64,000 nucleotides of DNA from a virus, in IMG/VR virus record IMGVR_UViG_3300025030_000004, positions 1 to 64,000 of that record, one strand, 5' to 3'. The notes under the pieces were generated by a model. That model saw only the letters and a list, made by a program, of their open reading frames with translations. It was not told the DNA's origin and did not search any database. Of this stretch, positions 1 to 64,000 are shown piece after piece. The position numbers and the translations under genes were made by a program. The number at the start of each line of letters is the position of its first letter. Position 1 is the first letter of the stretch.

Positions 1-197
1 CATATATCAAAAATGAGCAAGTCGAAGGTGATTTTACGAAACGTAGAAAAGATTGCCCTTTGAAGTTCGAAGATGAGAAATAAGTAAAATAGGAGTTATA
101 AATTTCTTTTGTTAATTACGAGGAGATTTATAACTCTCAAATGAAATTCATAGTTTATAGGGTACATAATGAACAATAAATAATTTTATTTAACCTC

Positions 198-226
198 TTG
201 TATTTGGTAGCAGGAGGTTATATAAT
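198..226 (+). promoter_or_regulatory. SigA-type promoter embedded in an inverted repeat
   Basis: TTGTAT-17-TATAAT; TAACCTCTTG/CAGGAGGTTA inverted repeat at 191-220. Confidence 0.55.
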
Positions 227-262
227 TAATCAAACCCCACGAAATTATATTTTCAATCTATT

Positions 263-2864
263 TTGAAAGGAATGATTTTTATGTTTGAAAAAGATGAAGT
301 GGTATGGTGTAGACCTAATTTAAGTGATGCACCGATTTGTGGTAAATATGTTGAGAAAATGAGTGATGAACAAATTAGAAAGGGATATCGTGCTGGTCAT
401 ATTGTAGAAGTCAATGGATTAGAGTGTTGGGTTAGACTTGACTTATGTTCTATAAACAAAGAAAGCATAAAGGATATAAGATATTAAGTAAACAACCCTA
501 ACAAATGTTGCTTTTAAGTTATTGAGTAAAAGGAGGAGAAAATTCACAATGAAAAAGAAAATCGGAGAATTTCTATCAAAAAATTTACCTTTCTTTTTTA
601 TACCTACGGCAGTTTTTTGGGTTTATCTTGCTATAATGGCTGAATCATTTTTAGGCATTTTAGGTTATACAACATGTTTAGGATTTTCAATAATGATATA
701 TTTTAACATTATGGAATGGGCATAAAACCAACCAAATGATGTATTTATAGGTAGGAGGATACAATGAAAGAAAAAGATATTAGAAAAAGTAAAGCGAAAT
801 GCCCGAAATGCAGATCAACAGATATTTTAATTTATGAAAAATGCATTCATGTTCAAACATGGGAGCAGAAGGATGGGTTTATAGACCACAATGAAGGATA
901 TATGAATCCAGAAGGGGCTATTGGTACTTATGGTGAATGTGATTGTGGACACAGATGGAAGTTCAAAGTGTTGCAAATTACTGATTTATTTATTAAGGAG
1001 AAGTCATGAGCAAGAAATTGTTAGAAAAACTCGAAAGGTATGAGAACAAAGCTTATGATGGAGGATATGGTTCTGACTGGTTAGAAAATATAGGTGAGGG
1101 TTTTAAGTTTTATATTAAGGGCTGTGTTGATAAAAATATTAGACCAACTATTAAGGGATTTGAAAAATATATTGATAGTATTGTACGATAAAATCTTACA
1201 TTATATACTTTAAAGGAGGAATAAAATATGCAAAAAATCATTACATATTTTGGTAGAAAAATGCTTCTTGCTTGTGATGGAAAATGTGACAAAGCATGGG
1301 GAGTTAGTTCAAGACTAAAAATTCAACTAAGTGAAACTGACGAAAACGATTACTGTTTCTTATCAGATGACGAATTAGGAATTGCTCCTGAAGATCCTTT
1401 AACTTATGAAGGTCTTGATATGGAGGGTAAACCTACGTGTGATGGAGGGGAAATGAACAGATGGTGTGCAAGGGAATGTGAAAGAAGTTCTATTAATAAT
1501 TTGTTAGGTGAAATTGAGATTAAAGATTTTAGTAAACGTAGGTACAATTATACAAATAAGAATAATTAGATACCGATGAAAGAAGGGTTTGGTGACAATT
1601 GATAACCATTGATGATGGTGAATTATCAGAAATATACTTTGACTATGGAGAAATGATTTATACTAAGGTGCAGAATAAAGACAAAGTTGAGTACATTCCT
1701 TTTGGAAAATTCATGTGGTTTACATGCTCTAAACATTTAATTAATTTAGTGAATGAGAAAGGCGAGAAAATGCCATTAGATTTATGTTATAGATTTACTG
1801 AGGAATAAAGGAGGGAAATTATAATAATGACAAAAGAAAATTCTCTAAGAATTCTGAATAAATGCATTGAAGAATTAAATAATATGAGTCAAAAAGAATT
1901 TGATCAGAAGATGTTACAAGGCGGTTCATTCTTTGATGAGTATTCATATGAAAATGATGGGTTTGTATTGAATATGTTTAAAAAGTAATACTACGAAAGG
2001 AGTCTTTCGAAGACTCTAAACAAAACAAAGAAAGAGGTAGATTAAAATGAGTAAAGAGCAACAAACAATCATCACAGAACTATTAAAAGCAATTGGTGCA
2101 AGCAAGGAAACATCCGATATGTCTTGGAGTACAGCCAATGAATTGACATCACTTGTAAGACAATTACAGGTGGCTTAGATGAAATATCATATTAGTTGGT
2201 TGGAATCTGCAATTAACGCATTTAAGAATTGCTATGAAACACAGACACTTGAAGGTGACATGACTATTGAGGAATTTATTAAAGCGTTTCAAGCCAAAGA
2301 GTTGAAGAAAGTGATTAAATTAGATTAGCAGTAGAGGAGGATTTGATAATGTTGTCATATAACCAAGATCATTTAGAATGGACTATAAGAAACATTAACA
2401 AAAGAATCAATGCTCCTCATATGATGGCGAATGAAAAGTTGGCAGACGATATTTTTCCAAACATAAGAAGGTATTTTCCAGAAGCAATCATGATAAAGAT
2501 TGGCATTGTGCAATGGATTACTGTTACTAAAAGAGGACAAAATGCTCTGATTAAACTTTTAAAAAGAGACATATCAGAGCATGAGAGGGATATCAGAGAG
2601 ATTGAAAATGCTATTAAGCAGATAGCATAAAACAAAAGTTTTCTAGGAGGTTATTTAATGGATATTGATTACTCAAAATTCACGCTGAAATGTGGTGGTA
2701 ACGGTTACAATGATTGTGGACAAAATGAAAAACAGAGATGTTGTGTGACTTGTGATAAATATCAAAAGTGCATTAAAAATGGTTGGGCTTGTTCTCATCT
2801 AGAAGAGGTTGATAATGACCCACAAGAATGTTCTGCATTATATTTGAAGATAGAAAGATTATAG
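263..2864 (+). other. Array of small hypothetical phage ORFs (263-487, 522-725, 764-1009 Zn-ribbon, 1006-1191, 1228-1569, 1599-1808, 2343-2630, 2658-2864)
   Basis: Most have a GGAG/AGGAGG RBS; same strand; several are Cys-rich; separated by palindromic boundary sites. Confidence 0.7.
2047..2328 (+). pseudogene. Hypothetical ORF interrupted by an in-frame TAG (2176-2178), or two abutting tiny ORFs
   Basis: RBS + MSKEQQ...LQVA*MKYHISWLE...IKLD* in one frame. Confidence 0.4.
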
Positions 2865-2943
2865 CTTAAAACGGTGATTCTATGTGCATAAATCCCAATT
2901 GAACTAATATAATTAATACATATTATATTAGGAGGAATGCCAT

Positions 2944-3468
2944 ATGAAGATCACAGATTACCCAGTCACAACACATTTCAAAGAAAAAGATTGGTTTCAC
3001 TCACAATCTCACACGGGCATCGACCTAGCCACACCTACAGGAACAAAGATTTATGCTCAAGACAGTGGCATTGTGAGTCTTACGATTGATTCTATGTTAG
3101 GTAATACTGTTCGATTGAAATTAAATAATGGAGATATAATTGTTTATGGTCATCTAAGCAAATTTGAAGTTGAGAATGGTCAATATGTAAAGCAAGGAGA
3201 TTTGTTGGGACTTACTGGTGGGGCTGTTGGAAGTATAAATTCAGGTAGAACCACCGGAAGTCATGTCCATGTATCTCAATACCACGAAGGAGTATTGATT
3301 GATCCTACAAACTACTTATTCCATCATGAGCAACAAGATATTTCAAGTCCTTTGATATTCCCTTTGATGCTAATCTTGCTATTAATCATTGCATATAAGG
3401 CGAGAAGATTTCTGTTTTATTCGCTTGGTATTTTTGTGGTATTGTTGGTAATATTTTTGGTAAGTTAA
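2944..3468 (+). CDS. M23 family metallopeptidase with C-terminal transmembrane helices
   Basis: HTGID (HxxxD), YGHL and HVH (HxH) motifs; hydrophobic C-terminus. Confidence 0.9.
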   Translation: MKITDYPVTTHFKEKDWFHSQSHTGIDLATPTGTKIYAQDSGIVSLTIDSMLGNTVRLKLNNGDIIVYGHLSKFEVENGQYVKQGDLLGLTGGAVGSINSGRTTGSHVHVSQYHEGVLIDPTNYLFHHEQQDISSPLIFPLMLILLLIIAYKARRFLFYSLGIFVVLLVIFLVS

Positions 3469-3708
3469 CATATACTAAAGAAACTGAAAATAATTAATTT
3501 AGGTATTGTACAATATGAAAGGTGATGATATAATATGGTAAAAGATTCTACATCGGAAACATTTATCCTTGAAGCAATTAAATTTCTTGAATTAACTACG
3601 GATTCTTATAGCAAAATGCCACATATGCAAATTATGAGGATCAAGGAAATCATTGGAGAGTTAGAAGATGTTTTGGAAGAAGACTATTAATAGAAAGGCG
3701 GAGTATTA

Positions 3709-3906
3709 ATGTCAAATAATCAAAAACCTAAATGTCAACTTACTGGTGTAGATGGTAATGTATTTGTCATAATAGGAACAGTTAGCAGAGCATTAAAAAG
3801 AGCAGGACTTATTGACCAAGCTAAAGAATTTAGCAGTAAAGCGATGCAACAAGAAAGTTATGACAATGTACTAAGATTGTGTTTTGAATATGTTGATGTT
3901 TGTTAA
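3709..3906 (+). CDS. Conserved small phage/ICE hypothetical protein
   Basis: L-x-G-x-DGN-x-F-x-I-I-G-x-V-x-R-A-L-K motif typical of a widespread mobile-element family. Confidence 0.6.
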   Translation: MSNNQKPKCQLTGVDGNVFVIIGTVSRALKRAGLIDQAKEFSSKAMQQESYDNVLRLCFEYVDVC

Positions 3907-4199
3907 AAGTTAAAAATTAGGAATCCTTGCTACATAGGGGTTTCGCGTTGCATAAAATGGCATGAAAGACGAAGTTTAAAGGATAAAGGAGAGATTTATT
4001 TTGGAATGTAGAGCATGTGGATTTACTAGAGGAGAAGAAGATTTTATAAGGATTTTCTCAGATCATAAATTTAAAATCGATAACCCAAATGAATGTCATC
4101 ATGGAGATTATGATTATGAATCTCAAGTTATAGTGGAATTGTACGCTTGCCCTAAATGTAAAAGTGTCTTAATGAATTAATATAGCATAAAAATTAAGT

Positions 4200-4454
4200 T
4201 TGAAAGGTTTAGGAGGTAGAGAAATGTATCAATTATATCAAAACAAAAATGATGCAATTATTAAAATTCAAAAACTAAGCAAAGTGTTTCAAGACAAAGA
4301 ATCAAGGATAACTGACGAGATTATGATATTTAATGATGTTTATTCTTTTTGTAAAGACAGAAAGAAACTCAAGCAAAAAGCAGAAGAAATTAAACAAGAA
4401 TGGGTGAATGAAGCCAAAGCATTATTAGAAAAATATGAAAATATTAAAATTTAG
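4200..4454 (+). CDS. Hypothetical phage protein
   Basis: ORF with RBS; the likely start is the internal ATG of MYQLYQ. Confidence 0.6.
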   Translation: MKGLGGREMYQLYQNKNDAIIKIQKLSKVFQDKESRITDEIMIFNDVYSFCKDRKKLKQKAEEIKQEWVNEAKALLEKYENIKI

Positions 4455-4469
4455 AAAGGAGAGGTACAT

Positions 4470-4838
4470 ATGAGACTTTGGCATCAAGATTTAATATCTA
4501 AACTACCTAGACAGCAATTACTAGGTCAGCACCGCGAATGTGCAGCACTCAGGGGAAATGGATGGGGTAAGAAACACTCAGCTATAAATTATATCTTTAA
4601 ATATAGTCCTGCTAAATTAGTTTCATATCATTACTTAATCATAGAAGAAATGCTTAACCGTGGCTACAATGTTACTGAAGAATGGTTGAATCTTAATTAT
4701 AGAGGTAAGGAATGTAAGCCATATGATTTCATCAACCATATTGAAATTAGTGGATTAATTTATCCAGAGCATGATCAAGATTATTTACAGGAATGCCTAG
4801 ACAATTTAGAAGGTAAAGGAATTAAAATTGTTGCATAG
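4470..4838 (+). CDS. TIGR02328-like pyrimidine-dimer DNA glycosylase (DenV/endonuclease V fold)
   Basis: MRLWH...LPRQQLLGQHREC.ALRG.GWGKKH...YH.L...EM..RGY signature. Confidence 0.85.
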   Translation: MRLWHQDLISKLPRQQLLGQHRECAALRGNGWGKKHSAINYIFKYSPAKLVSYHYLIIEEMLNRGYNVTEEWLNLNYRGKECKPYDFINHIEISGLIYPEHDQDYLQECLDNLEGKGIKIVA

Positions 4839-5215
4839 AGAAAGGAGAAATTATGATTATTAGTTTTGAAAAGATAGTTGAGAAATTTATATCTAGACAT
4901 GGTATAAGGGCAGTAGTTTTAAAGACTAATTTTATTAATGAAAGTGAATGTCATTTATCTCTATATGGTGGATATTCAACATCTGTAAAAGTCATTGAAG
5001 ATAAACTATATCAAGATGGTGCATTATATTGTAAGGTTGAAGAATTATTTGGTTAAATTATATAGGAAATAAACTAGAATAAGATCGGATATTGTATGTA
5101 TTTGTTAAAAATATGTATGAAAATGGGTCATATTTGCCCATGAAAGTGTGGTTCTATTGGGAGGAGGGAAGTATGAATCAATTTAGCAAATATAAAAATC
5201 AAGGACAATTGAAAA

Positions 5216-5308
5216 TAAATCACAATAATTAAATCTAATTAACACATTTACACTAAAATATAATAATTATATTTACTATTAATATTGCAATTAAATCACA
5301 ATAATTAA
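5216..5308. repeat. 17-bp direct repeat TAAATCACAATAATTAA x2 in a very AT-rich intergenic region
   Basis: Copies at 5216-5232 and 5292-5308. Confidence 0.7.
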
Positions 5309-5353
5309 TCAAAAAATAATAAATTAATATAAATAATGGAGGAATAATTCAAA

Positions 5354-5581
5354 ATGGCAAAAGCAAAGGCAGAAACTAAAATGAAATCGATTCAAAGACA
5401 AGATAATAATATACATATTTGCCCGAAATGCGGAAACAACAAAGCAACACAGGTTACCAAACATTCTTTCTACTGCATTCGATGCGATATTGAATTCAAT
5501 AAAGATAACAAGATATTTATAATTATGTTTGACGGAACACTGGCAGATTATCATGTAAACGAATTTGCTGATATTTACTAG
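5354..5581 (+). CDS. Zinc-ribbon protein
   Basis: CPKC...CIRC; RBS GGAGG. Confidence 0.7.
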   Translation: MAKAKAETKMKSIQRQDNNIHICPKCGNNKATQVTKHSFYCIRCDIEFNKDNKIFIIMFDGTLADYHVNEFADIY

Positions 5582-5597
5582 AAAGAGGAATTGAAAA

Positions 5598-5795
5598 TTG
5601 GATAAAGTTAAAGAGGGAAGTTTTTTATGGGTGATGCAACAAGTAGCACAATATAAGAGTGCGTTAGCCAGTTGTGCTATCGAAGGGAATGAATTTGGCA
5701 AAAGGCATTTAAAAGCAATTGAAGGAATGGAATTAGTTGAGGAGTATAAGTATCTTAAAAAAGTATTTGATTATCTAGAAGAAAAATATAATTAA
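5598..5795 (+). CDS. Hypothetical phage protein
   Basis: ORF with RBS. Confidence 0.55.
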   Translation: MDKVKEGSFLWVMQQVAQYKSALASCAIEGNEFGKRHLKAIEGMELVEEYKYLKKVFDYLEEKYN

Positions 5796-6122
5796 TCCAA
5801 TAGAAAAATCTTTTTATTTGGTTTAAGAAAGGAGAAAATAATAAATGCAGAGATTGAAATTAAAAGATGATGTTGACCTAAAGGATCTTCTAAAAAGGTT
5901 TGCAGAAAATGAAAACACATATGATTTAGACGATCCAATATTTGATGAATTCATTAGTGTAAACAAAATTACAAAAAGTATTTCGCATTATGGTTATAAT
6001 GGATTAATTTATAATTGAGCACAACTAAGCCCGGAAGAAGCAAGACTACAAAGAAATCAAGAGACATTGGCAGAAGTGTTTTTTAATAAGTAAATACGAG
6101 GAAATATTATTGTATTTATGTT

Positions 6123-6551
6123 ATGAGGGGGCAAGTAATGTCTGGTTTAAATATAAATAAATTAAAAAATAAAAAGTTTACTATTATTTCTACAGAAGAA
6201 TCACTTAAAGATGTGATACCATATTTAGTTGATATTAATAGTGTTAGAGGAGAAAATATGTCGCACTCAAAACTTAGAGGACATGATATAGAATTTGTAA
6301 ATAATGAATGGATATATTCTGATACAAAAGAACCAACAGTTTCTACTTTTAAAGACAGACCATGTGGACATTGTAATAAATTTAGTACACCTGAAGGTCA
6401 CGATGTATGTTTAGGAGAGTTGAAGGCCATTATGAATGGGTGTTGCGGTCATGGAGCTGTAAGTGAAGCGTATGTGCAATTTCTAGATGGATTTTCAATT
6501 CATGGAGAAGATGCTGTTGTTATACTGGATGTATTGAAGAAATATAGATGA
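6123..6551 (+). CDS. Cys/His-rich hypothetical phage protein (likely start at internal MSHSKLRGH)
   Basis: RPCGHC...GHD.CLG.L....N.CCGHG motif; RBS AGAGGAG before the internal ATG. Confidence 0.65.
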   Translation: MRGQVMSGLNINKLKNKKFTIISTEESLKDVIPYLVDINSVRGENMSHSKLRGHDIEFVNNEWIYSDTKEPTVSTFKDRPCGHCNKFSTPEGHDVCLGELKAIMNGCCGHGAVSEAYVQFLDGFSIHGEDAVVILDVLKKYR

Positions 6552-6724
6552 AAATTTATCAGAAATCAGAGCAAGAGTTTTAAATTAAGGTGAGTCTAAA
6601 AAAGTTGGATTCTGAAAGCTTACTCCTGCAAGGGTTTCAGAATCCACAATTCCTTTAAAAGAGTTATTTGTTGGGATTTCAGAAAGAAATAAAAACTTAT
6701 TTCAAAATACACAAGCATATGGAG

Positions 6725-6754
6725 GTATAGTCCAAGTTAGAACTGGATATATTA
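6725..6754 (+). promoter_or_regulatory. Candidate sporulation sigmaF/sigmaG-type promoter upstream of mazF-like gene
   Basis: GTATA-15bp-GGATATATTA matches the GYATA-N15-GGnnAnAHTR consensus. Confidence 0.55.
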
Positions 6755-6783
6755 CTATTAACAAGAAATAATTTAATTGGAGG

Positions 6784-7170
6784 TTGATAGTAATGAAAGA
6801 ATTAACTAGAGGTGCAATCTACATAGTGAATTTACCAGATGCTAGCGGGTCTATTCAAACGAAACAACGTCCTGCGGTGCTAATAAGTAATAATTTAGCC
6901 AATCGTTATAGTTCGGTTTTACACATATGTCCCTTAACTTCTGTGACTACAAAATCTAAATTACCCACTCACATTCCAGTCAGTATGAATTGCGGTCTTT
7001 TACGAGATTCTATTGCTCTCTGTGAGCAAACTATGTTAGTTACTAAGGATTGTGTGATAAAAGATAAAATAGGAGTTTGTGATGAGGAAACTATGAAAAG
7101 AATTGATCATGGTTTAATGGTGCAGTTTAATCTTATTCAAACAAATAAAAAGGAAATTGAATACGCATAA
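6784..7170 (+). CDS. mazF: PemK/MazF family endoribonuclease, with no adjacent antitoxin (likely start ATG 6793)
   Basis: RG.IY.V.L....GS.Q...RP.V.ISN...N..S......PLTS...LPTH...GL..DS..LCEQ; catalytic Arg and Thr retained. Confidence 0.9.
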   Translation: MIVMKELTRGAIYIVNLPDASGSIQTKQRPAVLISNNLANRYSSVLHICPLTSVTTKSKLPTHIPVSMNCGLLRDSIALCEQTMLVTKDCVIKDKIGVCDEETMKRIDHGLMVQFNLIQTNKKEIEYA

Positions 7171-7240
7171 TAATAGAAGGAGAGATATAATTATTGAAAG
7201 AATATATTAATTTGATAAGAGAGAAGAGGAATGATTACTA

Positions 7241-7855
7241 TTGGTTGAGACGTTAATAGCATCGCTCATCTTCTCTAAACTAAAATTGACCTTACAACTA
7301 GGTAAGCTCAAAATACATAAATCCTCATATAATATCAAACCAATATTTAAAATATGGAGTATATATCCAGTATTGTTTATGTCTATCTTGTACATAATTC
7401 TTCAAGCCATGGTGTTGCGTCAAAATTATAGTTTTCTACCATATCAAAAGATATTTAAAGATGCGTTAATAGGTTCCTATATGTTATTAGGATTAGATGT
7501 TTTATTTAGATATGAGAAATATAAGCCTTTTATAATAGCATGTTGTAGTTCACTATTAGGATTTGGATTAAATGCAATAGTAATGTATTTTAACAACGGT
7601 AAAATGCCGATTTTCCCAACATTTTCATGGTCTACAGGTTATACTCAATATGATATGATAATAAATGCTTCTAAATATGGTGACTTTCATGTTCTTGGTG
7701 ATCATACAACAAAGTTAATATTTTTATCTGATGTGTTCGACGTTTTTACCTCTATATGGTCGCTAGGAGATATATTTATAAGATTATTTGCCTTTATGAT
7801 TATATATTATTCGGTTAAGACAGTAAATCAAAGTATATCTATAAGCCAAAAATAA
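7241..7855 (+). CDS. DUF5317-like polytopic membrane protein (possible aspartic peptidase)
   Basis: G..LN..V...N.G.MP, H......T.L..LSD.F and S.GD motifs; about 5 TM segments. Confidence 0.75.
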   Translation: MVETLIASLIFSKLKLTLQLGKLKIHKSSYNIKPIFKIWSIYPVLFMSILYIILQAMVLRQNYSFLPYQKIFKDALIGSYMLLGLDVLFRYEKYKPFIIACCSSLLGFGLNAIVMYFNNGKMPIFPTFSWSTGYTQYDMIINASKYGDFHVLGDHTTKLIFLSDVFDVFTSIWSLGDIFIRLFAFMIIYYSVKTVNQSISISQK

Positions 7856-7866
7856 TAAATGATGTA

Positions 7867-7895
7867 TTGCATAATCACTTTGCGTATGGTATTAT
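7867..7895 (+). promoter_or_regulatory. SigA promoter for the sensor-agrD transcript
   Basis: TTGCAT-17-TATTAT with extended -10 TGn. Confidence 0.65.
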
Positions 7896-7939
7896 TATCC
7901 TAAGAATAAAAATAGAATAAATAGAAAGAGGTAATACAT

Positions 7940-8770
7940 ATGCAAAGCGCAATAAATGCCTTATTAAATACGATCTTGGTATCAATTCCGGAAGAAATAT
8001 TCTTAGTGGTTATGACTTTAATCTTTCTAAAAAGGTTTGATATGTTGGACGTAAGAATGTGGAAATATAATTTAAAATGGATTACAATACCTGCGTTCCC
8101 TGTGGCAATAATGATAAATGTGTTCAGATACATAATAATTATACCAAAACCGATTGCCACTATAACTGATGGAATTATCTTTTATACCTTAATGATGATA
8201 ATTATTAAGAGTAATAGTTTTAATTTTATAAGAAAAGATTATCTAAAGATTCTGTTATACTTTACCTTAAGTCTTATTATTTTAGGAGTATTAGAGAATA
8301 GTACATATCCGGTAATCATGTTCTTAATAAACAAACCATTTGAATATTTTAATAATAATATTATATGGAATTTTCTATTAGTATTGCCATCTAGAATATT
8401 TGAATATATTATACTATTTTACTCAATCAGTAAACAAAACAATGTTGTTAGAATTAAACTTTTTGACAGTATAATTTCCAATAAGTTATATTTTAAAGTG
8501 ATGATATTTTTAACAATAATGTTTAATGTTTTATCCATATTTTTAGTAAAATTCATTGTCTATGATAAAATATTAGAAAAATTGTCACTATTAGAAAAGG
8601 TGCTTGTATCAGAAATAACTTTAATATTTCCAGTAGTAGTTGTTTTTATATTTATATTGCTGATTAATGACTTATTAGTCAAACAAAAACTAATGCAACA
8701 AACTTATGAAAACCTTGCTATGCAAGATGACATATTGTTTGATGTAGAAGATGAAAATGAAAGGATGTGA
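7940..8770 (+). CDS. AgrC-sensor-like multi-TM membrane protein lacking a histidine kinase domain; acidic C-terminal tail
   Basis: About 7 hydrophobic segments; lies directly upstream of agrD; no H-box or HATPase motifs; ends ...LMQQTYENLAMQDDILFDVEDENERM. Confidence 0.65.
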   Translation: MQSAINALLNTILVSIPEEIFLVVMTLIFLKRFDMLDVRMWKYNLKWITIPAFPVAIMINVFRYIIIIPKPIATITDGIIFYTLMMIIIKSNSFNFIRKDYLKILLYFTLSLIILGVLENSTYPVIMFLINKPFEYFNNNIIWNFLLVLPSRIFEYIILFYSISKQNNVVRIKLFDSIISNKLYFKVMIFLTIMFNVLSIFLVKFIVYDKILEKLSLLEKVLVSEITLIFPVVVVFIFILLINDLLVKQKLMQQTYENLAMQDDILFDVEDENERM

Positions 8771-8776
8771 ATATAA

Positions 8777-8893
8777 ATGAAAAAATATACTATTCTCGCT
8801 AGTATAGTTGTTTTAGCAGCTACCGCATTTGCAAATGTTTTTGCTTCATGGTTCTTTGCTCATCAACCAAAAACTCCAAATTGTCTAAAATAG
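8777..8893 (+). CDS. agrD: AgrD-type cyclic lactone autoinducer propeptide, 38 aa (not in ORF track)
   Basis: MKKYTILASIVVLAATAFANVFASWFFAHQPKTPNCLK: hydrophobic leader, S-WFFA ring, HQPKxP tail typical of clostridial AgrD; RBS AAAGGA; AgrB nearby. Confidence 0.9.
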   Translation: MKKYTILASIVVLAATAFANVFASWFFAHQPKTPNCLK

Positions 8894-8902
8894 TACATAC
8901 CC

Positions 8903-8930
8903 TATAGGGAAGGCTTCGGTCTTCCCTATA
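8903..8930 (+). terminator. Stable hairpin after agrD (terminator or 3' stabiliser)
   Basis: TATAGGGAAGGC-TTCG-GTCTTCCCTATA with a cUUCGg loop; no strong U tract. Confidence 0.7.
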
Positions 8931-8967
8931 AACGTAATATAAAATTTTACAAATGCGTAAAAATGTA

Positions 8968-8996
8968 TTGACATAATTTCTCCTTTAGGATAATAT
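8968..8996 (+). promoter_or_regulatory. SigA promoter for HTH-mazF/agrB
   Basis: TTGACA-17-TAATAT. Confidence 0.55.
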
Positions 8997-9057
8997 GTAT
9001 ATATTAAATCAAATAAAAATTATATATGTATTATTAGGAGAAGAGGAGAGATGTATT

Positions 9058-9834
9058 ATGTTCAACACACCAATTAAAAAAACAATTACTGAGGAAAATG
9101 CCAAAAAAGATTTTAAGAAACTAGCTAATTATGTTTTGCGAGCAAAGGGAAACAGAACTATAAACGGATTTGCAGCCGATCTAAGAACCAATGCAGCCTA
9201 CCTTGCAGATATTATTAACGTTAGAATTAATTCTTATCCAACCATTCCCTTTTTAAAACTTATTGCAGATAATTCTGATAATCGAGTGTCACTTAAAGAA
9301 CTTACATTGGCTTGTGGGTACTCAAATTACGCTAACAATGATATGGAACAAATAAAAAATATCTATGTTAGAAGAGGTTGGTTTGCATACGCAAACTTTG
9401 GGGACAGAGCAATGGATAGCGAAATAGCTGGTCATAGATTAGTGCTAATTATCCAAAACGATACAGGAAATAAATTCAGTTCAAATACTATGGTTATTCC
9501 CATTACTTCTCGCAAAAAGAAGAATATGCCGACTCATGTTATAGTTGGAAGTGATTGTGGATTACAATTTGATTCTACAATTTCTTGTGAATTAACTAGT
9601 ACGATTTCTAAAAGAAGACTCGTACAGAATGGAATAGTGCAAAAAGTGGCAGAATGCCCTTCGTACATCATGAAACTGGTTGAGGTTGCATTGCTTAAAG
9701 CACAGGGAGTTATTGATCTAAGAATGGATGAGCAAGAGGCAATTGATTCACTAATTAATATGAATACAACAAAAACATTTCAGTATGAAAATAATTATTC
9801 GCACCATGTAACGTCACAAATGGCTTATGCATGA
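9058..9834 (+). CDS. Xre-like HTH domain fused to a PemK/MazF RNase domain
   Basis: N-term L.RAKGNRTINGFAADL...AAYL..I.N....PT...L..IA (HTH); C-term VRRG....ANFG....SE..G.R.VLIIQND.GN.FS..T.V.PITS...MPTH (MazF); RBS GAGGAG before ATG 9058. Confidence 0.85.
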   Translation: MFNTPIKKTITEENAKKDFKKLANYVLRAKGNRTINGFAADLRTNAAYLADIINVRINSYPTIPFLKLIADNSDNRVSLKELTLACGYSNYANNDMEQIKNIYVRRGWFAYANFGDRAMDSEIAGHRLVLIIQNDTGNKFSSNTMVIPITSRKKKNMPTHVIVGSDCGLQFDSTISCELTSTISKRRLVQNGIVQKVAECPSYIMKLVEVALLKAQGVIDLRMDEQEAIDSLINMNTTKTFQYENNYSHHVTSQMAYA

Positions 9835-9861
9835 TAAAAGAAAGGAAGATTAAATAATTAA

Positions 9862-10506
9862 ATGATTTCAATTCAAAGTTTATCTAATTCTAGTGCTAAA
9901 TGGTTAGCATCAAAAGTACCTAATGATAAATACCCAACAACAGAAGATCAAATAGAAGTCTTTGAATATGGGTTTATGGTTATTATAGGAGCATTGGTCA
10001 AAGGGTTCTTATTAGTCTCAACGGCGTCCATTCTGGGGGTTCTAGTTGCTACTATGATCGTTACATTAGCTTTCTCTAGTTTAAGAATTATCGCTGGCGG
10101 CTATCATATGCAGACATATTCAAGATGTGTAATGATAAGTGTTGCAATGTTCCTTGGGGGTGCATTAATAGCTCAACACACATTTCAATATTGGTCGCAA
10201 GTGAACATACTTAGTCTTTTAGCATCTTCTGCTTTTATCGCGTTGTATATAATTATAAGATATGTTCCTCGCGACACACCAAATAAACCAATCGTAGAAG
10301 CATTAGAAATATCAAAATTTAAAAGATGGTCGCTCATATACTTAATCACATGGTCTACCCTAATGACCATCTTTATACTACTTAACTTAAAATTAATTGT
10401 CATTTCAAGTTGTTTTGGGTTGTTATTGGAGCTTTTTAGTGTGAGTAAGGTCGGTTATTCTGTCTACTACAAGATAGATTCATTAACTAATTCTTCTACC
10501 AATTAA
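9862..10506 (+). CDS. agrB: Accessory gene regulator B (AIP-cyclising membrane peptidase)
   Basis: E...YG, LR..AGGYH......C (catalytic R/H/C) and P.D.PNKPI motifs; multiple TMs. Confidence 0.95.
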   Translation: MISIQSLSNSSAKWLASKVPNDKYPTTEDQIEVFEYGFMVIIGALVKGFLLVSTASILGVLVATMIVTLAFSSLRIIAGGYHMQTYSRCVMISVAMFLGGALIAQHTFQYWSQVNILSLLASSAFIALYIIIRYVPRDTPNKPIVEALEISKFKRWSLIYLITWSTLMTIFILLNLKLIVISSCFGLLLELFSVSKVGYSVYYKIDSLTNSSTN

Positions 10507-10519
10507 CGTTTCGAATCAC

Positions 10520-10588
10520 GAATAAACAAGTCAAAAATAAGTCTACATGTTTATTCTCCTTGACCTCTGGGTATAATTATTATATAAT
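10520..10588 (+). promoter_or_regulatory. SigA promoter of the repressor operon with an upstream inverted repeat
   Basis: TTGACC(10560)-17-TATAAT(10583); GAATAAACA-N19-TGTTTATTC at 10520-10556. Confidence 0.65.
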
Positions 10589-10650
10589 GATGCTTGATAA
10601 TACATAGCAATTATTTATATATTGCTAATGTGTCAAAGGAGGCAACAAAC

Positions 10651-11997
10651 ATGAAACAAGAACGCCAAAAACTTGAAGACAACTTAAATCTTATTCTTCA
10701 AGATTATAGTAATGACAAAAAAGTAATCGAGGCTGTAACAATTGGTTTGGGAGTAAAAGGTATCCCCATAGGTAAAGTAAGTGGTTTATTTTCAGGATCA
10801 ATTGATTTGTCTTATATCTCAGAAATTGAATTATGCTTATTTACTAAGTATTTTTATGATCAAATACATGAGTTCAAAATAAATCCTGAGACCTATTTCA
10901 ATGAAGTTGAATTATCTGTTGCCGAACAATACCGCTATAATGAAAAAGAAAAAACTAGAGTAATGTTATTGCATAATGTAGATCAGGTAGAAGAAGATTT
11001 GTATCTTTGTTCAAGAGAAACTTATCAAAACGTTGAAAAATTCTTTTCAAATGGACTATGGACATATAATCCTAATACACAAAGGCAACCACTTAAACGT
11101 AAAATTGGAGATAGAATTATTGAAGTCATTAATATTGATAAAGGCAAAATCAAAGAAATTAAAACAGAAATGATAAAAGGAACGTTTAATACTAATGCAA
11201 TTATGTTAAACGTTCGAAGAATAACTGGTTCTGAGAATATTCATTACAATGCTAAAAATAGAACTCTTTTAGTAGAAATTGACGAAACTACTTTTATCGA
11301 CCTGATTGATGGAATGCATAGGGTTGGAGGTATGTTGAAGGCTATTGAGGAAAAACCAGAAATAAATAGAGTTACTTCTATTTACATTCATCACAAAACG
11401 GAAGAACGCGCACTTGCTGTAATTCGACAGGAATCGAAGAGTACACCAATCTCAGATGAATGGATTGAACTTAAAAATACAGCGAATGTTAACATGGAGG
11501 TAGCCAAAGGTATAAATACTCGTCAACGTAAGAATGAAATGTTTAATAAAATTGGATTAGATAATTTAGAACTAAGAAGAGAAAATAAATTTGTAACTTT
11601 CGAAACTTTATCTAAAACCGTTGAATATGTTTATGATTTAAAAGAGGAACCGTTTATTAAAGCCGAAGAAGTTGAGGATCATTTAATTGATTTATTCAAT
11701 ATTGTTATTGGCATTAATCATAGTATGTTTAATGAATTTCTTACTTCAACAAGAGAATCATTTCATATTGCAGATAATAATATGTTCATCGGTTATGTTG
11801 TTTTAGGTGAAGAACTAAAGAAAAAATATGAATATGAATGGAAATCAGAATTTAAAAAAATATTGAAAACTATAGACTTTAGTAAATCAAATCCTGTTTG
11901 GAAGAAAATTGGCATTGAAAACAACCTCAACCTTTCGACAATTAAAAAAATTGCTGAGTATTTTAGGAGTATAGTTAATCAGGAAGGTGTGGCATAA
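10651..11997 (+). CDS. SPbeta YopQ/SroE-like protein with a DGQHR (DndB/ParB-like) domain
   Basis: YNPNTQR and IDGMHR motifs; about 450 aa; directly upstream of the YopR-like gene; RBS AAGGAGG before ATG 10651. Confidence 0.7.
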   Translation: MKQERQKLEDNLNLILQDYSNDKKVIEAVTIGLGVKGIPIGKVSGLFSGSIDLSYISEIELCLFTKYFYDQIHEFKINPETYFNEVELSVAEQYRYNEKEKTRVMLLHNVDQVEEDLYLCSRETYQNVEKFFSNGLWTYNPNTQRQPLKRKIGDRIIEVINIDKGKIKEIKTEMIKGTFNTNAIMLNVRRITGSENIHYNAKNRTLLVEIDETTFIDLIDGMHRVGGMLKAIEEKPEINRVTSIYIHHKTEERALAVIRQESKSTPISDEWIELKNTANVNMEVAKGINTRQRKNEMFNKIGLDNLELRRENKFVTFETLSKTVEYVYDLKEEPFIKAEEVEDHLIDLFNIVIGINHSMFNEFLTSTRESFHIADNNMFIGYVVLGEELKKKYEYEWKSEFKKILKTIDFSKSNPVWKKIGIENNLNLSTIKKIAEYFRSIVNQEGVA

Positions 11998-11998
11998 A

Positions 11999-12979
11999 AT
12001 GTCTTATAATTTTAAATTATATAATCCGGACAGGAAAAATCAATTTTTGAATGAAGAGTACCCCAATGAATCAACCCGTAACACTTATGCGTCTTTGCTG
12101 GTGAATATAAGACAATTTGAAGTAGAGAAAGAAAAAGATGTGTGTGATTTTTCTCTTAGTGAAGCTGTCGAATTATTAATTGGATTAAAGAAAAAGACAT
12201 TTGATTCTCTTAATGTAGCTCATACAATTCTGGTTCGCTATGTTGACTGGTGCGTATATGATGCAAAATGTTCAAAAACCTTTATTAACTCATTTAAATT
12301 GATTGATAAAGAAGATTTGAAAAAATACACCCACCAAATTGCTCAACGTCATTCGTATATAACTAGAGATAAACTATTTAATGTTGTTGATCGACTTTAC
12401 AATTATATTGACAAAGCTATTCCATTACTGTTCTTTGAAGGGGCCAAAGGACGTTCTGATGGAGATCATACTTTTGAAGAAATACGCAATTTAAGAGAAA
12501 GAGACCTTGTCCCAGAAATCAATATTATTACTCTGACTAGAGATAATGGGGAGCAACGTTCAATTAAAGTTGATCCAAGAACCATGGAAATTTTGGTTAT
12601 GGCAGCTAGAGAAACAGATTATTTTAAATCAAACGGCGAAGCAAAAGGAAGATTCCCTGTTGCTCCTTTAGCACAGTCAGAGTATATTATTAGAATGATG
12701 GAAAGCGAGCGAAGTGAAGAGACAAAAATTACTGCAAATTCTATAAACGCAAGATTTAAGAGATTTAGACAGTGGACGGGGGTAAGGTTCTTAACTCCTA
12801 CAACCGTCTTCCAGTCAGGAATGTTAGAAAGATGTGAACAAAAAGAAAAAGAATTTGGTAGAGAACTGACAGTAGATGAGTACAAACAATTGTATAGAGA
12901 TGTCAATTTAGACGACAGAAGGTATTCAGCATTAAAGGAAATGTACGAAACCTATAAAAAAAATAAAGCCCTGATGTAA
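11999..12979 (+). CDS. mrpR: MrpR/YopR/SroF-like master repressor (tyrosine-recombinase fold, catalytically degenerate)
   Basis: YN...K.QFL, FE..KEKD..DF and N..DKAI..L.FEG..G....EI.NL; integrase R and HxxR positions replaced (EGAKG, TPTTVFQSG); about 326 aa. Confidence 0.8.
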   Translation: MSYNFKLYNPDRKNQFLNEEYPNESTRNTYASLLVNIRQFEVEKEKDVCDFSLSEAVELLIGLKKKTFDSLNVAHTILVRYVDWCVYDAKCSKTFINSFKLIDKEDLKKYTHQIAQRHSYITRDKLFNVVDRLYNYIDKAIPLLFFEGAKGRSDGDHTFEEIRNLRERDLVPEINIITLTRDNGEQRSIKVDPRTMEILVMAARETDYFKSNGEAKGRFPVAPLAQSEYIIRMMESERSEETKITANSINARFKRFRQWTGVRFLTPTTVFQSGMLERCEQKEKEFGRELTVDEYKQLYRDVNLDDRRYSALKEMYETYKKNKALM

Positions 12980-12991
12980 ATTGGGGCTTTA
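12964..12991 (+). terminator. Hairpin at the end of the repressor gene
   Basis: TAAAGCCC...GGGCTTTA. Confidence 0.55.
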
Positions 12992-13120
12992 GGACTTTAG
13001 GCCTATATACTTTAGGTACATGTACCTATAAACAGAAAATAATAAATATATTCTAAGGGGAATTTGTCGAATAAGCAGTAGGAGTTGTACAATAGGGATT
13101 ATTTACCCGATATGTTTGTC

Positions 13121-13169
13121 TTGACCCAATATACATCTTAGTGTACAATATAATTAGAACAAACGTTCG
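13121..13169 (+). promoter_or_regulatory. SigA promoter with a LexA/DinR (SOS) box just downstream of -10
   Basis: TTGACC-17-TACAAT; GAAC-AAAC-GTTC at 13157-13168 matches the Firmicute GAAC-N4-GTTC. Confidence 0.75.
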
Positions 13170-13212
13170 GGAAATATATGGTTTCACTATAAAAATATAA
13201 AGGAGAAAGTGC

Positions 13213-13548
13213 ATGACTGAAGTAAAAGATGAGAAAACATTTGTACTAAAAGATCAAAATGGTTATTATGTGGGTAGCAATTCAATCTCTTATAGTAAAG
13301 GAATCAGACAGCATGTTTATTCATGTTCAAAGTATTTAACAAATGGGTTTTATACATATCAAACCTTGACGGCTGCGGAAGCAGGTTTAAAAATACTCCA
13401 AGATAAGGAAACGAAAATAAATAATGGAAAGCAATTCCATATTGAGGAAATTAATAGGTATAAAGTTTTAATGAGCGAAAGCAATATGGACGTTCCTAAA
13501 AATCCTTTTACTCACGAATATTATCAGGTGGGGTTAGCAATTGCCTAA
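13213..13548 (+). CDS. Hypothetical protein, putatively SOS-induced
   Basis: RBS AAGGAG; first gene after the LexA-boxed promoter. Confidence 0.7.
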   Translation: MTEVKDEKTFVLKDQNGYYVGSNSISYSKGIRQHVYSCSKYLTNGFYTYQTLTAAEAGLKILQDKETKINNGKQFHIEEINRYKVLMSESNMDVPKNPFTHEYYQVGLAIA

Positions 13549-13600
13549 CCCCCCCTCCCCTCTAAGGAGCTAAAAATAATTAATTAGAAAGAAGATGAGA

Positions 13601-13830
13601 GTCAACAACCACTACCCTAAAGGGATAGTGGCTTGTAGGAAACTATAAGCCACAGGTTGACTAGACTAAGTGTTAATTCACTACGTTATATAAGCCATCA
13701 TACCCGTGGACATTTATCCTAATCTACGGCTCTATGGTCTAACATTAAACAGTTTCGTGTGGTAGAAACAGTGTGCTAGGCACGACAAACTTATATAACA
13801 TTGTCTAAGGATATTCAACTCTGAAAGGAG
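13601..13830 (+). ncRNA. IscB omega-RNA scaffold (HEARO-like)
   Basis: GTCAAC...GTTGAC.AGACTAAG...CTACGTT...GCTCT...ACATTAAACAG...AACATTGTC.AAG segments immediately upstream of iscB. Confidence 0.8.
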
Positions 13831-13839
13831 GTAGACTTT

Positions 13840-15075
13840 ATGTTAGTCTACGTTTTAAGTCAAAATGGTAAGCCATTAATGCCTTGCAATCCTTTAAAAG
13901 CAAGAAAACTCTTGAAGCAAAACAAAGCAAAAATAATTAAGATTGAACCATTTACGATACAGTTATTATATGGTTCAAGTGGATATAGGCAAGAAATTAA
14001 CCTTGGTGTTGATGCAGGAAGTAAAGTGATTGGTTTGTCTGCCACAACAACTAAGAAAGAGTTGTTTTCAGCAGAAGTTCAATTAAGGAATGATATCGTA
14101 GATTTATTGTCTACACGAAGACAAAATAGACGGACGAGAAGAAATAGATTGAGATACAGGAAACCAAGATTCTTAAATCGAGTTAAGAGCAAGAACAAAG
14201 GATAGTTAGCCCCGTCTATCGAAAACAAAATCCAAAACCACTTAACGGTGGTTAGTAATGGTTATAAGATACTGCCTATGTCAAAGATAATAGTTGAAGT
14301 GGCAAGTTTTGATATTCAAAAAATAAAAAATCCTACTATTACTGGTACTGAATATCAACTGGGCGAGCAAGTGGATTTCTGGAACGTAAGAGAGTATGTG
14401 TTATTTAGAGATGGGCATCAATGTCATGGTAAAAAAAGTTGTAAAAACAAGATATTGAATGTTCACCATATTGAGTCAAGGAAGACAGGTGGAAATAATC
14501 CTTCTAACTTGATTACGCTTTGCGAAGAGTGCCATGACGATTACCATAAAGGTAAACTGAAGTTAAACATCAAGAGAGGACAAAAATTCAATGATGCTAC
14601 CTTTATGGGAATAATGAGATGGAGTTTTTACAATAAGCTAAAAGACATATATCCTGATGTAAGTTTGACGTATGGCTATATTACTAAAAACACGAGAATC
14701 CATAATAACTTACCGAAAGAACATCGTATTGACGCATTATGTATTAGTGGTAATCCTCAAGTCAAAAGATTAGACTACTTCTACTTCTCAAAAAAAGTAA
14801 GATGTCACAACAGACAGATTCATAAAGCAAACATTTTGAAAGGTGGTGTCAAAAAGTTAAACCAAGCACAATTTGAAGTAAAAGGGTTTAGGCTCTTTGA
14901 TAAGATTCAATACCAAGGGAAACTATATTACATTTTTGGAAGAAGAAACAGCGGTTTCTTTGACATTAGAACTTTAGACGGAACCAAGGTTAACAAAGGT
15001 AGTATCAGTTGTAAATCTTTCAAATTAATTGAGAGAAGAAAAAGTCTATTAACAGAAAGGAGGATGGCAGTTTAG
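13840..15075 (+). pseudogene. iscB: IscB RNA-guided endonuclease with a nonsense codon (TAG at 14203-14205, expected Trp in GWLAPS)
   Basis: PLMP, RuvC-I GVDAG, Arg-rich bridge helix, RuvC-II VEVASFD, HNH (HHI...N...NLITLC..CH) and RuvC-III HRIDA; both ORF-track pieces are in one frame. Confidence 0.9.
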
Positions 15076-15135
15076 GGTATGCGTAAAGCATTCCTTCCCT
15101 AGCCTGAAGGCGTAGGGGTTTCCTGCCAAGCATTT

Positions 15136-15825
15136 ATGAAATATAAACAATATAAACTTGTCAACCACAACCGTTTTGTCGCTACAGGCTTAATCCTAAC
15201 CCTAATTGCCACAGGAGCCATTGCAAAGATTAAAAATGCAAGAGCAGAGGATATTTCACCTAGCACCATTTTATCAACACAATCTATATACATAGCAAAT
15301 AGAAGTATAAATACATTAAATATTTATCCTGAACGACCTAAATATAATATTAATTTGAGCGAAGAATATCAAGATTTAATTTATGAGTTGTCTATGAAAA
15401 ATGGGTTATCTTATGAATTTGCGTTAGCGGTATTTCATTATGAGTCAAAATTTGACCCAAAAGCAACAAATAAAAATAGAGATAAAAGTATAGATGAAGG
15501 ATTTTCGCAACTCAATAGTAGATTCACAAATACATACAGGGATTATGCAGTAAGATATGGTAACTTAGATCCAAATGTACAATTTGACGTTTTTAATATA
15601 GACCATAGCATTAGAGCCGGAATCGGAACTCTAGTTTATTTAAGAGATTATTGGAAACAGAGAGGAGTGAGCGAAGAAAATTCACTTGAATATATTACAG
15701 GGAGTTTTAATCTAGGCATCGAGGGGATGAAAAAATACATAAGGCAAACTGGCAAGATTGAAAGGGAATATTCGAGACAGGTACAAAAACGGAAAGATAT
15801 GTTAGAGATTAGTAACACATTGTAA
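15136..15825 (+). CDS. Lytic transglycosylase (SLT domain) with an N-terminal signal/TM
   Basis: ALAV...ES.FDP.A.N......D.G..Q.N and ...N.G motifs. Confidence 0.85.
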   Translation: MKYKQYKLVNHNRFVATGLILTLIATGAIAKIKNARAEDISPSTILSTQSIYIANRSINTLNIYPERPKYNINLSEEYQDLIYELSMKNGLSYEFALAVFHYESKFDPKATNKNRDKSIDEGFSQLNSRFTNTYRDYAVRYGNLDPNVQFDVFNIDHSIRAGIGTLVYLRDYWKQRGVSEENSLEYITGSFNLGIEGMKKYIRQTGKIEREYSRQVQKRKDMLEISNTL

Positions 15826-16238
15826 TGTTCACTAATACAATAAGTTATAAATAATAAATAAAGGATGTGAAAGTAAATGTCTGATTGCACTGTAATATAT
15901 TTTAGTAATTTCAAAGAGAAAATTAGAGTTCAGAAAGAATTAGAACGAGAAATGCTAAGAAAACATGGTAAAAATAAATTCAAACTAAGTGTGCTAGAAA
16001 ACTGTGTTATGGCTGAATATCGTTCAGAAAAAGCATATTTTTAATAAAGAAAAATTAATAAGCGGAAAATAATAAAATACATAGCGAAAAGACAATATAT
16101 GCAATGATTTGTCTTGCCGAGATGATACAATATTGAGAGAAGGTTGTTGAACAGTTAGTTAAAAGTTATAAAAAGTTATAAATTTATACTTTATATTATA
16201 ACTAATGTATGCTATAATACATTAAGAGGTGAAAATAT

Positions 16239-16898
16239 ATGAAATATTATAGTATACATGAATTCTCAAAGTTGATTTCCAGAACTCCACAAACACTTAG
16301 AAATTGGGATAAGAGTGGCAAACTAACTCCTAGTCACACTGGAGCAAATGGTTACAGATACTATTCTCATCAACAATTAAAAGAAGTTCTAAACATTGAA
16401 GATGATTCAGAAAAACCTAAACTTACAATTGGATATTGTAGAGTTTCTTCTAATAAACAAAAAGATGATCTTGAACGCCAAGTAGATAATATGAAAAAGT
16501 ATTTAGAATCTTTAAACAAACCTTATGAAATTATAATTGACATTGGAAGTGGTATCAACTACAAGAAAAAGGGACTTAGAGAACTTCTAAAGAAAATCAA
16601 CAATAAAGAAGTAGACAAAATAATTATCTTATATAAAGACAGGCTTCTTAGATTTGGTTTTGAATTAATAGAATATATGGCTAATTTAAATGGTTGTGAA
16701 ATTGAAATATTGGATAGTACAGAAAAAACACAACAAGAAGAATTAGTTGAAGATTTAATACAAATTATTACTGTTTTTAGTTGTAGACTTCAAGGAAAAA
16801 GAGCTAATAGAACTAGAAAAATGATTGATGATTTAATTAAGGAAGGAGATGAGGAAATTGATCAAGGGAATCAAAATAATGCTTGTGCCGAACAATAA
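16239..16898 (+). CDS. tnpA: IS607 transposase (MerR-HTH + serine recombinase)
   Basis: TLRNWD..GKL...GYRYY; GYCRVSS..QKDDLERQ; DIGSGIN; YKDRL.RFGF. Confidence 0.95.
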   Translation: MKYYSIHEFSKLISRTPQTLRNWDKSGKLTPSHTGANGYRYYSHQQLKEVLNIEDDSEKPKLTIGYCRVSSNKQKDDLERQVDNMKKYLESLNKPYEIIIDIGSGINYKKKGLRELLKKINNKEVDKIIILYKDRLLRFGFELIEYMANLNGCEIEILDSTEKTQQEELVEDLIQIITVFSCRLQGKRANRTRKMIDDLIKEGDEEIDQGNQNNACAEQ

Positions 16899-18039
16899 AC
16901 AAAACACATTAATGTTTCAAAATGCTGGAACTGCTAGATGGGCATATAATTGGGCGTTGGGTAGAGAAAAAGAGAATTACGCTAATGGTGGTAAGTTTAT
17001 TTCAGATAATGATTTAAGAAAAGAATTAACTCAACTAAAGAAAACTGATGAATTTGGTTGGTTAAATAATATTTCTAATAATGTACCTAAACAGGCAATT
17101 AAAGACGCTTGTACTGCGTATCAAAGATTCTTCAAGGGGCAAGCAAAATTCCCTCAGTTTAAAACTAGAAAGAAATCTCCTCCTAAATTTTATCAAGATA
17201 ATGTAAAGATTCAATTCACAGGCACACATGTTAAGTTTGAAGGACTTGCTAAAAGTAAAAAGGGAAACAAACAACAATTAAATTGGGTAAGATTAGCTGA
17301 ACACAACAGAATTCCTTTTGGCAAAGATGTCAAGTATATTAATCCTCGAATATCGCATGATAGTTTAAATTGGTTTATTAGTGTTGGAATTGAATGTCCT
17401 AATAACATCGAGACATCATTAAACAAGGGGATCGGAATAGACTTGGGAATTAAAGACTTGGCAATATGCTCAGATGGAAAAACTTATGGGAACATTAATA
17501 AAACCAAAAAGATGAGACGATTAGAAAAACAAAAGAAGAGACTCCAACGTCAAGTTTCTAGAAAATATGAAGATAATCGTGATGGTTCAAAATACATCAA
17601 AACTAAAAATATTATCAAACTAGAACTTAAAATTAAGTCAGTTCAACATAAATTAAACGGAGTTAGAAACAATTACATCCAACAAATGACTACTGAGATA
17701 GTGAAAACCAAACCATCTTTTGTATCGTTGGAGGATTTAAACATTAGTGGAATGATGAAGAACAAACATCTATCTAAAGCGATCCAACAGCAAAGTCTCT
17801 ATGAATTTGGAAGACAGTTAAAATATAAAGGATTATGGAATCATATTGAGATAAGAATTGTAGATAGATGGTATCCAAGCTCTAAGACTTGCCATGAATG
17901 TGGGAAAGTCAATAAGTTATTAACTTTGAGTGATAGAGAATGGATTTGTATTGGATGTGGAAGTGTTTTAGATAGGGATCTTAATGCTTCACTGAATTTA
18001 AGGGATACTGAGAATTATAAGATATTTAAAGTTAGTTGA
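16849..18039 (+). CDS. tnpB: TnpB RNA-guided endonuclease, apparently intact
   Basis: GIDLG, EDL, CHEC/CIGC zinc finger, DRDLNA. Confidence 0.95.
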   Translation: MRKLIKGIKIMLVPNNKQNTLMFQNAGTARWAYNWALGREKENYANGGKFISDNDLRKELTQLKKTDEFGWLNNISNNVPKQAIKDACTAYQRFFKGQAKFPQFKTRKKSPPKFYQDNVKIQFTGTHVKFEGLAKSKKGNKQQLNWVRLAEHNRIPFGKDVKYINPRISHDSLNWFISVGIECPNNIETSLNKGIGIDLGIKDLAICSDGKTYGNINKTKKMRRLEKQKKRLQRQVSRKYEDNRDGSKYIKTKNIIKLELKIKSVQHKLNGVRNNYIQQMTTEIVKTKPSFVSLEDLNISGMMKNKHLSKAIQQQSLYEFGRQLKYKGLWNHIEIRIVDRWYPSSKTCHECGKVNKLLTLSDREWICIGCGSVLDRDLNASLNLRDTENYKIFKVS

Positions 18040-18235
18040 TTGAATCAAGGTTCCTATATACCTGTTCGTTAGCAGGGAATTTAAGCCTTTGGAGTGTTAA
18101 GCAACTTGAGTAGTAATAGTAATATTGCGAAAAAGAACACGATGAATAAGGAATAAAACATAGAGTTATAAATTATGTATGTATTTTATAACTTCTTATA
18201 AGTTTTTAGTAACGGTGAGAACCATGTAAATAGAA
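18040..18235 (+). ncRNA. TnpB omega/reRNA at the IS607 right end plus flanking guide
   Basis: Position 3' of tnpB; GGGAATTTAAGCCTTTGGAG...GATGAATAAGGAA segments typical of TnpB right ends. Confidence 0.55.
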
Positions 18236-18341
18236 TTAAATAAACTATACCAGAACCCCCATAATTTATGAAACTAATTCGTATAGTCTTTTAGAAGATA
18301 CAATAGAATTCAATCGAATAAAGAGGAAAGAGCGTGAAGGT

Positions 18342-20545
18342 ATGAGATTTATAAATTTTATTCTTGGTAAAAGGGCAGAGTATAAGATTGTAAAAGATAT
18401 AGAAAAAGCGACACACTGGTTAGCGTATAGGGATGATAAAAGCATCATAAAGGATAGTGTAACATCAGGAAAGAAGTATAAATTAGAACTTTTAGAAGAT
18501 GAGTTTGGATTTGAGTATTTTATAAAAGATGACAAAAATAATTTTGGGATGCACTATATGATACATAAAGGAGATTTTATTAAGTTTTTTGATGCCTAAA
18601 ATGCCTATGAAAATAAGGTTTCATCGGAAAGGAGGTTAAGTTATTGTTTATAAATGGTGGTATTTAGAATGCCCAATATGTAATAACCTTGATCCCATAC
18701 ATGGGAAGTATATGTGTGCTTTTATGGAAACCTAAGTCAAAAGATGGTGTTTGTATTTATTGACTTGTTTCTGAGCTATTTTAACTAATTAAATACGGTA
18801 ATAGATATTGTGGAAAGGAGAAAAGTTTATGAGTGAAAATTCAGATGAAATCGCTAGATTAAATAAACAGTTAGATAAAGCTATTGAAATTTTAGGCAGT
18901 TCTTTATTAGATGTTTGCCCTAATGAATATGGTTTAAGTGATGATTCTCAATGCCCTAAACATATGGATTGTCAAACGTGTTGGGATGAGGCATTATCAA
19001 GCATAGAATAATCCAAACAATTACAGAATTTAAGTCATAAATGTTATTAAATAATAAAAAGGAGAATGATAAAAAATGAGTAAATTTATTTCAGTTTATG
19101 AGTTGAATTCAGACGAGCAAGATAATCTATGGATTAGTGATACTTGCCCTAATTGTGGTGCTAAGATAGTTCAAAAAGATTTAACCACAGACTTAGCTTG
19201 GTGGCACTGTGTCTATTGTGATAATCAATACATAGTCGAATAATACAAAGGTGAAAAATAATAAAAGGGGTGAAAGGATGATGGGTAAGGGATGTAATTT
19301 ATACGTAAAAGATCGATGTGTAGCTACTTGTTGGATATATAGAGATAAGAGATGTTGTATTAAATGTAATGAAACTGATAAATGCAAAAAGGTATGTGGT
19401 TTTGTTAGGAAGGATAGAGTGAAGATAAATGAAATGTAGAGGAAATGAGTGTACTAGCTACTCAGAAGACTATTTTTACCCAATTTGTCAAGAAACAAAT
19501 ATAAGAACAACTATAGATGTAGAATGCAAATTGTTCAAAAATATTGCAGAAATCAGAGATGAATTAATTAGGAAATGTAGATTATTCGAGGAAGTATTTG
19601 AGATTGATGTGTCTGATAATTTAGATACCGAAGTAGAAAAGATTGAGGGTGCTGATTAAATGAAAATGGGTGAAAAAGGTATTGTTCTTGAGGTTAATGA
19701 CTGGGAAGATTGTGAATGGTGGTATGAGGATGAGCCAGAAGTGTTTAAGTTTATGAGAGCAAATAAAGATATGATTGTGAAGTATTCTTTGGAGAATGGG
19801 ATGAATTTTAGAGATGGGATTAAATATTTGTTTAAGATTGGAGATTAATGATACCATAAAAATTGTGAGCTTATTCTATTATAAAGAAAGGATGATTAAA
19901 TTATGTTAGAGGATTTAGAAAACAGATATAAATCAAATGGAATTACCATCGAATCAAACTATGGATCAAGATGGAACTATAAAGATGTTAATGATGATTT
20001 TATTTGTATATGTGAAGACACAAGCGACAACTGTATTGGAATTACATTAAAGCAAGCAGAATTTATTATTAAAACTCTAAATAAAGTTATATTTAATTTT
20101 AGACAACATGGATGAATTTGAAAAATTAAAATATGATGGCGATTACAGAACCTATGGATATTTTAAAACACATAAACTCAAAAATAATCAAACTATAGGA
20201 ATATATTTTTGGAAACATGAACTCAGTAAATCTAATGAATATGTAATCTTACTAGCAATAGCAAACAAGAAAAAACATCTTAGACAATTAATATCAGGAG
20301 AAAAAGATATACTAACTGATCATGAAACTGGAAAATGTGGACTTGAAGGTTTACTATGGGGCAAGAAACAGATTGTTGAGTTTGAGAAATCTAATTTGTG
20401 TAAAGATGGAGATTTTATCAATATATATTGGACAGATAATAGACGTAGAGATGTGTACGAATACGGCTTAGGGAAATTAGGGTTTGTGATGGGATATAGG
20501 GACGGCAAGAAGTGTTTGTATAAGAAGATTGTAAAAGATGTATAA
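18342..20545 (+). other. Array of small hypothetical phage ORFs (18342-18599, 18808-19011, 19251-19439, 19429-19659, 19660-19848, 19903-20115, 20108-20545)
   Basis: Co-oriented ORFs with RBSs, several Cys-rich. Confidence 0.65.
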
Positions 20546-20560
20546 ACTAAAAATAATTAA

Positions 20561-20589
20561 TTGACAAAATGACTTTGCGAAGATACAAT
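20561..20589 (+). promoter_or_regulatory. SigA promoter of the ligase
   Basis: TTGACA-17-TACAAT preceded by AAAATAATTAA. Confidence 0.75.
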
Positions 20590-20638
20590 AGGTATTAGTA
20601 AAGTCTATATTTTTTATAAGAAAGAAGGAGATATATTA

Positions 20639-21910
20639 ATGGAAAAAGTATTGGCAATCGTAGAACAACTTCAAGGAACAAGTGGACGTAATGACAAGGA
20701 GTTTATTCTGAAGCAAAATGAATCAAATGAGCTATTTAAGAAGGTAATGCATTTCATTTATAATCCTTACATACTAACAGGAATCTCTAAAAAGAAGATC
20801 AGTAAAAAATTAAAACTTCCAAAAGAGCAATCAACATTATCAATTATTGAAGTAATGGACTATCTCCAATCACACAATTCGGGCAGAGATGAAGATGTAA
20901 TTTTAGTTCAAAATTTCATTCAATCACAGCCTGAAAATCTAAGAGACTTCTATACTAAAATCGTTACAAAGGATTTGTCAATTGGGCTTACATCTAGTAC
21001 ATTAAACAAAGTATATGGTGATTTTATTCCAGAGTTTTCCGTAATGTTAGCTGAAAAATATTTTGACCATGAAGATAAAATTAATAAAAATTTTATCATA
21101 AGCACTAAAATGGATGGCAATAGGAATATTGCACTTGTCGATGAAGATGTAAAGATGTTTACAAGACAAGGGCAAATTAATCAAGGATTTGACGATATTG
21201 AAAAAGAATTAAAGATGCTACCAAGAGGATATGCATATGATGGAGAATTTATTGCTATCAATAATGACAATTTAAATTCAGCAGATTTATACAGAATTAC
21301 CACAAGTATTGTTCGTAAAGATGGCATTAAGGAAAATGTTGTATTTCATATTTTTGATATGATTCCTATCGAAGATTTCAAAAAGGGGGTTTGTAATATT
21401 GCCTGTATTGATAGAAAATTTAATCTTAAAACAGCTTTGAATAGTTTAAATTTTAAATGGATTCAAGAAGTTCCTATTCTTTATTCTGGGAATGATAAAA
21501 CTCAAGTTACATATTGGCTAGACAAATTAACTTCCGATGGATTAGAGGGGTGCATGGTTAATATTGCAGACTATCCATATGAGTGTAAAAGAAGTAAAGG
21601 ATTGCTGAAGGTTAAAAAGATGCAAACGGTTGACCTTGAAATTGTTGGATTTGAGGAAGGTGAAGGACGTTTATCTAGAACGCTTGGCAGGATTAATGTT
21701 ATGTATAAAGGCAATCTAGTTGGTGTGGGTTCTGGATATAGTGATGCCGATAGACAATATATTTGGGGAAATAGAAATGAATTATTGGGAAGGGTTATTG
21801 AGGTATCCTATTTTGAAGAATCGACCAATAAGAAAACAAAAGAGATTAGCCTTAGATTCCCTATTTTTAAATGTATTAGAGAAGAAGGAAAGGAGATTAG
21901 CTATAATTAA
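20639..21910 (+). CDS. lig: ATP-dependent DNA ligase
   Basis: KMDGNR (motif I), YDGEF, FHIFD, EGCMV, LLKVK and SLRFP.F. Confidence 0.95.
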   Translation: MEKVLAIVEQLQGTSGRNDKEFILKQNESNELFKKVMHFIYNPYILTGISKKKISKKLKLPKEQSTLSIIEVMDYLQSHNSGRDEDVILVQNFIQSQPENLRDFYTKIVTKDLSIGLTSSTLNKVYGDFIPEFSVMLAEKYFDHEDKINKNFIISTKMDGNRNIALVDEDVKMFTRQGQINQGFDDIEKELKMLPRGYAYDGEFIAINNDNLNSADLYRITTSIVRKDGIKENVVFHIFDMIPIEDFKKGVCNIACIDRKFNLKTALNSLNFKWIQEVPILYSGNDKTQVTYWLDKLTSDGLEGCMVNIADYPYECKRSKGLLKVKKMQTVDLEIVGFEEGEGRLSRTLGRINVMYKGNLVGVGSGYSDADRQYIWGNRNELLGRVIEVSYFEESTNKKTKEISLRFPIFKCIREEGKEISYN

Positions 21911-22467
21911 TGGTAGAAGCATATATTCCAAATAATAATACATATCATAATAATGGCGAATTTATGATTGGATATACCAATAATGGGGACGAGTTTATGT
22001 TTGATTATGAAGATTATGACATGATAAAACAATATTGTTGGAGATTGAAGAAAAGTGGCTACTTGATAACAAATATAAGACATGAAGATAAAAGATATAC
22101 AGTCGAGATGCATAGATTAATAATAAATAATTTTCCGTTTAGTAAAGATTTAAAGAATTATGTATTGGATCATATAGATAGGAATAAGAGAAATAATAGA
22201 CGTAGCAATATTAGAATAACCGAGAGGCAGAAAAATAGTTTTAACTCTAATATTTCAAAATCTAATACTTCTGGGGTAATAGGAGTATGTTGGCATAAAG
22301 AGAATAGTTGTTGGACTTCACATATAAGATTTAATGGAAAAATGATTTATTTAGGAAGCTTTCATAATATAAAAGAAGCTACAATGACGAGGCTGAGAGC
22401 AGAAAAAGAGTATTTTGGAGATGATTTTGCTCCACAAAGGCATTTATTTAATCAATATAAAATATAA
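21910..22467 (+). CDS. HNH homing endonuclease with AP2-like domain
   Basis: MHRLI...DHIDRNKRNNRRSN.R; NTSG..GV.W......W...I......YLG.F....EA...R..AE. Confidence 0.9.
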   Translation: MVEAYIPNNNTYHNNGEFMIGYTNNGDEFMFDYEDYDMIKQYCWRLKKSGYLITNIRHEDKRYTVEMHRLIINNFPFSKDLKNYVLDHIDRNKRNNRRSNIRITERQKNSFNSNISKSNTSGVIGVCWHKENSCWTSHIRFNGKMIYLGSFHNIKEATMTRLRAEKEYFGDDFAPQRHLFNQYKI

Positions 22468-22489
22468 CTAAATATATATAATATTCGAT

Positions 22490-22683
22490 ATAATTGAGCG
22501 CGGAACTGAAAACCCTGATCCAGTCACAATAAAAACTGAATTCCAAACAGTGTGTTAATGATAAAACTGGGTAATGCTCAATTTAGTAAAAAATAACTTA
22601 TTGGGGATTGAGTTATAGTGTCCTTCTCAGACACTATTGGGTGGCTGAAAACTCAATACAATAGCAGGGGAAAGCTATTTATT
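22490..22683 (+). ncRNA. Candidate structured non-coding RNA
   Basis: Nested complementary stems and a twice-occurring CTGAAAAC in a non-coding gap. Confidence 0.3.
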
Positions 22684-22969
22684 AAAACATTTAGATTATC
22701 GATTTTAATGAAATTTAGAAAGGAAGTAATAAAAAATGAATTATATCAACAAAGTTATTGATCAAATTAAAAATGCGAAAACAGACAATGAGATTAAAAG
22801 TGCTATATTGTACATCTATGTGGATGCTCAGTTTGATTCTAGTATTAGAAAAGAATTTGATGAGTGTATTCGAAACCAAATATGGGAAAATCAAGTTATT
22901 GCTAATTCACAATAATCCAATCATAGACACCCTTAATATCATTTTCATTGGAAGAAAGGAGGAAAAGAA

Positions 22970-23383
22970 ATGATATTAAAAGAAGAAAAACGCAATCTAT
23001 TTGAAGTAGATGATAAATACTATTTGGCACATTGCATATCTTCTGACTGTGCTATAGGCGCAGGGATTGCGGTTGAATTTCAAAAGAAGTTCAAGTTAAG
23101 GAATAAATTGCTGCAACATTATACTGGGCATCCAACTTGTATTCAGATAGGAAGGATATTTAATCTGATTACTAAAGAAAAATATTGGCATAAACCAACG
23201 AAAGATTCTTTGAAAGAATCGGTAACTATGATGAAAGAACTAGCAATAAATGAAGAGGTAATGTTTATTGCTATGCCAAAGATAGGATGTGGTTTAGATA
23301 GATTGCAATGGGGAGAAGTTAGAGAAATGCTAAAAGAAGTGTTTGACGATACAGATATTGAGATTTTAGTTTGTCATTTGTAA
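22970..23383 (+). CDS. Macro domain protein (Poa1p/TARG1/DarG-like ADP-ribose hydrolase)
   Basis: LAHCIS.D...GAGIA..F, FNLITKEKYW.KPT and AMPKIGCGLDRL.W. Confidence 0.9.
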   Translation: MILKEEKRNLFEVDDKYYLAHCISSDCAIGAGIAVEFQKKFKLRNKLLQHYTGHPTCIQIGRIFNLITKEKYWHKPTKDSLKESVTMMKELAINEEVMFIAMPKIGCGLDRLQWGEVREMLKEVFDDTDIEILVCHL

Positions 23384-23581
23384 AAGTATGAAAGGAGGTC
23401 ATATGCAAGCTTCGGGAAGTCCTATTGATGAGAATATGAGAAATAAGATTATTGACTTGTTGTTCCTATAAATTTTAACTTTTATAGTAAATAAATAATA
23501 AATATTAAGGGAGGCTAAAACACTATAGAAGCTTTATTAGAAAAGGTATATAATAGGCCACTTTCACAAGCAACTAAGGAT

Positions 23582-24262
23582 GTGGACATTATTCACGGTA
23601 TAATTGAACTTGAATGTTGCAAACGCACAGACCCAAGATATGAAGAAATTAGAAATAGACATTACATAGAAAATAAAGGTTCACATGGTCAACAACTTCA
23701 TTTTATTGTTTGGTATAATAGTAAAATTGTAGGCATTATCTCAGGAGCGTCATCTGTTTACGCTGTAAAAACAAGAGATGAATTCTTCGGAATCACTAAG
23801 GAAAACAGGCAAAAATATTTCCTCCCATCAATTGTAAATAATTCTGTATTCAGACTTGAATATCATGAGAAGAATTTAGCAACTAAAGTTTTGGCGTTAT
23901 GGAGAAAAACTACAGCAAAATTATGGGAAGAAATATATGGAGTTAAAGTAATAGGATTTGAAACATTTGTAATAGAAACTGATTACCGTAAAGGAACCTT
24001 ATATAAAGCTGATAATTGGGTTTACGTTGGAGAAACAGCAGGTAATACAAAGAGTCATAAAGGGTTATTAAATCCATCAACTAGAGAAGAAACATGTAAG
24101 AAGTTAATTTATTGTAAGTGGATAAAAGGTAAATCTATTATACCAACTACCCCATACATATCTTCATGGAGAGGTAAAATTCCAGAAGAAAAACAAAGAG
24201 CAAAAGATTTAGCACAAATGAAGAAGGATATTCTAGGGCAAAGATTTATTAAGGAATTCTAA
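23582..24262 (+). CDS. DUF4338/DruA-like (Mom-related GNAT fold) protein
   Basis: HY.......G....F, RD.F.G, VNN..F, NLA...L, W...YG......ETFV and GT.YKA.NW..VGET.G. Confidence 0.75.
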   Translation: MDIIHGIIELECCKRTDPRYEEIRNRHYIENKGSHGQQLHFIVWYNSKIVGIISGASSVYAVKTRDEFFGITKENRQKYFLPSIVNNSVFRLEYHEKNLATKVLALWRKTTAKLWEEIYGVKVIGFETFVIETDYRKGTLYKADNWVYVGETAGNTKSHKGLLNPSTREETCKKLIYCKWIKGKSIIPTTPYISSWRGKIPEEKQRAKDLAQMKKDILGQRFIKEF

Positions 24263-24302
24263 ATACTAGTTACTACATGTAGTAGTCAAAACACATGAAT
24301 TT

Positions 24303-25376
24303 ATGGTTTTATCAAGTTATGAAAAGGAGTGTATTAAAATAAAATATCAAGCAGGAGATAGAATTAAAGTTATAAAAATTATTGATTCAGAGAACAGTAT
24401 TGATGGTATTGAACCAGATTATTTTATAAATAAAACAGGTACAATTACCGAAGTTAGAACAAACAGAGAGTACCCATATATAGTTGAATTTGATGATGAA
24501 AGGGCTGAAAATTCAGAAATGGGACTTTGGCATGAAGAAGAATTGGAATTGATCAATAGTAATGGAGAATGTTGCCCAACTTGCGGAAGAAAATTATGAA
24601 ATGTGCAATAGTTGGTTGTGAAAATGAAGTAATTATTAGAAACGAAGAAGAAAAGTATTTTCAATGTTGCATTGAACATATAAATGAAGTTAAGAAGTAT
24701 TTTGAAGAGCAATATCATAGAGAGCAACAAGAATTATACGATTGGTGATTGAGCGTCCAATGACAGGAAGAGAGAAGTTTAACTTAATATTTGCAAGTAT
24801 GACAAATGAAAGTTTAGCAGATTTATTTCTTGGAGGAAGTTGCCCTAGTGAATTTGGTCTTTTTGACAAAAAAGAAACTAGATGTCCTGATTTATTTTGC
24901 ACAAGTTGTTGGGAAAAGGCTTTAGAGATGGAATATGATAATAAGGAGGAAAATAATTAATGTTAACTTGTAGAAAATGTGAACACTATCAACCAAAAGA
25001 TTTAACTGGGATGTCATTGGTTAATAAACTTCAAAGTGTTAGCGGGTTTTGTATGGATTCTAATAATCCAGATTTTAATGAGTATGCAAGAAATTTTGGT
25101 AGAGGGATTTATAGGACTGATTCATACATAACTCCAAATTGGTGTGCTAAACGGAAGAATCCTAAAGGAACAGTGGAATATTATACTCAAACAATGTATG
25201 TTGCTGTCACAGACAAAGGATATATCAAAGGAGATAATTATCAAGGAGTAGAGTTTGTCGGTAAAGAAAATGCAAGGCAATTTACTAATCAAGAAGCATT
25301 TATTTATAGAAAATCAATTGCTGCGGATATGTTTGATTTTTATAAGTGCAATAGTTTTTGGTTTGAAGAAGTGTAA
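24303..25376 (+). other. Small hypothetical ORFs (24303-24599 SH3-like, 24742-24960, 24960-25376)
   Basis: Co-oriented ORFs; Cys motifs. Confidence 0.6.
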
Positions 25377-25612
25377 TACCACGAAAAGAACAATTTATTG
25401 GGAAAGGAGGAATTAAAATGTCCAAAAGAATTAACTTTAAAATACAACCAAAAAGATAATCGTTACTTTCTTTATTATGATGAAGATTTCCTTTATTCAA
25501 CAGAAGACCAAGAAGAAGCATTCACCAGCTTTAGTAATACAGTATCTATGATTTGTGAAGATGAGTAAATGAATTTGCATTTTTAATATATTGGAAAGAA
25601 AGGAAAGAGTAA

Positions 25613-26157
25613 ATGAAAACTACAATATTTTTACCTAAAACTATTAAAGTTGGTTATCAAACACGTACTGATACATACACAGGACAATTAGCTTACATTA
25701 TCTATTTTGACCAAAAAAATGTTCTAAGGAAAGAGCGAAGTTGGGAGAGTTGGCGAGACAAAAAATTGACCCACAAGAATTTACCAATGAACCAACTTCA
25801 GGATTCGTTCTGAATAAAAAAGTAGGAGATTACGATTCTGGATGGAGTCACAGACAGGCATACACAAGAGTTTACGATCCCAGAGGGTTCGAATTTGAGA
25901 TTACAATAGAAAATCTACTTTATATTCTTGAAAACGCCAATTCAATTAAAGGCAAAGGGTTAGAAGGTGAATTTGTTTTCGGTTGGGATGGTAAGAATTT
26001 ACTCTTAATCCCAGTGGAATCTCCTGATTACAAAGAACTCACACAATACAGCGAAATGATCTTTCAAAAAAACTATGTTAAAGCAAAAGATTTAAAATTA
26101 GGAGCAACATATAAAACCAAATCTAATGAAGAATATATTTATATGGGTAGGTTTGAT
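25613..26157 (+). pseudogene. Conserved phage hypothetical protein, frameshifted at an A-run (about 25760) and interrupted by an IS605 element
   Basis: MKTTIFLPK..VGYQ.R.DTYTG.LAYI.Y.D.K..LRKE.SW..WRDKK continues in another frame as IDPQEF.NEP..GFVLNKKVG...YDPRGFEFEI. Confidence 0.75.
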
Positions 26158-26301
26158 TTAAACTGACCGCACACTCGCGATTTCAATCGTGAGTTAGGTC
26201 GGGAACACAATACATATGTTAAATATATTATGCCCTTAAAGCCCTTTAAACACTTGCATATACCAATTACATATGTTATTATATATGTAGAGGTGATGTA
26301 A

Positions 26302-26703
26302 GTGCAAAAAGCTACTCATGGTAGAGGCTATGTCTATTCTATCCAATATCACATAGTATGGTGTGTAAAATATAGACATAAGGTTTTAAAAGGAAAAATA
26401 GAAGAAAAACTTAAAGAACTTTTATATACCATATCAACCGAAAATAATTTTTCAATTATTACTATGGAAAACGATTTAGATCATATTCATCTATTAATAG
26501 ACTGCACCCCTCAACATTATATTCCTAATATAATAAAAGCATTAAAAGGTGTTAGTGCTAGAAGGATGTTTCAATATCATCCTGAGTTAAAGAAGAAGTT
26601 ATGGGGTGGTCACTTATGGAATCCTTCATATTTCGTTGCTACAGTTAGTGAAAATACTAGAGAGCAAATTGAAAACTATATAAAGACTCAAAAAGAAAGG
26701 TAG
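26302..26703 (+). CDS. tnpA: IS200/IS605 HUH (Y1) transposase
   Basis: YHIVW..KYR..VL, DHIH, LKG.S.R, LW..SYF..TV and YI..Q. Confidence 0.95.
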   Translation: MQKATHGRGYVYSIQYHIVWCVKYRHKVLKGKIEEKLKELLYTISTENNFSIITMENDLDHIHLLIDCTPQHYIPNIIKALKGVSARRMFQYHPELKKKLWGGHLWNPSYFVATVSENTREQIENYIKTQKER

Positions 26704-27836
26704 GTGAATTTATCTATGGCAGAAATGGCATTTAAGTTTAGATTATATCCTAATGAAGAACAACAAATACAATTAGCAAAAACATTTGGTTCTTGTCGAT
26801 TTGTTTATAATAATTACTTAGCAAAAAGAATTGAATTATATAAAACAGAGCAAAAATCTATGAATTATAATGCTTGCTCTGCTGATTTAACCAATCTCAA
26901 AAAAGAAAAAGAATGGTTAAAGGAGATAGATAAATTTGCTTTACAAAATTCTTTAAAAGATTTAGATAGAACTTATCAGAATTTCTTTAGAGAAGTGAAA
27001 ATGGTAATAAAGATCAGGGATTTCCTAAGTTTAAAAGCAAACATAATCATGAATGTAGTTATCGAACTACATGGACAAATAATAATATTGAAATAAAAGA
27101 TAATCAAATAAAACTTCCAAAACTCAAATGGGTTAAGTTTGCTAAGTCAAGAGAAATACAAGGGAGAATCATAAACTGCACCATCACTAAAACCTGTTCT
27201 GGTAAGTATTTTATATCTATCTGTTGTACAGATGTAGAAATTATAAAGTTCCAAAATAATAAGAACATAGTTGGAATAGACTTAGGGCTTAAAGAATTTG
27301 CTATAACTTCAGAAGCAGAAATAATAGATAACCCAAAATACTTATCTAAACTTGAGAATAAATTAAAAAAGGAACAAAGAAAACTCTCTAAAAAGAAAAA
27401 AGGTAGCAAGAATAGAAATAAGCAAAGAATTAAACTCAATATTGTTCATGAAAAAATTACTAATCAAAGAACTGATTTTTTACAACAATTATCTACAAGA
27501 CTAATAAAAGAGAATCAAATTATTTGTCTTGAAGATTTATCTGTAAAAAATATGGTTAAGAATCATAAATTAGCAAAGGCAATTAGTGATGTATCATGGT
27601 CAGAATTTGTTAGGATGTTGCAATATAAATCTCTATGGCATGATAAAATCATTCAGAAAGTAGATAAATTTTATCCGAGTAGTCAATTGTGTAATATTTG
27701 TGGATATAAAAATGCTGAAGTAAAAGATTTATCTGTTAGAGAATGGGAATGTCCTGAATGCCATACTTATCACAATAGAGATGTAAATGCAGCTATTAAT
27801 ATCAAAAATGAAGGATTAAGATTATTAAGTGTATAA
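26704..27836 (+). pseudogene. tnpB: TnpB with a single frameshift near 26998-27001
   Basis: FKFRLYP...KTFG.CRFVYN...; after restoring one A the frame reads GFPKFK...GIDLG...EDL...C..C...C..C...RD.NAA.NI. Confidence 0.85.
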
Positions 27837-28133
27837 AATATAAATTAAATATTAGTACGGTAGGGACTATCGGATTTTAAGCCTGTGGAGATGGAGGTTG
27901 CGAAGTCAATGAAACAGGAAACTCTAATCGTGAGGTTAGAATCACGCGAATTTATTCGTGTGAGGTTCAATGGTTGACAGATATTAAGGCAAAACTTGAT
28001 TTTGTAAGTAGAAAAGAGGAAGAAAATAAACGTAAAGCAATGGAAGCAAAATTACACCAATTACTTTCTAATGAAAAGAAAATTGAGCTTGAGATTGATG
28101 AAATTATAAAGTCTTTAGAATAATTAAGATAAT

Positions 28134-28151
28134 AGGGGTGTGACAACCCCT
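28134..28151 (+). terminator. Hairpin
   Basis: AGGGG TGTGACAA CCCCT. Confidence 0.45.
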
Positions 28152-30605
28152 CGAAAGATACACTTTATGCCAAACATAGGAGGTAAATATGGACAAAGAG
28201 ACATTAGATGAACTATGGAAAATCTTATCTTCGGCAACTAATATTGATAAATTGCGTTATGATGAAGCAGTAGTGATTGGTAGTGTTTTTGGACAAATGA
28301 GGAAAGAGATTGAATATCTACAATTTATAATAAAAGGAGGAAATAAGACATGACAATTGGTGAATTATTAGACACATTATCATTTCTACCTGACAACATG
28401 TACATACAAAATATCAATCTAAAAGAGTTTGGTTCTGACAGAGGTGATTATATTGATTTCTATGTCGGCCATTATAGAACAGGAAATTCTCATAATACGG
28501 TTAAAGAGTTTAAGGAATTTTTAAGGGATAGAGTTATTGGTAAGGAGTTTCGTGGATATAAAGGTGGAGAATTCTTAATGGATGAGGATTCAGAAATTAG
28601 ATTAGGATGCTACGGGGAGAGTGGAGATCATTTAGATGGTGTTTTGGTTAATGAAAATGGTGCTAATTTAAAAGTGCAAAGAACTTTACACTACTAGAAA
28701 ATGAATATTTTAAAGTATTTTAGAAAGGAGGGTGATAATATACATCTATTTCATAAATACCTTATAGTAAAAGAAAATGATAAATGTGAACTTGAAAAGT
28801 GCATGGTCTGTGGGAAAGAAAGATGGATAGAGAAATTTATTGAAAGGAGTCCAAAAATGGCATTATGGTTGATAAAAAATTATTTTAAACTTAATAAATT
28901 TATGGATATAAAATTTCATCCTTTGGGATTTATTTTTCCAAATATGATAGCGTGGGAAGTGGGATATAAAATATCATAAGATTATTTAGATGATGAGCAA
29001 AAGATACTATCCGATGAATTTACCAATAGGCTAAGAGGATGGCATCAAATCTGACTTTCAATTGGTTTAGAAAGAGGAGGCGTTATTTTTGGATTGGTCT
29101 GAAATATCATATGTTGACTTATGTATCCAATGTAAAGATAATTGGACAGTGCAATATAAATTTCCTAGTGTAGATATTTGGTTAGATTATGACATACATA
29201 AAAGCACATTTGTAAGTTTTTTAGTATTTTGTCAATTAGGGGTTGGGTGGAGATATAGTATTTAACCAATAAATACTAGCTTTTAATTGAAGTAGAAAGG
29301 AAGTGCGTGATTAATAAAGAATTCCTGATGCTTCTGGAATTTGTGACGTAGAGGTAACTAACGATGTAGAGGGCGATTATGAATGTGTTTGTGAGGATGG
29401 AATTGAAATATATTAATTCCCTCGAAGAACTAAATTTAAAGGAAGTGAAATAGTAAAATGATTTTAAACGAAAAAGAGTTAATGAGCCTAAAGGGATTAA
29501 TATTTGCCGAATCAGATATAGATGCATCCCAAGAGTGTATGGAGTGTATTAAAAATCCAGTACAAACATGTGAGTATATTGATATATGTAATAGATATGG
29601 TTCTTTTTGGTTTCACGATGGATCAGAAGATATGGTTAGGGATTTATTTGACACTATTGAAAGCTTACAAAAGTAAATGAAAAAAGAATTTGATGCTATA
29701 AATAAGAAAGGAGAAAACTATGGTACTAAAATCATTTGAAGAAATGTGTGACGATGAAACAATTTGTGATCATTGTTATCGAACCGATTATGGAGAGCAT
29801 AAATCCTGTGTTACTCCCTCTGGATATTCCTCCTGTGAAGGAATGTGGTGTGAAGAGTCTTATGAGGCATATCTAGATGATAATAATGCATCTATAAAGT
29901 TAGTGAAATATCAAAATAATGTAAAGTTATTAAATAAGGAGGAGTTAATAAAATAAGTTCAACACTTAAATTTGAATTTGATTTTGAAGAGGTTTTTGAG
30001 GGAATTAAGTTAGGGGTAATTAAAGAAATGTCAGAAGCAACTTTCGATGATATTACCTCTAGTGCAATTAATCAGGTTAAGAATGAAATGAAAAATAAAA
30101 TATCCCTTACATATAAAGACGAATATGAAATTAGAGAAGAAATGAAAAGAGAAATTAAAGAAAAGGTATATCAAAAGTTAATTGCTGATATAAAGCACGA
30201 ATATAAAAAGAAATATGAAGACGCATTTAGCAGAGATGTTACGAATGCACTTAATATTTCAGAGGAAAAAGTTATAGACGAAATCAAATCTGAAACAGTT
30301 GATAGGTTATATAGTGATTTATATTCCGATATTCAAGACCAAGTAAAATCTAAGATTAATAATTCTGTATCTGAATTAATTAATGCAATCACAGGCAACA
30401 ATATTAAAGTCAAAAATACTAAAAATACTATTTCTAAAAAAGAATATGATGAACTTATACATAGAGATGAGATACTAACCGCATTAGAAAATGGTGGAGT
30501 TGATAATTGGGAATGGTATGGTGAATCTTTAAGTAACTATTTTGATGGTAAAAATAAGTAAAAAAATTTATCCTAATTAATTAAAAGAAAGAAGGAAAAA
30601 TAATA

Positions 30606-31037
30606 ATGAGTATTTTTGTATTAATCATTTCGTTTCTTTGTCTGGGGTGTTCGCTTATAGCAATGAAGAATCTATTTAAGTCAAATGGCAGAATGCAAGA
30701 GGACTTTATCAAAGCATATGATAAAGGTATTAAATCATCAGAAGATAGCAAGATTTACAATTTTATAATAGTACTGTTTTCAATTTTCTATACTGGTATG
30801 TGGGTACATTTTTATATTATCGCATTTAATATTTTCAACCCTCAGTTATTGATATTAAGTTTAGTTGCAGTATTTTATTTATTACAATCTATCTATGGTT
30901 TCTTTAGGTGTTTGTCTATGTTTGCAAAGAAAGAAATCAAATCAGGGTTAATCAATAGAGTTTTAAATGTAGTTGAATTGTTTTATGTAGTTTACTTCCT
31001 TTATTATTATGTAACCATATTTAACAGAGGATTTTAA
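30606..31037 (+). CDS. Four-TM membrane protein
   Basis: Four hydrophobic segments. Confidence 0.65.
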   Translation: MSIFVLIISFLCLGCSLIAMKNLFKSNGRMQEDFIKAYDKGIKSSEDSKIYNFIIVLFSIFYTGMWVHFYIIAFNIFNPQLLILSLVAVFYLLQSIYGFFRCLSMFAKKEIKSGLINRVLNVVELFYVVYFLYYYVTIFNRGF

Positions 31038-31488
31038 TGCAAACCTTAAAAGATAAATGCCCGAAATGCAGATCACAATTATATGGAGATATAGATTCTA
31101 GTAATAAGGATTATATATTTGCGATAATATATTGTTTAGGATGTGGATATGAGATAGAGGTAAGGGATGAATACATAAATAGTAAAAGAGAGGATTGGTT
31201 GGATATGGATGAATATTTAGGAATTTATGACGAACCACATGTTCAAATATTTATTAAAAGGATTTTCGCAGACAATCAAATAGAAGCAGAAAACAAATTT
31301 ATAGAATATCTTGAAAGGAAGAACGGAAGAGTAGTGTTCGAGATTTATGTAGATTTATTGTCAAATATAGATTTCTTATAAAATTGCATCTCTCGAATGC
31401 TCCCAAATGCTCACGTATGCTTCCATTTTCAAAAGGTAAAATAACATAAAACTCATGTTTCGTAGGATTAGAAGAAAGGAGAAACAAT

Positions 31489-31704
31489 ATGGAATGGATT
31501 AATGTAAAAGATAGATTACCTGAACTACGAGATGATTCTGTGCTTGTATATTTTCTAGAAAATCAATCAATAGCTATGGTATATATTGAAGATTATTTTG
31601 CAGGTATCACAGCAGGGGTAGTAGATGGTGTTCAACAATATACAAAATGGTATATTTCTCAAGGCGTAACTCATTGGATGGAGTTGCCTGAAATTCCAGT
31701 ATGA
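31489..31704 (+). CDS. DUF551-like phage protein
   Basis: MEWI.VKDRLPE...VTHWM.LPE.P. Confidence 0.85.
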   Translation: MEWINVKDRLPELRDDSVLVYFLENQSIAMVYIEDYFAGITAGVVDGVQQYTKWYISQGVTHWMELPEIPV

Positions 31705-31747
31705 AAATACAGTTTCGAACTAATTAAAGAAAGAAGGTAAATAATTA

Positions 31748-32200
31748 ATGACAAAATATGAAACAATGTGTGATACATATAAACACAAGCAACTGGTGAA
31801 TAAACTAATAAATCAAGTTACGCAAAAATTAAGTGAAAGAGCTATCAACCACGATAACTCCAAACTAGAGGAATTTGAAGCAGATACATTTACGGAATTT
31901 ACACCAAAACTTTCAAAGTCTACATATGGTAGCGAGGAGTACATGGGATTTCTTAAGGAAATGAAACCTGCTTTGGATCATCACTACGCTAAGAATAGAC
32001 ATCATCCAGAACACTTTCCAAATGGTATTAAAGATATGGACTTGATTGATTTAATCGAAATGATTTGTGATTGGAAAGCATCTACTATGAGACACAATGA
32101 TGGAAATATCCTTACTAGTATTGATAAAAATCAAGACCGTTTTGGATATTCAAGTGATATGGCTGTTATTTTTAAGAATACTGTTAAATTGTTTGAATAA
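31748..32200 (+). CDS. DUF5662-like HD-type protein
   Basis: H...V, HD.SKL...E, ALDHHY..NRHHPEH and EM.CDW.A. Confidence 0.85.
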   Translation: MTKYETMCDTYKHKQLVNKLINQVTQKLSERAINHDNSKLEEFEADTFTEFTPKLSKSTYGSEEYMGFLKEMKPALDHHYAKNRHHPEHFPNGIKDMDLIDLIEMICDWKASTMRHNDGNILTSIDKNQDRFGYSSDMAVIFKNTVKLFE

Positions 32201-33508
32201 AGAAAACCACCTCCCTCATACTCAGTTATGCTTTAATATGCTTCCATTTACTACCCAATATGATTTGTAAAATACACATAAAACCACTGTTTTAAGCTGT
32301 TAGAAAGGAGAATTACTTTGAAAAATTGTGTGGTAAGAACTTATGGCGTAGGGTATACAAATCCTACTACAAATTTAAGTGCTAAATTAAACGATGGATG
32401 GATAGTAAAGAGTTGTACTCCTATTTTTGCATCAAATGGTAAGACTGAATATATTGAATATATCTTAGAGAAAGAATGAAAATGCTAATTGAAGGGAGGA
32501 CTTAGATTTGCCTAGAGAACCAGTATTCACAGGAACAGTTAGTAAATTACCTAAACCAAAAGGTAATCGTCCTAGTGACAGAACATGTGAAAAATGCAAA
32601 AACTCAACTTTGATAGTAGAAGGAAAAGATACAGTAATACCTCATCAGTTGTTAACTTGTAGATTTGGTTCTAATATATTTACAGAGTGTCAAACTGCAT
32701 GTACGAATGATTATTTTGAATCAAGAAGATAAAACAATTTTTATAGGAGGAGAATATGAACAAAATAAAACAGTGGATAAAGAATAAATTAATTGCGTTT
32801 TTAGGGATAGATGAAATAGTTAATCTTTTAGATAAGCATATTGATAATAATGATAACTCCTTTAAAGACCTAAGAAGTCTAGCATATAGCTTAAATAATA
32901 ATACTAGAAACGAATTAAAACGAGATGTATCTCATTGTCAAGATTCAGTAAATGTTTTACATAATACGATTGAAAATGTTGTGCATATTGGTACTGATGT
33001 CCGATATCACAATGAAAGAACTCATAGTTGGGCGGTAATATGTATCGAAGGTAATATAAATATTGTTAAGTTTGTTGATTTAGGAAATCAAGACGCAAGA
33101 AGTATATTAGAATATCTAAAACATTTTGAGGCAGGAAGACATTGTATAGACACTCCATATAAACAAATGTTTTATGATGATGGATTGTTTAAATTTTGAT
33201 CCCCATAAAACCCAAATTTTATGGTAACTAAATAGAAAGGAGATTAAATTATGAATAATCAAACAGAGAATTATGTTATATTAAAACCAATTGCCGAAAG
33301 ATTTAATTTGGTTGCAAAGGAAATTACAGACAATGATATTAAATACATAATTAAAGAAGCAATGAAGGAACAAATCAAAGGAATTTTTGATTTCAATAAA
33401 CTCAATGAAATGACAGAAGAATTTATTGATAAAAACGAAGATAAAATTAAATGTGCGATTGCCGATTGTATCTTTAATAAATTAAAGTAATTAAAATTAA
33501 GATTTTAC

Positions 33509-34009
33509 GTGGAATTTGAAAGGAGATTAAATAAAATGAAAAAATTAGAATTTGGTTACAAATGTAAAGATATCGTCACAGGTTTTGAAGGTATTTTGAA
33601 AAGTAGAGGTATGTTTATTACAGGTTGCGATAGGGTTGAACTAGTTAAAGACAGTGAAGAAAAGTGGTTTGATGCTCCAGTAGTTAAAATCTTAGATGAT
33701 GGAGTATATAATGACTTATTAGAAGCAGGATGTAATAAATTTGATGATCTTAATGAGTCGTTATATGATTATGGTGTATTAGCAAGAGATAAAATCACTG
33801 GATATGAAGGCAAAATTATTGCCAAATCAATTAGTATTACAGGAGATATTTCGTATGGATTATCCCCAAAGTTTGCAAAAGAAAGTAAAAATAATGATGC
33901 TACTTGGTTTGATGAAAGTAGGCTTGAAGTTGTAGATGATAAGAAAGATGAAATTAAAACGAATGAGAGAAGGACTGGTGGAGCAGTACCTAATTTGAGG
34001 TGTAGATAG
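33509..34009 (+). CDS. Phage protein with a duplicated SH3-like repeat
   Basis: Two G...D.ITG.EG......ITG...WFD repeats. Confidence 0.7.
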   Translation: MEFERRLNKMKKLEFGYKCKDIVTGFEGILKSRGMFITGCDRVELVKDSEEKWFDAPVVKILDDGVYNDLLEAGCNKFDDLNESLYDYGVLARDKITGYEGKIIAKSISITGDISYGLSPKFAKESKNNDATWFDESRLEVVDDKKDEIKTNERRTGGAVPNLRCR

Positions 34010-34744
34010 AATGAATTGAATTGTCCGTTTTATGTTATAGAAAGGAGTGAAACAAATGAAAGAATCAATAGTTCTATCTGATGGTAAATATACCGTAATT
34101 CTAGATAGTGGAAATTCAAAATTCTTATTTTATGCATTGCGGTATAATGAACCATGGGAAGCAGGAACACATTTAGATAATTTACATTTAGCTATGTTTC
34201 AGAGAATTAGAGATTTAGAAGATAGAGTAATATCTCTAGTAAGCGAAATACAATAAACCATTCATTCTATACTATGAAAGGAGTTTTTATATGAAAGAAT
34301 TATTAAAAAATCAATTTCCTAAACTAGTATATGGGTTAGTTACTATAGTTGTACTCGCTTTATTTTTCGGATTAATGTTGGGAACTGTTGCCCTAGTAAT
34401 GCTCACTCATGGAACAACTAAAATTATTGTAATCGTTGTTGTAATTTTGATCCTTGCTTTGATGATCGGAAATGATAAATTAAAATAACCCAACCAAAAG
34501 ATACTTTTAAAGGGTAAGGAGGGCGAGATGGATAAAGATTTGTTGTGGGAATATATAGATACAGGTTTATCTCCATCCGAGATAAAAAGAATGTATGAGA
34601 GTTTAGGTGTGACAGTTGACCTGATTTCAAGATTAATAATTGGGGATTATACAAGTATTAATTTGGCTGTTGAAGATGCGATATCTTTCTTGGATACCTA
34701 TGCTAGTCTTAGAATAAAAGAAATGAACTAACTGAAAATAATTA

Positions 34745-34773
34745 ATTGACATAGATATATAGGGTATGGTATA
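34745..34773 (+). promoter_or_regulatory. SigA promoter
   Basis: TTGACA-17-TATAAT with TGn, preceded by AAAATAATTAA. Confidence 0.75.
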
Positions 34774-34821
34774 ATTATTATCTAGGCAATAAACAATGAA
34801 AGGGTGAATCGAGGTGATTAG

Positions 34822-35385
34822 TTGAATTATAATAGACCACGCAATGAGACAGAAACACATTTCTTACTTAAGGAAATAAGTAAATACATACTTTTTGGTT
34901 GGGGTTACAAAATGATTGGTACGGAAGTTCATGGCATGTGGGACTTAGATATTGGTAAAAAACGCAAAGAAATTATTGACTGTGTAGGACTTAAGAAGGT
35001 ATCAGATGGTAGAGGAAAATACCATTATGATATAAAAGGAATTGAAGCAAAGGCAAGTTTAAGTGACTTTAATAATGGATTTTGTTGTGCTCCTGCTATG
35101 AGTTATGTCATAAGTACAGTAAATACTATTCCTATTAATTTGTTGCCTTCATCTATTGGTTTTATTGAAGTGGATCTTAATATTTTTGAGTTAAAGAAAT
35201 ACTCGCAAAGGATTCCTGATATGAAGGGTGTAACTTTAGTTAAGAAAGCTAAGAGAAAGATTGATTCGAGATTCAAATCAGAAGAAGCATATAGAAAATG
35301 GTGTGAACAATGTTTGGAAAGAGTGGCATATAGAAGTAGTAGTGAGCTGTTATTTTGGAGGAATTATATTGAGCTTATTGAATAG
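34822..35385 (+). CDS. PD-(D/E)XK nuclease-like (MmcB-like) protein
   Basis: TEV...ID.VG...IEAKAS.SDF. Confidence 0.65.
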   Translation: MNYNRPRNETETHFLLKEISKYILFGWGYKMIGTEVHGMWDLDIGKKRKEIIDCVGLKKVSDGRGKYHYDIKGIEAKASLSDFNNGFCCAPAMSYVISTVNTIPINLLPSSIGFIEVDLNIFELKKYSQRIPDMKGVTLVKKAKRKIDSRFKSEEAYRKWCEQCLERVAYRSSSELLFWRNYIELIE

Positions 35386-36505
35386 AAAATAATAATAAAT
35401 TAAGGAAGTGAAATATGAAAATAAGAATTATTAAAAATAACCCTCCAAAAAATTGCTCGAACGCTAGTGATATTAGTGAATATATTGGTCAAGTATTAGA
35501 AGCTTATGTGGATGAAAATGGAGATGTAGTTATTTCAGAAAAGTGTGGAATTATTGGAGGAATTATATTCACCGGAGAATATGAAATAATAGATGGCGTG
35601 ATGGAAAATATTGAATCCACATCACGTAAAATGATTAATGAATATAAAAGTAATCCTAAAATGGCAATTGAACAATTAGAATTCTGTGGGTATGAGTGTG
35701 AGGGTGGAGTGCTGATTAATAATGTAGCCTTTATTGCATTAAAAGAATTAATTATGGAAGGAGATGAGATTTGACACAATGCAGAAAATTAGATTCCTTA
35801 AAAACTTTGGATATTGGAGTAAAGATACTTATCGAGTAATTTTAGGAGAAGATGAGGAATATTATCATGTTCATGTTGATTTAAAGAGTTTAGAGACGGT
35901 CAAATTTCATAAGAGTGAGAATGGGAAATTGTTTGTTGTAGTAGAGAGGAGTTAGGTTGATAATATTTTTTGGAATTTAATATTAGAAAGGGGTGAGATA
36001 TTGTTTAAAATGTGTGAATTAGTTAGTAAGGTTAGTGTTAGTTGGAGGGGTGGTGGAAATAATGGCTAAAGAAATTAAAGTTAAAGAAGATTCAAGTAAA
36101 ACTTGGATTATGACTTTAGGCGTAGTTTTTGAAAGCGAAGAGACAAAGGAATCAGCAATGCGAGACTTTCAATCAACTATGGATGACTATGTAGATAATT
36201 GCAGAATGATAGAAGTTATCAGTTGTAAACAAGCTAATCTTAGTTTTAAATTAGTTGAAGGCGAATAATACTTTAAATGGAAAATTTCATTTGGTTTAGT
36301 TTGATTTGACCTTTGGGATGGTTGGGAATATACTTGGGTTACTAAATGAATCATAAATAATAAATGGGAAGGATTGATTGCTTGAAAAATTCAGGTAATT
36401 GCTGGCGACCAATAAAATTTAATAAATCACCACCTACTTCAATATATTGTTAAAAGACTATTAAAAAATAAATAAAAAATATATTGAAAGAAGGAATACA
36501 TAATA

Positions 36506-37690
36506 ATGGCGAAGAAAGAAGATAAAAAACAACTGAAAAAAGGTCAATCATTATTTCAATTAATCGGAGAAGCTAAAATTACTGACTTTACATTCAAAAT
36601 GGATGAAACCACTAAGAAATCTGATTGGGTTTGGAATCAGTTAAATCTTGGAGTGGATTGCGGTAGTGGGAATGTGGTATATGCCGATTTAATGGGTGGT
36701 TACGGTTCTGAAAGAGATAATGTTCTTTATGTACATGGCAAAAAAGAAAATGATAATAATAAATTAGTAGATGATTTTTCAAATCAATTTAAAATTGCTT
36801 GGGAAGATAGATTCGACGAAGATATTCTTGAAACTATTGGTGATCAATGCTTTATTACTATCGGGTTAGAAAAAGATAATAAAGGTAAAACACTCCCAAA
36901 AAGATTTTTATCAGCTTATGATGCTATTGAATATGTTCAAGAACATCTGAAAAATGAAATGGTCATTAATGTTAAAGGTGGTTTTAAATACACTACATAT
37001 AACGATTCTGTTCAGGTAAAAAAAGAGATTACAAGTATCTTTTTGTCAAAGGTAGATGATTCTTCTAAATATAAAGCTACATTTACTCAGTCAATTCTTC
37101 TTGATAAAGATAGTGTTGGTAAGTTGGATAAAGAAAAAGCAATTTATCCTATTTATGCAAGAGTTGTGGATTATATAAAAGAATACAATGGGAAAGAAGT
37201 AAAACAAAATATTACATTTAGAAAAACCTTTGAACTTGAAGTGGATAAAGTAAAACCAGAAAATACTAAAAAGTTTATTGATAAAGTATTAAAGGTCAAA
37301 AAAGATATCACTGAAGTAACCATTGAAGGTGATATTGTAGAGGGCCAATCTTTGATAAATATTACAGAGGCAGATATCCCAGATGATATTATGGAACTTA
37401 TTGAAATGGGAGCTTATACTATGGAAGAAGCTGTAAATAAGCTTGCTGTAGGGGGAAGCAAAGAAAAGAAAATGGTAATTCGTAAACCATCTATTAAAAT
37501 GGTTGGAGATGAAGATAATAAAAAACCTATAATTCTTAAAACAGATGGTCAGTATAAAGACGAAGATTTGATTTTTGATTTTATGATTGAAGAAGATACA
37601 CCTGAAGAGGATCAAAAAAATAGTGAAGAGAATACAGACGATGAAGAAGATACATCATGGATGGATGCATTAGACGAAGATACAGAGTAA
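36506..37690 (+). CDS. Putative ssDNA-binding/replication protein (SPbeta yorF position) with acidic tail
   Basis: First gene of the replication block; beta-rich; highly acidic C-terminus. Confidence 0.5.
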   Translation: MAKKEDKKQLKKGQSLFQLIGEAKITDFTFKMDETTKKSDWVWNQLNLGVDCGSGNVVYADLMGGYGSERDNVLYVHGKKENDNNKLVDDFSNQFKIAWEDRFDEDILETIGDQCFITIGLEKDNKGKTLPKRFLSAYDAIEYVQEHLKNEMVINVKGGFKYTTYNDSVQVKKEITSIFLSKVDDSSKYKATFTQSILLDKDSVGKLDKEKAIYPIYARVVDYIKEYNGKEVKQNITFRKTFELEVDKVKPENTKKFIDKVLKVKKDITEVTIEGDIVEGQSLINITEADIPDDIMELIEMGAYTMEEAVNKLAVGGSKEKKMVIRKPSIKMVGDEDNKKPIILKTDGQYKDEDLIFDFMIEEDTPEEDQKNSEENTDDEEDTSWMDALDEDTE

Positions 37691-37698
37691 ATTTAAAT

Positions 37699-37729
37699 AT
37701 TTCGGAGAGGGTACTCGCCTTCTCCGAAA
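37699..37729 (+). terminator. Hairpin
   Basis: TTTCGGAGAGG...CTTCTCCGAAA. Confidence 0.6.
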
Positions 37730-37756
37730 ATACAATACCATATAAATAATTGGAAG

Positions 37757-38905
37757 GTGGAATTTGGTTTGGCAGGGAGAAAATTTGGTAAAAAGAATAT
37801 AATTAAAGTTGATCCATTGGCCTATAATTTAGGACTAATTGGAGAAAGTGGTATTGGTAAAACTACTCTTGCAAAAGAGGTATGTGAACAACTTGTTGGT
37901 GAAGATGGATACATGATTTTTAACATAGGTAAAGAAGATGGTATTGACGCTATCGCAGGAGCTATATATGAGGATATTCCAGATTGGGAAGCTTTTGAAG
38001 AAGTTACTGATGATATTTTAGAGAATAAACTTTCAGATTATAAAGATTTAAAAGTTATTATTTATGATACATTAGATGAATTATTTGATATTGCTGAACT
38101 AGAGGTAATTCGATTACATAATAAAGAAAATCCTGAAAAACCAGTACAGTCAATTAAGGCAGCCTTTGGTGGGTATATGGCAGGAGAAGATAAGACTGCT
38201 GAGATAATCCTAACAAGAATGTGGGAACTTAAAAAAATTGGAGTAAGTATGTTTATCATTGGTCATACAAAAAAGAGAACAATGACAGACGTTGCTACTG
38301 GAATAGAGTATGATATGTTGACCACAAATATGTCACATAGATACTTTAATGCATTAAAGACAAAATTACACGTATTAGGTGTGGCATCTATCAATCGAGA
38401 GATCACACAAACTAAAACAGGAAGAAAGGTTGGTAAAGGTAAAGACAGAAAAGATGAAATTAAAGGATCAATTGAAAATGAAACAAGGATAATTACATTT
38501 AGAGATGATAATTTCAATATAGATTCAAAATCAAGATTTTCTGAAATTACTGATACAATAGTTCTAAGTCCTGATGAATTTATTAAAGCCGTAGAAGAAG
38601 CAATCAAAATTGAACATGATAAACAAGAAGGAAATAAATCTATTGAAGACACTAAAGCTGAACAGGCAGTAGAAAAAGAAAAGATTAATGAGAAAAATGC
38701 AAACGATAAAAAAGTAGAACTTAAAGCAAAAGAAGTAGAACAACTTGTAGCAATGATCACCAGTTTTGTGAAAGCTAACAAAACAAGTCCTGAGAAACTA
38801 AAACCGTTACTAACTGAGAGTAAAAGAATGGGATACGTTAATCCAACAAAAGTTGATAATTTAAAAGATGCAAATATATTGTTCGATTTAATTGATGGTA
38901 AATAA
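37757..38905 (+). CDS. AAA ATPase (AAA_24/Sak4-like, YorG-like)
   Basis: GESGIGKTT Walker A; IIYDT Walker B; FIIGH. Confidence 0.8.
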   Translation: MEFGLAGRKFGKKNIIKVDPLAYNLGLIGESGIGKTTLAKEVCEQLVGEDGYMIFNIGKEDGIDAIAGAIYEDIPDWEAFEEVTDDILENKLSDYKDLKVIIYDTLDELFDIAELEVIRLHNKENPEKPVQSIKAAFGGYMAGEDKTAEIILTRMWELKKIGVSMFIIGHTKKRTMTDVATGIEYDMLTTNMSHRYFNALKTKLHVLGVASINREITQTKTGRKVGKGKDRKDEIKGSIENETRIITFRDDNFNIDSKSRFSEITDTIVLSPDEFIKAVEEAIKIEHDKQEGNKSIEDTKAEQAVEKEKINEKNANDKKVELKAKEVEQLVAMITSFVKANKTSPEKLKPLLTESKRMGYVNPTKVDNLKDANILFDLIDGK

Positions 38906-39009
38906 ATAATAAATATGGGAGGGAATTAAGTTTTCCTCCCTAAGTTTTCAGATAGAGGTGATAGTGTGAGTCGAGTTGCATAAATATGTGAAAGAGGGAT
39001 AGTGGTTAT

Positions 39010-39474
39010 ATGACAGATTCAATAGATAAAAAACAAGAAAATAAAGACTGGTTAGAACTATGTAAATATGTTCATCATGAAATTTTACAATACGATTCGA
39101 ATCTAAAATTCCCAAGATATTTAGCACTGAGGTTAAGAGGATTACATAGTGGACAGTTTATGGCAAACAAAAAACAACAACCTTGTGCAAATTATGATTA
39201 TAAAATAATATTATTCACCTTTAAAATATGTAGACCTAATATATTGCAATGTTTCATGACTAATAAAACTAAATTTGTAGATGAAAAACATAGAATAAAT
39301 ACTATGATGGTTATTATTGAAAACAATATTAATGATATGGTAATACGATTAAAAAACGCCGAAACCGCAAAAGTAAAAGCAGAGAATGTAGATATGGAAA
39401 ACATTTACCATGAAGGAGCAGAGTATCAACCTAAAACGAAAAAACCGAATGGCACACTAGAAGACTTATGGTAA
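39010..39474 (+). CDS. Conserved SPbeta-like replication-region protein (YorH-like)
   Basis: W.EL..YV...IL.Y......P....LRL.GL..G; position before the helicase. Confidence 0.55.
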   Translation: MTDSIDKKQENKDWLELCKYVHHEILQYDSNLKFPRYLALRLRGLHSGQFMANKKQQPCANYDYKIILFTFKICRPNILQCFMTNKTKFVDEKHRINTMMVIIENNINDMVIRLKNAETAKVKAENVDMENIYHEGAEYQPKTKKPNGTLEDLW

Positions 39475-39482
39475 AGAGGTAG

Positions 39483-41003
39483 GTGACAACTATTACTCAA
39501 ACTAGCAAAAGTACAACAACTAAGTTGACACCATTTGAGGAGGAATTAGCTAAAACAAGTAAAAAAATTAGAGAATACAAGAAGGCTTGTGAAGCTAATA
39601 TAGTTTCGATCTTATGGAAACAACCTGATTTATATTATACATATGATAATTTAAAATTAGCAAATTTTACAGAGAATGTTTGGAAGGTCTATTACCAAAT
39701 AGGATTAGATATAGTAATAAAAGAAAAAAAACAAGTTCTTGACGATATAACTGTAGGACTATACCTAGAAAAACACTTAAAGTTAAAAGAGCAATACGAA
39801 AAATACAAAGGTTATGAAACAATTGAAAATGCAAGAGCATATGTTAAGACTGAAAATATGGATGGATATATTAATGAACTCCATAAATGGAACGCAGTCT
39901 TAGACCTATTAAAAAGAAAATTTCCTATTTTCGATAGAATTAGTGATTTTGTAGATATGACATCTGAACAAATATATGATGAATTTGAAGCAGTATTAAA
40001 CCACGTTTTTGTTAATGTCGAAGGCGATGATATTACGCATGACATTTCTGATGGGTTGGATGAATTAATTGAAGAATTAGATCAAGGGATGGCAGTAGGT
40101 TTACCATTACATAATACACCAACTTTAAATAAAGAAGTTGGTGGAAATCTTGAAGGTAATATTACTTTGGTTGGTGGGCTTAGTGGCGTGGGAAAAACTG
40201 CCCTTAGTAGGATTTTAATTCTTCCAAGTATATTAGAACACAAAGAAAAAATAGTCATTATGATAAATGAAGAAGGTAAGAAAAAGTGGCAACGCGAGTT
40301 TCTTGTTTGGGTTGCCAATAACATCTTTAAAGAAGATTTACAAAAGTATATTGTCCGAGATGGGAAGTACAAACCAGAAATTAAAGCATTGTTAAAAAAA
40401 TGTTCTGAATGGGTAAAGCAATATAAAAACACAATTATATTAAAACCATTCACTCAATACACTACAGCAAAAGCCATTAAGACAATAAAAAAGTATGCTA
40501 GTATGGGTGTAAAATACTTTATGCTAGATACATACAAAGCAGATTCCAAAGCATCAAGTAGTGAGTCTTTTTGGTTTAGTATGCAACAAAATATGGTTGA
40601 AATTAATGATGTAATTAAATCAGAAGCGAAAAATGTACATATTTGGATTACATTTCAATTAAGTAAAGGTAGTTCAAAACAAAGATATTATGATCAAGAT
40701 AATATCGGTATGGCAAAAAACATTGTAGACGTTGCATCAACCTGTCTTATGATTAGAAAAGTATTCGAAGATGAAATAGAAGGAGGTAAGCGTGAGTTAG
40801 ATGTTTACAGAAAAGAGAAAAGACAAGGGAATATTGAATCTCAAATTCCTGTGAAATTAAAGAAAGGTAAAAACTATCAGATTATATTTATCGTTAAGAA
40901 TCGTGAAGGTAGTACAAATGATTATCAAATAGTGGTGGAACATGATTTGTCAAGAAATACATATAAAGAGGTTGGTTATACAGTAGTTCCAGTAGATTTC
41001 TAA
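39483..41003 (+). CDS. DnaB-like replicative helicase
   Basis: GGLSGVGKT, INEE, LDTYK, TFQL and KNREG. Confidence 0.9.
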   Translation: MTTITQTSKSTTTKLTPFEEELAKTSKKIREYKKACEANIVSILWKQPDLYYTYDNLKLANFTENVWKVYYQIGLDIVIKEKKQVLDDITVGLYLEKHLKLKEQYEKYKGYETIENARAYVKTENMDGYINELHKWNAVLDLLKRKFPIFDRISDFVDMTSEQIYDEFEAVLNHVFVNVEGDDITHDISDGLDELIEELDQGMAVGLPLHNTPTLNKEVGGNLEGNITLVGGLSGVGKTALSRILILPSILEHKEKIVIMINEEGKKKWQREFLVWVANNIFKEDLQKYIVRDGKYKPEIKALLKKCSEWVKQYKNTIILKPFTQYTTAKAIKTIKKYASMGVKYFMLDTYKADSKASSSESFWFSMQQNMVEINDVIKSEAKNVHIWITFQLSKGSSKQRYYDQDNIGMAKNIVDVASTCLMIRKVFEDEIEGGKRELDVYRKEKRQGNIESQIPVKLKKGKNYQIIFIVKNREGSTNDYQIVVEHDLSRNTYKEVGYTVVPVDF

Positions 41004-41016
41004 AGGGGATGGTGAT

Positions 41017-42090
41017 ATGACAGCAAATGAGTTAATTCAATATATTATTGATAATGATAAAATCGAAGAGATACTTGAAAGTTTAGAATGTCACCATCTC
41101 AAGGAATATGTTAAAGAATTTAGATGCGGATTGCCTTCACATTCAAGTAAGGATAATGTCTCTGTTAAGAAGGAGACTACAAAAATAAAAATCTTTCAAT
41201 CTGATAGTAATATTATTAGAGGAAATATATTTACCTTGTGCCAAACTATTAAAAACTATAGTTTCTCAGAAGCTAATAGATATATACATAATTTATTTGG
41301 ACTTGAATATAAGTTCAAATTTAACAAAAAGACTAATGCGGAATTCAAAGACCCATTAGAAATTTTTAAAAAAGTAAAAAAGAAAAGATATTCTTGTGAC
41401 ATAAGTTTGGATGTTATTAATGAAGATTGTTTGAGTGAATATATACCATACATCCACATTGAATGGGTAAGGGAAGGAATTATGCCTTGGACTTCTAAGG
41501 AATTTAACATTGGATACAGCGTAAACAGAAGAAGAATAGTAGTTCCTCATAGATATTGGAGTGGTAGCAGAAATGATTATGTAGGAGTAATCGGAAGAAC
41601 AGTCATAAAGGAATGGGAAATGCTAGACATACCCAAGTATTTCCCATTAAAAAACTTCCCTAAGACCATGAATTTATATGGTCTACAAGAGAACTACCGA
41701 ACCATACAAGAAGCAGGATATGTGGTAGTTTATGAGGCAGAGAAGAGTGTTTTAAAACGTCATAGTAGGAATGATGGCACTGGTGTTGCTGTGTGTTGTC
41801 ATGATATCTCAGAGGAGCAAGTAAAGATTCTTATTGGATTAAATGTAGATATAGTAATCTCTTTTGATAAGGGGATATCAATTGAACATATAAGAAGTAC
41901 ATGCGATCTATTTTATGGTACTAGGAATGTTTATTATATCCATGATAAATATGATTTACTAAAAGAAAAAGAATCTCCGGCAGACGCAACTAATCGAATA
42001 TATACTTATTTATTCAAATACAAAACTTTGTATGATGAAAAGGAAAGAAGGGAACATTTAAAGTGGCTAGAAAAACAGGAGAAGAGTTAG
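41017..42090 (+). CDS. DNA primase (TOPRIM)
   Basis: R..VP....G...G..GR, LYGL, VYEAEKSV and SFD.G; KESP.D. Confidence 0.85.
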   Translation: MTANELIQYIIDNDKIEEILESLECHHLKEYVKEFRCGLPSHSSKDNVSVKKETTKIKIFQSDSNIIRGNIFTLCQTIKNYSFSEANRYIHNLFGLEYKFKFNKKTNAEFKDPLEIFKKVKKKRYSCDISLDVINEDCLSEYIPYIHIEWVREGIMPWTSKEFNIGYSVNRRRIVVPHRYWSGSRNDYVGVIGRTVIKEWEMLDIPKYFPLKNFPKTMNLYGLQENYRTIQEAGYVVVYEAEKSVLKRHSRNDGTGVAVCCHDISEEQVKILIGLNVDIVISFDKGISIEHIRSTCDLFYGTRNVYYIHDKYDLLKEKESPADATNRIYTYLFKYKTLYDEKERREHLKWLEKQEKS

Positions 42091-43193
42091 AGAAATTAAA
42101 GAAAAAATATAACGTCCATCAATTATGGTCGTGGTCTAGATATAATTGTTATAAGAATTCCATCTTTGAATTCTATCTCAAATACATTGCAAAAATTAAA
42201 GAAGATAGAGACGATGGTATCTATGGTGTAAGTGGTAATGCGTGTCATGGTATTCTTGAAAAGTTCTACTCCAAAGAGATTGCGTATGAGGATATGTTAC
42301 AGGAGTATGAAAATTCACTATTCACATTTAATGCAGGAAAACTTAAATATGATAGAACTAATGAAGAGAAAAATAATAATATAGCAAACAAATATGAATC
42401 ATGTTTAAGACACTTCTTCCAAAATCATAATGTAATTAACAAGAAAGTTGAGATAGAAAAGTTTATTATTATAAAGATTGGTAGTTTTATATTTCAGGGA
42501 TATATTGACTTCATACATAAAGAAAATGGTTATTTTATTATTACCGACTGGAAAACATCAAGTATTTACACAGGAAAAAAGATAGATAAAGAAAAAGGTC
42601 AATTAGTTTTATATGCCGAGGCTCTAATACAATTAGGAATACCTTTAGAGAAGATTAAGATAAGATGGAACTTTCTGAAATATGTAATCGTAGAAGTACA
42701 GCAAGCAAATGGTAAGACTACAGAAAGAAATATTGCAAGAAACGAGATTGGAACTAGTTTAAAATCAAATGCTAAGATGTGGTTGAATAAGGCAAAGTTT
42801 TATTCAGAGGAAGAAGTTGAATCTTATCTAGAATTATTAGTTATGACAAATGATATAAGTAGTTTACCAGAGGATATACAGACCAAGTATAAGATTAGTG
42901 ACTGTTATGTTTATATTCCGTTTACAGAAGAAGAAATAATTAAACTTAAATCAGAAATCGTTAGTGTTATTGTAGATATTAGCAAAAAAGAATGTGAATA
43001 TATGAAAACAAAAGATGAAAATGTATGGTGGGAAGAAATTACTGACGCTGAATCATATTTCTTTGCTAATTTAAGTGGATATAGTGCTAACCTACATAAG
43101 CCATATGCTGTTTATTTAGAGAATAGAAAGTCCTCTATAAATTCAGCAAAAGATAGTAAAGAGGATGATCTGTCGTGGATGGATAATCTTTAA
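42063..43193 (+). CDS. PD-(D/E)XK (RecB/Cas4-like) exonuclease
   Basis: SWSR, G...H..LE, E, GYID, DWKTS and QL.LY. Confidence 0.85.
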   Translation: MARKTGEELEKLKKKYNVHQLWSWSRYNCYKNSIFEFYLKYIAKIKEDRDDGIYGVSGNACHGILEKFYSKEIAYEDMLQEYENSLFTFNAGKLKYDRTNEEKNNNIANKYESCLRHFFQNHNVINKKVEIEKFIIIKIGSFIFQGYIDFIHKENGYFIITDWKTSSIYTGKKIDKEKGQLVLYAEALIQLGIPLEKIKIRWNFLKYVIVEVQQANGKTTERNIARNEIGTSLKSNAKMWLNKAKFYSEEEVESYLELLVMTNDISSLPEDIQTKYKISDCYVYIPFTEEEIIKLKSEIVSVIVDISKKECEYMKTKDENVWWEEITDAESYFFANLSGYSANLHKPYAVYLENRKSSINSAKDSKEDDLSWMDNL

Positions 43194-43208
43194 GATTAGG
43201 AGGACTGC

Positions 43209-46200
43209 ATGGATAATTATGTCGTTTATCATTCACATGAAGATACAAGTAATTGTAATGGGTTTGCGGATTCGTGCTCCCATTACAAAGAGTATATAAA
43301 ACTTGCTAAAAAACAAGGTATGAAAGCAATAGCATTCTCAAATCATGGTGGCACGTATGATTGGATAAAGAAAAAACAGGACTGCGATAAATCAGGTATT
43401 AAATACATACACGGTATTGAATCGTATTTATGCACTAAATATGAAGCAGATGAAAGAGGTTATCATATTGGTTTATATTCAAAAAATTATGATGGTGTAC
43501 TAGAGCTAAATTTGTTAAACTCTAAATCAACATCTAAGGGGAAGCTAGAAGATAAAACAGATAGACATTTTTATTATAATCCTAGAATATCATTAGAAGA
43601 CTTAATGAATACAAGTGAGAATATTATTATTACAACAGCTTGCTTGGCATCAATATTATGGAAAAAGAAAGACGATAAAGATGATTATATCCAAAGGTTC
43701 CTAGAATGGATGTCTAAAAATAAGCATAGATGTTTTCTGGAGATCCAGTACCACAAAGATATTAATCAAATAGAATATAATAAATTATTATGGGGTTGGA
43801 GTAAGGAGTACGGTATTCCTTTAATAGCAGGTACGGACACACATTCATCTTCAGATTATAAAGCTGAATGTAGAAAGATTCTTCAAATATCAAAAGATAG
43901 CTTCTATGGAGATGAAGATGCGTTTGATTTAACATGGAAAAGTTATGGCGAATTAGTTGATTGTTTTAAAAACCAAAATGCATTGCCTGAAGAAGTATGG
44001 ATGGGTGCTATAGAAAATACAAACAAACTTGCTGATATGGTTGAAGAATTTAAACTTGATAAGTCTTTTAAATATCCCAACTTATATGGTGATAATGCTT
44101 TAGATATATGGAAAAGCACCATAGCAAAAAAATTACAACATAAGAAAAAGAATAATATCCTTGATATGACCAAGATCGATGAATATAAAACAAAAATTAA
44201 AGAAGAATTCAATGCAATGAAAAAACAGAACATGGAAAGTTTCATGATGTTTATGTCTGAATTAGTAGACTATTGCAATGAGAACGACATACCATATGGT
44301 TTTTGTCGTGGGTCTGTAGGTGGTAGCGAAATTGCTTTTATCACAGATATTACTGACGTAGATCCTATTAGATGGAATACTGTCTTTTCAAGATTTTGTA
44401 ATGCAGATAGAGTTTCACTTGCAGATATTGATATAGATTTCGCCCCAGAAGACAGAGTAAAAGTTTACGAATATATTATTAATAGATTTACACCAGAAAA
44501 AACAGCGTACATATCAGTATTCTCAACACTAAGAGACAGAGGAACAATTGATGTATTAGCAAAGGGTTTGAAGTATGAAGACCTAGATGTGGTAATGAAT
44601 ATTAAAAATGAATTTGATAAGTTATTCGATGAGTATTTTAAGATAATTCAAGAAGAGGTCAACCTAGAAGAATTAGAAGAGGTAGATGCTAAGTCTGTAG
44701 ATTTTGATCATCATGAAGTTTATTGTAATAGGATAAGAAATAATAAAGCACTAACTAGAGCAAATAATTTAAAGAAAGAATTTCAAAATCTTAAAGAAAA
44801 TAATAAAGATTTATTTTATTACTTTGACGGTTTAAAAGGAACTATTGTAGCAAAAGGTACTCATCCAGCAGGTATTATAGGTTCTCCTATTACACTTGCA
44901 GACAATTTAGGCGTTTACTACAAAGATGGCGATGAATCTCACCCAGTATCAATATGTTCTATGAAAGCAGTTGACTCAGTAAACTTCGTAAAATTTGATA
45001 TATTAGGATTAAAAACCGTTGGAATAATGAAAGACGTATACAAGTCTATTGGTTCTCATTATCTCAAAGCTCATGAAATTAATTGGAATGATAGTAAGGT
45101 ATGGGATAATATGATTACTTCTAGTGTGGGAGTCTTTCAATTCGAAGGGGATTATGCATTTTCATTACTCAAAGACTTTAAACCTCGTTTTATTAATGAC
45201 ATGTCTTTGGTAAATGCTGCACTACGTCCTTCTGGAAAATCTTATAGGGATAGGTTGATTAGAAAAGAAATCAATGTAAACCCCTCCGAGCAATTAGACG
45301 AGTTGCTTAAAGACAATTATGGATATCTAGTGTATCAAGAAGATACTATTAAATTTTTAACCGATATATGTGGGTTTAATGGTGCTACTGCTGATTCCAC
45401 TAGAAGAGCCATTGGAAAAAAATTGCATGATGAATTACAAGAACAATTACCTAAAATACTTGATGGATACTGTGCAAAATCTAAAAAACCTAGAGAAATA
45501 GCAGAGGAAGAAGCAAAACAGTTTCTTCAAATTATCGATGATTCCTCGGAATATCAATTTGGATATAATCATTCCACAGGTTACAGTATGAATGGGTATG
45601 CAGAGACTAGACTTAGAACTTATTATCCATTAGAATTTGCTACTGCTTACTTAGATAGGGCTGAAAACAAAGAGGATACAAATAGAGGTGTATCATTAGC
45701 AAATCAACTGGATGCAAAAATAAATCCTATTTCATTCGGCAAATCAATTGCAAAATATACATGCGATAAAAAAGAAAACAGTATTTATAAAGGCATTGCT
45801 TCAATTAAGTATCTAAATGAACAAGCACCAAATGAGTTATATGCTTTAGCACAACAAAAAAAATATACAGATTTCATTGATTTATTAGGGGATATAAGAA
45901 ATACATCTGTTAATTCTCGTCAACTTAAAATTCTTACAGGATTAAATTTCTTTAGAGTGTTTGGTAAAAATAAAAAATTACTCAAAATTATAGAGATATA
46001 TAACAATTTTGCTTCACGTAAACAAATTAATTTTAAGGATATTAGTAAGCTTGATATTAACGAAAAAATATTGATGAAATATAGTAATAAAATAACACAA
46101 ACACTTTATAAAGAATTAGATATGATGGGGTATATTAGAGAGATAAGCAAAGACATAGAAGATAAACCATTGTCGATCAAAGAACAAGTCGCATTTGAAA

Positions 46201-46505
46201 TGGAATTTCTTGAATATACCGAATATATAAATGAGAGTGCAGGAGATAAGTTTTATATCATCATTAAGTTTGAGACCTATAAAGATAAAACAAAACCTTA
46301 TGTAACTTTAAGACAAGTAAATAGTGGGAAAGAGATGAAGACAAAAATAAAAGATGGTAAAATATTTTCCGAGAATCCGTTCCAATTATATAATGTATTA
46401 AAAGTAAATGAATTCAGACAACAGTTTAAAACCAAAAATATAGGTGGTAAATGGCAAAAAACAAATGAGATAGAAGACATTCTATTTGATTATGAGGTGT
46501 ATTAA
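43209..46505 (+). CDS. dnaE: DNA polymerase III alpha subunit (PHP + C-family polymerase)
   Basis: YHSH, DTH, RGSVGGS, ADIDIDF, HPAG, KFDILGL, GVFQFE, YQE and FGYNHS.GY. Confidence 0.95.
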   Translation: MDNYVVYHSHEDTSNCNGFADSCSHYKEYIKLAKKQGMKAIAFSNHGGTYDWIKKKQDCDKSGIKYIHGIESYLCTKYEADERGYHIGLYSKNYDGVLELNLLNSKSTSKGKLEDKTDRHFYYNPRISLEDLMNTSENIIITTACLASILWKKKDDKDDYIQRFLEWMSKNKHRCFLEIQYHKDINQIEYNKLLWGWSKEYGIPLIAGTDTHSSSDYKAECRKILQISKDSFYGDEDAFDLTWKSYGELVDCFKNQNALPEEVWMGAIENTNKLADMVEEFKLDKSFKYPNLYGDNALDIWKSTIAKKLQHKKKNNILDMTKIDEYKTKIKEEFNAMKKQNMESFMMFMSELVDYCNENDIPYGFCRGSVGGSEIAFITDITDVDPIRWNTVFSRFCNADRVSLADIDIDFAPEDRVKVYEYIINRFTPEKTAYISVFSTLRDRGTIDVLAKGLKYEDLDVVMNIKNEFDKLFDEYFKIIQEEVNLEELEEVDAKSVDFDHHEVYCNRIRNNKALTRANNLKKEFQNLKENNKDLFYYFDGLKGTIVAKGTHPAGIIGSPITLADNLGVYYKDGDESHPVSICSMKAVDSVNFVKFDILGLKTVGIMKDVYKSIGSHYLKAHEINWNDSKVWDNMITSSVGVFQFEGDYAFSLLKDFKPRFINDMSLVNAALRPSGKSYRDRLIRKEINVNPSEQLDELLKDNYGYLVYQEDTIKFLTDICGFNGATADSTRRAIGKKLHDELQEQLPKILDGYCAKSKKPREIAEEEAKQFLQIIDDSSEYQFGYNHSTGYSMNGYAETRLRTYYPLEFATAYLDRAENKEDTNRGVSLANQLDAKINPISFGKSIAKYTCDKKENSIYKGIASIKYLNEQAPNELYALAQQKKYTDFIDLLGDIRNTSVNSRQLKILTGLNFFRVFGKNKKLLKIIEIYNNFASRKQINFKDISKLDINEKILMKYSNKITQTLYKELDMMGYIREISKDIEDKPLSIKEQVAFEMEFLEYTEYINESAGDKFYIIIKFETYKDKTKPYVTLRQVNSGKEMKTKIKDGKIFSENPFQLYNVLKVNEFRQQFKTKNIGGKWQKTNEIEDILFDYEVY

Positions 46506-48764
46506 TTGGCGAATAAAGTATTAGTAGATTTTGAGGGAGTTGTAGTTGCTAACCCATATAATACTGAGGACTATAAAATATATGGGTTAAATGTTGACTA
46601 TTTAAAGTTCCCACATATAAAACAAAACAAGTATAGCAATGTAAGTATTGTAGGTAATCTTCCTGATCTTGAGGATGGTGTAGAATACACAGTAAATGCT
46701 GAAGAGACAAGTGGTAAAAACGGAATATCTTATAAGGTGATCAACATCAAAAGAGATAAACCTAAAACGGAAGCATCAACTAGATTATTTCTACAAAGTA
46801 TTCTAGATAGTTATAGTCATGTTGATGAGATAATGCGTGAATATCCAGACATTATTGACAGAGTTCTTAATAATCGTTTAGAAGATATTGACTTGAAGAA
46901 ATTATACAATATTGGTCAATTTCGTTTTGATGTTATTAAGCGTAAAATAATTGAGAACTTTGCACTTGCGGAACTAGTTACTGAGTTTAGAGGATTCATT
47001 GAGTTCAAAGTATTAAAAGTTCTCTATGATAAATATGGTTCAGTCGATAAGATTAAAGAAAAATTACAAGAGAACCCCTACAAATGCTTATGCGGTCTCT
47101 CACGTATTGCCTTCAAAACAGCAGATAAGATACTCCTAGCTTTTAACAAAGACTGTATAGATATGAAATTGAAAGGAGAAGTCCCACCTATTGATTTTAC
47201 ATTTGATTTGCAAACATCAAGTCAGAGGCAAAAATCAGTAATCATGTTTTTACTAGAAGAGAATGAAAACAATGGTAATACTAAGATTGATATTAAAACT
47301 CTAAGAAAACAATCTGAAGCAATAGCTAAAAAATGCATTGAACACTTTGTTGATATTGTTAAGAATGATGAACATATTCATTTTGATAAGGATTCACATA
47401 CAGTATCATTAGAAGAAACATATCAGACTGAGTTATATATTGCTAATAAGATACTAGAAGGTTTAGATGTAGAGAATGAGTGGGATATTGATACTGAGCA
47501 ATATAGAAGTAATTCTGAGGTAACACTTACTGATCAACAATATCAAGTTTTACCTATGGTGTGTGACTCTAATATTTGTATTCTAAATGGTTTTGGAGGT
47601 TCCGGCAAGAGCCAAACAACTAAATCTATTATTGATATGTTGAAAGCTAATAAGAAAACATTCCTATTATTAGCACCTACAGGTAGAGCAGCAAAAGTCC
47701 TTTCCGAATTCACAAAAGAACCTGCATCTACAATACATCGTGGATTAGCATATATGCCTCCAGACTGGGGTTATAATGAGAAATATCCATTGCCTTATGA
47801 TGTTGTGATAGCAGATGAATTTTCGATGACGGATGTTTTCTTAAATAAAAGATTATTAGAAGCAATCAATTTCAACAGAACAAAACTATTAATGATAGGA
47901 GATAGTGCTCAAATACCTTCAGTTGGAGCTGGAAATGTATTCTTTGATCTAATCAATACAAATATGATACCAATTGTTTCTCTTACACAAATATTTAGAT
48001 ATGGCGAGGGAGGTATTTTAACAGTAGCAACTAAGACTAGAAATAGCGAAAGATTCTTAGAAGACTCTCAAAAACCACAAGTATTTGGAGAAGATAAAGG
48101 GTATATGTTTATACCAATGCAACAAGAAAAAGTAATTAATAATGTGATTGCTTTATATAAAAAACTCTTATTGTCTGGAAATTCAAAAGAAGATATTATG
48201 ATTCTGTCATCATATAATATTGGAGAATATGGAACAGTTAATATAAACAAACATTTACAACCTATTTCTAATCCTAATGTAGTATCTAAAGGTATTAACA
48301 TTCAAATTGGAGAAACAAAATTTTATGAAAATGATATGGTTGTTCAAACAGTAAATAATTATAAAGCAATACGATATAAAGATGATTGGATTGATGAAGA
48401 TGATAAAACGTTTATTGCTAACGGTGAAATTGGAAGAATAGTTAAAATTGAGTATGGTAAAGTCATTATTCAATTTGATGAAGTTGTGGTTTATACCAAA
48501 AGCGATCTGATTAATGTTAAACTTTCATATTCTATTTCAACACATAAGAGTCAAGGCGGTCAAGCTAAAATAGTTATACTTATTACCCCTAAAGCGCATA
48601 CCTTTATGCTTAATAGTAATCTAATTTATGTAGGACAGACAAGAGCAAAAAGTAAAGTATTCCACTTTGGGGAAATTGAAACAGTCAATAGAGCTATTAA
48701 GAAAAAAGCAGATTTTAATAGAAAAACTTATCTAAAAGAATTACTCTTAACAAACCAAAAATAA
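46506..48764 (+). CDS. RecD2/TraA-like SF1B helicase
   Basis: NPY, GFGGSGKS, LLAPTGRAAK, STIHR, DEFSM, GD.AQ.PSV.AG, HKSQG and Y...TRAK. Confidence 0.9.
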   Translation: MANKVLVDFEGVVVANPYNTEDYKIYGLNVDYLKFPHIKQNKYSNVSIVGNLPDLEDGVEYTVNAEETSGKNGISYKVINIKRDKPKTEASTRLFLQSILDSYSHVDEIMREYPDIIDRVLNNRLEDIDLKKLYNIGQFRFDVIKRKIIENFALAELVTEFRGFIEFKVLKVLYDKYGSVDKIKEKLQENPYKCLCGLSRIAFKTADKILLAFNKDCIDMKLKGEVPPIDFTFDLQTSSQRQKSVIMFLLEENENNGNTKIDIKTLRKQSEAIAKKCIEHFVDIVKNDEHIHFDKDSHTVSLEETYQTELYIANKILEGLDVENEWDIDTEQYRSNSEVTLTDQQYQVLPMVCDSNICILNGFGGSGKSQTTKSIIDMLKANKKTFLLLAPTGRAAKVLSEFTKEPASTIHRGLAYMPPDWGYNEKYPLPYDVVIADEFSMTDVFLNKRLLEAINFNRTKLLMIGDSAQIPSVGAGNVFFDLINTNMIPIVSLTQIFRYGEGGILTVATKTRNSERFLEDSQKPQVFGEDKGYMFIPMQQEKVINNVIALYKKLLLSGNSKEDIMILSSYNIGEYGTVNINKHLQPISNPNVVSKGINIQIGETKFYENDMVVQTVNNYKAIRYKDDWIDEDDKTFIANGEIGRIVKIEYGKVIIQFDEVVVYTKSDLINVKLSYSISTHKSQGGQAKIVILITPKAHTFMLNSNLIYVGQTRAKSKVFHFGEIETVNRAIKKKADFNRKTYLKELLLTNQK

Positions 48765-48770
48765 TTAATA

Positions 48771-48799
48771 TTGACTTATAGACACATCAATGCTACAAT
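48771..48799 (+). promoter_or_regulatory. SigA promoter
   Basis: TTGACT-17-TACAAT with TGn, preceded by AAAATAATTAA. Confidence 0.65.
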
Positions 48800-49420
48800 A
48801 AATACATAGAGGTCAAATTCTCAGCAAAACATAAAATACATAAAAAGAAGGCGATTATCATGTAAATCTCACAAAAATCCCAAATTTACCTCCCTCATGC
48901 TCGTTCTAGTTTCCAAATGCTCCGTTTTCCTAGCACAAAAATCAAACCAAATAAAAGATCACTTTTATTTGGATAGAAAGGATGTGTTGCTTCAAGATAT
49001 GAATTGGTTTACATATTGTAGAAATAAAAAATGTTCAATAAATAATGAGTGTAAGAGGTTTACAACTGATGATAAATTACCAGATGAAAATGTGATTAAT
49101 TTTAGTCATATGTGCAATGAGAAGAATGGGTATTATCTTAGGATAGAGAAAGAAAAGAGTGAATTAGTTGTGAAGGAAGAAGGTGAAAATAAATAATGGA
49201 TTATGGTAATATGGATATTCTCGACACAGCGAGAGAGCTTAGTAGATTACTAATTAAAATCTTTAATGGCAATGTTAATAAAACAGAAGTAGAGCAGATG
49301 AGGATTTTATCAAATAATTTCAGCAAAGAATGTAGTCATATTTTATATGATTGGGGCAAATAAAAACCCAAAAAAGAAGATTTTTATCGGATATAAACAG
49401 AAAATAATTGGAGGAATAAA

Positions 49421-51457
49421 ATGAAAGTAATTAAACGAAACAAAAAGGTAGTAGATTTTGATCAATATAAAGTTACAATCGCAATTCTATCGGCTTTAAA
49501 TGAAACAAAAGAAGGTAATTATGAAATTGCTCAAAATATTTCAGACAAAGTAAAAGAACAAATAAATAATAATACTGAAGTTGAACAAATTCAAGATATT
49601 GTTGAACAAGTATTAATGAGTGAGGGGTATTTAAAAACCGCAAAAGCATATATTCTTTATCGTGAAGAACATAAACAACAAAGAGAATTTGAAGTTAATT
49701 TAATGAAAAGTATTGCTAAATTATTAAAGGAAACAGATAGAGATAATGCTAATATAGGACACTCACCAGCATCTAAGATGTATCAAATTGGTGGAACTGC
49801 ATCAAAAGCATTTTATATAAACAAATTATTACCTAAAAATTTCTCAAAATTATACATAGATGGAGACATTCATATTCATGACTTTGACTACTATGACAAA
49901 ACTTTTAACTGTTTATCTATTCCATTAGAAAGAATGTTAAAAAATCTTCCTGAATATGAATTTGAATATGGATCTGTAAGAAGTCCAAAACGCTTATCCA
50001 GCGTTATGTCTTTAGCATCAATTATTTTACAACGCATTTCAAATGATATTTTTGGTGGTACTCTTCTTCCTAATTTAGATATTACTATTCAACATCTTGT
50101 AAATGAAGGTTATATCACTCCTCCCACTGATGAAGAGTTTAAACAATCTGCACAAAGTTTACTGTATAATCTTGCTACTATGCCTACTAGAGCTGGCAAT
50201 CAGATACCTTTTTCCTCAATTACTTTTGGTCTTGAGACTGGAGAATATGGTAGAAAATTAACTATATCATTACTTGAAGAATTTAAAAAAGGAATGGGCA
50301 GGGGCGAGACATTTATTTTTCCTAATTTAATATTCAAGTGTTTAAGTGATGTTAATTTTCAAGAAACAGATCCAAACTATGATTTATATGAATTGGCTGT
50401 GGAAGTTAGTTGTGCAAGAATGAATCCTACATTTAACTTCTTAGATTGCGATTATTATAAAATTTATGATCCTAAAGAAGTTAATCCAATGGGTTGCAGA
50501 ACACATGTTATTGGTAATATAAATGGTGACCCAATTAGTGAAGGTAGAGGAAATATTTTTCCAACTACAATTAATCTTCCAAGATTGGCGTTAAAAGCAA
50601 AAGGTATTAATTTTCAAAAAGATATCAAAGACTTTTTCAAGAAGTTAGATAAAATGCTTGAAGATGTTAAAGAACTTTCAATACACCGTTATAATATTTT
50701 AGCAAATCTTAAAGCATATGATATTCCTTATGTAATTGGAGAAGGCGTATATTATAAGAGTGAAACCCTTGAATCGAAAGATAAAATCGAGTCTTCATTA
50801 AAACAAGGGACGATAGCTATTGGTTTTATTGGAATTGCAGAAGCAGTTAAAGAATTAGTAGGAACGCATCATGGGGAATCAGAAACCGCACTTCAACTAG
50901 CAATAGAAATAAATAAGCATATTAGAGAAATGTGTGAAAAATATATGAAAGAAACTGGTCTTAATTGGAGTTGTTACGCCACACCTGCTGAATCTACTTG
51001 TGGGAAAGTTATGAAAGACAGAAAAGATTTTGGAATAATAGAAGGTGTTACTGACAGGGATTATTATACAAATAGTTATCATATTCCAGTTTATTTCCCA
51101 ATATCTATAGCACGTAAAATGACAATTGAAGGATTATTCCATACATATAATAATGGTGGTAGAATTAGTTATATTGAATTATCTGCTCCTCCTATACATA
51201 ATACTGAAGGTATAAAAGAAGTACACAAACACATGGTTAAATCTAATGTTGGTTATGCAGGAATTAATTTTCCTATTGATGAATGTAAAACTTGTGGTTA
51301 TTCTGGCATTATTAAAGAATGTTGTCCTAAATGTAAAGGTACTGAAATTAAAAAGATTCGTAGGGTTAGTGGTTATTTAGGATTTTCAGAAAGGATCAAT
51401 GCCAATAAAGGAGCAGAAATTGATGATAGATTTGCTCATAATAAGGTGAGTGAATGA
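49421..51457 (+). CDS. nrdD: Anaerobic ribonucleoside-triphosphate reductase (class III) with ATP cone
   Basis: VIKR ATP cone, IHIHD, FPN, MGCRT, TINLPR, TPAES, YYTNS, CxxC/CPxC and RVSGYL. Confidence 0.97.
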   Translation: MKVIKRNKKVVDFDQYKVTIAILSALNETKEGNYEIAQNISDKVKEQINNNTEVEQIQDIVEQVLMSEGYLKTAKAYILYREEHKQQREFEVNLMKSIAKLLKETDRDNANIGHSPASKMYQIGGTASKAFYINKLLPKNFSKLYIDGDIHIHDFDYYDKTFNCLSIPLERMLKNLPEYEFEYGSVRSPKRLSSVMSLASIILQRISNDIFGGTLLPNLDITIQHLVNEGYITPPTDEEFKQSAQSLLYNLATMPTRAGNQIPFSSITFGLETGEYGRKLTISLLEEFKKGMGRGETFIFPNLIFKCLSDVNFQETDPNYDLYELAVEVSCARMNPTFNFLDCDYYKIYDPKEVNPMGCRTHVIGNINGDPISEGRGNIFPTTINLPRLALKAKGINFQKDIKDFFKKLDKMLEDVKELSIHRYNILANLKAYDIPYVIGEGVYYKSETLESKDKIESSLKQGTIAIGFIGIAEAVKELVGTHHGESETALQLAIEINKHIREMCEKYMKETGLNWSCYATPAESTCGKVMKDRKDFGIIEGVTDRDYYTNSYHIPVYFPISIARKMTIEGLFHTYNNGGRISYIELSAPPIHNTEGIKEVHKHMVKSNVGYAGINFPIDECKTCGYSGIIKECCPKCKGTEIKKIRRVSGYLGFSERINANKGAEIDDRFAHNKVSE

Positions 51458-51939
51458 TTGAAATTGCAGGAATACGCAAAGAAAGTCTTGAAGATGGGAA
51501 AGGGATAAGAACTGTCATATATTTTCAAGGATGCAAGCATAAGTGTTCAAACTGTCAAAATCCTCATACTTGGGAATGGGGTGAAGGACAATTGGTTTCT
51601 ATGCAATATTTACTCAATATTGTTAAAAACGACACATTATCAAAAGGAGTTACATTCTCTGGTGGATGTCCAATGTGTAATGCTAAATCACTTATTCCAT
51701 TGGCTAAAAAATTAAAAGAGTTAGGTTATAGTATTTGGGCGTATTGTGGTGAAACAATAGAAGACTTAAATGGTGATCAATTAGATTTACTTCAGTATAT
51801 TGACGTTCTAATAGATGGCAGATATGAAGATAAATTGAGAGATGACACTTTAGCCTTTAGAGGAAGTTCTAATCAAAGGATTATTAATGTTAAAGAAAGC
51901 ATAAGACAAAATAAGGTTATTGGATTATTAATGGGTTAA
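51454..51939 (+). CDS. nrdG: Anaerobic RNR activating radical SAM protein
   Basis: DG.G.R....QGC.H.C..CQN, GVTFSGG, DVLIDG.Y and RGSSNQR. Confidence 0.95.
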   Translation: MIEIAGIRKESLEDGKGIRTVIYFQGCKHKCSNCQNPHTWEWGEGQLVSMQYLLNIVKNDTLSKGVTFSGGCPMCNAKSLIPLAKKLKELGYSIWAYCGETIEDLNGDQLDLLQYIDVLIDGRYEDKLRDDTLAFRGSSNQRIINVKESIRQNKVIGLLMG

Positions 51940-51963
51940 AAATAATAAAAGTGAGGTAAATAA

Positions 51964-52395
51964 ATGAATATTAAAATAAAATACCATTCCAAGGACATTG
52001 ATAAAATTACAAATATTGAAGGGAAATCAGATTGGTATGACCTAAGATCAGCAGAGGATGTCACGCTAAAAGCAGGAGAATTTAAACTAATCTCTCTTGG
52101 AGTGTCAATGGAATTACCTGAAGGATATGAAGCATATGTAATTCCACGTTCAAGCACATATAAAACATTTGGAATCATTCAAACAAATCATTTGGGATTA
52201 ATTGATGAAATTTATAAAGGCAACAATGATATTTGGAAATATCCTGCACTTGCAATGAGAGATACTGAAATTAAGGTTAATGACCGCATTTGTCAATTTA
52301 GGATTCAAAAGAAAATGCCTGTAGTTACATTTAATGAAGTTGATAATTTAGAGAGTGAAGATCGTGGAGGATTTGGGAGTACGGGTAGAAGATGA
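51964..52395 (+). CDS. dut: Trimeric dUTPase
   Basis: DL, PRSS, GLID..Y.G, RICQ and RGGFGSTG. Confidence 0.95.
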
Positions 52396-52547
52396 GTAAG
52401 GTTATTGATTTAACTAATAGAAATTTTGGTAAATTAACAGTCATAAAACAATTTACTGAAAGAAGTAAAAATAACTACATTCAGTGGGTGTGCATTTGCG
52501 AATGTACACCCACCATAGAAAGAGTGATTATTGGCAAATATCTATAA
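52392..52547 (+). pseudogene. Truncated N-terminus of an AP2/HNH-associated 'DLT...FG.LTV...W.C.C' protein
   Basis: [19 protein letters not shown]...QWVCICEC then stop at about 51 aa. Confidence 0.55.
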
Positions 52548-53094
52548 TGATTCTTGTCCTCATTATAGTCCATATGATTATCATAAAGGAGACCAATGGT
52601 TAATGGATGTATTTGACGTTGATAAAGATGCTCCAAGGACATATGCAATGACTGATATTTTAGAGTTTATTAAAGAATAAGGAAATGAGGTGAACTAAAT
52701 GTTTTGGTTAGGCGCTTTAACTGCGACTGTAATATTAATCGGCATAGTGGTTTATGCTTATAAAACTGTTAAGAAATTTATGGAAAAGTTACAGTAGAAA
52801 AGAGAAATAAATATGAAGAAAATCTATTATTACCTAAGTAAGAAATTTTATGATTGGAATTATGCTTGTAGTTGTGGATGTTGCGATGTTGACGAAGTAA
52901 CTATGGATAAAATTGATTATTTAGTATGCGAATATAAAGAAATATGTATTAATTGTGGTCGAGAGGTTGGATACTGGGCATATGGAAGTTATACCTATCC
53001 TAGAAGTAAAACAGAAGAACTGCAATATAGATGGTTATATTATAAACAAAGATTAAAGAGTAAATTTGGGTTAAATTGATAGTTTCATAGGTTA

Positions 53095-53856
53095 TTGGAA
53101 GGAGGAATTTTTATTAAAACATTTATGATTCAAACTATAGATAAACAAGTTACTCACGACTTTTCATTCCACTTAATTGAAGCAATAAAATATAATAATT
53201 GGTTTCAGAATGAAAAGGTTTATGATTATTTTCTTCAAGATACTTATTATTTACCACTTTATTCTAACAATGAACCGTATAAAAAAGATGTAGAAGGGAT
53301 TATTCCAGTCGGATCTGTAGAATTTGTTTTAGAATATTTAAAGAGATATCATAATATTTCTAATATCAAACCACTTAATATTCCACAAGAACTTTTAAAA
53401 TTTGAATACTTAAAGCGATGGGTTGGCTACAATGATAGCGATACAGTTAAAAATGTTTGGCACTCTACTTTCATTAAAGACAAAGCAAAAATAAAAGGAG
53501 AAATAAGATTCCTAAATAAAAATGAATATTTTCCTAAAGGAGAATGGTTAGTTTCAGAATTTATAGATATTAACTCTGAGTGGAGAACATTTGTTTTTAA
53601 TGATGAATTAATTGGGTTGCAAAATTATTCGGGTGATTTTACTATGTTTCCTGATGTAAAATTAATAAATAAAATGATAAGAGAATACAGGGGGAAGAAT
53701 CCAGCCTATACATTGGATGTCGGAATAAATCAGAATGGAACATTCTTGATTGAAATTCATGATTTTTTCTCTTGTGGATTATATGGATTCGCAGGTTATA
53801 GAGATTTGCCAAGAATGTTTATCTCAACATGGAATAAATTACTTGCCAACAAATAA
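53095..53856 (+). CDS. ATP-grasp (R2K/DUF4343-like) protein
   Basis: PVGSVEF, FIK, SE......EWR.FV, YTLDVG and E..DF.S.GLYG. Confidence 0.8.
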   Translation: MEGGIFIKTFMIQTIDKQVTHDFSFHLIEAIKYNNWFQNEKVYDYFLQDTYYLPLYSNNEPYKKDVEGIIPVGSVEFVLEYLKRYHNISNIKPLNIPQELLKFEYLKRWVGYNDSDTVKNVWHSTFIKDKAKIKGEIRFLNKNEYFPKGEWLVSEFIDINSEWRTFVFNDELIGLQNYSGDFTMFPDVKLINKMIREYRGKNPAYTLDVGINQNGTFLIEIHDFFSCGLYGFAGYRDLPRMFISTWNKLLANK

Positions 53857-55543
53857 TGAATTTATGTTATTAGAAAGGAGAAATAAATTGAGTAAAGATA
53901 AATTACTTCAAAAAGTTAAAGAATCGTTATTATGGAAACATCAAGAATCAAAATATAATCTTGAAAGAGTAGTACCATATTATCTAATTATTAAAAATGC
54001 AAAGAATGAGATACTAGACCAGTTAATAGATGATTGTAATAAATATGATTTTTTGCTTAATTATGAACATGAAAAAGATAATTATTATACATTTGGCACT
54101 ATGACAATCCATATTAAATTCGACAAAACAGCAGACGATGATTTCTTTTGTTATAGAAACGCAAACGACTATCATTATAAAATTGACCTACTTTGGTATG
54201 AGCATGGGAGTACTGATGAATACTTACCAAGAATTATTGTTAAAAAAATAATGGAATCTGTTTTTATAGAATTCAATGATGATAGCACAGAAGAGTTTAA
54301 TAACTGGTATTCAGAACTAAGAGAACTACACAAGAAAGAAAAAAGTGAAAGGTTAAAATCTATTGAGCGACAAATAAAAGAATTAACTAAACAAAAAGAA
54401 GAACTATCTAAAAATAAATAACCATTCCAAAACTTATTTCATGTTAAGAAAGGAGAAAATAATTGAAAACTTTTGATGAAATATTAAAAGAAATGGATTC
54501 ATTAGAAAAGAAATCTACAAAAATATCAGAGAAAAAGTTTGCATTAATAACTGAACTACAGAAAGTATGCCCTCATGAAGATATTGTTGATTATTATGAT
54601 ACAGAGTGGCTTAGAAGTACACATGTTAGATATTGCAAGTTATGCAAAAGTGAAAATGTATAAATACTTTCAAAGATAAATTTCATTCTACTTAAAGAAA
54701 GGAATAATTAGATGAAATACACATACCTCTCAGGCAGAGAAGTTATGCCAGATGGCAATAGATCAACAAAATTAACTTGTTTCGAATGTGGTAAACCTCA
54801 ATCACATTCATATTATACTGAATGTGGTAAACATATCTGTTTCACTTGTAAATGGAAGGATGAAAATGATGATTTAAATGGTAAAAATAAAGAAGATGAT
54901 AGAGATAGTTTAGTAGTAGGTTATCTACAATACTAATAGTCAGAAAATTTATATTGACTCTATCTAATGAACAAGATATAATTAATTTAGTTTATATATA
55001 ATATAGTGGAGTGGTAGAGTCAAATAATTTAAGAAGGTGAAATGGATGGCAGGAAAATCATTATTAAATAAACAATCGTCGGCAAAACCAAGGAAACAAG
55101 ATAAATATTCAGAACTAAATGGCACAAAACAAGAATACAGATTTAAACCAACAGATAAAGCTATTTATGTCGGACTACTAGATGAGTATAGTGGATTGGA
55201 ATGTGAAATTGTCAAAAGATCAAGAAGAAAAATAACTGAATATTACACAATAAAATTTAGTAATGAAGAAATTATAAGTGATATATCTGGGAATTTTCTA
55301 ATGAATCATGAAGAATATGAATTGTTTTTAGAAAACAAAAATAAAGAAAATAATGAAGATAATCTAGATGATATATCTGAATATGAATTAGAACTTATGA
55401 AACTTGGAATAGAATCTCATAAAAATTATGTTCAATGTTTAGTACCAACATTATTCGTTAATTATGCTTGTGATAGATGTAATGAAAAAGTTAGATGTGT
55501 TTATAAAAGGAAATATCAATATGATAAGTTGAAATTGTTTTAG
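53750..55543 (+). other. Hypothetical ORFs (53750-54421, 54463-54663, 54712-54936, 55037-55543)
   Basis: Co-oriented ORFs with RBSs. Confidence 0.6.
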
Positions 55544-55562
55544 ATTAGAAAGGATGAAGTAG

Positions 55563-56177
55563 TTGATACAAAAAACACAAATAAATAAACTTGAAAATGA
55601 TTGGGTAGATGTGAAAAACAAATGTAGGAATACGATTAATAAAGACCACACTGATAATCAACCTAATAGCGAATTCAAAACTAAATTGTTAATTTCAGAG
55701 CATAGTCCTATTAGATTGATTAAAGTAAATTGGCTATGGTCTAAAATTAAATATTGGGTTAGTACACATTATGTAAGACATCATCAAGGTATTGAAAAAT
55801 GGGTGTCAACTCAAAGAAGTGATAGAACAAATGTTGATAGAGATGAAATTGGTCAAGGTGCTCCAGTTAATTTTGAAGCAGAAGCCAATGCTCAATCATT
55901 AATTAATATGGCAAAGGTAAGATTATGTTATCAGGCAAGTAAAGAAACTAGAGAGTTATTTGAGGATTTAAAAGTTACAATTAGCAAGAGTGAACCTGAA
56001 TTAGCAGATGTGTTAGTCCCTTCGTGTATATATAGAGCAGGATGTAGTGAATTTACTGAATGTGGATTTTGGAGTAAGTTTAAGGATAAATATCAAAGGG
56101 CAAATTTATTAGATATTAAAACAAGATATCAATTATATAATGGAGATTTTTATATTAAGAAACTGAAAGTGGAGTGA
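55563..56177 (+). CDS. thyX: FAD-dependent thymidylate synthase
   Basis: SEHSPIR, VSTH.VRH, STQRSDR, N.Q.LIN....RLC..A..ETR and VP.C.YR.GC.E. Confidence 0.9.
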   Translation: MIQKTQINKLENDWVDVKNKCRNTINKDHTDNQPNSEFKTKLLISEHSPIRLIKVNWLWSKIKYWVSTHYVRHHQGIEKWVSTQRSDRTNVDRDEIGQGAPVNFEAEANAQSLINMAKVRLCYQASKETRELFEDLKVTISKSEPELADVLVPSCIYRAGCSEFTECGFWSKFKDKYQRANLLDIKTRYQLYNGDFYIKKLKVE

Positions 56178-56181
56178 TTGG

Positions 56182-56730
56182 ATGAATAAACTAAAAATAA
56201 TTGGATTTTCAGCAAAGGCTAGAAACGGGAAAGATTCTAGCTGTCTAATCTTAAAAAAGAAACTAGAAGAACAGGGTAAAAAAGTATTAATCTTAGCATA
56301 TGCAAACTATGTTAAATACTTAGTATCTACATATTTTGGAGGAACATATGAAAGGACTCCAGAGAATCGTACACTATGGCAAAAGTTTGGCACAGATAAA
56401 GTTAGAACAAGAAATCCTAATTACTGGGTAGATACAATTATTGATTTTGCAAAAGTATTTGGAGAAGATTATGATTATTTTCTCTTATCAGATTGCAGAT
56501 TTAAAAATGAGTATGAACGATGGGGTTATGATTTTGACGTTACAAGTGTTAGGGTTGAAAGATTAAATTTTGAAAATGATTTAACTCCAGAACAAAGACT
56601 ACATCCTTCAGAAACTTCATTAGATAATTATCATTTTGATTATTACATAAAAGCGGAAAATGGATTGGATAAATTAGAAATGGAAATTGACAAGTTTATA
56701 GAATGGATGAAGGAGAGTGAAAATAATTAA
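56182..56730 (+). CDS. Deoxynucleoside monophosphate kinase
   Basis: SAKARNGKD, R.L.Q..GT, W, SDCRF.NE and H.SET.LD. Confidence 0.85.
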   Translation: MNKLKIIGFSAKARNGKDSSCLILKKKLEEQGKKVLILAYANYVKYLVSTYFGGTYERTPENRTLWQKFGTDKVRTRNPNYWVDTIIDFAKVFGEDYDYFLLSDCRFKNEYERWGYDFDVTSVRVERLNFENDLTPEQRLHPSETSLDNYHFDYYIKAENGLDKLEMEIDKFIEWMKESENN

Positions 56731-57298
56731 GACTAAAATCTACCTAGATATGGATAATACCCTGACTAATAGCACGAAGGGCTTCTGTGAAGCCTACAAC
56801 ATTATTTATAGATACCATAAAGGATTTAAATCTGCACAATGGGAACTCGTAAATACATGGAACTTTGAGAATCAATGTCCCAACCTAACATCACACTCAG
56901 ATGTATTAGAAATATTTGAGAGTCCAGTTTTCTTTAAACTACTTAAACTAATCAATAGTAATACATATGAAGTCGTTAGAGAATTAAATAATAAATATCA
57001 AATAATTATCGCCAGCATTGGCACTCCCAAAAATTTATCTCTTAAATCTTTATACTTGAAAGAGACTCTACCATTTATCAAAGATTACATTCTAATCAAT
57101 AATGAAGGTTGTAAAATGGATAAGGCAATTATCCAGATGAACTATCCAGACTCAATATTTATAGACGATGTAACTACTAACTTAGATTCAAGTAATGCAC
57201 AAAATAAATTCATTTTCGGACTAGAATATCCTTGGTCTGAAACTAAGAATTATAGTAGATTATGGAATTGGACAGATGTTGCAAATAAGTTGTTGTAA
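56717..57298 (+). CDS. HAD-family 5'(3')-deoxyribonucleotidase
   Basis: DMDNTL, K, FIDD and Y.W motifs. Confidence 0.8.
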   Translation: MKIIKTKIYLDMDNTLTNSTKGFCEAYNIIYRYHKGFKSAQWELVNTWNFENQCPNLTSHSDVLEIFESPVFFKLLKLINSNTYEVVRELNNKYQIIIASIGTPKNLSLKSLYLKETLPFIKDYILINNEGCKMDKAIIQMNYPDSIFIDDVTTNLDSSNAQNKFIFGLEYPWSETKNYSRLWNWTDVANKLL

Positions 57299-57334
57299 AG
57301 TTAAAAATAATAAATACAAAAGGAGAAAAATAGA

Positions 57335-57817
57335 ATGATTAATTACCATATGTCAATTTGCCGAGATTGTGAAAGAGAGGCTTGTTGTAATTACCCTTGT
57401 CAAGAATATTCAGACCAAAAACGTAATCAATATAAAGCACAGGAAGCAGAAAATATAAGAAAAACAATTGAATGGCTGAATAGGGAAGAACAAAATAAGG
57501 TAAATGAAAGGTTGGGTGAAATGGATATGAATGTGTGTGATTGTGATGATAGTAATGATATTGAAAATTTTTTAGAATATAGCGTTGAGAATGTTGAGTG
57601 GTTGAGATGTATTAATGGTCAAATTCCCTACACAGAACTCATAGATAAAAATGCTCTTTTATCTTATTTGGAAGAGTGTAATGAGAGGCATTGTGATCAG
57701 AATGGTTTGTGTGAAGTTTGCAGGACACCATTAGTTGAGGCTGAAGAATCAAGAGGAGAACATTTTGGAACTAGTTGTGGAGAGGTTATGTGGCATTGTC
57801 CGAATAATTGTGTATAA
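57335..57817 (+). CDS. Cys-rich hypothetical protein
   Basis: Multiple CxxC; RBS AAGGAG. Confidence 0.6.
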   Translation: MINYHMSICRDCEREACCNYPCQEYSDQKRNQYKAQEAENIRKTIEWLNREEQNKVNERLGEMDMNVCDCDDSNDIENFLEYSVENVEWLRCINGQIPYTELIDKNALLSYLEECNERHCDQNGLCEVCRTPLVEAEESRGEHFGTSCGEVMWHCPNNCV

Positions 57818-57932
57818 GAAAGAATAATTAATAAGGTATAAATAATAAAATATCCAAGTCTACTGAGATAAGAGGTGGGCTTGGATAAATAAAATATAAT
57901 AAATAATATAAATCAATGGAAGGAGAAATATA

Positions 57933-58586
57933 TTGATAGAAAGAATTGGGTTAATACCGATAAAAGATTACATAAGAAATCTTGATCTTCGTAATTATGG
58001 TAGAAGCATGATTATTGAATACACTAAAGAAATTTATAATTTAGATCTTACAAACGAACTAAAAATATATGAAAAAGAAAATTGGAATCTTTGGAATGGC
58101 GATTTAAATATTTACGATAACTTTGATAAAGAAAATCCAATTGAAGAACCAGATAATTTATCTAGAAATTATTTTGAAAAACATGCAAAGAAAAAATTTA
58201 TAAAATTCATTAAACAACATGAAGAATTTCAAGAAGATAGAATATTACCTTTCTTTAAGGTGAAGGATATACACCACATATTCCCTTTAATATATGGTGG
58301 AAGTAATAAAATATCCAATCTACTATATGTTAGTAGATTTACGCACGATCTTTTACATATTAATCCATTAGAAAATATAGAAAAATATTGTTATCAGGCT
58401 TGTGATTATTTAGCATACCTTGGATGGTTTGAAGGATTTAAATATTTAAATGAAAAATATGATTTAGGAAAATATGTTGACAGTAAAAAATTATTGCGTC
58501 AAATGTATAAAGGTGCAATCGAAGAAGAAATGAGCAAGTTTTATGAATACATACAGAAAATGGAAGGACTAGGACAAACAGGTTGA
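57933..58586 (+). CDS. HNH endonuclease domain protein
   Basis: IHHIFPL.YGGSN...NL......H..LH. Confidence 0.85.
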   Translation: MIERIGLIPIKDYIRNLDLRNYGRSMIIEYTKEIYNLDLTNELKIYEKENWNLWNGDLNIYDNFDKENPIEEPDNLSRNYFEKHAKKKFIKFIKQHEEFQEDRILPFFKVKDIHHIFPLIYGGSNKISNLLYVSRFTHDLLHINPLENIEKYCYQACDYLAYLGWFEGFKYLNEKYDLGKYVDSKKLLRQMYKGAIEEEMSKFYEYIQKMEGLGQTG

Positions 58587-58628
58587 TAAATAAAATAGAA
58601 AATAAAACACAAAGGGGAGGGAGTATAT

Positions 58629-58766
58629 TTGGGTTGTAATAAAAAAGATGCTTTGATCTTTTATAAAACAATGAAACATAATTCCACAGAAGAAGAAGAC
58701 AATGATTTTTTAAAATCTTTTTGTTTTGAGTGTAATCGAAAAAACCAATGTGAAAAAGTAGCTTGA
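58629..58766 (+). CDS. 45-aa ORF convergent with the integrase; candidate recombination directionality factor
   Basis: RBS GGGGAGG, TTG start, MGCNKKDALIFYKTMKHNSTEEEDNDFLKSFCFECNRKNQCEKVA; function inferred from position only. Confidence 0.4.
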   Translation: MGCNKKDALIFYKTMKHNSTEEEDNDFLKSFCFECNRKNQCEKVA

Positions 58767-58787
58767 AAATAATCAGGCTACTTTTTA
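58753..58787. terminator. Bidirectional intrinsic terminator
   Basis: AAAAAGTAGCTTGA...TCAGGCTACTTTTT between convergent genes. Confidence 0.8.
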
Positions 58788-58793
58788 TTATCA

Positions 58794-58841
58794 TTTGTCC
58801 AATTGTAAAATCGTCTCTAGTCGTGTTACCAAAAGGACAAA
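58794..58841. other. Candidate attP site of the large serine integrase
   Basis: 48-bp imperfect palindrome TTTGTCC...GGACAAA centred on CT (58817-58818), abutting the integrase stop codon. Confidence 0.55.
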
Positions 58842-58843
58842 CA

Positions 58844-60403
58844 CTATTTGTCCTTGATAATATCAAGAAAATACTTATCTAGTCCATTATTCCATTCAAT
58901 ATCTATTCCTTTATCTAAATGTATAGTTATTCTTTTTATGATTTTTCTCAATCCAACGTTATCAATGGTAGCAATATCAAAATCCTTAATAAGTTCTACG
59001 AAAGAATTATACAACTTATATATATTATTAATCTCCTTATTGATGTTTATAATCTTATTTCTAGATAATTCTAATCCTTTTAATTCTTCGTCAACTGATT
59101 TTTTAACCCTATTATATTCCTCCTTAGAAATTTCTCCATCGGCTCTCATCGCAGACAATCCATCTTTACGTTTCTCTAATTTCGTAATTGATTCCTCAAT
59201 TAAAGGAAGTTTCTTTATAAAATCTTTTCCTAAATTTGATTCAATATAAACGTCGTAATATCGTTTCATCACTAAAGGGTTAATATTTTTAACTTTTTCA
59301 ACTTGTTCTTGAATATAATCTAGTATATCTTCTTCCCTAATGTAATGATAGTCGCTACACATGCTTTTATCCCTATGTCTATTACTACATAGATAATAAA
59401 ATAAATCTGGCTTGTCTCTTCTCTGTGCTCTTTTCATAGACGCTTTACAATTTGCACAATAAAAAATATTGGATAGTAAATTCTTGGAACTATATTTCTT
59501 GTTGCTCTTTACTAACAAAGCTCTTGATTCTTTAATCTCATTTGCTCTAATAAAAAGGTCGTCACCAATAATTCTTAAATTTTCAAAATAATGCACTATT
59601 CTATCATCTTCATCAATTGTCTGAATTTTACTTGTAAATATATCTAACATCACAGATTGATAATTGACCTGCTTTCCTGTATAAATTGGATTGCTGATTA
59701 TTTTACCTATCGTTGCTTGTTGCCACATTTTGTTTTTCTTAGATGGGATACCTAATTCATTTAAAGTCAAAGCTATTTTGAATAAAGAATATCCTTGATT
59801 AACATACCAATTAAATATCTTCCGTATAACCTCAGATTCGCCTGTATTGATTTGTAGGAATGCTTTAACCCTATCATAACCGTAGGCTGGTTGACTCGTC
59901 CAGTGACCCTCTTTTTGTGCTTGTCTCATACCTACCTGAATACCTTTAGATAATGCTATTAATTCATTCTGAGCAAGAGAACCTAAAATATTAAGCATAA
60001 CCTCATCGCCATAAGTTTTAGCATAATCTCCGGTGTTTAAATTCTCTTTAAGAAAAAATACTCCTATATCTTTTTTTCTTAATTCTCTGACTGTCTCTTG
60101 GAGCGTTACAATATCACGACTGTAACGAGCTATATTACTCGTCAATATCTGAACAAAAAATCCTTTATTTGAATCAGTCATCATTTTATTAAATTCATCA
60201 CGTTTTTTTGTACTTTTACCACTAATACCCCTATCCGCATAAACCCCATCTTTCCCACATTCTTTGACTAAATAATATCCTAATTCTTCAGCCCTTTCTT
60301 TAAATATTTTTTGTTGGTTATCAAATGAATTCTTTTGATCATCAGAACGGGTTGAGACGCGAGCATAGGCCACCGCAGGTAAAAGAGTTGAATATTTAGA
60401 CAT
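58844..60403 (-). CDS. Large serine recombinase/integrase
   Basis: AYARVST..DQ..S...Q, D.G.SG....R..F, RYSR, YGY recombinase domain, C..C/C..C zinc ribbon and coiled coil. Confidence 0.95.
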   Translation of the reverse strand: MSKYSTLLPAVAYARVSTRSDDQKNSFDNQQKIFKERAEELGYYLVKECGKDGVYADRGISGKSTKKRDEFNKMMTDSNKGFFVQILTSNIARYSRDIVTLQETVRELRKKDIGVFFLKENLNTGDYAKTYGDEVMLNILGSLAQNELIALSKGIQVGMRQAQKEGHWTSQPAYGYDRVKAFLQINTGESEVIRKIFNWYVNQGYSLFKIALTLNELGIPSKKNKMWQQATIGKIISNPIYTGKQVNYQSVMLDIFTSKIQTIDEDDRIVHYFENLRIIGDDLFIRANEIKESRALLVKSNKKYSSKNLLSNIFYCANCKASMKRAQRRDKPDLFYYLCSNRHRDKSMCSDYHYIREEDILDYIQEQVEKVKNINPLVMKRYYDVYIESNLGKDFIKKLPLIEESITKLEKRKDGLSAMRADGEISKEEYNRVKKSVDEELKGLELSRNKIININKEINNIYKLYNSFVELIKDFDIATIDNVGLRKIIKRITIHLDKGIDIEWNNGLDKYFLDIIKDK

Positions 60404-60434
60404 TTAATTTCACCTCATAGTACAAGATGTTACT

Positions 60435-60464
60435 ATTATAGAAGGGTAAAAGGAATTTTGTCAA
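60435..60464 (-). promoter_or_regulatory. SigA promoter of the integrase
   Basis: TTGACA-18-TATAAT on the minus strand. Confidence 0.65.
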
Positions 60465-60498
60465 ATAGTATAGTTTATAATTTATTTGTGGTAGTAAG

Positions 60499-60551
60499 TT
60501 TACAAGGCAATATCACTGTGATATATTGAATGTAATACAATTGTAATACAA
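60499..60551 (+). promoter_or_regulatory. parMR promoter with candidate parC/operator repeats
   Basis: TTTACA-17-TATATT; TGTAATACAA direct repeats at 60531 and 60542. Confidence 0.55.
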
Positions 60552-60572
60552 ATTATAAAGGGAGGAATTCAC

Positions 60573-61469
60573 ATGCTATTTTGGGATTGTGGTAACTCAT
60601 ATGGGAAAGCTCTTGACTCAAAAGGAAGAGAATTATTAACTCTTTCGGTCATCGGTAAAGCACAAGACTCATTTACAGAAAAACAACTATGGCAAATTGA
60701 TGGAAATTATATCGGAGAAGATGCAATAAAACATGGTTATGCACAGGATTACTCATTGGATGAAATCAAAACACAACAATCTACATTCAAAACACTAACA
60801 AAATACATCCTATGCAATTACAAAAATGAAGACAAGGTAGTATTCTTATTTCCATTTGAATCTTATTTTTCAGAAAAGAAACAAATCATTGAAATGTTTA
60901 GTAAAAATATGGATATCATTTATAAGATAGGAAACACTACCTACACTTATAATTTTAACCCCACTTTAATCAAATCATTACCACAAGGATTTTGTGCAGG
61001 AATGGATTATTTTCTAGATGATAATGGAAAACAAAAAGAAGATATTCCAAACGTAACTCTGATTATCGACGTAGGAATGGGGACTGTGAACTATATTTAT
61101 TTACTAAAGGGTGAGGTTATAAGAGAAATGTCTCATACAACTGCTAATGGAATGCATCAGATTTATAAACGAGGACTCCAAGGTAGAAAGATTTATGAAG
61201 TAGATATGTATCATGGGTATGATTCAATAGCACATTTATATCCAGATTTAGCAACACTAATAAAAAGCGATGTAACAACTTACTACAATATCAAACAGAT
61301 TGATAGAATTTTATTTGTTGGTGGAGGAGGGACTGCCATATATTATTTCTTGCCTTGGACAAATAAAGTTTTGCACAAAGGTCAATTCTCTAATGTTAGA
61401 GGTGCAAAAAAGGTGGTGCAGAATCTATCATGGGGGAAATCAGAACATTTAGAGATGATGATGTCTTAA
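60573..61469 (+). CDS. parM: ParM/StbA actin-like partition ATPase
   Basis: D.GNS..K (phosphate 1), PQG, IIDVG.GT (phosphate 2), VGGG (adenosine) and N.RG. Confidence 0.88.
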   Translation: MLFWDCGNSYGKALDSKGRELLTLSVIGKAQDSFTEKQLWQIDGNYIGEDAIKHGYAQDYSLDEIKTQQSTFKTLTKYILCNYKNEDKVVFLFPFESYFSEKKQIIEMFSKNMDIIYKIGNTTYTYNFNPTLIKSLPQGFCAGMDYFLDDNGKQKEDIPNVTLIIDVGMGTVNYIYLLKGEVIREMSHTTANGMHQIYKRGLQGRKIYEVDMYHGYDSIAHLYPDLATLIKSDVTTYYNIKQIDRILFVGGGGTAIYYFLPWTNKVLHKGQFSNVRGAKKVVQNLSWGKSEHLEMMMS

Positions 61470-61666
61470 AACCCTTGCTAGATGCAATTCCTAAGAAGAA
61501 AAGAAGCAAAGTAGTTAGAAGAGCATTGTATGATTACTTTTTTAAAGGGAAAGATAAAGTGATGGTGGAGGACGAGGAATTTTATATAGAAACAGACAAA
61601 GAGATTAAAATAGATATTGGAAAGGCAGAAAAAGTAGAAGTAAATTTTGACATGTTCGATGATTAG
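61430..61666 (+). CDS. ParR-like ribbon-helix-helix adaptor
   Basis: RTFR.D..L...LD.IP...RS..VR.AL..YF plus acidic tail; overlaps the parM 3' end. Confidence 0.7.
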   Translation: MGEIRTFRDDDVLKPLLDAIPKKKRSKVVRRALYDYFFKGKDKVMVEDEEFYIETDKEIKIDIGKAEKVEVNFDMFDD

Positions 61667-61695
61667 TCCTGAGAAATCAGGGCTAATTCTTTATT
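61662..61695 (+). terminator. Intrinsic terminator
   Basis: ATTAGTCCTGA-GAAA-TCAGGGCTAAT followed by a T-rich tract. Confidence 0.75.
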
Positions 61696-61783
61696 TTATT
61701 TACCATTAATTACAAAAAGGAAATAGGTATATTGTACAAACCATACTCAATAAGATTACATATATCAACATCTAGTAAAGGAG

Positions 61784-62029
61784 TTGAACACATTGATTAG
61801 TGACAAACTTAATAGAAGTGAATTAAGTGTTTTTGAAATTATGAAAGAAAAAGAAATCAATAATGAAGAAAGGGCTGTAAAGATTAGAACAATTTCAGAA
61901 TTATGTGGACTAAGCTATTTTAGTGTTAGAAATATTATTAAATCATTTTACGTGGCTAATATAGTCTGCAAATCAAGAAGAGATGGTAATGCTGATACTT
62001 ATTTTTTAGTTGAAAAGAAAGGGGAATAG
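61784..62029 (+). CDS. Winged-helix DNA-binding protein
   Basis: I..ISE..GLSY..VR..I..F.....V.......A..Y. Confidence 0.65.
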   Translation: MNTLISDKLNRSELSVFEIMKEKEINNEERAVKIRTISELCGLSYFSVRNIIKSFYVANIVCKSRRDGNADTYFLVEKKGE

Positions 62030-62031
62030 TT

Positions 62032-62268
62032 ATGAACAAACCTTCAATTGGACTAAAAGAAAAGATTCAATCAGGGAAAAAGATTCATCCTAAACAATGT
62101 CCAAAATGTAAATCAAAAAATATTATTGGTCGTGGATTGGTAATTGGTTACGCTTATATAAATCTTGAAAATATAAATGTCGATGAATTAGGAGACGATT
62201 TTGAAATACTTGATGAGGAAAATTTGAGGTATAGATGTTTTAGTTGTGATCATGACTGGGATGAATAA
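62032..62268 (+). CDS. Zinc-ribbon protein
   Basis: CPKC...CFSC.H.W. Confidence 0.65.
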   Translation: MNKPSIGLKEKIQSGKKIHPKQCPKCKSKNIIGRGLVIGYAYINLENINVDELGDDFEILDEENLRYRCFSCDHDWDE

Positions 62269-62298
62269 ACAAAAAAAATAGACCTCCATTTTGGAAGC

Positions 62299-62385
62299 CT
62301 ATTTGAATAAACTAGCTAATGTTAAAAATCCTGAGTAAATCATTCCACTTCCCAAAGCAACATAAAATCCAGTGACTAATGGCAT
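62299..62385 (-). CDS. 28-aa hydrophobic peptide (not in ORF track)
   Basis: RBS AAGGAG; MPLVTGFYVALGSGMIYSGFLTLASLFK; terminator hairpin at its 3' end. Confidence 0.6.
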   Translation of the reverse strand: MPLVTGFYVALGSGMIYSGFLTLASLFK

Positions 62386-62416
62386 AATCTCATCTCCTTA
62401 AACTCTCTTATGATTG

Positions 62417-62446
62417 TATTATTGCCAACAATCAAAGAAAATATTC
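62417..62446 (-). promoter_or_regulatory. Candidate sigmaF/sigmaG-type promoter
   Basis: GAATA-15-GGCAATAATA on the minus strand. Confidence 0.5.
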
Positions 62447-62584
62447 AAAAGAAATGAGAATGTAAAATTAAATAGACGTATGCTAAATTTGCTAGGCGTA
62501 AAGGGTTACACCTAACAATATGCTGTGAGATATCTAATTTAGAACTGTTTCATCCTATTTACTTAAAATAAGGAGTGGTAATTT

Positions 62585-62926
62585 ATGACAAATGAAAATC
62601 CTATTCTAATTCACTTTAAAAAACACGGAATCAAGTATTTACAAGGAGGATTAATAGTTGGATACATTATCCTAATTGATCCGTCTGTAGCTCTTGGCGT
62701 AGCAACTATTGAACAAACGTCAACTGAATTTTATAAGAAAGTTTTAGGATTAGGGAGAGCTGTAATTCTCATAAAAGGAGGTTTAGAAATTGTTCAACAT
62801 GCTCTAAGTGGAGACTTCCAACAAGTAAAGAAGACAATTTTAAATTATCTAGGTATGTATGCCCTTTTACTTTTGCTTCCTTATGGGTTAGATCAAATTG
62901 ATGCCTTGATAGGAGGTTTGAAGTAA
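62585..62926 (+). CDS. Membrane protein, VirB2/TrbC pilin-like architecture
   Basis: Signal-like segment ending ..SVALG, then two hydrophobic helices separated by GD....KK. Confidence 0.45.
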   Translation: MTNENPILIHFKKHGIKYLQGGLIVGYIILIDPSVALGVATIEQTSTEFYKKVLGLGRAVILIKGGLEIVQHALSGDFQQVKKTILNYLGMYALLLLLPYGLDQIDALIGGLK

Positions 62927-63169
62927 ATGTCAAATTATGCTGATTGGTTTACAACCGCTATAAAGACAGCATTAAAAGAAAGCGTTGCCGAAAGTTTTAA
63001 TTGGATTATGACAGGAATAATTTTAAATGTTGTATATGTATCCCATGCTGTTGCTTTAATTGGAGGTGGAATTTTAATTATTCTTTATGTAGGTGGTTAT
63101 AAATCTGGTCTCCAAAAATGTTCTATTCTAACAGTTGCTTATGGTATGATTAAATATTTACTGGGATGA
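62927..63169 (+). CDS. Small two-TM membrane protein
   Basis: Hydrophobic segments; coupled to the upstream gene. Confidence 0.65.
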   Translation: MSNYADWFTTAIKTALKESVAESFNWIMTGIILNVVYVSHAVALIGGGILIILYVGGYKSGLQKCSILTVAYGMIKYLLG

Positions 63170-63179
63170 GGTGATTAGA

Positions 63180-64000
63180 ATGAAAGGAATTAAATTAAGT
63201 AATTACTTTAAAATTATTAACCCCGAATATGTCTACCTAAGATTGACTCCAAACAATTCAATTGAGAACAAGAACACGGACAGAATCGCCAAATCAATCT
63301 CCACAATATTTAAAGGAGTGGCTAAACATCTAAAAGTGGAAGAAGGGAAACTAGTTAGACTATATCCATTTAAAAGACAATTCATGATTGGAACAAGATA
63401 TAGTTTCCAAACATCAGAAAAAGTATCTTATTTTATTTTTATTGAAAAGCAAAGCGTGGAATTCTATTTCATAATTCCCAAAAATCACCTTTCACTATTA
63501 AGAGAAAAGATTAGAGATTCTTGGGCTAATGTCACAATTAAGGAAGTCGATGAATTGCCTCAATTTAATGAAAAGGCAACTAAATATCAAATGATTTATT
63601 CTAAAGAAGATGCTCTTAGTTTGTCTGTAGATAAGCGCAGTAGCGAACTTTTAAGTGCAAACCTTAATGTTATTGATGTGTTAGAAAGTGGCGATAAGGT
63701 GGGAATATTTTATAATTTCATTCCTACTAATCAATTTTCATGGAAGGCTGAGTATAAAAATACGATTCAAAAAGTAAGAGATGGATTGCCTACAGATAGA
63801 GAAAAGGTAAGTATTAATTTCCTATTTAAATTCCTCATTACTATTGTTGTGGAGATTAGTGACTTATTAGGAGAAGTTACTTCTGGGAAGGCATCTAAAA
63901 AGAGGGGATTAACCACAGATAATATGGCACAGATGGAAAGAGTTATTGAGCGCATGAACAAGTCAGTAGTTAGTAAATCAACATATTCTAAAGCAACAGA
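63180..64000 (+). CDS. N-terminal part of a large protein (runs off the window); possibly a conjugation/FtsK-type ATPase
   Basis: Open frame MKGIKLSNYFKIINPEYVYLRLTPNNSI... to the window end; RBS GAGGTG; no ATPase motif visible in this part. Confidence 0.6.
   Translation, partial: MKGIKLSNYFKIINPEYVYLRLTPNNSIENKNTDRIAKSISTIFKGVAKHLKVEEGKLVRLYPFKRQFMIGTRYSFQTSEKVSYFIFIEKQSVEFYFIIPKNHLSLLREKIRDSWANVTIKEVDELPQFNEKATKYQMIYSKEDALSLSVDKRSSELLSANLNVIDVLESGDKVGIFYNFIPTNQFSWKAEYKNTIQKVRDGLPTDREKVSINFLFKFLITIVVEISDLLGEVTSGKASKKRGLTTDNMAQMERVIERMNKSVVSKSTYSKAT

Follow-up and report, generated by a model that had tools for sequence, protein, structure and literature searches.

In phage phi3T, the arbitrium genes lie upstream of the sroA-F operon, and a LexA-box promoter with a small ORF, Sar, lies downstream of the repressor gene; Sar is an SOS-controlled antirepressor (bioRxiv 10.1101/2025.11.27.690993). 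A MazF RNase takes part in the pathway: without it the peptide does not repress induction (PMC10769878), and it spares the sro operon (PMC10769878; bioRxiv 10.1101/2025.11.27.690993). Arbitrium systems elsewhere use different mechanisms (bioRxiv 10.1101/2025.11.23.689978), and the premise of the original prediction, that arbitrium acts via MazEF, stands for phi3T but not for those systems. By analogy, the published phi3T model offers a precedent for a link between MazF and lysogeny control. Among agr-type signals, serine lactone AIPs and tail-less clostridial cyclopeptides are known, the AIPs of R. cellulolyticum being of the latter kind (PMC8251862). In a literature search we found no published account of an architecture that combines kinase-less agr genes, MazF and YopQ/YopR, and the original prediction likewise knew of none.

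The window, the whole stretch of DNA analysed here, comprises positions 1 to 64,000 of IMGVR_UViG_3300025030_000004. The cassette within it is phage-borne: the source record is a complete IMG/VR phage of 166,652 bp with terminal repeats. The locus contains the following features:

6784..7170, + strand: MazF1, stand-alone PemK/MazF-type RNase, 128 aa (PF02452 PemK, 4e-21; PHROG 1936)
7241..7855, + strand: DUF5317 membrane protein, 204 aa (PF17248, 4e-19)
7940..8770, + strand: S1, seven-TM protein by AF2 model, 276 aa; candidate peptide receptor or maturation factor
8777..8893, + strand: AgrD precursor, 38 aa (NCBIfam TIGR04223 quorum_AgrD, 32.7 bits, cut-off 19)
8903..8930, + strand: 12-bp hairpin with UUCG loop (dG -18.6 kcal/mol, z -5.1); terminator, attenuator or 3' stabiliser
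8968..9034, + strand: HTH-mazF operon promoter TTGACA-17-TAATAT with inverted repeat 8990-9003 / 9021-9034, conserved; candidate operator
9058..9834, + strand: XRE-HTH::MazF fusion, 258 aa (PemK, 3e-18, residues 127-234 of the ORF)
9862..10506, + strand: AgrB peptidase/cyclase, 214 aa (PF04647, 1e-36)
10594..11997, + strand: YopQ/SroE-like protein, DndB/DGQHR-type (PF14072 DndB, 1e-12; PHROG 5732, 5e-65)
11987..12979, + strand: YopR/SroF/MrpR-like integrase-fold master repressor (PF22822, 2e-17; PF22823, 7e-15; PHROG 5830)
13121..13168, + strand: promoter TTGACC-17-TACAAT, then a LexA (Cheo) box with core GAACAAACGTTC at 13157-13168
13213..13548, + strand: 111-aa ORF following the LexA box; analogue of phi3T Sar by position

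The eight genes from mazF1 to the yopR-like gene stand in the order originally claimed, all on the + strand, and domain searches agree. A histidine kinase and AgrA had been noted as absent from the window; domain searches for HATPase_c, HATPase_c_5, Response_reg and LytTR extended this absence to the whole 166,652-bp phage, which also has no AimR relative. The cassette indeed occupies the place of phi3T's aimR-aimP-aimX, immediately ahead of yopQ-yopR. The best explanation is that, in a family of large temperate Clostridium-type phages, the lysogeny-control region begins with a self-contained agr-type peptide signalling cassette.

We retrieved 20 IMG/VR loci with the fusion protein and found the cassette with the same neighbours in every one; it also occurs in further metagenome contigs of up to 230 kb. 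The consensus order is MazF1..(AgrB)-DUF5317-S1-AgrD-HTH::MazF-(AgrB)-(S2)..YopQ-YopR, with a MazF1 homologue upstream of the cassette in 19 of the 20 loci and the DUF5317 gene immediately upstream of S1 in 18. Linkage to YopQ/YopR, for which a synteny search had been proposed, is present in every related locus examined (all 20 IMG/VR loci and the metagenome contigs), and clusters of the MazF-containing type are therefore not mainly chromosomal and unlinked to phage repressors. The YopQ/YopR proteins are of two types, with 25-29% or 47-63% identity to those of the window, shuffled relative to cassette similarity, and the cassette order persists across both. All loci belong to one phage group, so shared ancestry may explain part of this conservation of order. 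In more than 20 loci, at 24-68% protein identity, the reading frames stay open and the catalytic motifs and gene order are retained, which argues against a chance neighbourhood or a decaying remnant without function in the phage, a reading that we regard as very improbable. The cassette is a real, conserved and new variant of phage peptide signalling with an inferred mechanism. GenBank/INPHARED gave no phage match in tblastn with the window's AgrB and S1.

AgrD belongs to its family, and its cyclisation position is occupied by Ser or Cys. An orthologous small ORF comes after S1 in every locus, with one of these residues (usually Ser in the phage AgrDs) five residues ahead of a conserved [HYN]Q[PS]. 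The flanks are conserved and the ring is hypervariable, with 21 distinct ring sequences among the loci. For the window the predicted ring is S-W-F-F-A, then HQP, and the originally proposed SWFFA agrees with the family alignment. The G-G-x-H-x6-C motif is kept in 25/25 phage AgrBs, so that the His-x6-Cys dyad is intact and invariant across loci. The product of AgrB and AgrD would be a cyclic peptide of five residues, S-W-F-F-A in the window. This peptide probably lacks an exocyclic tail because a signal-peptidase-like V-F-A site stands immediately before the Ser. A lactone is therefore expected, or else, if an acyl shift follows, a head-to-tail cyclopeptide of the kind reported for Ruminiclostridium. 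The UUCG-loop hairpin directly 3' of agrD is kept with compensatory changes in 14 loci.

The AF2 model of S1 has seven TM helices and a cytoplasmic helix (pLDDT 87), in an N-out/C-in topology; the cytoplasmic tail is short and conserved, with acidic residues after K-x4-Q-x-Y-E-N. S1 matched no Pfam or NCBIfam family. Its phmmer search gave 140 clusters, all of about 250-330 aa, and neither phmmer nor word-based searches found kinase relatives. Origin from an AgrC-type sensor is hinted at by a 24.5-bit HMM match, an hhalign alignment (probability 87.6% over 141 columns) and a structure search of the Atlas with its own model of S1 (TM 0.63 to HATPase_c_5 kinases), and the link therefore comes down to these three results. 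An Atlas search with a separately made, higher-confidence S1 model gave no kinase match, and Foldseek against the PDB gave no match. The original interpretation held for phage carriage, the arbitrium position, the missing kinase and the YopQ/YopR linkage, but on the 'AgrC-like' nature of S1 the evidence is mixed.

S1 is the least conserved of three cassette proteins compared, with a mean pairwise identity of 0.36 against 0.40 for AgrB and 0.49 for the fusion. AgrD ring similarity correlates with S1 identity when the fusion, agrD's other neighbour, is controlled for (partial rho 0.51, 0/2000 permutations); the partial rho for AgrB in the same comparison is 0.26. Variability is no higher on the outer than on the inner side of S1. 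We consider S1 a candidate peptide receptor. Its chromosomal relatives in Ruminiclostridium and other Clostridia adjoin agrB and agrD, in agrB-S1-agrD loci without an adjacent kinase and with no MazF within 8 kb, and for this reason S1 may serve in maturing or exporting the peptide rather than in sensing it; the chromosomal context fits a maturation, export or immunity role equally with a receptor role. The neighbouring DUF5317 family is widespread in bacteria (76/399 genomes), and tblastn found no AgrB neighbour in 30 fetched bacterial loci with flanks of about 1.5 kb.

These chromosomal loci also bear on the possibility that the cassette is a lysogenic-conversion 'moron', its AIP being read by AgrC/VirS-type kinases of the host and manipulating host quorum sensing, with S1 and DUF5317 serving maturation, export or self-protection and the MazF genes being unrelated neighbours. 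S1 has no proven link to a sensor kinase, host-directed phage agr genes have already been proposed for phiCDHM1 (PMC3901668), and C. perfringens is known to have orphan agrBD loci that are read by unlinked kinases (PMC7492741). We nevertheless find this account unlikely, if worth serious attention. Every phage locus has the XRE-HTH::MazF gene either flanked by agrD and agrB or right behind agrD, the full-length fusion was found only in these phage loci, and the cassette always adjoins repressor genes across the shuffled repressor types. Ring similarity follows S1 more than AgrB, and a purely biosynthetic helper is not expected to be the fastest-evolving component or to occur, as S1-type proteins do, as two paralogues per phage (S1, S2).

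The longest ORF of the fusion begins at 8995; homologues and a conserved RBS/ATG place its true start at 9058. Its 52 homologues have 51-100% identity, and 49 of them are 256-276 aa long. In the AF2 model (pLDDT 80) the N-terminal domain is an XRE-type HTH, with VIA-align Z scores of 9.1-9.6 to CapH, ImmR and SinR, and the MazF domain matches Bacillus and Staphylococcus MazF with a TM of 0.90 and 35-38% identity. Arg127 is invariant, a T-S-R motif is kept, and a conserved C-terminal extension ends in Q-x-A-[FY]-A. Between MazF1 and the fusion's MazF domain the identity is 31%. The operon whose last genes encode the SroE/SroF-type repressors starts with HTH::mazF. The left arm of the dyad overlaps the -10 element of its promoter, and diverged loci have the same promoter and dyad. 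The HTH-mazF..yopR operon shows no depletion of UACAU.

The two MazFs might alternatively form a toxin-based module for plasmid-prophage addiction, superinfection exclusion or abortive infection, neutralised by the HTH domain or a membrane protein and only gated for cell density by the peptide, with YopQ/YopR, LexA and the antirepressor deciding between lysis and lysogeny. The two MazF domains appear to be catalytically competent, a MazE gene is lacking (in particular, upstream of mazF1), and phages often carry MazF-like genes as accessory genes (PHROG 1936; 82 phage records). A ParM-like segregation gene adjoins a large serine recombinase in the phage, which suggests plasmid-type or integrative carriage. 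In Clostridium phage c-st, where homologues of YopQ and YopR are annotated, a MazF-like gene takes the corresponding place before yopQ-yopR, and there are no agr genes; the connection of MazF with the repressor module may therefore not depend on the peptide. Against such a module, none of the eight cassette-region proteins matches a PADLOC defence model, the fusion gene leads the repressor operon and is preceded by a conserved promoter that bears a dyad, and its tight linkage to AgrD, AgrB and S1 in all loci calls for an explanation by signalling. We find it doubtful.

The YopQ-like protein is 25% identical to phi3T YopQ (phi3T_96) over 392 aa (E 2e-23). The YopR-like protein has MrpR_N_CB and MrpR_C_cat domains and by tblastn matches phi3T/SPbeta YopR and CST030 of phage c-st. 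The predicted LexA-boxed promoter does follow its gene. GAAC-N4-GTTC occurs at a single site in the window, 13157-13168, and one site is not rare by count alone, since 41/100 shuffled sequences held at least one; the box recurs 161-185 nt past the yopR stop in four related phages. The 111-aa ORF behind it has no sequence similarity to phi3T_99 and is an analogue of Sar by position and length only.

For the preferred reading, lysogeny control by peptide, S1 and MazF, we propose that the cyclic peptide would build up as more cells become infected or lysogenic and would bind seven-helix S1 at the membrane. Via its conserved cytoplasmic face, S1 would then change how much of the cytoplasmic XRE-HTH::MazF is available, or how active it is. 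The fusion might act on its own promoter through the HTH, on phage or host transcripts through the RNase domain, or both, and the choice between lysis and lysogeny would be tilted. As in phi3T, DNA damage would be a separate input, by way of the small ORF and the LexA-box promoter that follow the repressor gene. Taken whole, this reading could equally well hold or fail.

The fusion's C-terminal domain shares its fold and its catalytic Arg and Thr/Ser with B. subtilis MazF/EndoA and S. aureus MazF (PDB 4MDX, 4ME7, 4MZM); unlike them, it comes without a MazE gene and with an N-terminal XRE HTH and a C-terminal extension. The chromosomal agrB-S1-agrD loci have the same membrane-protein family beside AgrB and AgrD, but BLAST with the window proteins found no MazF or DUF5317 neighbour there, and their S1 relatives, annotated only as hypothetical, have longer, helical, DHp-like cytoplasmic tails. 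C. difficile phiCDHM1 agr3 (PMC3901668) likewise places agrB and agrD on a temperate phage of Clostridia, but phiCDHM1 encodes a full AgrC histidine kinase, and no MazF fusion or SPbeta-type repressor link is described there. With canonical agr (S. aureus agrBDCA and clostridial systems) the cassette shares the AgrB His/Cys dyad, the five-residue AgrD ring with its conserved follower motif, and a hypervariable peptide and membrane partner beside a conserved cytoplasmic component. It differs in that Ser is the usual ring-former, the phage lacks histidine kinase, receiver and LytTR, and XRE-HTH::MazF stands at the expected regulator position. As in arbitrium of the SPbeta/phi3T group, a secreted-peptide module lies directly upstream of an operon ending in YopQ/SroE-YopR/SroF. 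The arbitrium peptide, however, is a linear hexapeptide imported by Opp, whereas that of the cassette is of the cyclic AgrD/AgrB type; the candidate receptor here is a membrane protein instead of a cytoplasmic TPR protein; and MazF is phage-encoded and HTH-fused, while in phi3T it is a host toxin blocked by AimX. The cassette looks like a candidate for a second kind of phage-to-phage communication besides arbitrium.

Domain calls recovered eight genes, all on the + strand between 6784 and 12979, which encode in order MazF1, DUF5317, S1, a 38-aa ORF, a PemK-domain ORF, AgrB, a DndB-type protein and an MrpR-domain protein. This is the gene order that had been claimed for the locus. Assignments for four of these genes were as follows:

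6784-7170, + strand: MazF1, a stand-alone MazF (PemK, 4e-21)
7940-8770, + strand: S1, a 276-aa protein without family assignment
start at 9058, + strand: PemK-domain ORF, with PemK in its C-terminal half (the HTH::MazF fusion)
after the fusion gene, + strand: AgrB (PF04647, 1e-36)

The claimed absence of AgrA and of a histidine kinase was also borne out, as domain searches of the complete phage with profiles found neither HATPase_c nor HATPase_c_5, and neither Response_reg nor LytTR, leaving the phage without the features of an AgrA-type regulator. AimR of phage phi3T, used as the sole query, had no match anywhere in the phage at E≤1. Altogether, the domain calls, the gene order and the lack of a kinase, a receiver and a relative of phi3T AimR confirm the original observation. 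No cassette protein matched a PADLOC model, and a DNA-level search of GenBank phages gave no match.

The phage record is complete (166,652 bp, with a 357-bp terminal repeat); its first 64 kb, the window, have a G+C content of about 30%. Hallmarks of a temperate phage are a 519-aa serine recombinase with a ParM-like neighbor, three tyrosine recombinases and a YopR/MrpR-type repressor. The serine recombinase gene, on the minus strand, adjoins a ParM/ALP_N-type actin-like gene (58844-61469), and the pair points to integration of the SPbeta kind, to prophage segregation as in plasmids, or to both.

The DndB-type protein is 25% identical to phi3T YopQ (phi3T_96) over 392 aa (E 2e-23). Its gene lies directly upstream of the YopR-like gene and overlaps it at 11987-11997. 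The YopR-like protein scores above the cut-offs of both PF22822 and PF22823, is 28% identical to phi3T YopR over 88% of the length, and also matches SPbeta YopR and, in Clostridium phage c-st, CST030. Among 401 sampled Bacillota genomes, just 2 had MrpR_N_CB. When the layouts were compared, the cassette lay directly upstream of yopQ-yopR, in the position that the communication module occupies in phi3T. Downstream of yopR we found:

13157-13168: GAACAAACGTTC, a LexA-box core, immediately after a promoter TTGACC-17-TACAAT
behind the LexA-box promoter: a 111-aa ORF

While chance alone could well give one LexA box in 64 kb, the same box recurs 161-185 nt after yopR in four relatives, and there are only 13 boxes in total in 378 kb of related loci. 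By analogy, the promoter and ORF appear to mirror the arrangement in phi3T, where the LexA-controlled antirepressor Sar lies downstream of sroF (bioRxiv 10.1101/2025.11.27.690993); the 111-aa ORF has no sequence similarity to phi3T Sar. Further along are a full-length HEARO RNA (RF02033, 141 bits) at 13601-13819 and two ORFs (13840-14205 and 14248-15075) that together make up a split IscB-like gene. The region 13601-15075 thus looks like an OMEGA/IscB element inserted right behind the LexA-box ORF. An intact 427-aa RRXRR+HNH gene lies between agrB and yopQ in the related loci L060-L062.

Homologues of the fusion fell into 52 clusters of 51-100% identity, the longest contig carrying one being 202 kb. 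When IMG/VR was scanned with an alignment of these homologues, 20 loci emerged, their contigs reaching 230 kb, and five metagenome contigs were annotated in addition. The association with YopQ and YopR put forward in the original prediction recurred in these phages: YopQ is present in 20 of the 20 IMG/VR loci and YopR in 19, the last contig stopping before YopR. S1, AgrB and MazF1 are each found in 19 (one contig begins inside the cassette) and DUF5317 in 18. AgrB follows the fusion or precedes DUF5317, depending on the locus, and the genes upstream of MazF1 differ among loci. Identity to the window's YopQ and YopR falls into two ranges, 25-29% and 47-63%, and does not follow cassette similarity, which argues that the adjacency has outlasted module shuffling. 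It is very improbable, in our judgment, that a cassette so consistently placed is without function. Some relatives carry a 585-aa NUMOD/zinc-finger homing-endonuclease-like gene between MazF1 and DUF5317 (1428-3185 in locus L007).

AgrB, S1 and the full-length fusion occur in none of the GenBank phages in INPHARED. On chromosomes, sampling 399 genomes of the class turned up the S1 family in 14, often directly adjoining agrB and agrD, as in Ruminiclostridium cellulolyticum; the tails of these copies are different and longer, and a search of 8 kb around them detected no MazF. DUF5317, common in Clostridia, is far commoner than the S1 family (76 of the 399 genomes). No AgrB was found beside it by tblastn in 30 loci with flanks of ~1.5 kb, and its long forms contain no further Pfam domain. 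Within the searches made, the full MazF-containing cassette is thus phage-specific, while its S1-AgrB-AgrD core has chromosomal cousins.

The spacer between agrD and the fusion gene contains two features:

3' of agrD: a 12-bp hairpin with a UUCG loop (dG -18.6, z -5)
after the hairpin, upstream of the fusion gene: a promoter TTGACA-17-TAATAT

In an alignment of this spacer from 14 loci, the hairpin is kept with compensatory changes, as are the promoter, an inverted repeat whose left arm lies over the -10 element, the RBS and the ATG at 9058. These features indicate that the cassette is probably transcribed as two units, mazF1-DUF5317-S1-agrD and HTH::mazF-agrB-yopQ-yopR. The inverted repeat, at 8990-9034 in the window and likewise in this spacer of the related loci L077, L083 and L084, may be the operator bound by a dimeric HTH protein.

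The 38-aa ORF scored 32.7 bits with the NCBIfam AgrD model TIGR04223 (cut-off 19). Every locus has a small ORF 3' of S1, and in 25 loci a Ser or Cys stands at -5 from the conserved motif [HYN]Q[PS]. These 25 loci carry 21 distinct rings, with Ser as the ring-forming residue in 16 and Cys in 5. The four ring residues that follow it are hydrophobic and hypervariable, and leader and follower are conserved. Because the residues ahead of the Ser (V-F-A in the window) are compatible with a signal-peptidase site, the sequence suggests a tail-less peptide. Tail-less AIPs are reported from clostridia, an acyl shift giving a head-to-tail cyclopeptide, and Ser lactones are a known rare AIP variant (PMC8251862). 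The motif G-G-x-H-x6-C is present in all 25 AgrBs, that of the window and 24 from related phages.

Covariation was assessed in 22 non-redundant loci, in which S1, AgrB and the fusion have mean pairwise identities of 0.36, 0.40 and 0.49, respectively. Ring similarity correlated with S1 identity (rho 0.68). Controlled for the fusion, the other immediate neighbor of agrD, the partial correlation for S1 was 0.51 (reached in 0 of 2000 permutations), and that for AgrB was 0.26 (p 0.006). Groups of agr specificity show such a pattern, which favors a specific relationship between S1 and the peptide, be it as a receptor or as a specific processing factor. In one rival explanation, which we consider unlikely, the cassette is a quorum-sensing moron aimed at the host, and S1 is a maturation factor. 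In Clostridium perfringens strain 13, the uncharacterized genes CPE1563 and CPE1562 are co-transcribed with agrB-agrD, and the sole construct that restored toxin production carried both (PMC2706048); taken together, they would have the right size for a DUF5317 protein and one of the S1 type.

The S1 model (pLDDT 87) has seven transmembrane helices, the last one continuing as a cytoplasmic helix, and the charge distribution is compatible with an N-out, C-in topology. The tail carries a conserved K-x4-Q-x-Y-E-N followed by acidic residues. S1 variability does not differ between the outer and inner sides (p 0.96). A second S1 paralogue, with its own version of the Q-x-Y-E-N tail, follows agrB or the fusion gene in the related loci L007, L078, L080, L082, L084 and L092-L096; the window phage has one S1 only.

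S1 had been described as AgrC-like, and this description was upheld by some searches and not by others. In its favor, the ESM Atlas's own S1 model matches a HATPase_c_5 kinase cluster across 221 residues (TM 0.63 by query), an S1-family HMM has a collinear match in the N-terminal membrane portion of one of these kinases (24.5 bits), and hhalign against 15 kinase N-termini gave 87.6% probability over 141 columns. The longer helical tail of the chromosomal relatives is also reminiscent of a DHp helix. On the other side, phmmer with S1 against 1.8 billion representatives returned 140 clusters containing only proteins of ~250-330 aa (none above 326 aa) and no kinase, a word-based search started from a family member in Ruminiclostridium gave hypothetical proteins alone, all ≤308 aa, PDB searches including Foldseek gave no match, and an Atlas search with our own AF2 model reached TM≤0.36 with no kinase. 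As the phage encodes no HATPase_c_5 or HATPase_c, it has no AgrC-type histidine kinase. With some searches giving a kinase link and others giving none, we do not call S1 AgrC; we describe it as a seven-helix protein associated with agr, whose origin may lie in an AgrC-type sensor.

In the fusion model (pLDDT 80), the C-terminal domain is 35-38% identical to Bacillus and Staphylococcus MazF (TM 0.90). Residues 15-90 align to CapH-NTD, XRE regulators, C.AhdI, ImmR and SinR (Z 9.1-9.6, rmsd 1.6-2.6 over 62-74 residues), forming a five-helix lambda-repressor-like domain that Pfam HMMs did not detect. The catalytic Arg and a T-S-R motif are (nearly) invariant across 35 fusion homologues, so that the MazF/PemK fold and its catalytic Arg and Thr/Ser are all in place. 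The MazF domain of the fusion and MazF1 are 31% identical. The fusion family ends in a conserved Q-x-A-[FY]-A (9820-9834 in the window) and MazF1 in I-E-Y-A (7156-7170); this motif at the C-terminus might serve as a tag for degradation or recognition.

A MazF gene usually has that of its cognate MazE antitoxin upstream. No MazE-like gene was found here, the 232-nt gap before MazF1 containing no + strand ORF of at least 30 aa. The Bacillus MazF site UACAU, which may not apply here, is not depleted in the HTH-mazF to yopR operon (7 observed vs 7.1 expected). A reading of the cassette as a maintenance or exclusion module built on MazF, with the peptide as its gate, seems to us quite unlikely. The idea that the S1 tail mimics a MazE helix was rejected, as no MazE was among its PDB sequence matches at E≤10 and a similar juxtamembrane motif is present in chromosomal relatives without MazF. 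Complex prediction for the S1 tail (residues 241-276) with two HTH::MazF copies scored 0.00, which weighs neither way. In phage c-st (CST027-CST030), YopQ/YopR are preceded by a C-terminally extended MazF-like protein of 220 aa and then an unrelated 218-aa gene, and there are no agr genes. The linkage of MazF to the repressor therefore reaches beyond agr-bearing phages.

The best-supported reading, to which we give about an even chance, is that a phage-made cyclic peptide would act with a specific membrane partner and an HTH::MazF effector heading the repressor operon, with a separate SOS input. A more specific version is tentative: a viral cyclic peptide would be sensed by a kinase-less seven-helix receptor that directly controls a DNA-binding MazF RNase and through it the SroE/SroF operon, making this a second, independently evolved phage-phage system with many pherotypes. 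If so, the 21 rings would be pherotypes by which related phages could tell self from non-self; this ring variety hints at diversification among co-occurring phages. The S1 family, uncharacterized so far, also accompanies some 'orphan' Clostridia agrBD loci.

To our knowledge, viruses that count each other by means of a secreted peptide have been exemplified mainly by arbitrium, a system restricted to Bacillus-group phages. Finding a conserved agr-type cassette in that genomic position in large phages of anaerobic Clostridia would mean that lysis-lysogeny peptide communication arose more than once, and that agr signaling reaches beyond two-component transduction. It would also offer a testable link between a peptide signal and a MazF RNase, which in phi3T comes from the host.

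Full-text literature searches found nothing on this cassette, DUF5317 or the S1 family, and phage agr genes only in phiCDHM1. As had been claimed, the agr genes of phiCDHM1 include a kinase, whereas our phage has none. Compared with the AgrBDCA system, the cassette shares an AgrB with its His and Cys and an AgrD precursor but lacks the AgrC kinase and AgrA. The phi3T arbitrium system likewise places a peptide module in this slot upstream of the sro operon. The claim that arbitrium acts via host MazEF holds for phi3T, where host MazF reportedly spares the sro operon and is required for peptide control of induction (PMC10769878), but not for other arbitrium systems, which have different outputs. 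We see the cassette as a variation on known kinds, agr signaling and phage peptide communication, with a categorically new mode of transduction as a live possibility.

Follow-up and report, generated by a model that had tools for sequence, protein, structure and literature searches.

A predicted HTH–MazF fusion protein encoded between agrD and agrB in the kinase-less Agr-like cassette of a Clostridium-type phage

Introduction

In the cis-fused toxin–antitoxins CapRel SJ46 and EzeT, a toxin and a possible regulatory domain are carried in one chain and no separate antitoxin gene is present, as is the case for the protein described here; to our knowledge, no HTH–MazF architecture is found among them. 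In phages, MazF has been connected with peptide signalling: the arbitrium system of phi3T modulates host MazE–MazF, with MazF activity favouring lysogeny at high peptide, and phi3T proteins either free or block host MazF (PMC10769878). SroF, the repressor of SPbeta, has an integrase-like fold (bioRxiv 10.1101/2025.11.27.690993), and agr-type quorum-sensing genes are carried by the C. difficile phage phiCDHM1 (PMC3901668). Neither an HTH–MazF fusion nor a phage cassette that combines agr genes with MazF was found described in our literature searches.

Such a combination is present in the stretch of 64,000 nucleotides analysed here (hereafter the window; G+C ~30%), which corresponds to bases 1–64000 of a complete virus genome of 166,652 bp with direct terminal repeats. 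The phage is of the Clostridium type, and its replication genes in the window encode a DNA polymerase III alpha-like protein, an exonuclease V/helicase, DnaB, a ligase and NrdD. The window also harbours a transposase (phrog_506) at 16849–18039 and, among its few minus-strand genes, a large serine recombinase/integrase (phrog_95) at 58844–60403. On the coding strands of the whole genome, CCWGG and GGWCC are nearly missing (one to three sites each, against 15–28 expected), which looks like restriction-site avoidance.

Results

The fusion gene and its product

A sequence-only reading of this DNA had placed an HTH–MazF fusion between agrD and agrB, and the reading frame, both domains and both neighbours were recovered in the present analysis (Table 1). 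Translation starts at ATG 9058, preceded by a ribosome-binding site (AGGAGAAGAGGAGAG) at 9036–9050, and homologues of 256–276 aa begin with the same residues as the protein read from this codon. A longer frame from ATG 8995 is unlikely, because the promoter would lie inside it, a strong ribosome-binding site stands before ATG 9058 and the homologues share the latter start. The sigma-70-type promoter, which is common to the fusion gene and agrB, matches the consensus at 10 of 12 positions, and TTGACAT-17-TATAAT is kept in five of the six aligned loci.

Judged from profiles and structural models, the product is a three-part protein, consisting of an Xre/Cro HTH domain, a MazF domain and a conserved C-terminal tail. 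The domain list of the sequence-only reading was thus right for the HTH and MazF parts and overlooked both the conserved linker between them and the 42-aa C-terminal tail. The full-length AlphaFold model (pLDDT 78, pTM 0.53) leaves the arrangement of the domains uncertain, with no confident docking of the N-terminal domain on the MazF domain.

Table 1. Features of the phage cassette, with positions in the window.
Feature	Position	Strand	Details
Stand-alone MazF paralogue	6784–7170	+	PF02452, E 4e-21; likely start ATG 6793
DUF5317 membrane protein	7241–7855	+	PF17248, E 4e-19; syntenic in most loci
Kinase-less multi-pass membrane protein, presumed sensor	7940–8770	+	276 aa; conserved cytoplasmic tail aa 247–276
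agrD	8777–8893	+	38 aa; predicted ring SWFFA before HQPKTP; TIGR04223, E 5.9e-8, above cut-off
UACAUA motif	8894–8899	+	directly after agrD stop codon
GC-rich hairpin, UUCG loop	8903–8930	+	between agrD and fusion promoter
Sigma-70-type promoter of fusion–agrB unit	8968–8996	+	TTGACA 8968, 17 nt, TAATAT 8996
HTH–MazF fusion gene	9058–9834	+	258 aa plus stop; ORF, RBS and start common to 54 full-length homologues
Xre/Cro-type helix-turn-helix domain (predicted)	9091–9327	+	aa 12–90; HTH helices 35–42 and 46–53
Highly conserved linker	9313–9369	+	aa 86–104; Cys86 and Tyr88 invariant in all clades
MazF/PemK endoribonuclease domain (predicted)	9370–9705	+	aa 105–216; Arg127 9436–9438, Thr150 9505–9507; Pfam, PDB profile, Foldseek
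Conserved C-terminal tail	9706–9831	+	aa 217–258; helix 225–235, then disordered, ending Q-M/V-A-Y/F-A
agrB	9862–10506	+	PF04647, E 1e-36; 27 nt after fusion gene
DndB-like (YopQ-type) and MrpR/SroF-like repressor genes	10594–12979	+	PF14072, PF22822, PF22823

The N-terminal domain

Searches of Pfam, NCBIfam and PDB sequences with the N-terminal domain returned no significant match; among the Pfam HTH models, including HTH_3 (PF01381), none matched the fusion protein or the N-terminal domains of 24 family members at E < 0.01, and PHROGs returned only a weak match to ‘transcriptional regulator'. Modelled alone with AF2, the domain forms a five-helix bundle (pLDDT 80, pTM 0.70). Foldseek matches of this model were DdrO, SinR, ClgR, CapH, C.Esp1396I and lambda cI, together with the HTH-like domains of MPnS and HppE. 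In an exhaustive VIA search, the best match was the XRE regulator 2ofy (Z 9.8; rmsd 2.5 A over 76 of 80 residues), followed by 49 rows of the same lambda-repressor-like fold. Further structural matches were C.AhdI, ImmR and the Xre-type antitoxins HigA and HipB.

When 1.84 billion representatives were searched with a profile of the domain, 426 proteins were retrieved, and among the best 60 of these relatives outside the family, 30 carried HTH_3, 10 HTH_19, 4 Peptidase_S24 and 6 PemK_toxin. Because of these fold matches and HTH_3-bearing profile relatives, we conclude that the domain is a true but divergent Xre/Cro HTH of the phage-repressor kind, with putative DNA binding. The proposal of the sequence-only reading that the N-terminus is an Xre-like HTH therefore stood, by fold as well as by profile homology, and its contrary, an N-terminal region that is not an HTH, was not what the domain analysis returned. 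The domain is basic (pI ~9), and no second copy of it was found in the complete phage genome.

Searches of the cassette promoters identified no operator. The only 9-mer common to two cassette promoters, TTATCCTAA, present at 7895 on the plus strand and at 8985 on the minus strand, was considered as an operator and rejected, as its occurrence is not significant (five times in the window against two expected) and relatives do not conserve it.

The MazF domain

The second domain matches Pfam PemK_toxin (PF02452) at aa 106–213 (E 2.5e-18; 66.7 bits against a cut-off of 23.1), and a PDB profile search with the fusion family returned B. anthracis MoxT, B. cereus and B. subtilis EndoA and S. aureus MazF (E ~1e-25 to 1e-23). 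By Foldseek, the domain superimposes on 1NE8, 4MDX and 4HKE with a target TM of 0.87–0.89 and an rmsd of 1.5–1.8 A, and it has the SH3-like barrel fold of MazF. A fold search of the ESM Atlas returned plain MazF clusters only.

When the protein is aligned to B. subtilis MazF with HMMER, Arg127 falls on catalytic R25 and Thr150 on T48, and further conserved MazF positions are matched by the S-E loop, N134, G137-N138, the P-T-H motif, E178 and K185-R187. R127, N134, G137, N138, E178 and R187 are invariant even when nine distant HTH–MazF clusters (29–39% identity) are included, with either Thr or Ser at position 150 throughout the clades. As had been read from the sequence, both catalytic residues are therefore kept, the Arg being invariant and the Thr being replaced only by Ser across clades. 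Two substitutions given in the same reading, ‘RL' for the conserved ‘RP' and ‘EL' for ‘EQ', are correct for the protein in the window and do not hold as traits of the family, in which L, P, M, V or I occurs at position 128 and L, Q or M at position 179. The MazF domain, which is of the Bacillota NdoA/EndoA type, is apparently intact, and RNase activity is predicted for it.

Linker, C-terminal tail and stand-alone MazF

The linker (consensus ACGYSNY.NNDMEQIKNI) is among the best-conserved stretches of the family and is predicted to be flexible, with a pLDDT of ~50 at residues 91–100. The end of the C-terminal tail has a counterpart in the stand-alone MazF paralogues, which likewise finish with an N-rich stretch followed by V/I/Y-A/E-Y/S-A (in the window and in related loci at L001 3871–4242, L002 2856–3260 and L005 3826–4209). 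That the fusion protein and these paralogues end alike suggests that they have a partner in common or are turned over in the same way. The motif was compared with an ssrA-like degron, and the likeness to the host-type tmRNA tag ANDNLALAA is loose; as the chain of some family members runs one residue further, a degron bound strictly to the C-terminus is unlikely. No antitoxin-like gene was found before the stand-alone MazF paralogues. The complete genome contains two MazF genes only, the fusion gene and the stand-alone one. Neither MazE/AbrB (PF04014) nor RHH_1 (PF01402) has a match in it, so that it appears to encode no antitoxin.

Family and gene order

A database search with the fusion protein retrieved 54 clusters at E up to 0.001, mostly full-length and at 48–85% identity; with the nine more distant HTH–MazF clusters, which came from the representative library, the family comprises over 60 clusters. 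Its members sit on phage-like contigs of 24–230 kb, and one is on a contig of a Clostridium sp. metagenome-assembled genome (MAG) with the same cassette. No member was found outside an agr cassette. Among isolate phages, there was no DNA match and no protein match covering more than 59% of the query.

Gene order was examined in 26 loci, with fusions down to ~30% identity, by HMMs built for the cassette genes. In all 26, a membrane protein of ~270 aa, an AgrD-like ORF and the fusion gene are adjacent, on the same strand and in the same order. AgrB follows the fusion gene in most loci, the stand-alone MazF and DUF5317 genes precede in most, and DndB-like and MrpR-like genes are found downstream wherever the contig is long enough. 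Some related cassettes also include a DUF7487 protein with a weakly restriction-endonuclease-like C-terminus (L024 866–2410 and L010 2386–3468).

Signalling genes of the cassette

At least 18 variants of the AgrD ring were found across the loci (SWFFA, CFFWF, SWLFS, SAFWT, CWVWI, CRGFF, SHSML and others), a variety that resembles pherotype diversification. The presumed sensor forms a family of 42 clusters, and a PDB profile search with this family returned nothing. Its membrane part (40–55% identity) diverges faster than the fusion protein (55–85%), and its best-conserved part is the cytoplasmic tail, QIQQTYENL..QDDIM.DVED, whose 25–30 residues are nearly invariant. A complex prediction for two fusion chains plus the sensor tail (aa 240–276) scored 0.00, which speaks neither for nor against an interaction. 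In distant clades, the sensor has a shorter tail composed of a Y plus acidic residues. A second kinase-less sensor paralogue is located after agrB in many related cassettes (L002 7622–8473, L008 1271–2092, L028, L030, L032 and L034–L037), unlike in the phage of the window, which has a single sensor gene.

Downstream of agrB, the gene at 11987–12979 matches the MrpR Pfam models. Just beyond it lies a perfect 14-bp palindrome (AGGTACATGTACCT; 13014–13027), flanked by TTTAGG repeats at 12990–13011.

Searches of the complete genome for HATPase_c, Response_reg (PF00072) and LytTR (PF04397) returned no match. The cassette thus appears to combine peptide synthesis with a candidate receptor and no classical transducer, the fusion protein being its sole DNA-binding-type protein. 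As the genome encodes neither AgrA/LytTR nor a receiver or a kinase, an unconventional output would be needed, for which the fusion protein is the best candidate.

A UACAUA motif and a conserved hairpin after agrD

Between agrD and the fusion promoter, a GC-rich hairpin is predicted in 19 of 19 distinct loci, often with a UUCG loop, and compensatory changes were found at six of its ten consensus pairs. The hairpin has no U-tract behind it, and the region yielded no terminator-like site. UACAUA, immediately 5′ of the stem, is present 0–13 nt after the agrD stop in 14 of the 19 loci, whereas its density on the sense strand of these loci predicts 3% within 25 nt of the agrD stop (binomial P ~1e-17, with loci treated as unrelated; the motif occurs in at least six different flanking contexts). 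The combination of UACAUA and a covarying hairpin after agrD is a new observation.

B. subtilis MazF cuts at U^ACAUA, and the MazF enzymes of L. monocytogenes and S. aureus reportedly have the same site (bioRxiv 10.64898/2026.08.06.743204). A cut at the motif would detach the 3′ hairpin from the sensor–agrD message. The fusion protein, the stand-alone MazF and host MazF are all candidates for the cutting enzyme; since the fusion protein has L/T/S at the positions of Q79/I80/R81 in B. subtilis MazF, the site could serve the host enzyme. One host-type Clostridium MAG (L042), which includes a cassette-bearing contig, also has a canonical alr-mazE-mazF locus. Host MazE shows no likeness to the fusion protein or to the sensor tail (hhalign probability < 1%).

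Across the whole phage, neither avoidance of MazF sites nor a preference for UACAUA was detected (TACAT, 207 against 173 expected; TACATA, 0.73 per kb, with 0.69 predicted from composition). When UACAUA counts per gene family were compared with synonymous-codon shuffles, related sequences being counted as independent, 32 sites were observed in sensor genes (16.5 expected), 20 in DUF5317 genes (11 expected) and 15 in AgrB genes (9.5 expected). DndB-like genes contained a single site (4.5 expected; P 0.025) and MrpR-like genes none (1.6 expected; not significant). An apparent ~18-fold depletion in the repressor genes by raw density was rejected, as it is mostly explained by amino-acid sequence and shrinks under the shuffles.

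Discussion

Our preferred reading, to which we assign about an even chance of being correct, is that the fusion protein serves as the cytoplasmic regulator and RNase output of a kinase-less Agr-like phage signal that feeds a lysis–lysogeny switch. The MazF fold, which sits where CI-like repressors carry their dimerisation domain, would dimerise the protein, bringing two HTH domains together on an operator of the cassette, where they would set transcription of the fusion–agrB unit. An active RNase groove, formed by the same dimer, would cleave sites of the UACAUA type, among them the one just 5′ of the hairpin that would end the sensor–agrD message. The peptide-bound state of the sensor may be relayed via its conserved cytoplasmic tail or via protein turnover, so that the peptide level would alter cassette expression and phage transcripts and, in consequence, bias the choice between lysis and lysogeny, in the way that phi3T uses host MazF. 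Of these steps, we infer the binding of DNA, the RNase activity with its specificity, the link to the sensor and the direction in which the protein acts. A more far-reaching version, which we hold tentatively and would expect to fail somewhat more readily than to hold, is that a second form of virus-to-virus communication operates in large Clostridium phages. Here, a cyclic AgrD peptide and a kinase-less, putatively AgrC-like sensor would act, free of phosphorylation, on a tail-controlled HTH–MazF chimera that sets lysis or lysogeny via both DNA binding and UACAUA cuts.

Three other readings were weighed. The protein may be a self-contained fused toxin–antitoxin, in which the Xre domain or the tail neutralises MazF in cis and autorepresses the gene, with maintenance, host shut-off or phage exclusion as its function and the agr neighbours incidental. 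The absence of a separate antitoxin gene from the genome, the presence of HigA and HipB among the structural matches of the N-terminal domain, the intact catalytic residues and the gene's own strong promoter are all in keeping with it. However, in all 26 loci, among clades at ~30% identity, the gene keeps its slot between agrD and agrB (or the repressor genes). Mobile toxin–antitoxin modules do not behave in this way, and the fixed synteny thus disfavours this reading. Family members were moreover found only with the agr cassette, the MAG contig included, and the full-length model offers no confident contact through which the N-terminal domain would restrain MazF; we thus consider this reading unlikely.

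A pure transcription factor, in which the MazF fold is a scaffold for dimerisation or partner binding and cuts no RNA, could likewise act as repressor or activator of the cassette. The nearest N-terminal relatives outside the family are HTH_3 repressors, some of them fused to an S24 peptidase, the MazF domain occupies the slot of their oligomerisation domain, and the positions beside the catalytic Arg and in the EQ motif are variable. Yet Arg127, Thr/Ser150, the S/E loop, N134, G137-N138, PTH, E178 and K185-R187 are kept in all clades, and a scaffold needs none of them. As catalytic and RNA-binding residues are thus retained across clades at ~30% identity, their conservation argues against a purely structural MazF domain, and we give this reading quite a low probability. 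Similarly low is the probability of a modulator of host MazEF, whose MazF domain would titrate host MazE or form mixed dimers with host MazF, as an analogue of the phi3T proteins. Such a role would fit the canonical alr-mazE-mazF locus of the host-type MAG, the action of phi3T proteins on MazE and MazF (PMC10769878) and the fact that the MazF domain resembles the host-type MazF (40% identity) more than it does the phage stand-alone MazF (34%). On the other hand, an identity of 40% is low if a cognate antitoxin is to cross-bind, and the HTH domain would be left unexplained.

If the preferred reading of a peptide-controlled regulator and RNase is true, phages outside Bacillus have built a switch from Agr peptide chemistry, a kinase-less receptor and a MazF of their own. 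Three questions would become testable, namely how an AgrC-type receptor signals without phosphotransfer, whether a MazF RNase acts as a regulated signalling output rather than as a toxin, and whether the AgrD ring variants are private phage channels, like the AimP variants. Under the conservative readings too, the fusion of an HTH to MazF in the absence of an antitoxin gene is an architecture so far undescribed in this intensively studied toxin family.

The closest relatives of the second domain are MazF/EndoA (NdoA, YdcE) of B. subtilis, MoxT of B. anthracis and MazF of S. aureus (1NE8, 4MDX, 4HKE and 4MZM), which have the same fold and ~36–38% identity over the domain. Relative to them, the fusion protein keeps the catalytic Arg, the Thr and most RNA-contact positions, yet it differs in its N-terminal HTH, its C-terminal tail and a 6-residue loop insertion, as well as in being phage-encoded in a peptide-signalling cassette, with no MazE gene either upstream or genome-wide. 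With CI/LexA-like and Xre phage repressors (HTH_3 with or without Peptidase_S24), it shares a homologous five-helix N-terminal HTH and a C-terminal domain that is expected to dimerise. In contrast to those repressors, that C-terminal domain has an RNase fold instead of being an S24 autopeptidase or a simple oligomerisation domain, and DNA binding is putative.

Like AgrA, the fusion protein is encoded in an agr-type cluster, is the only soluble DNA-binding-type protein there and, being in one transcription unit with agrB, could feed back on peptide production; unlike AgrA, it has neither a receiver nor a LytTR domain, and there is no kinase to phosphorylate it. The phage cassette as a whole resembles agrBDCA in containing both AgrB and AgrD, whereas the gene order differs and no AgrC histidine kinase is encoded (no HATPase_c in the genome). 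Arbitrium (AimR-AimP-AimX of SPbeta/phi3T) is comparable by position upstream of DndB/MrpR genes only: in both cases, a peptide cassette lies directly upstream of DndB/MrpR(SroF)-type repressor genes in a large temperate phage, and MazF is part of the decision logic, as proposed here for the phage cassette. The signals are different, that of the cassette being a predicted AgrD/AgrB cyclic peptide perceived at the membrane and that of arbitrium a linear peptide with a cytoplasmic TPR receptor. Finally, arbitrium phages use the MazF of their host, whereas the MazF domains of the cassette are encoded by the phage, one of them fused to an HTH.
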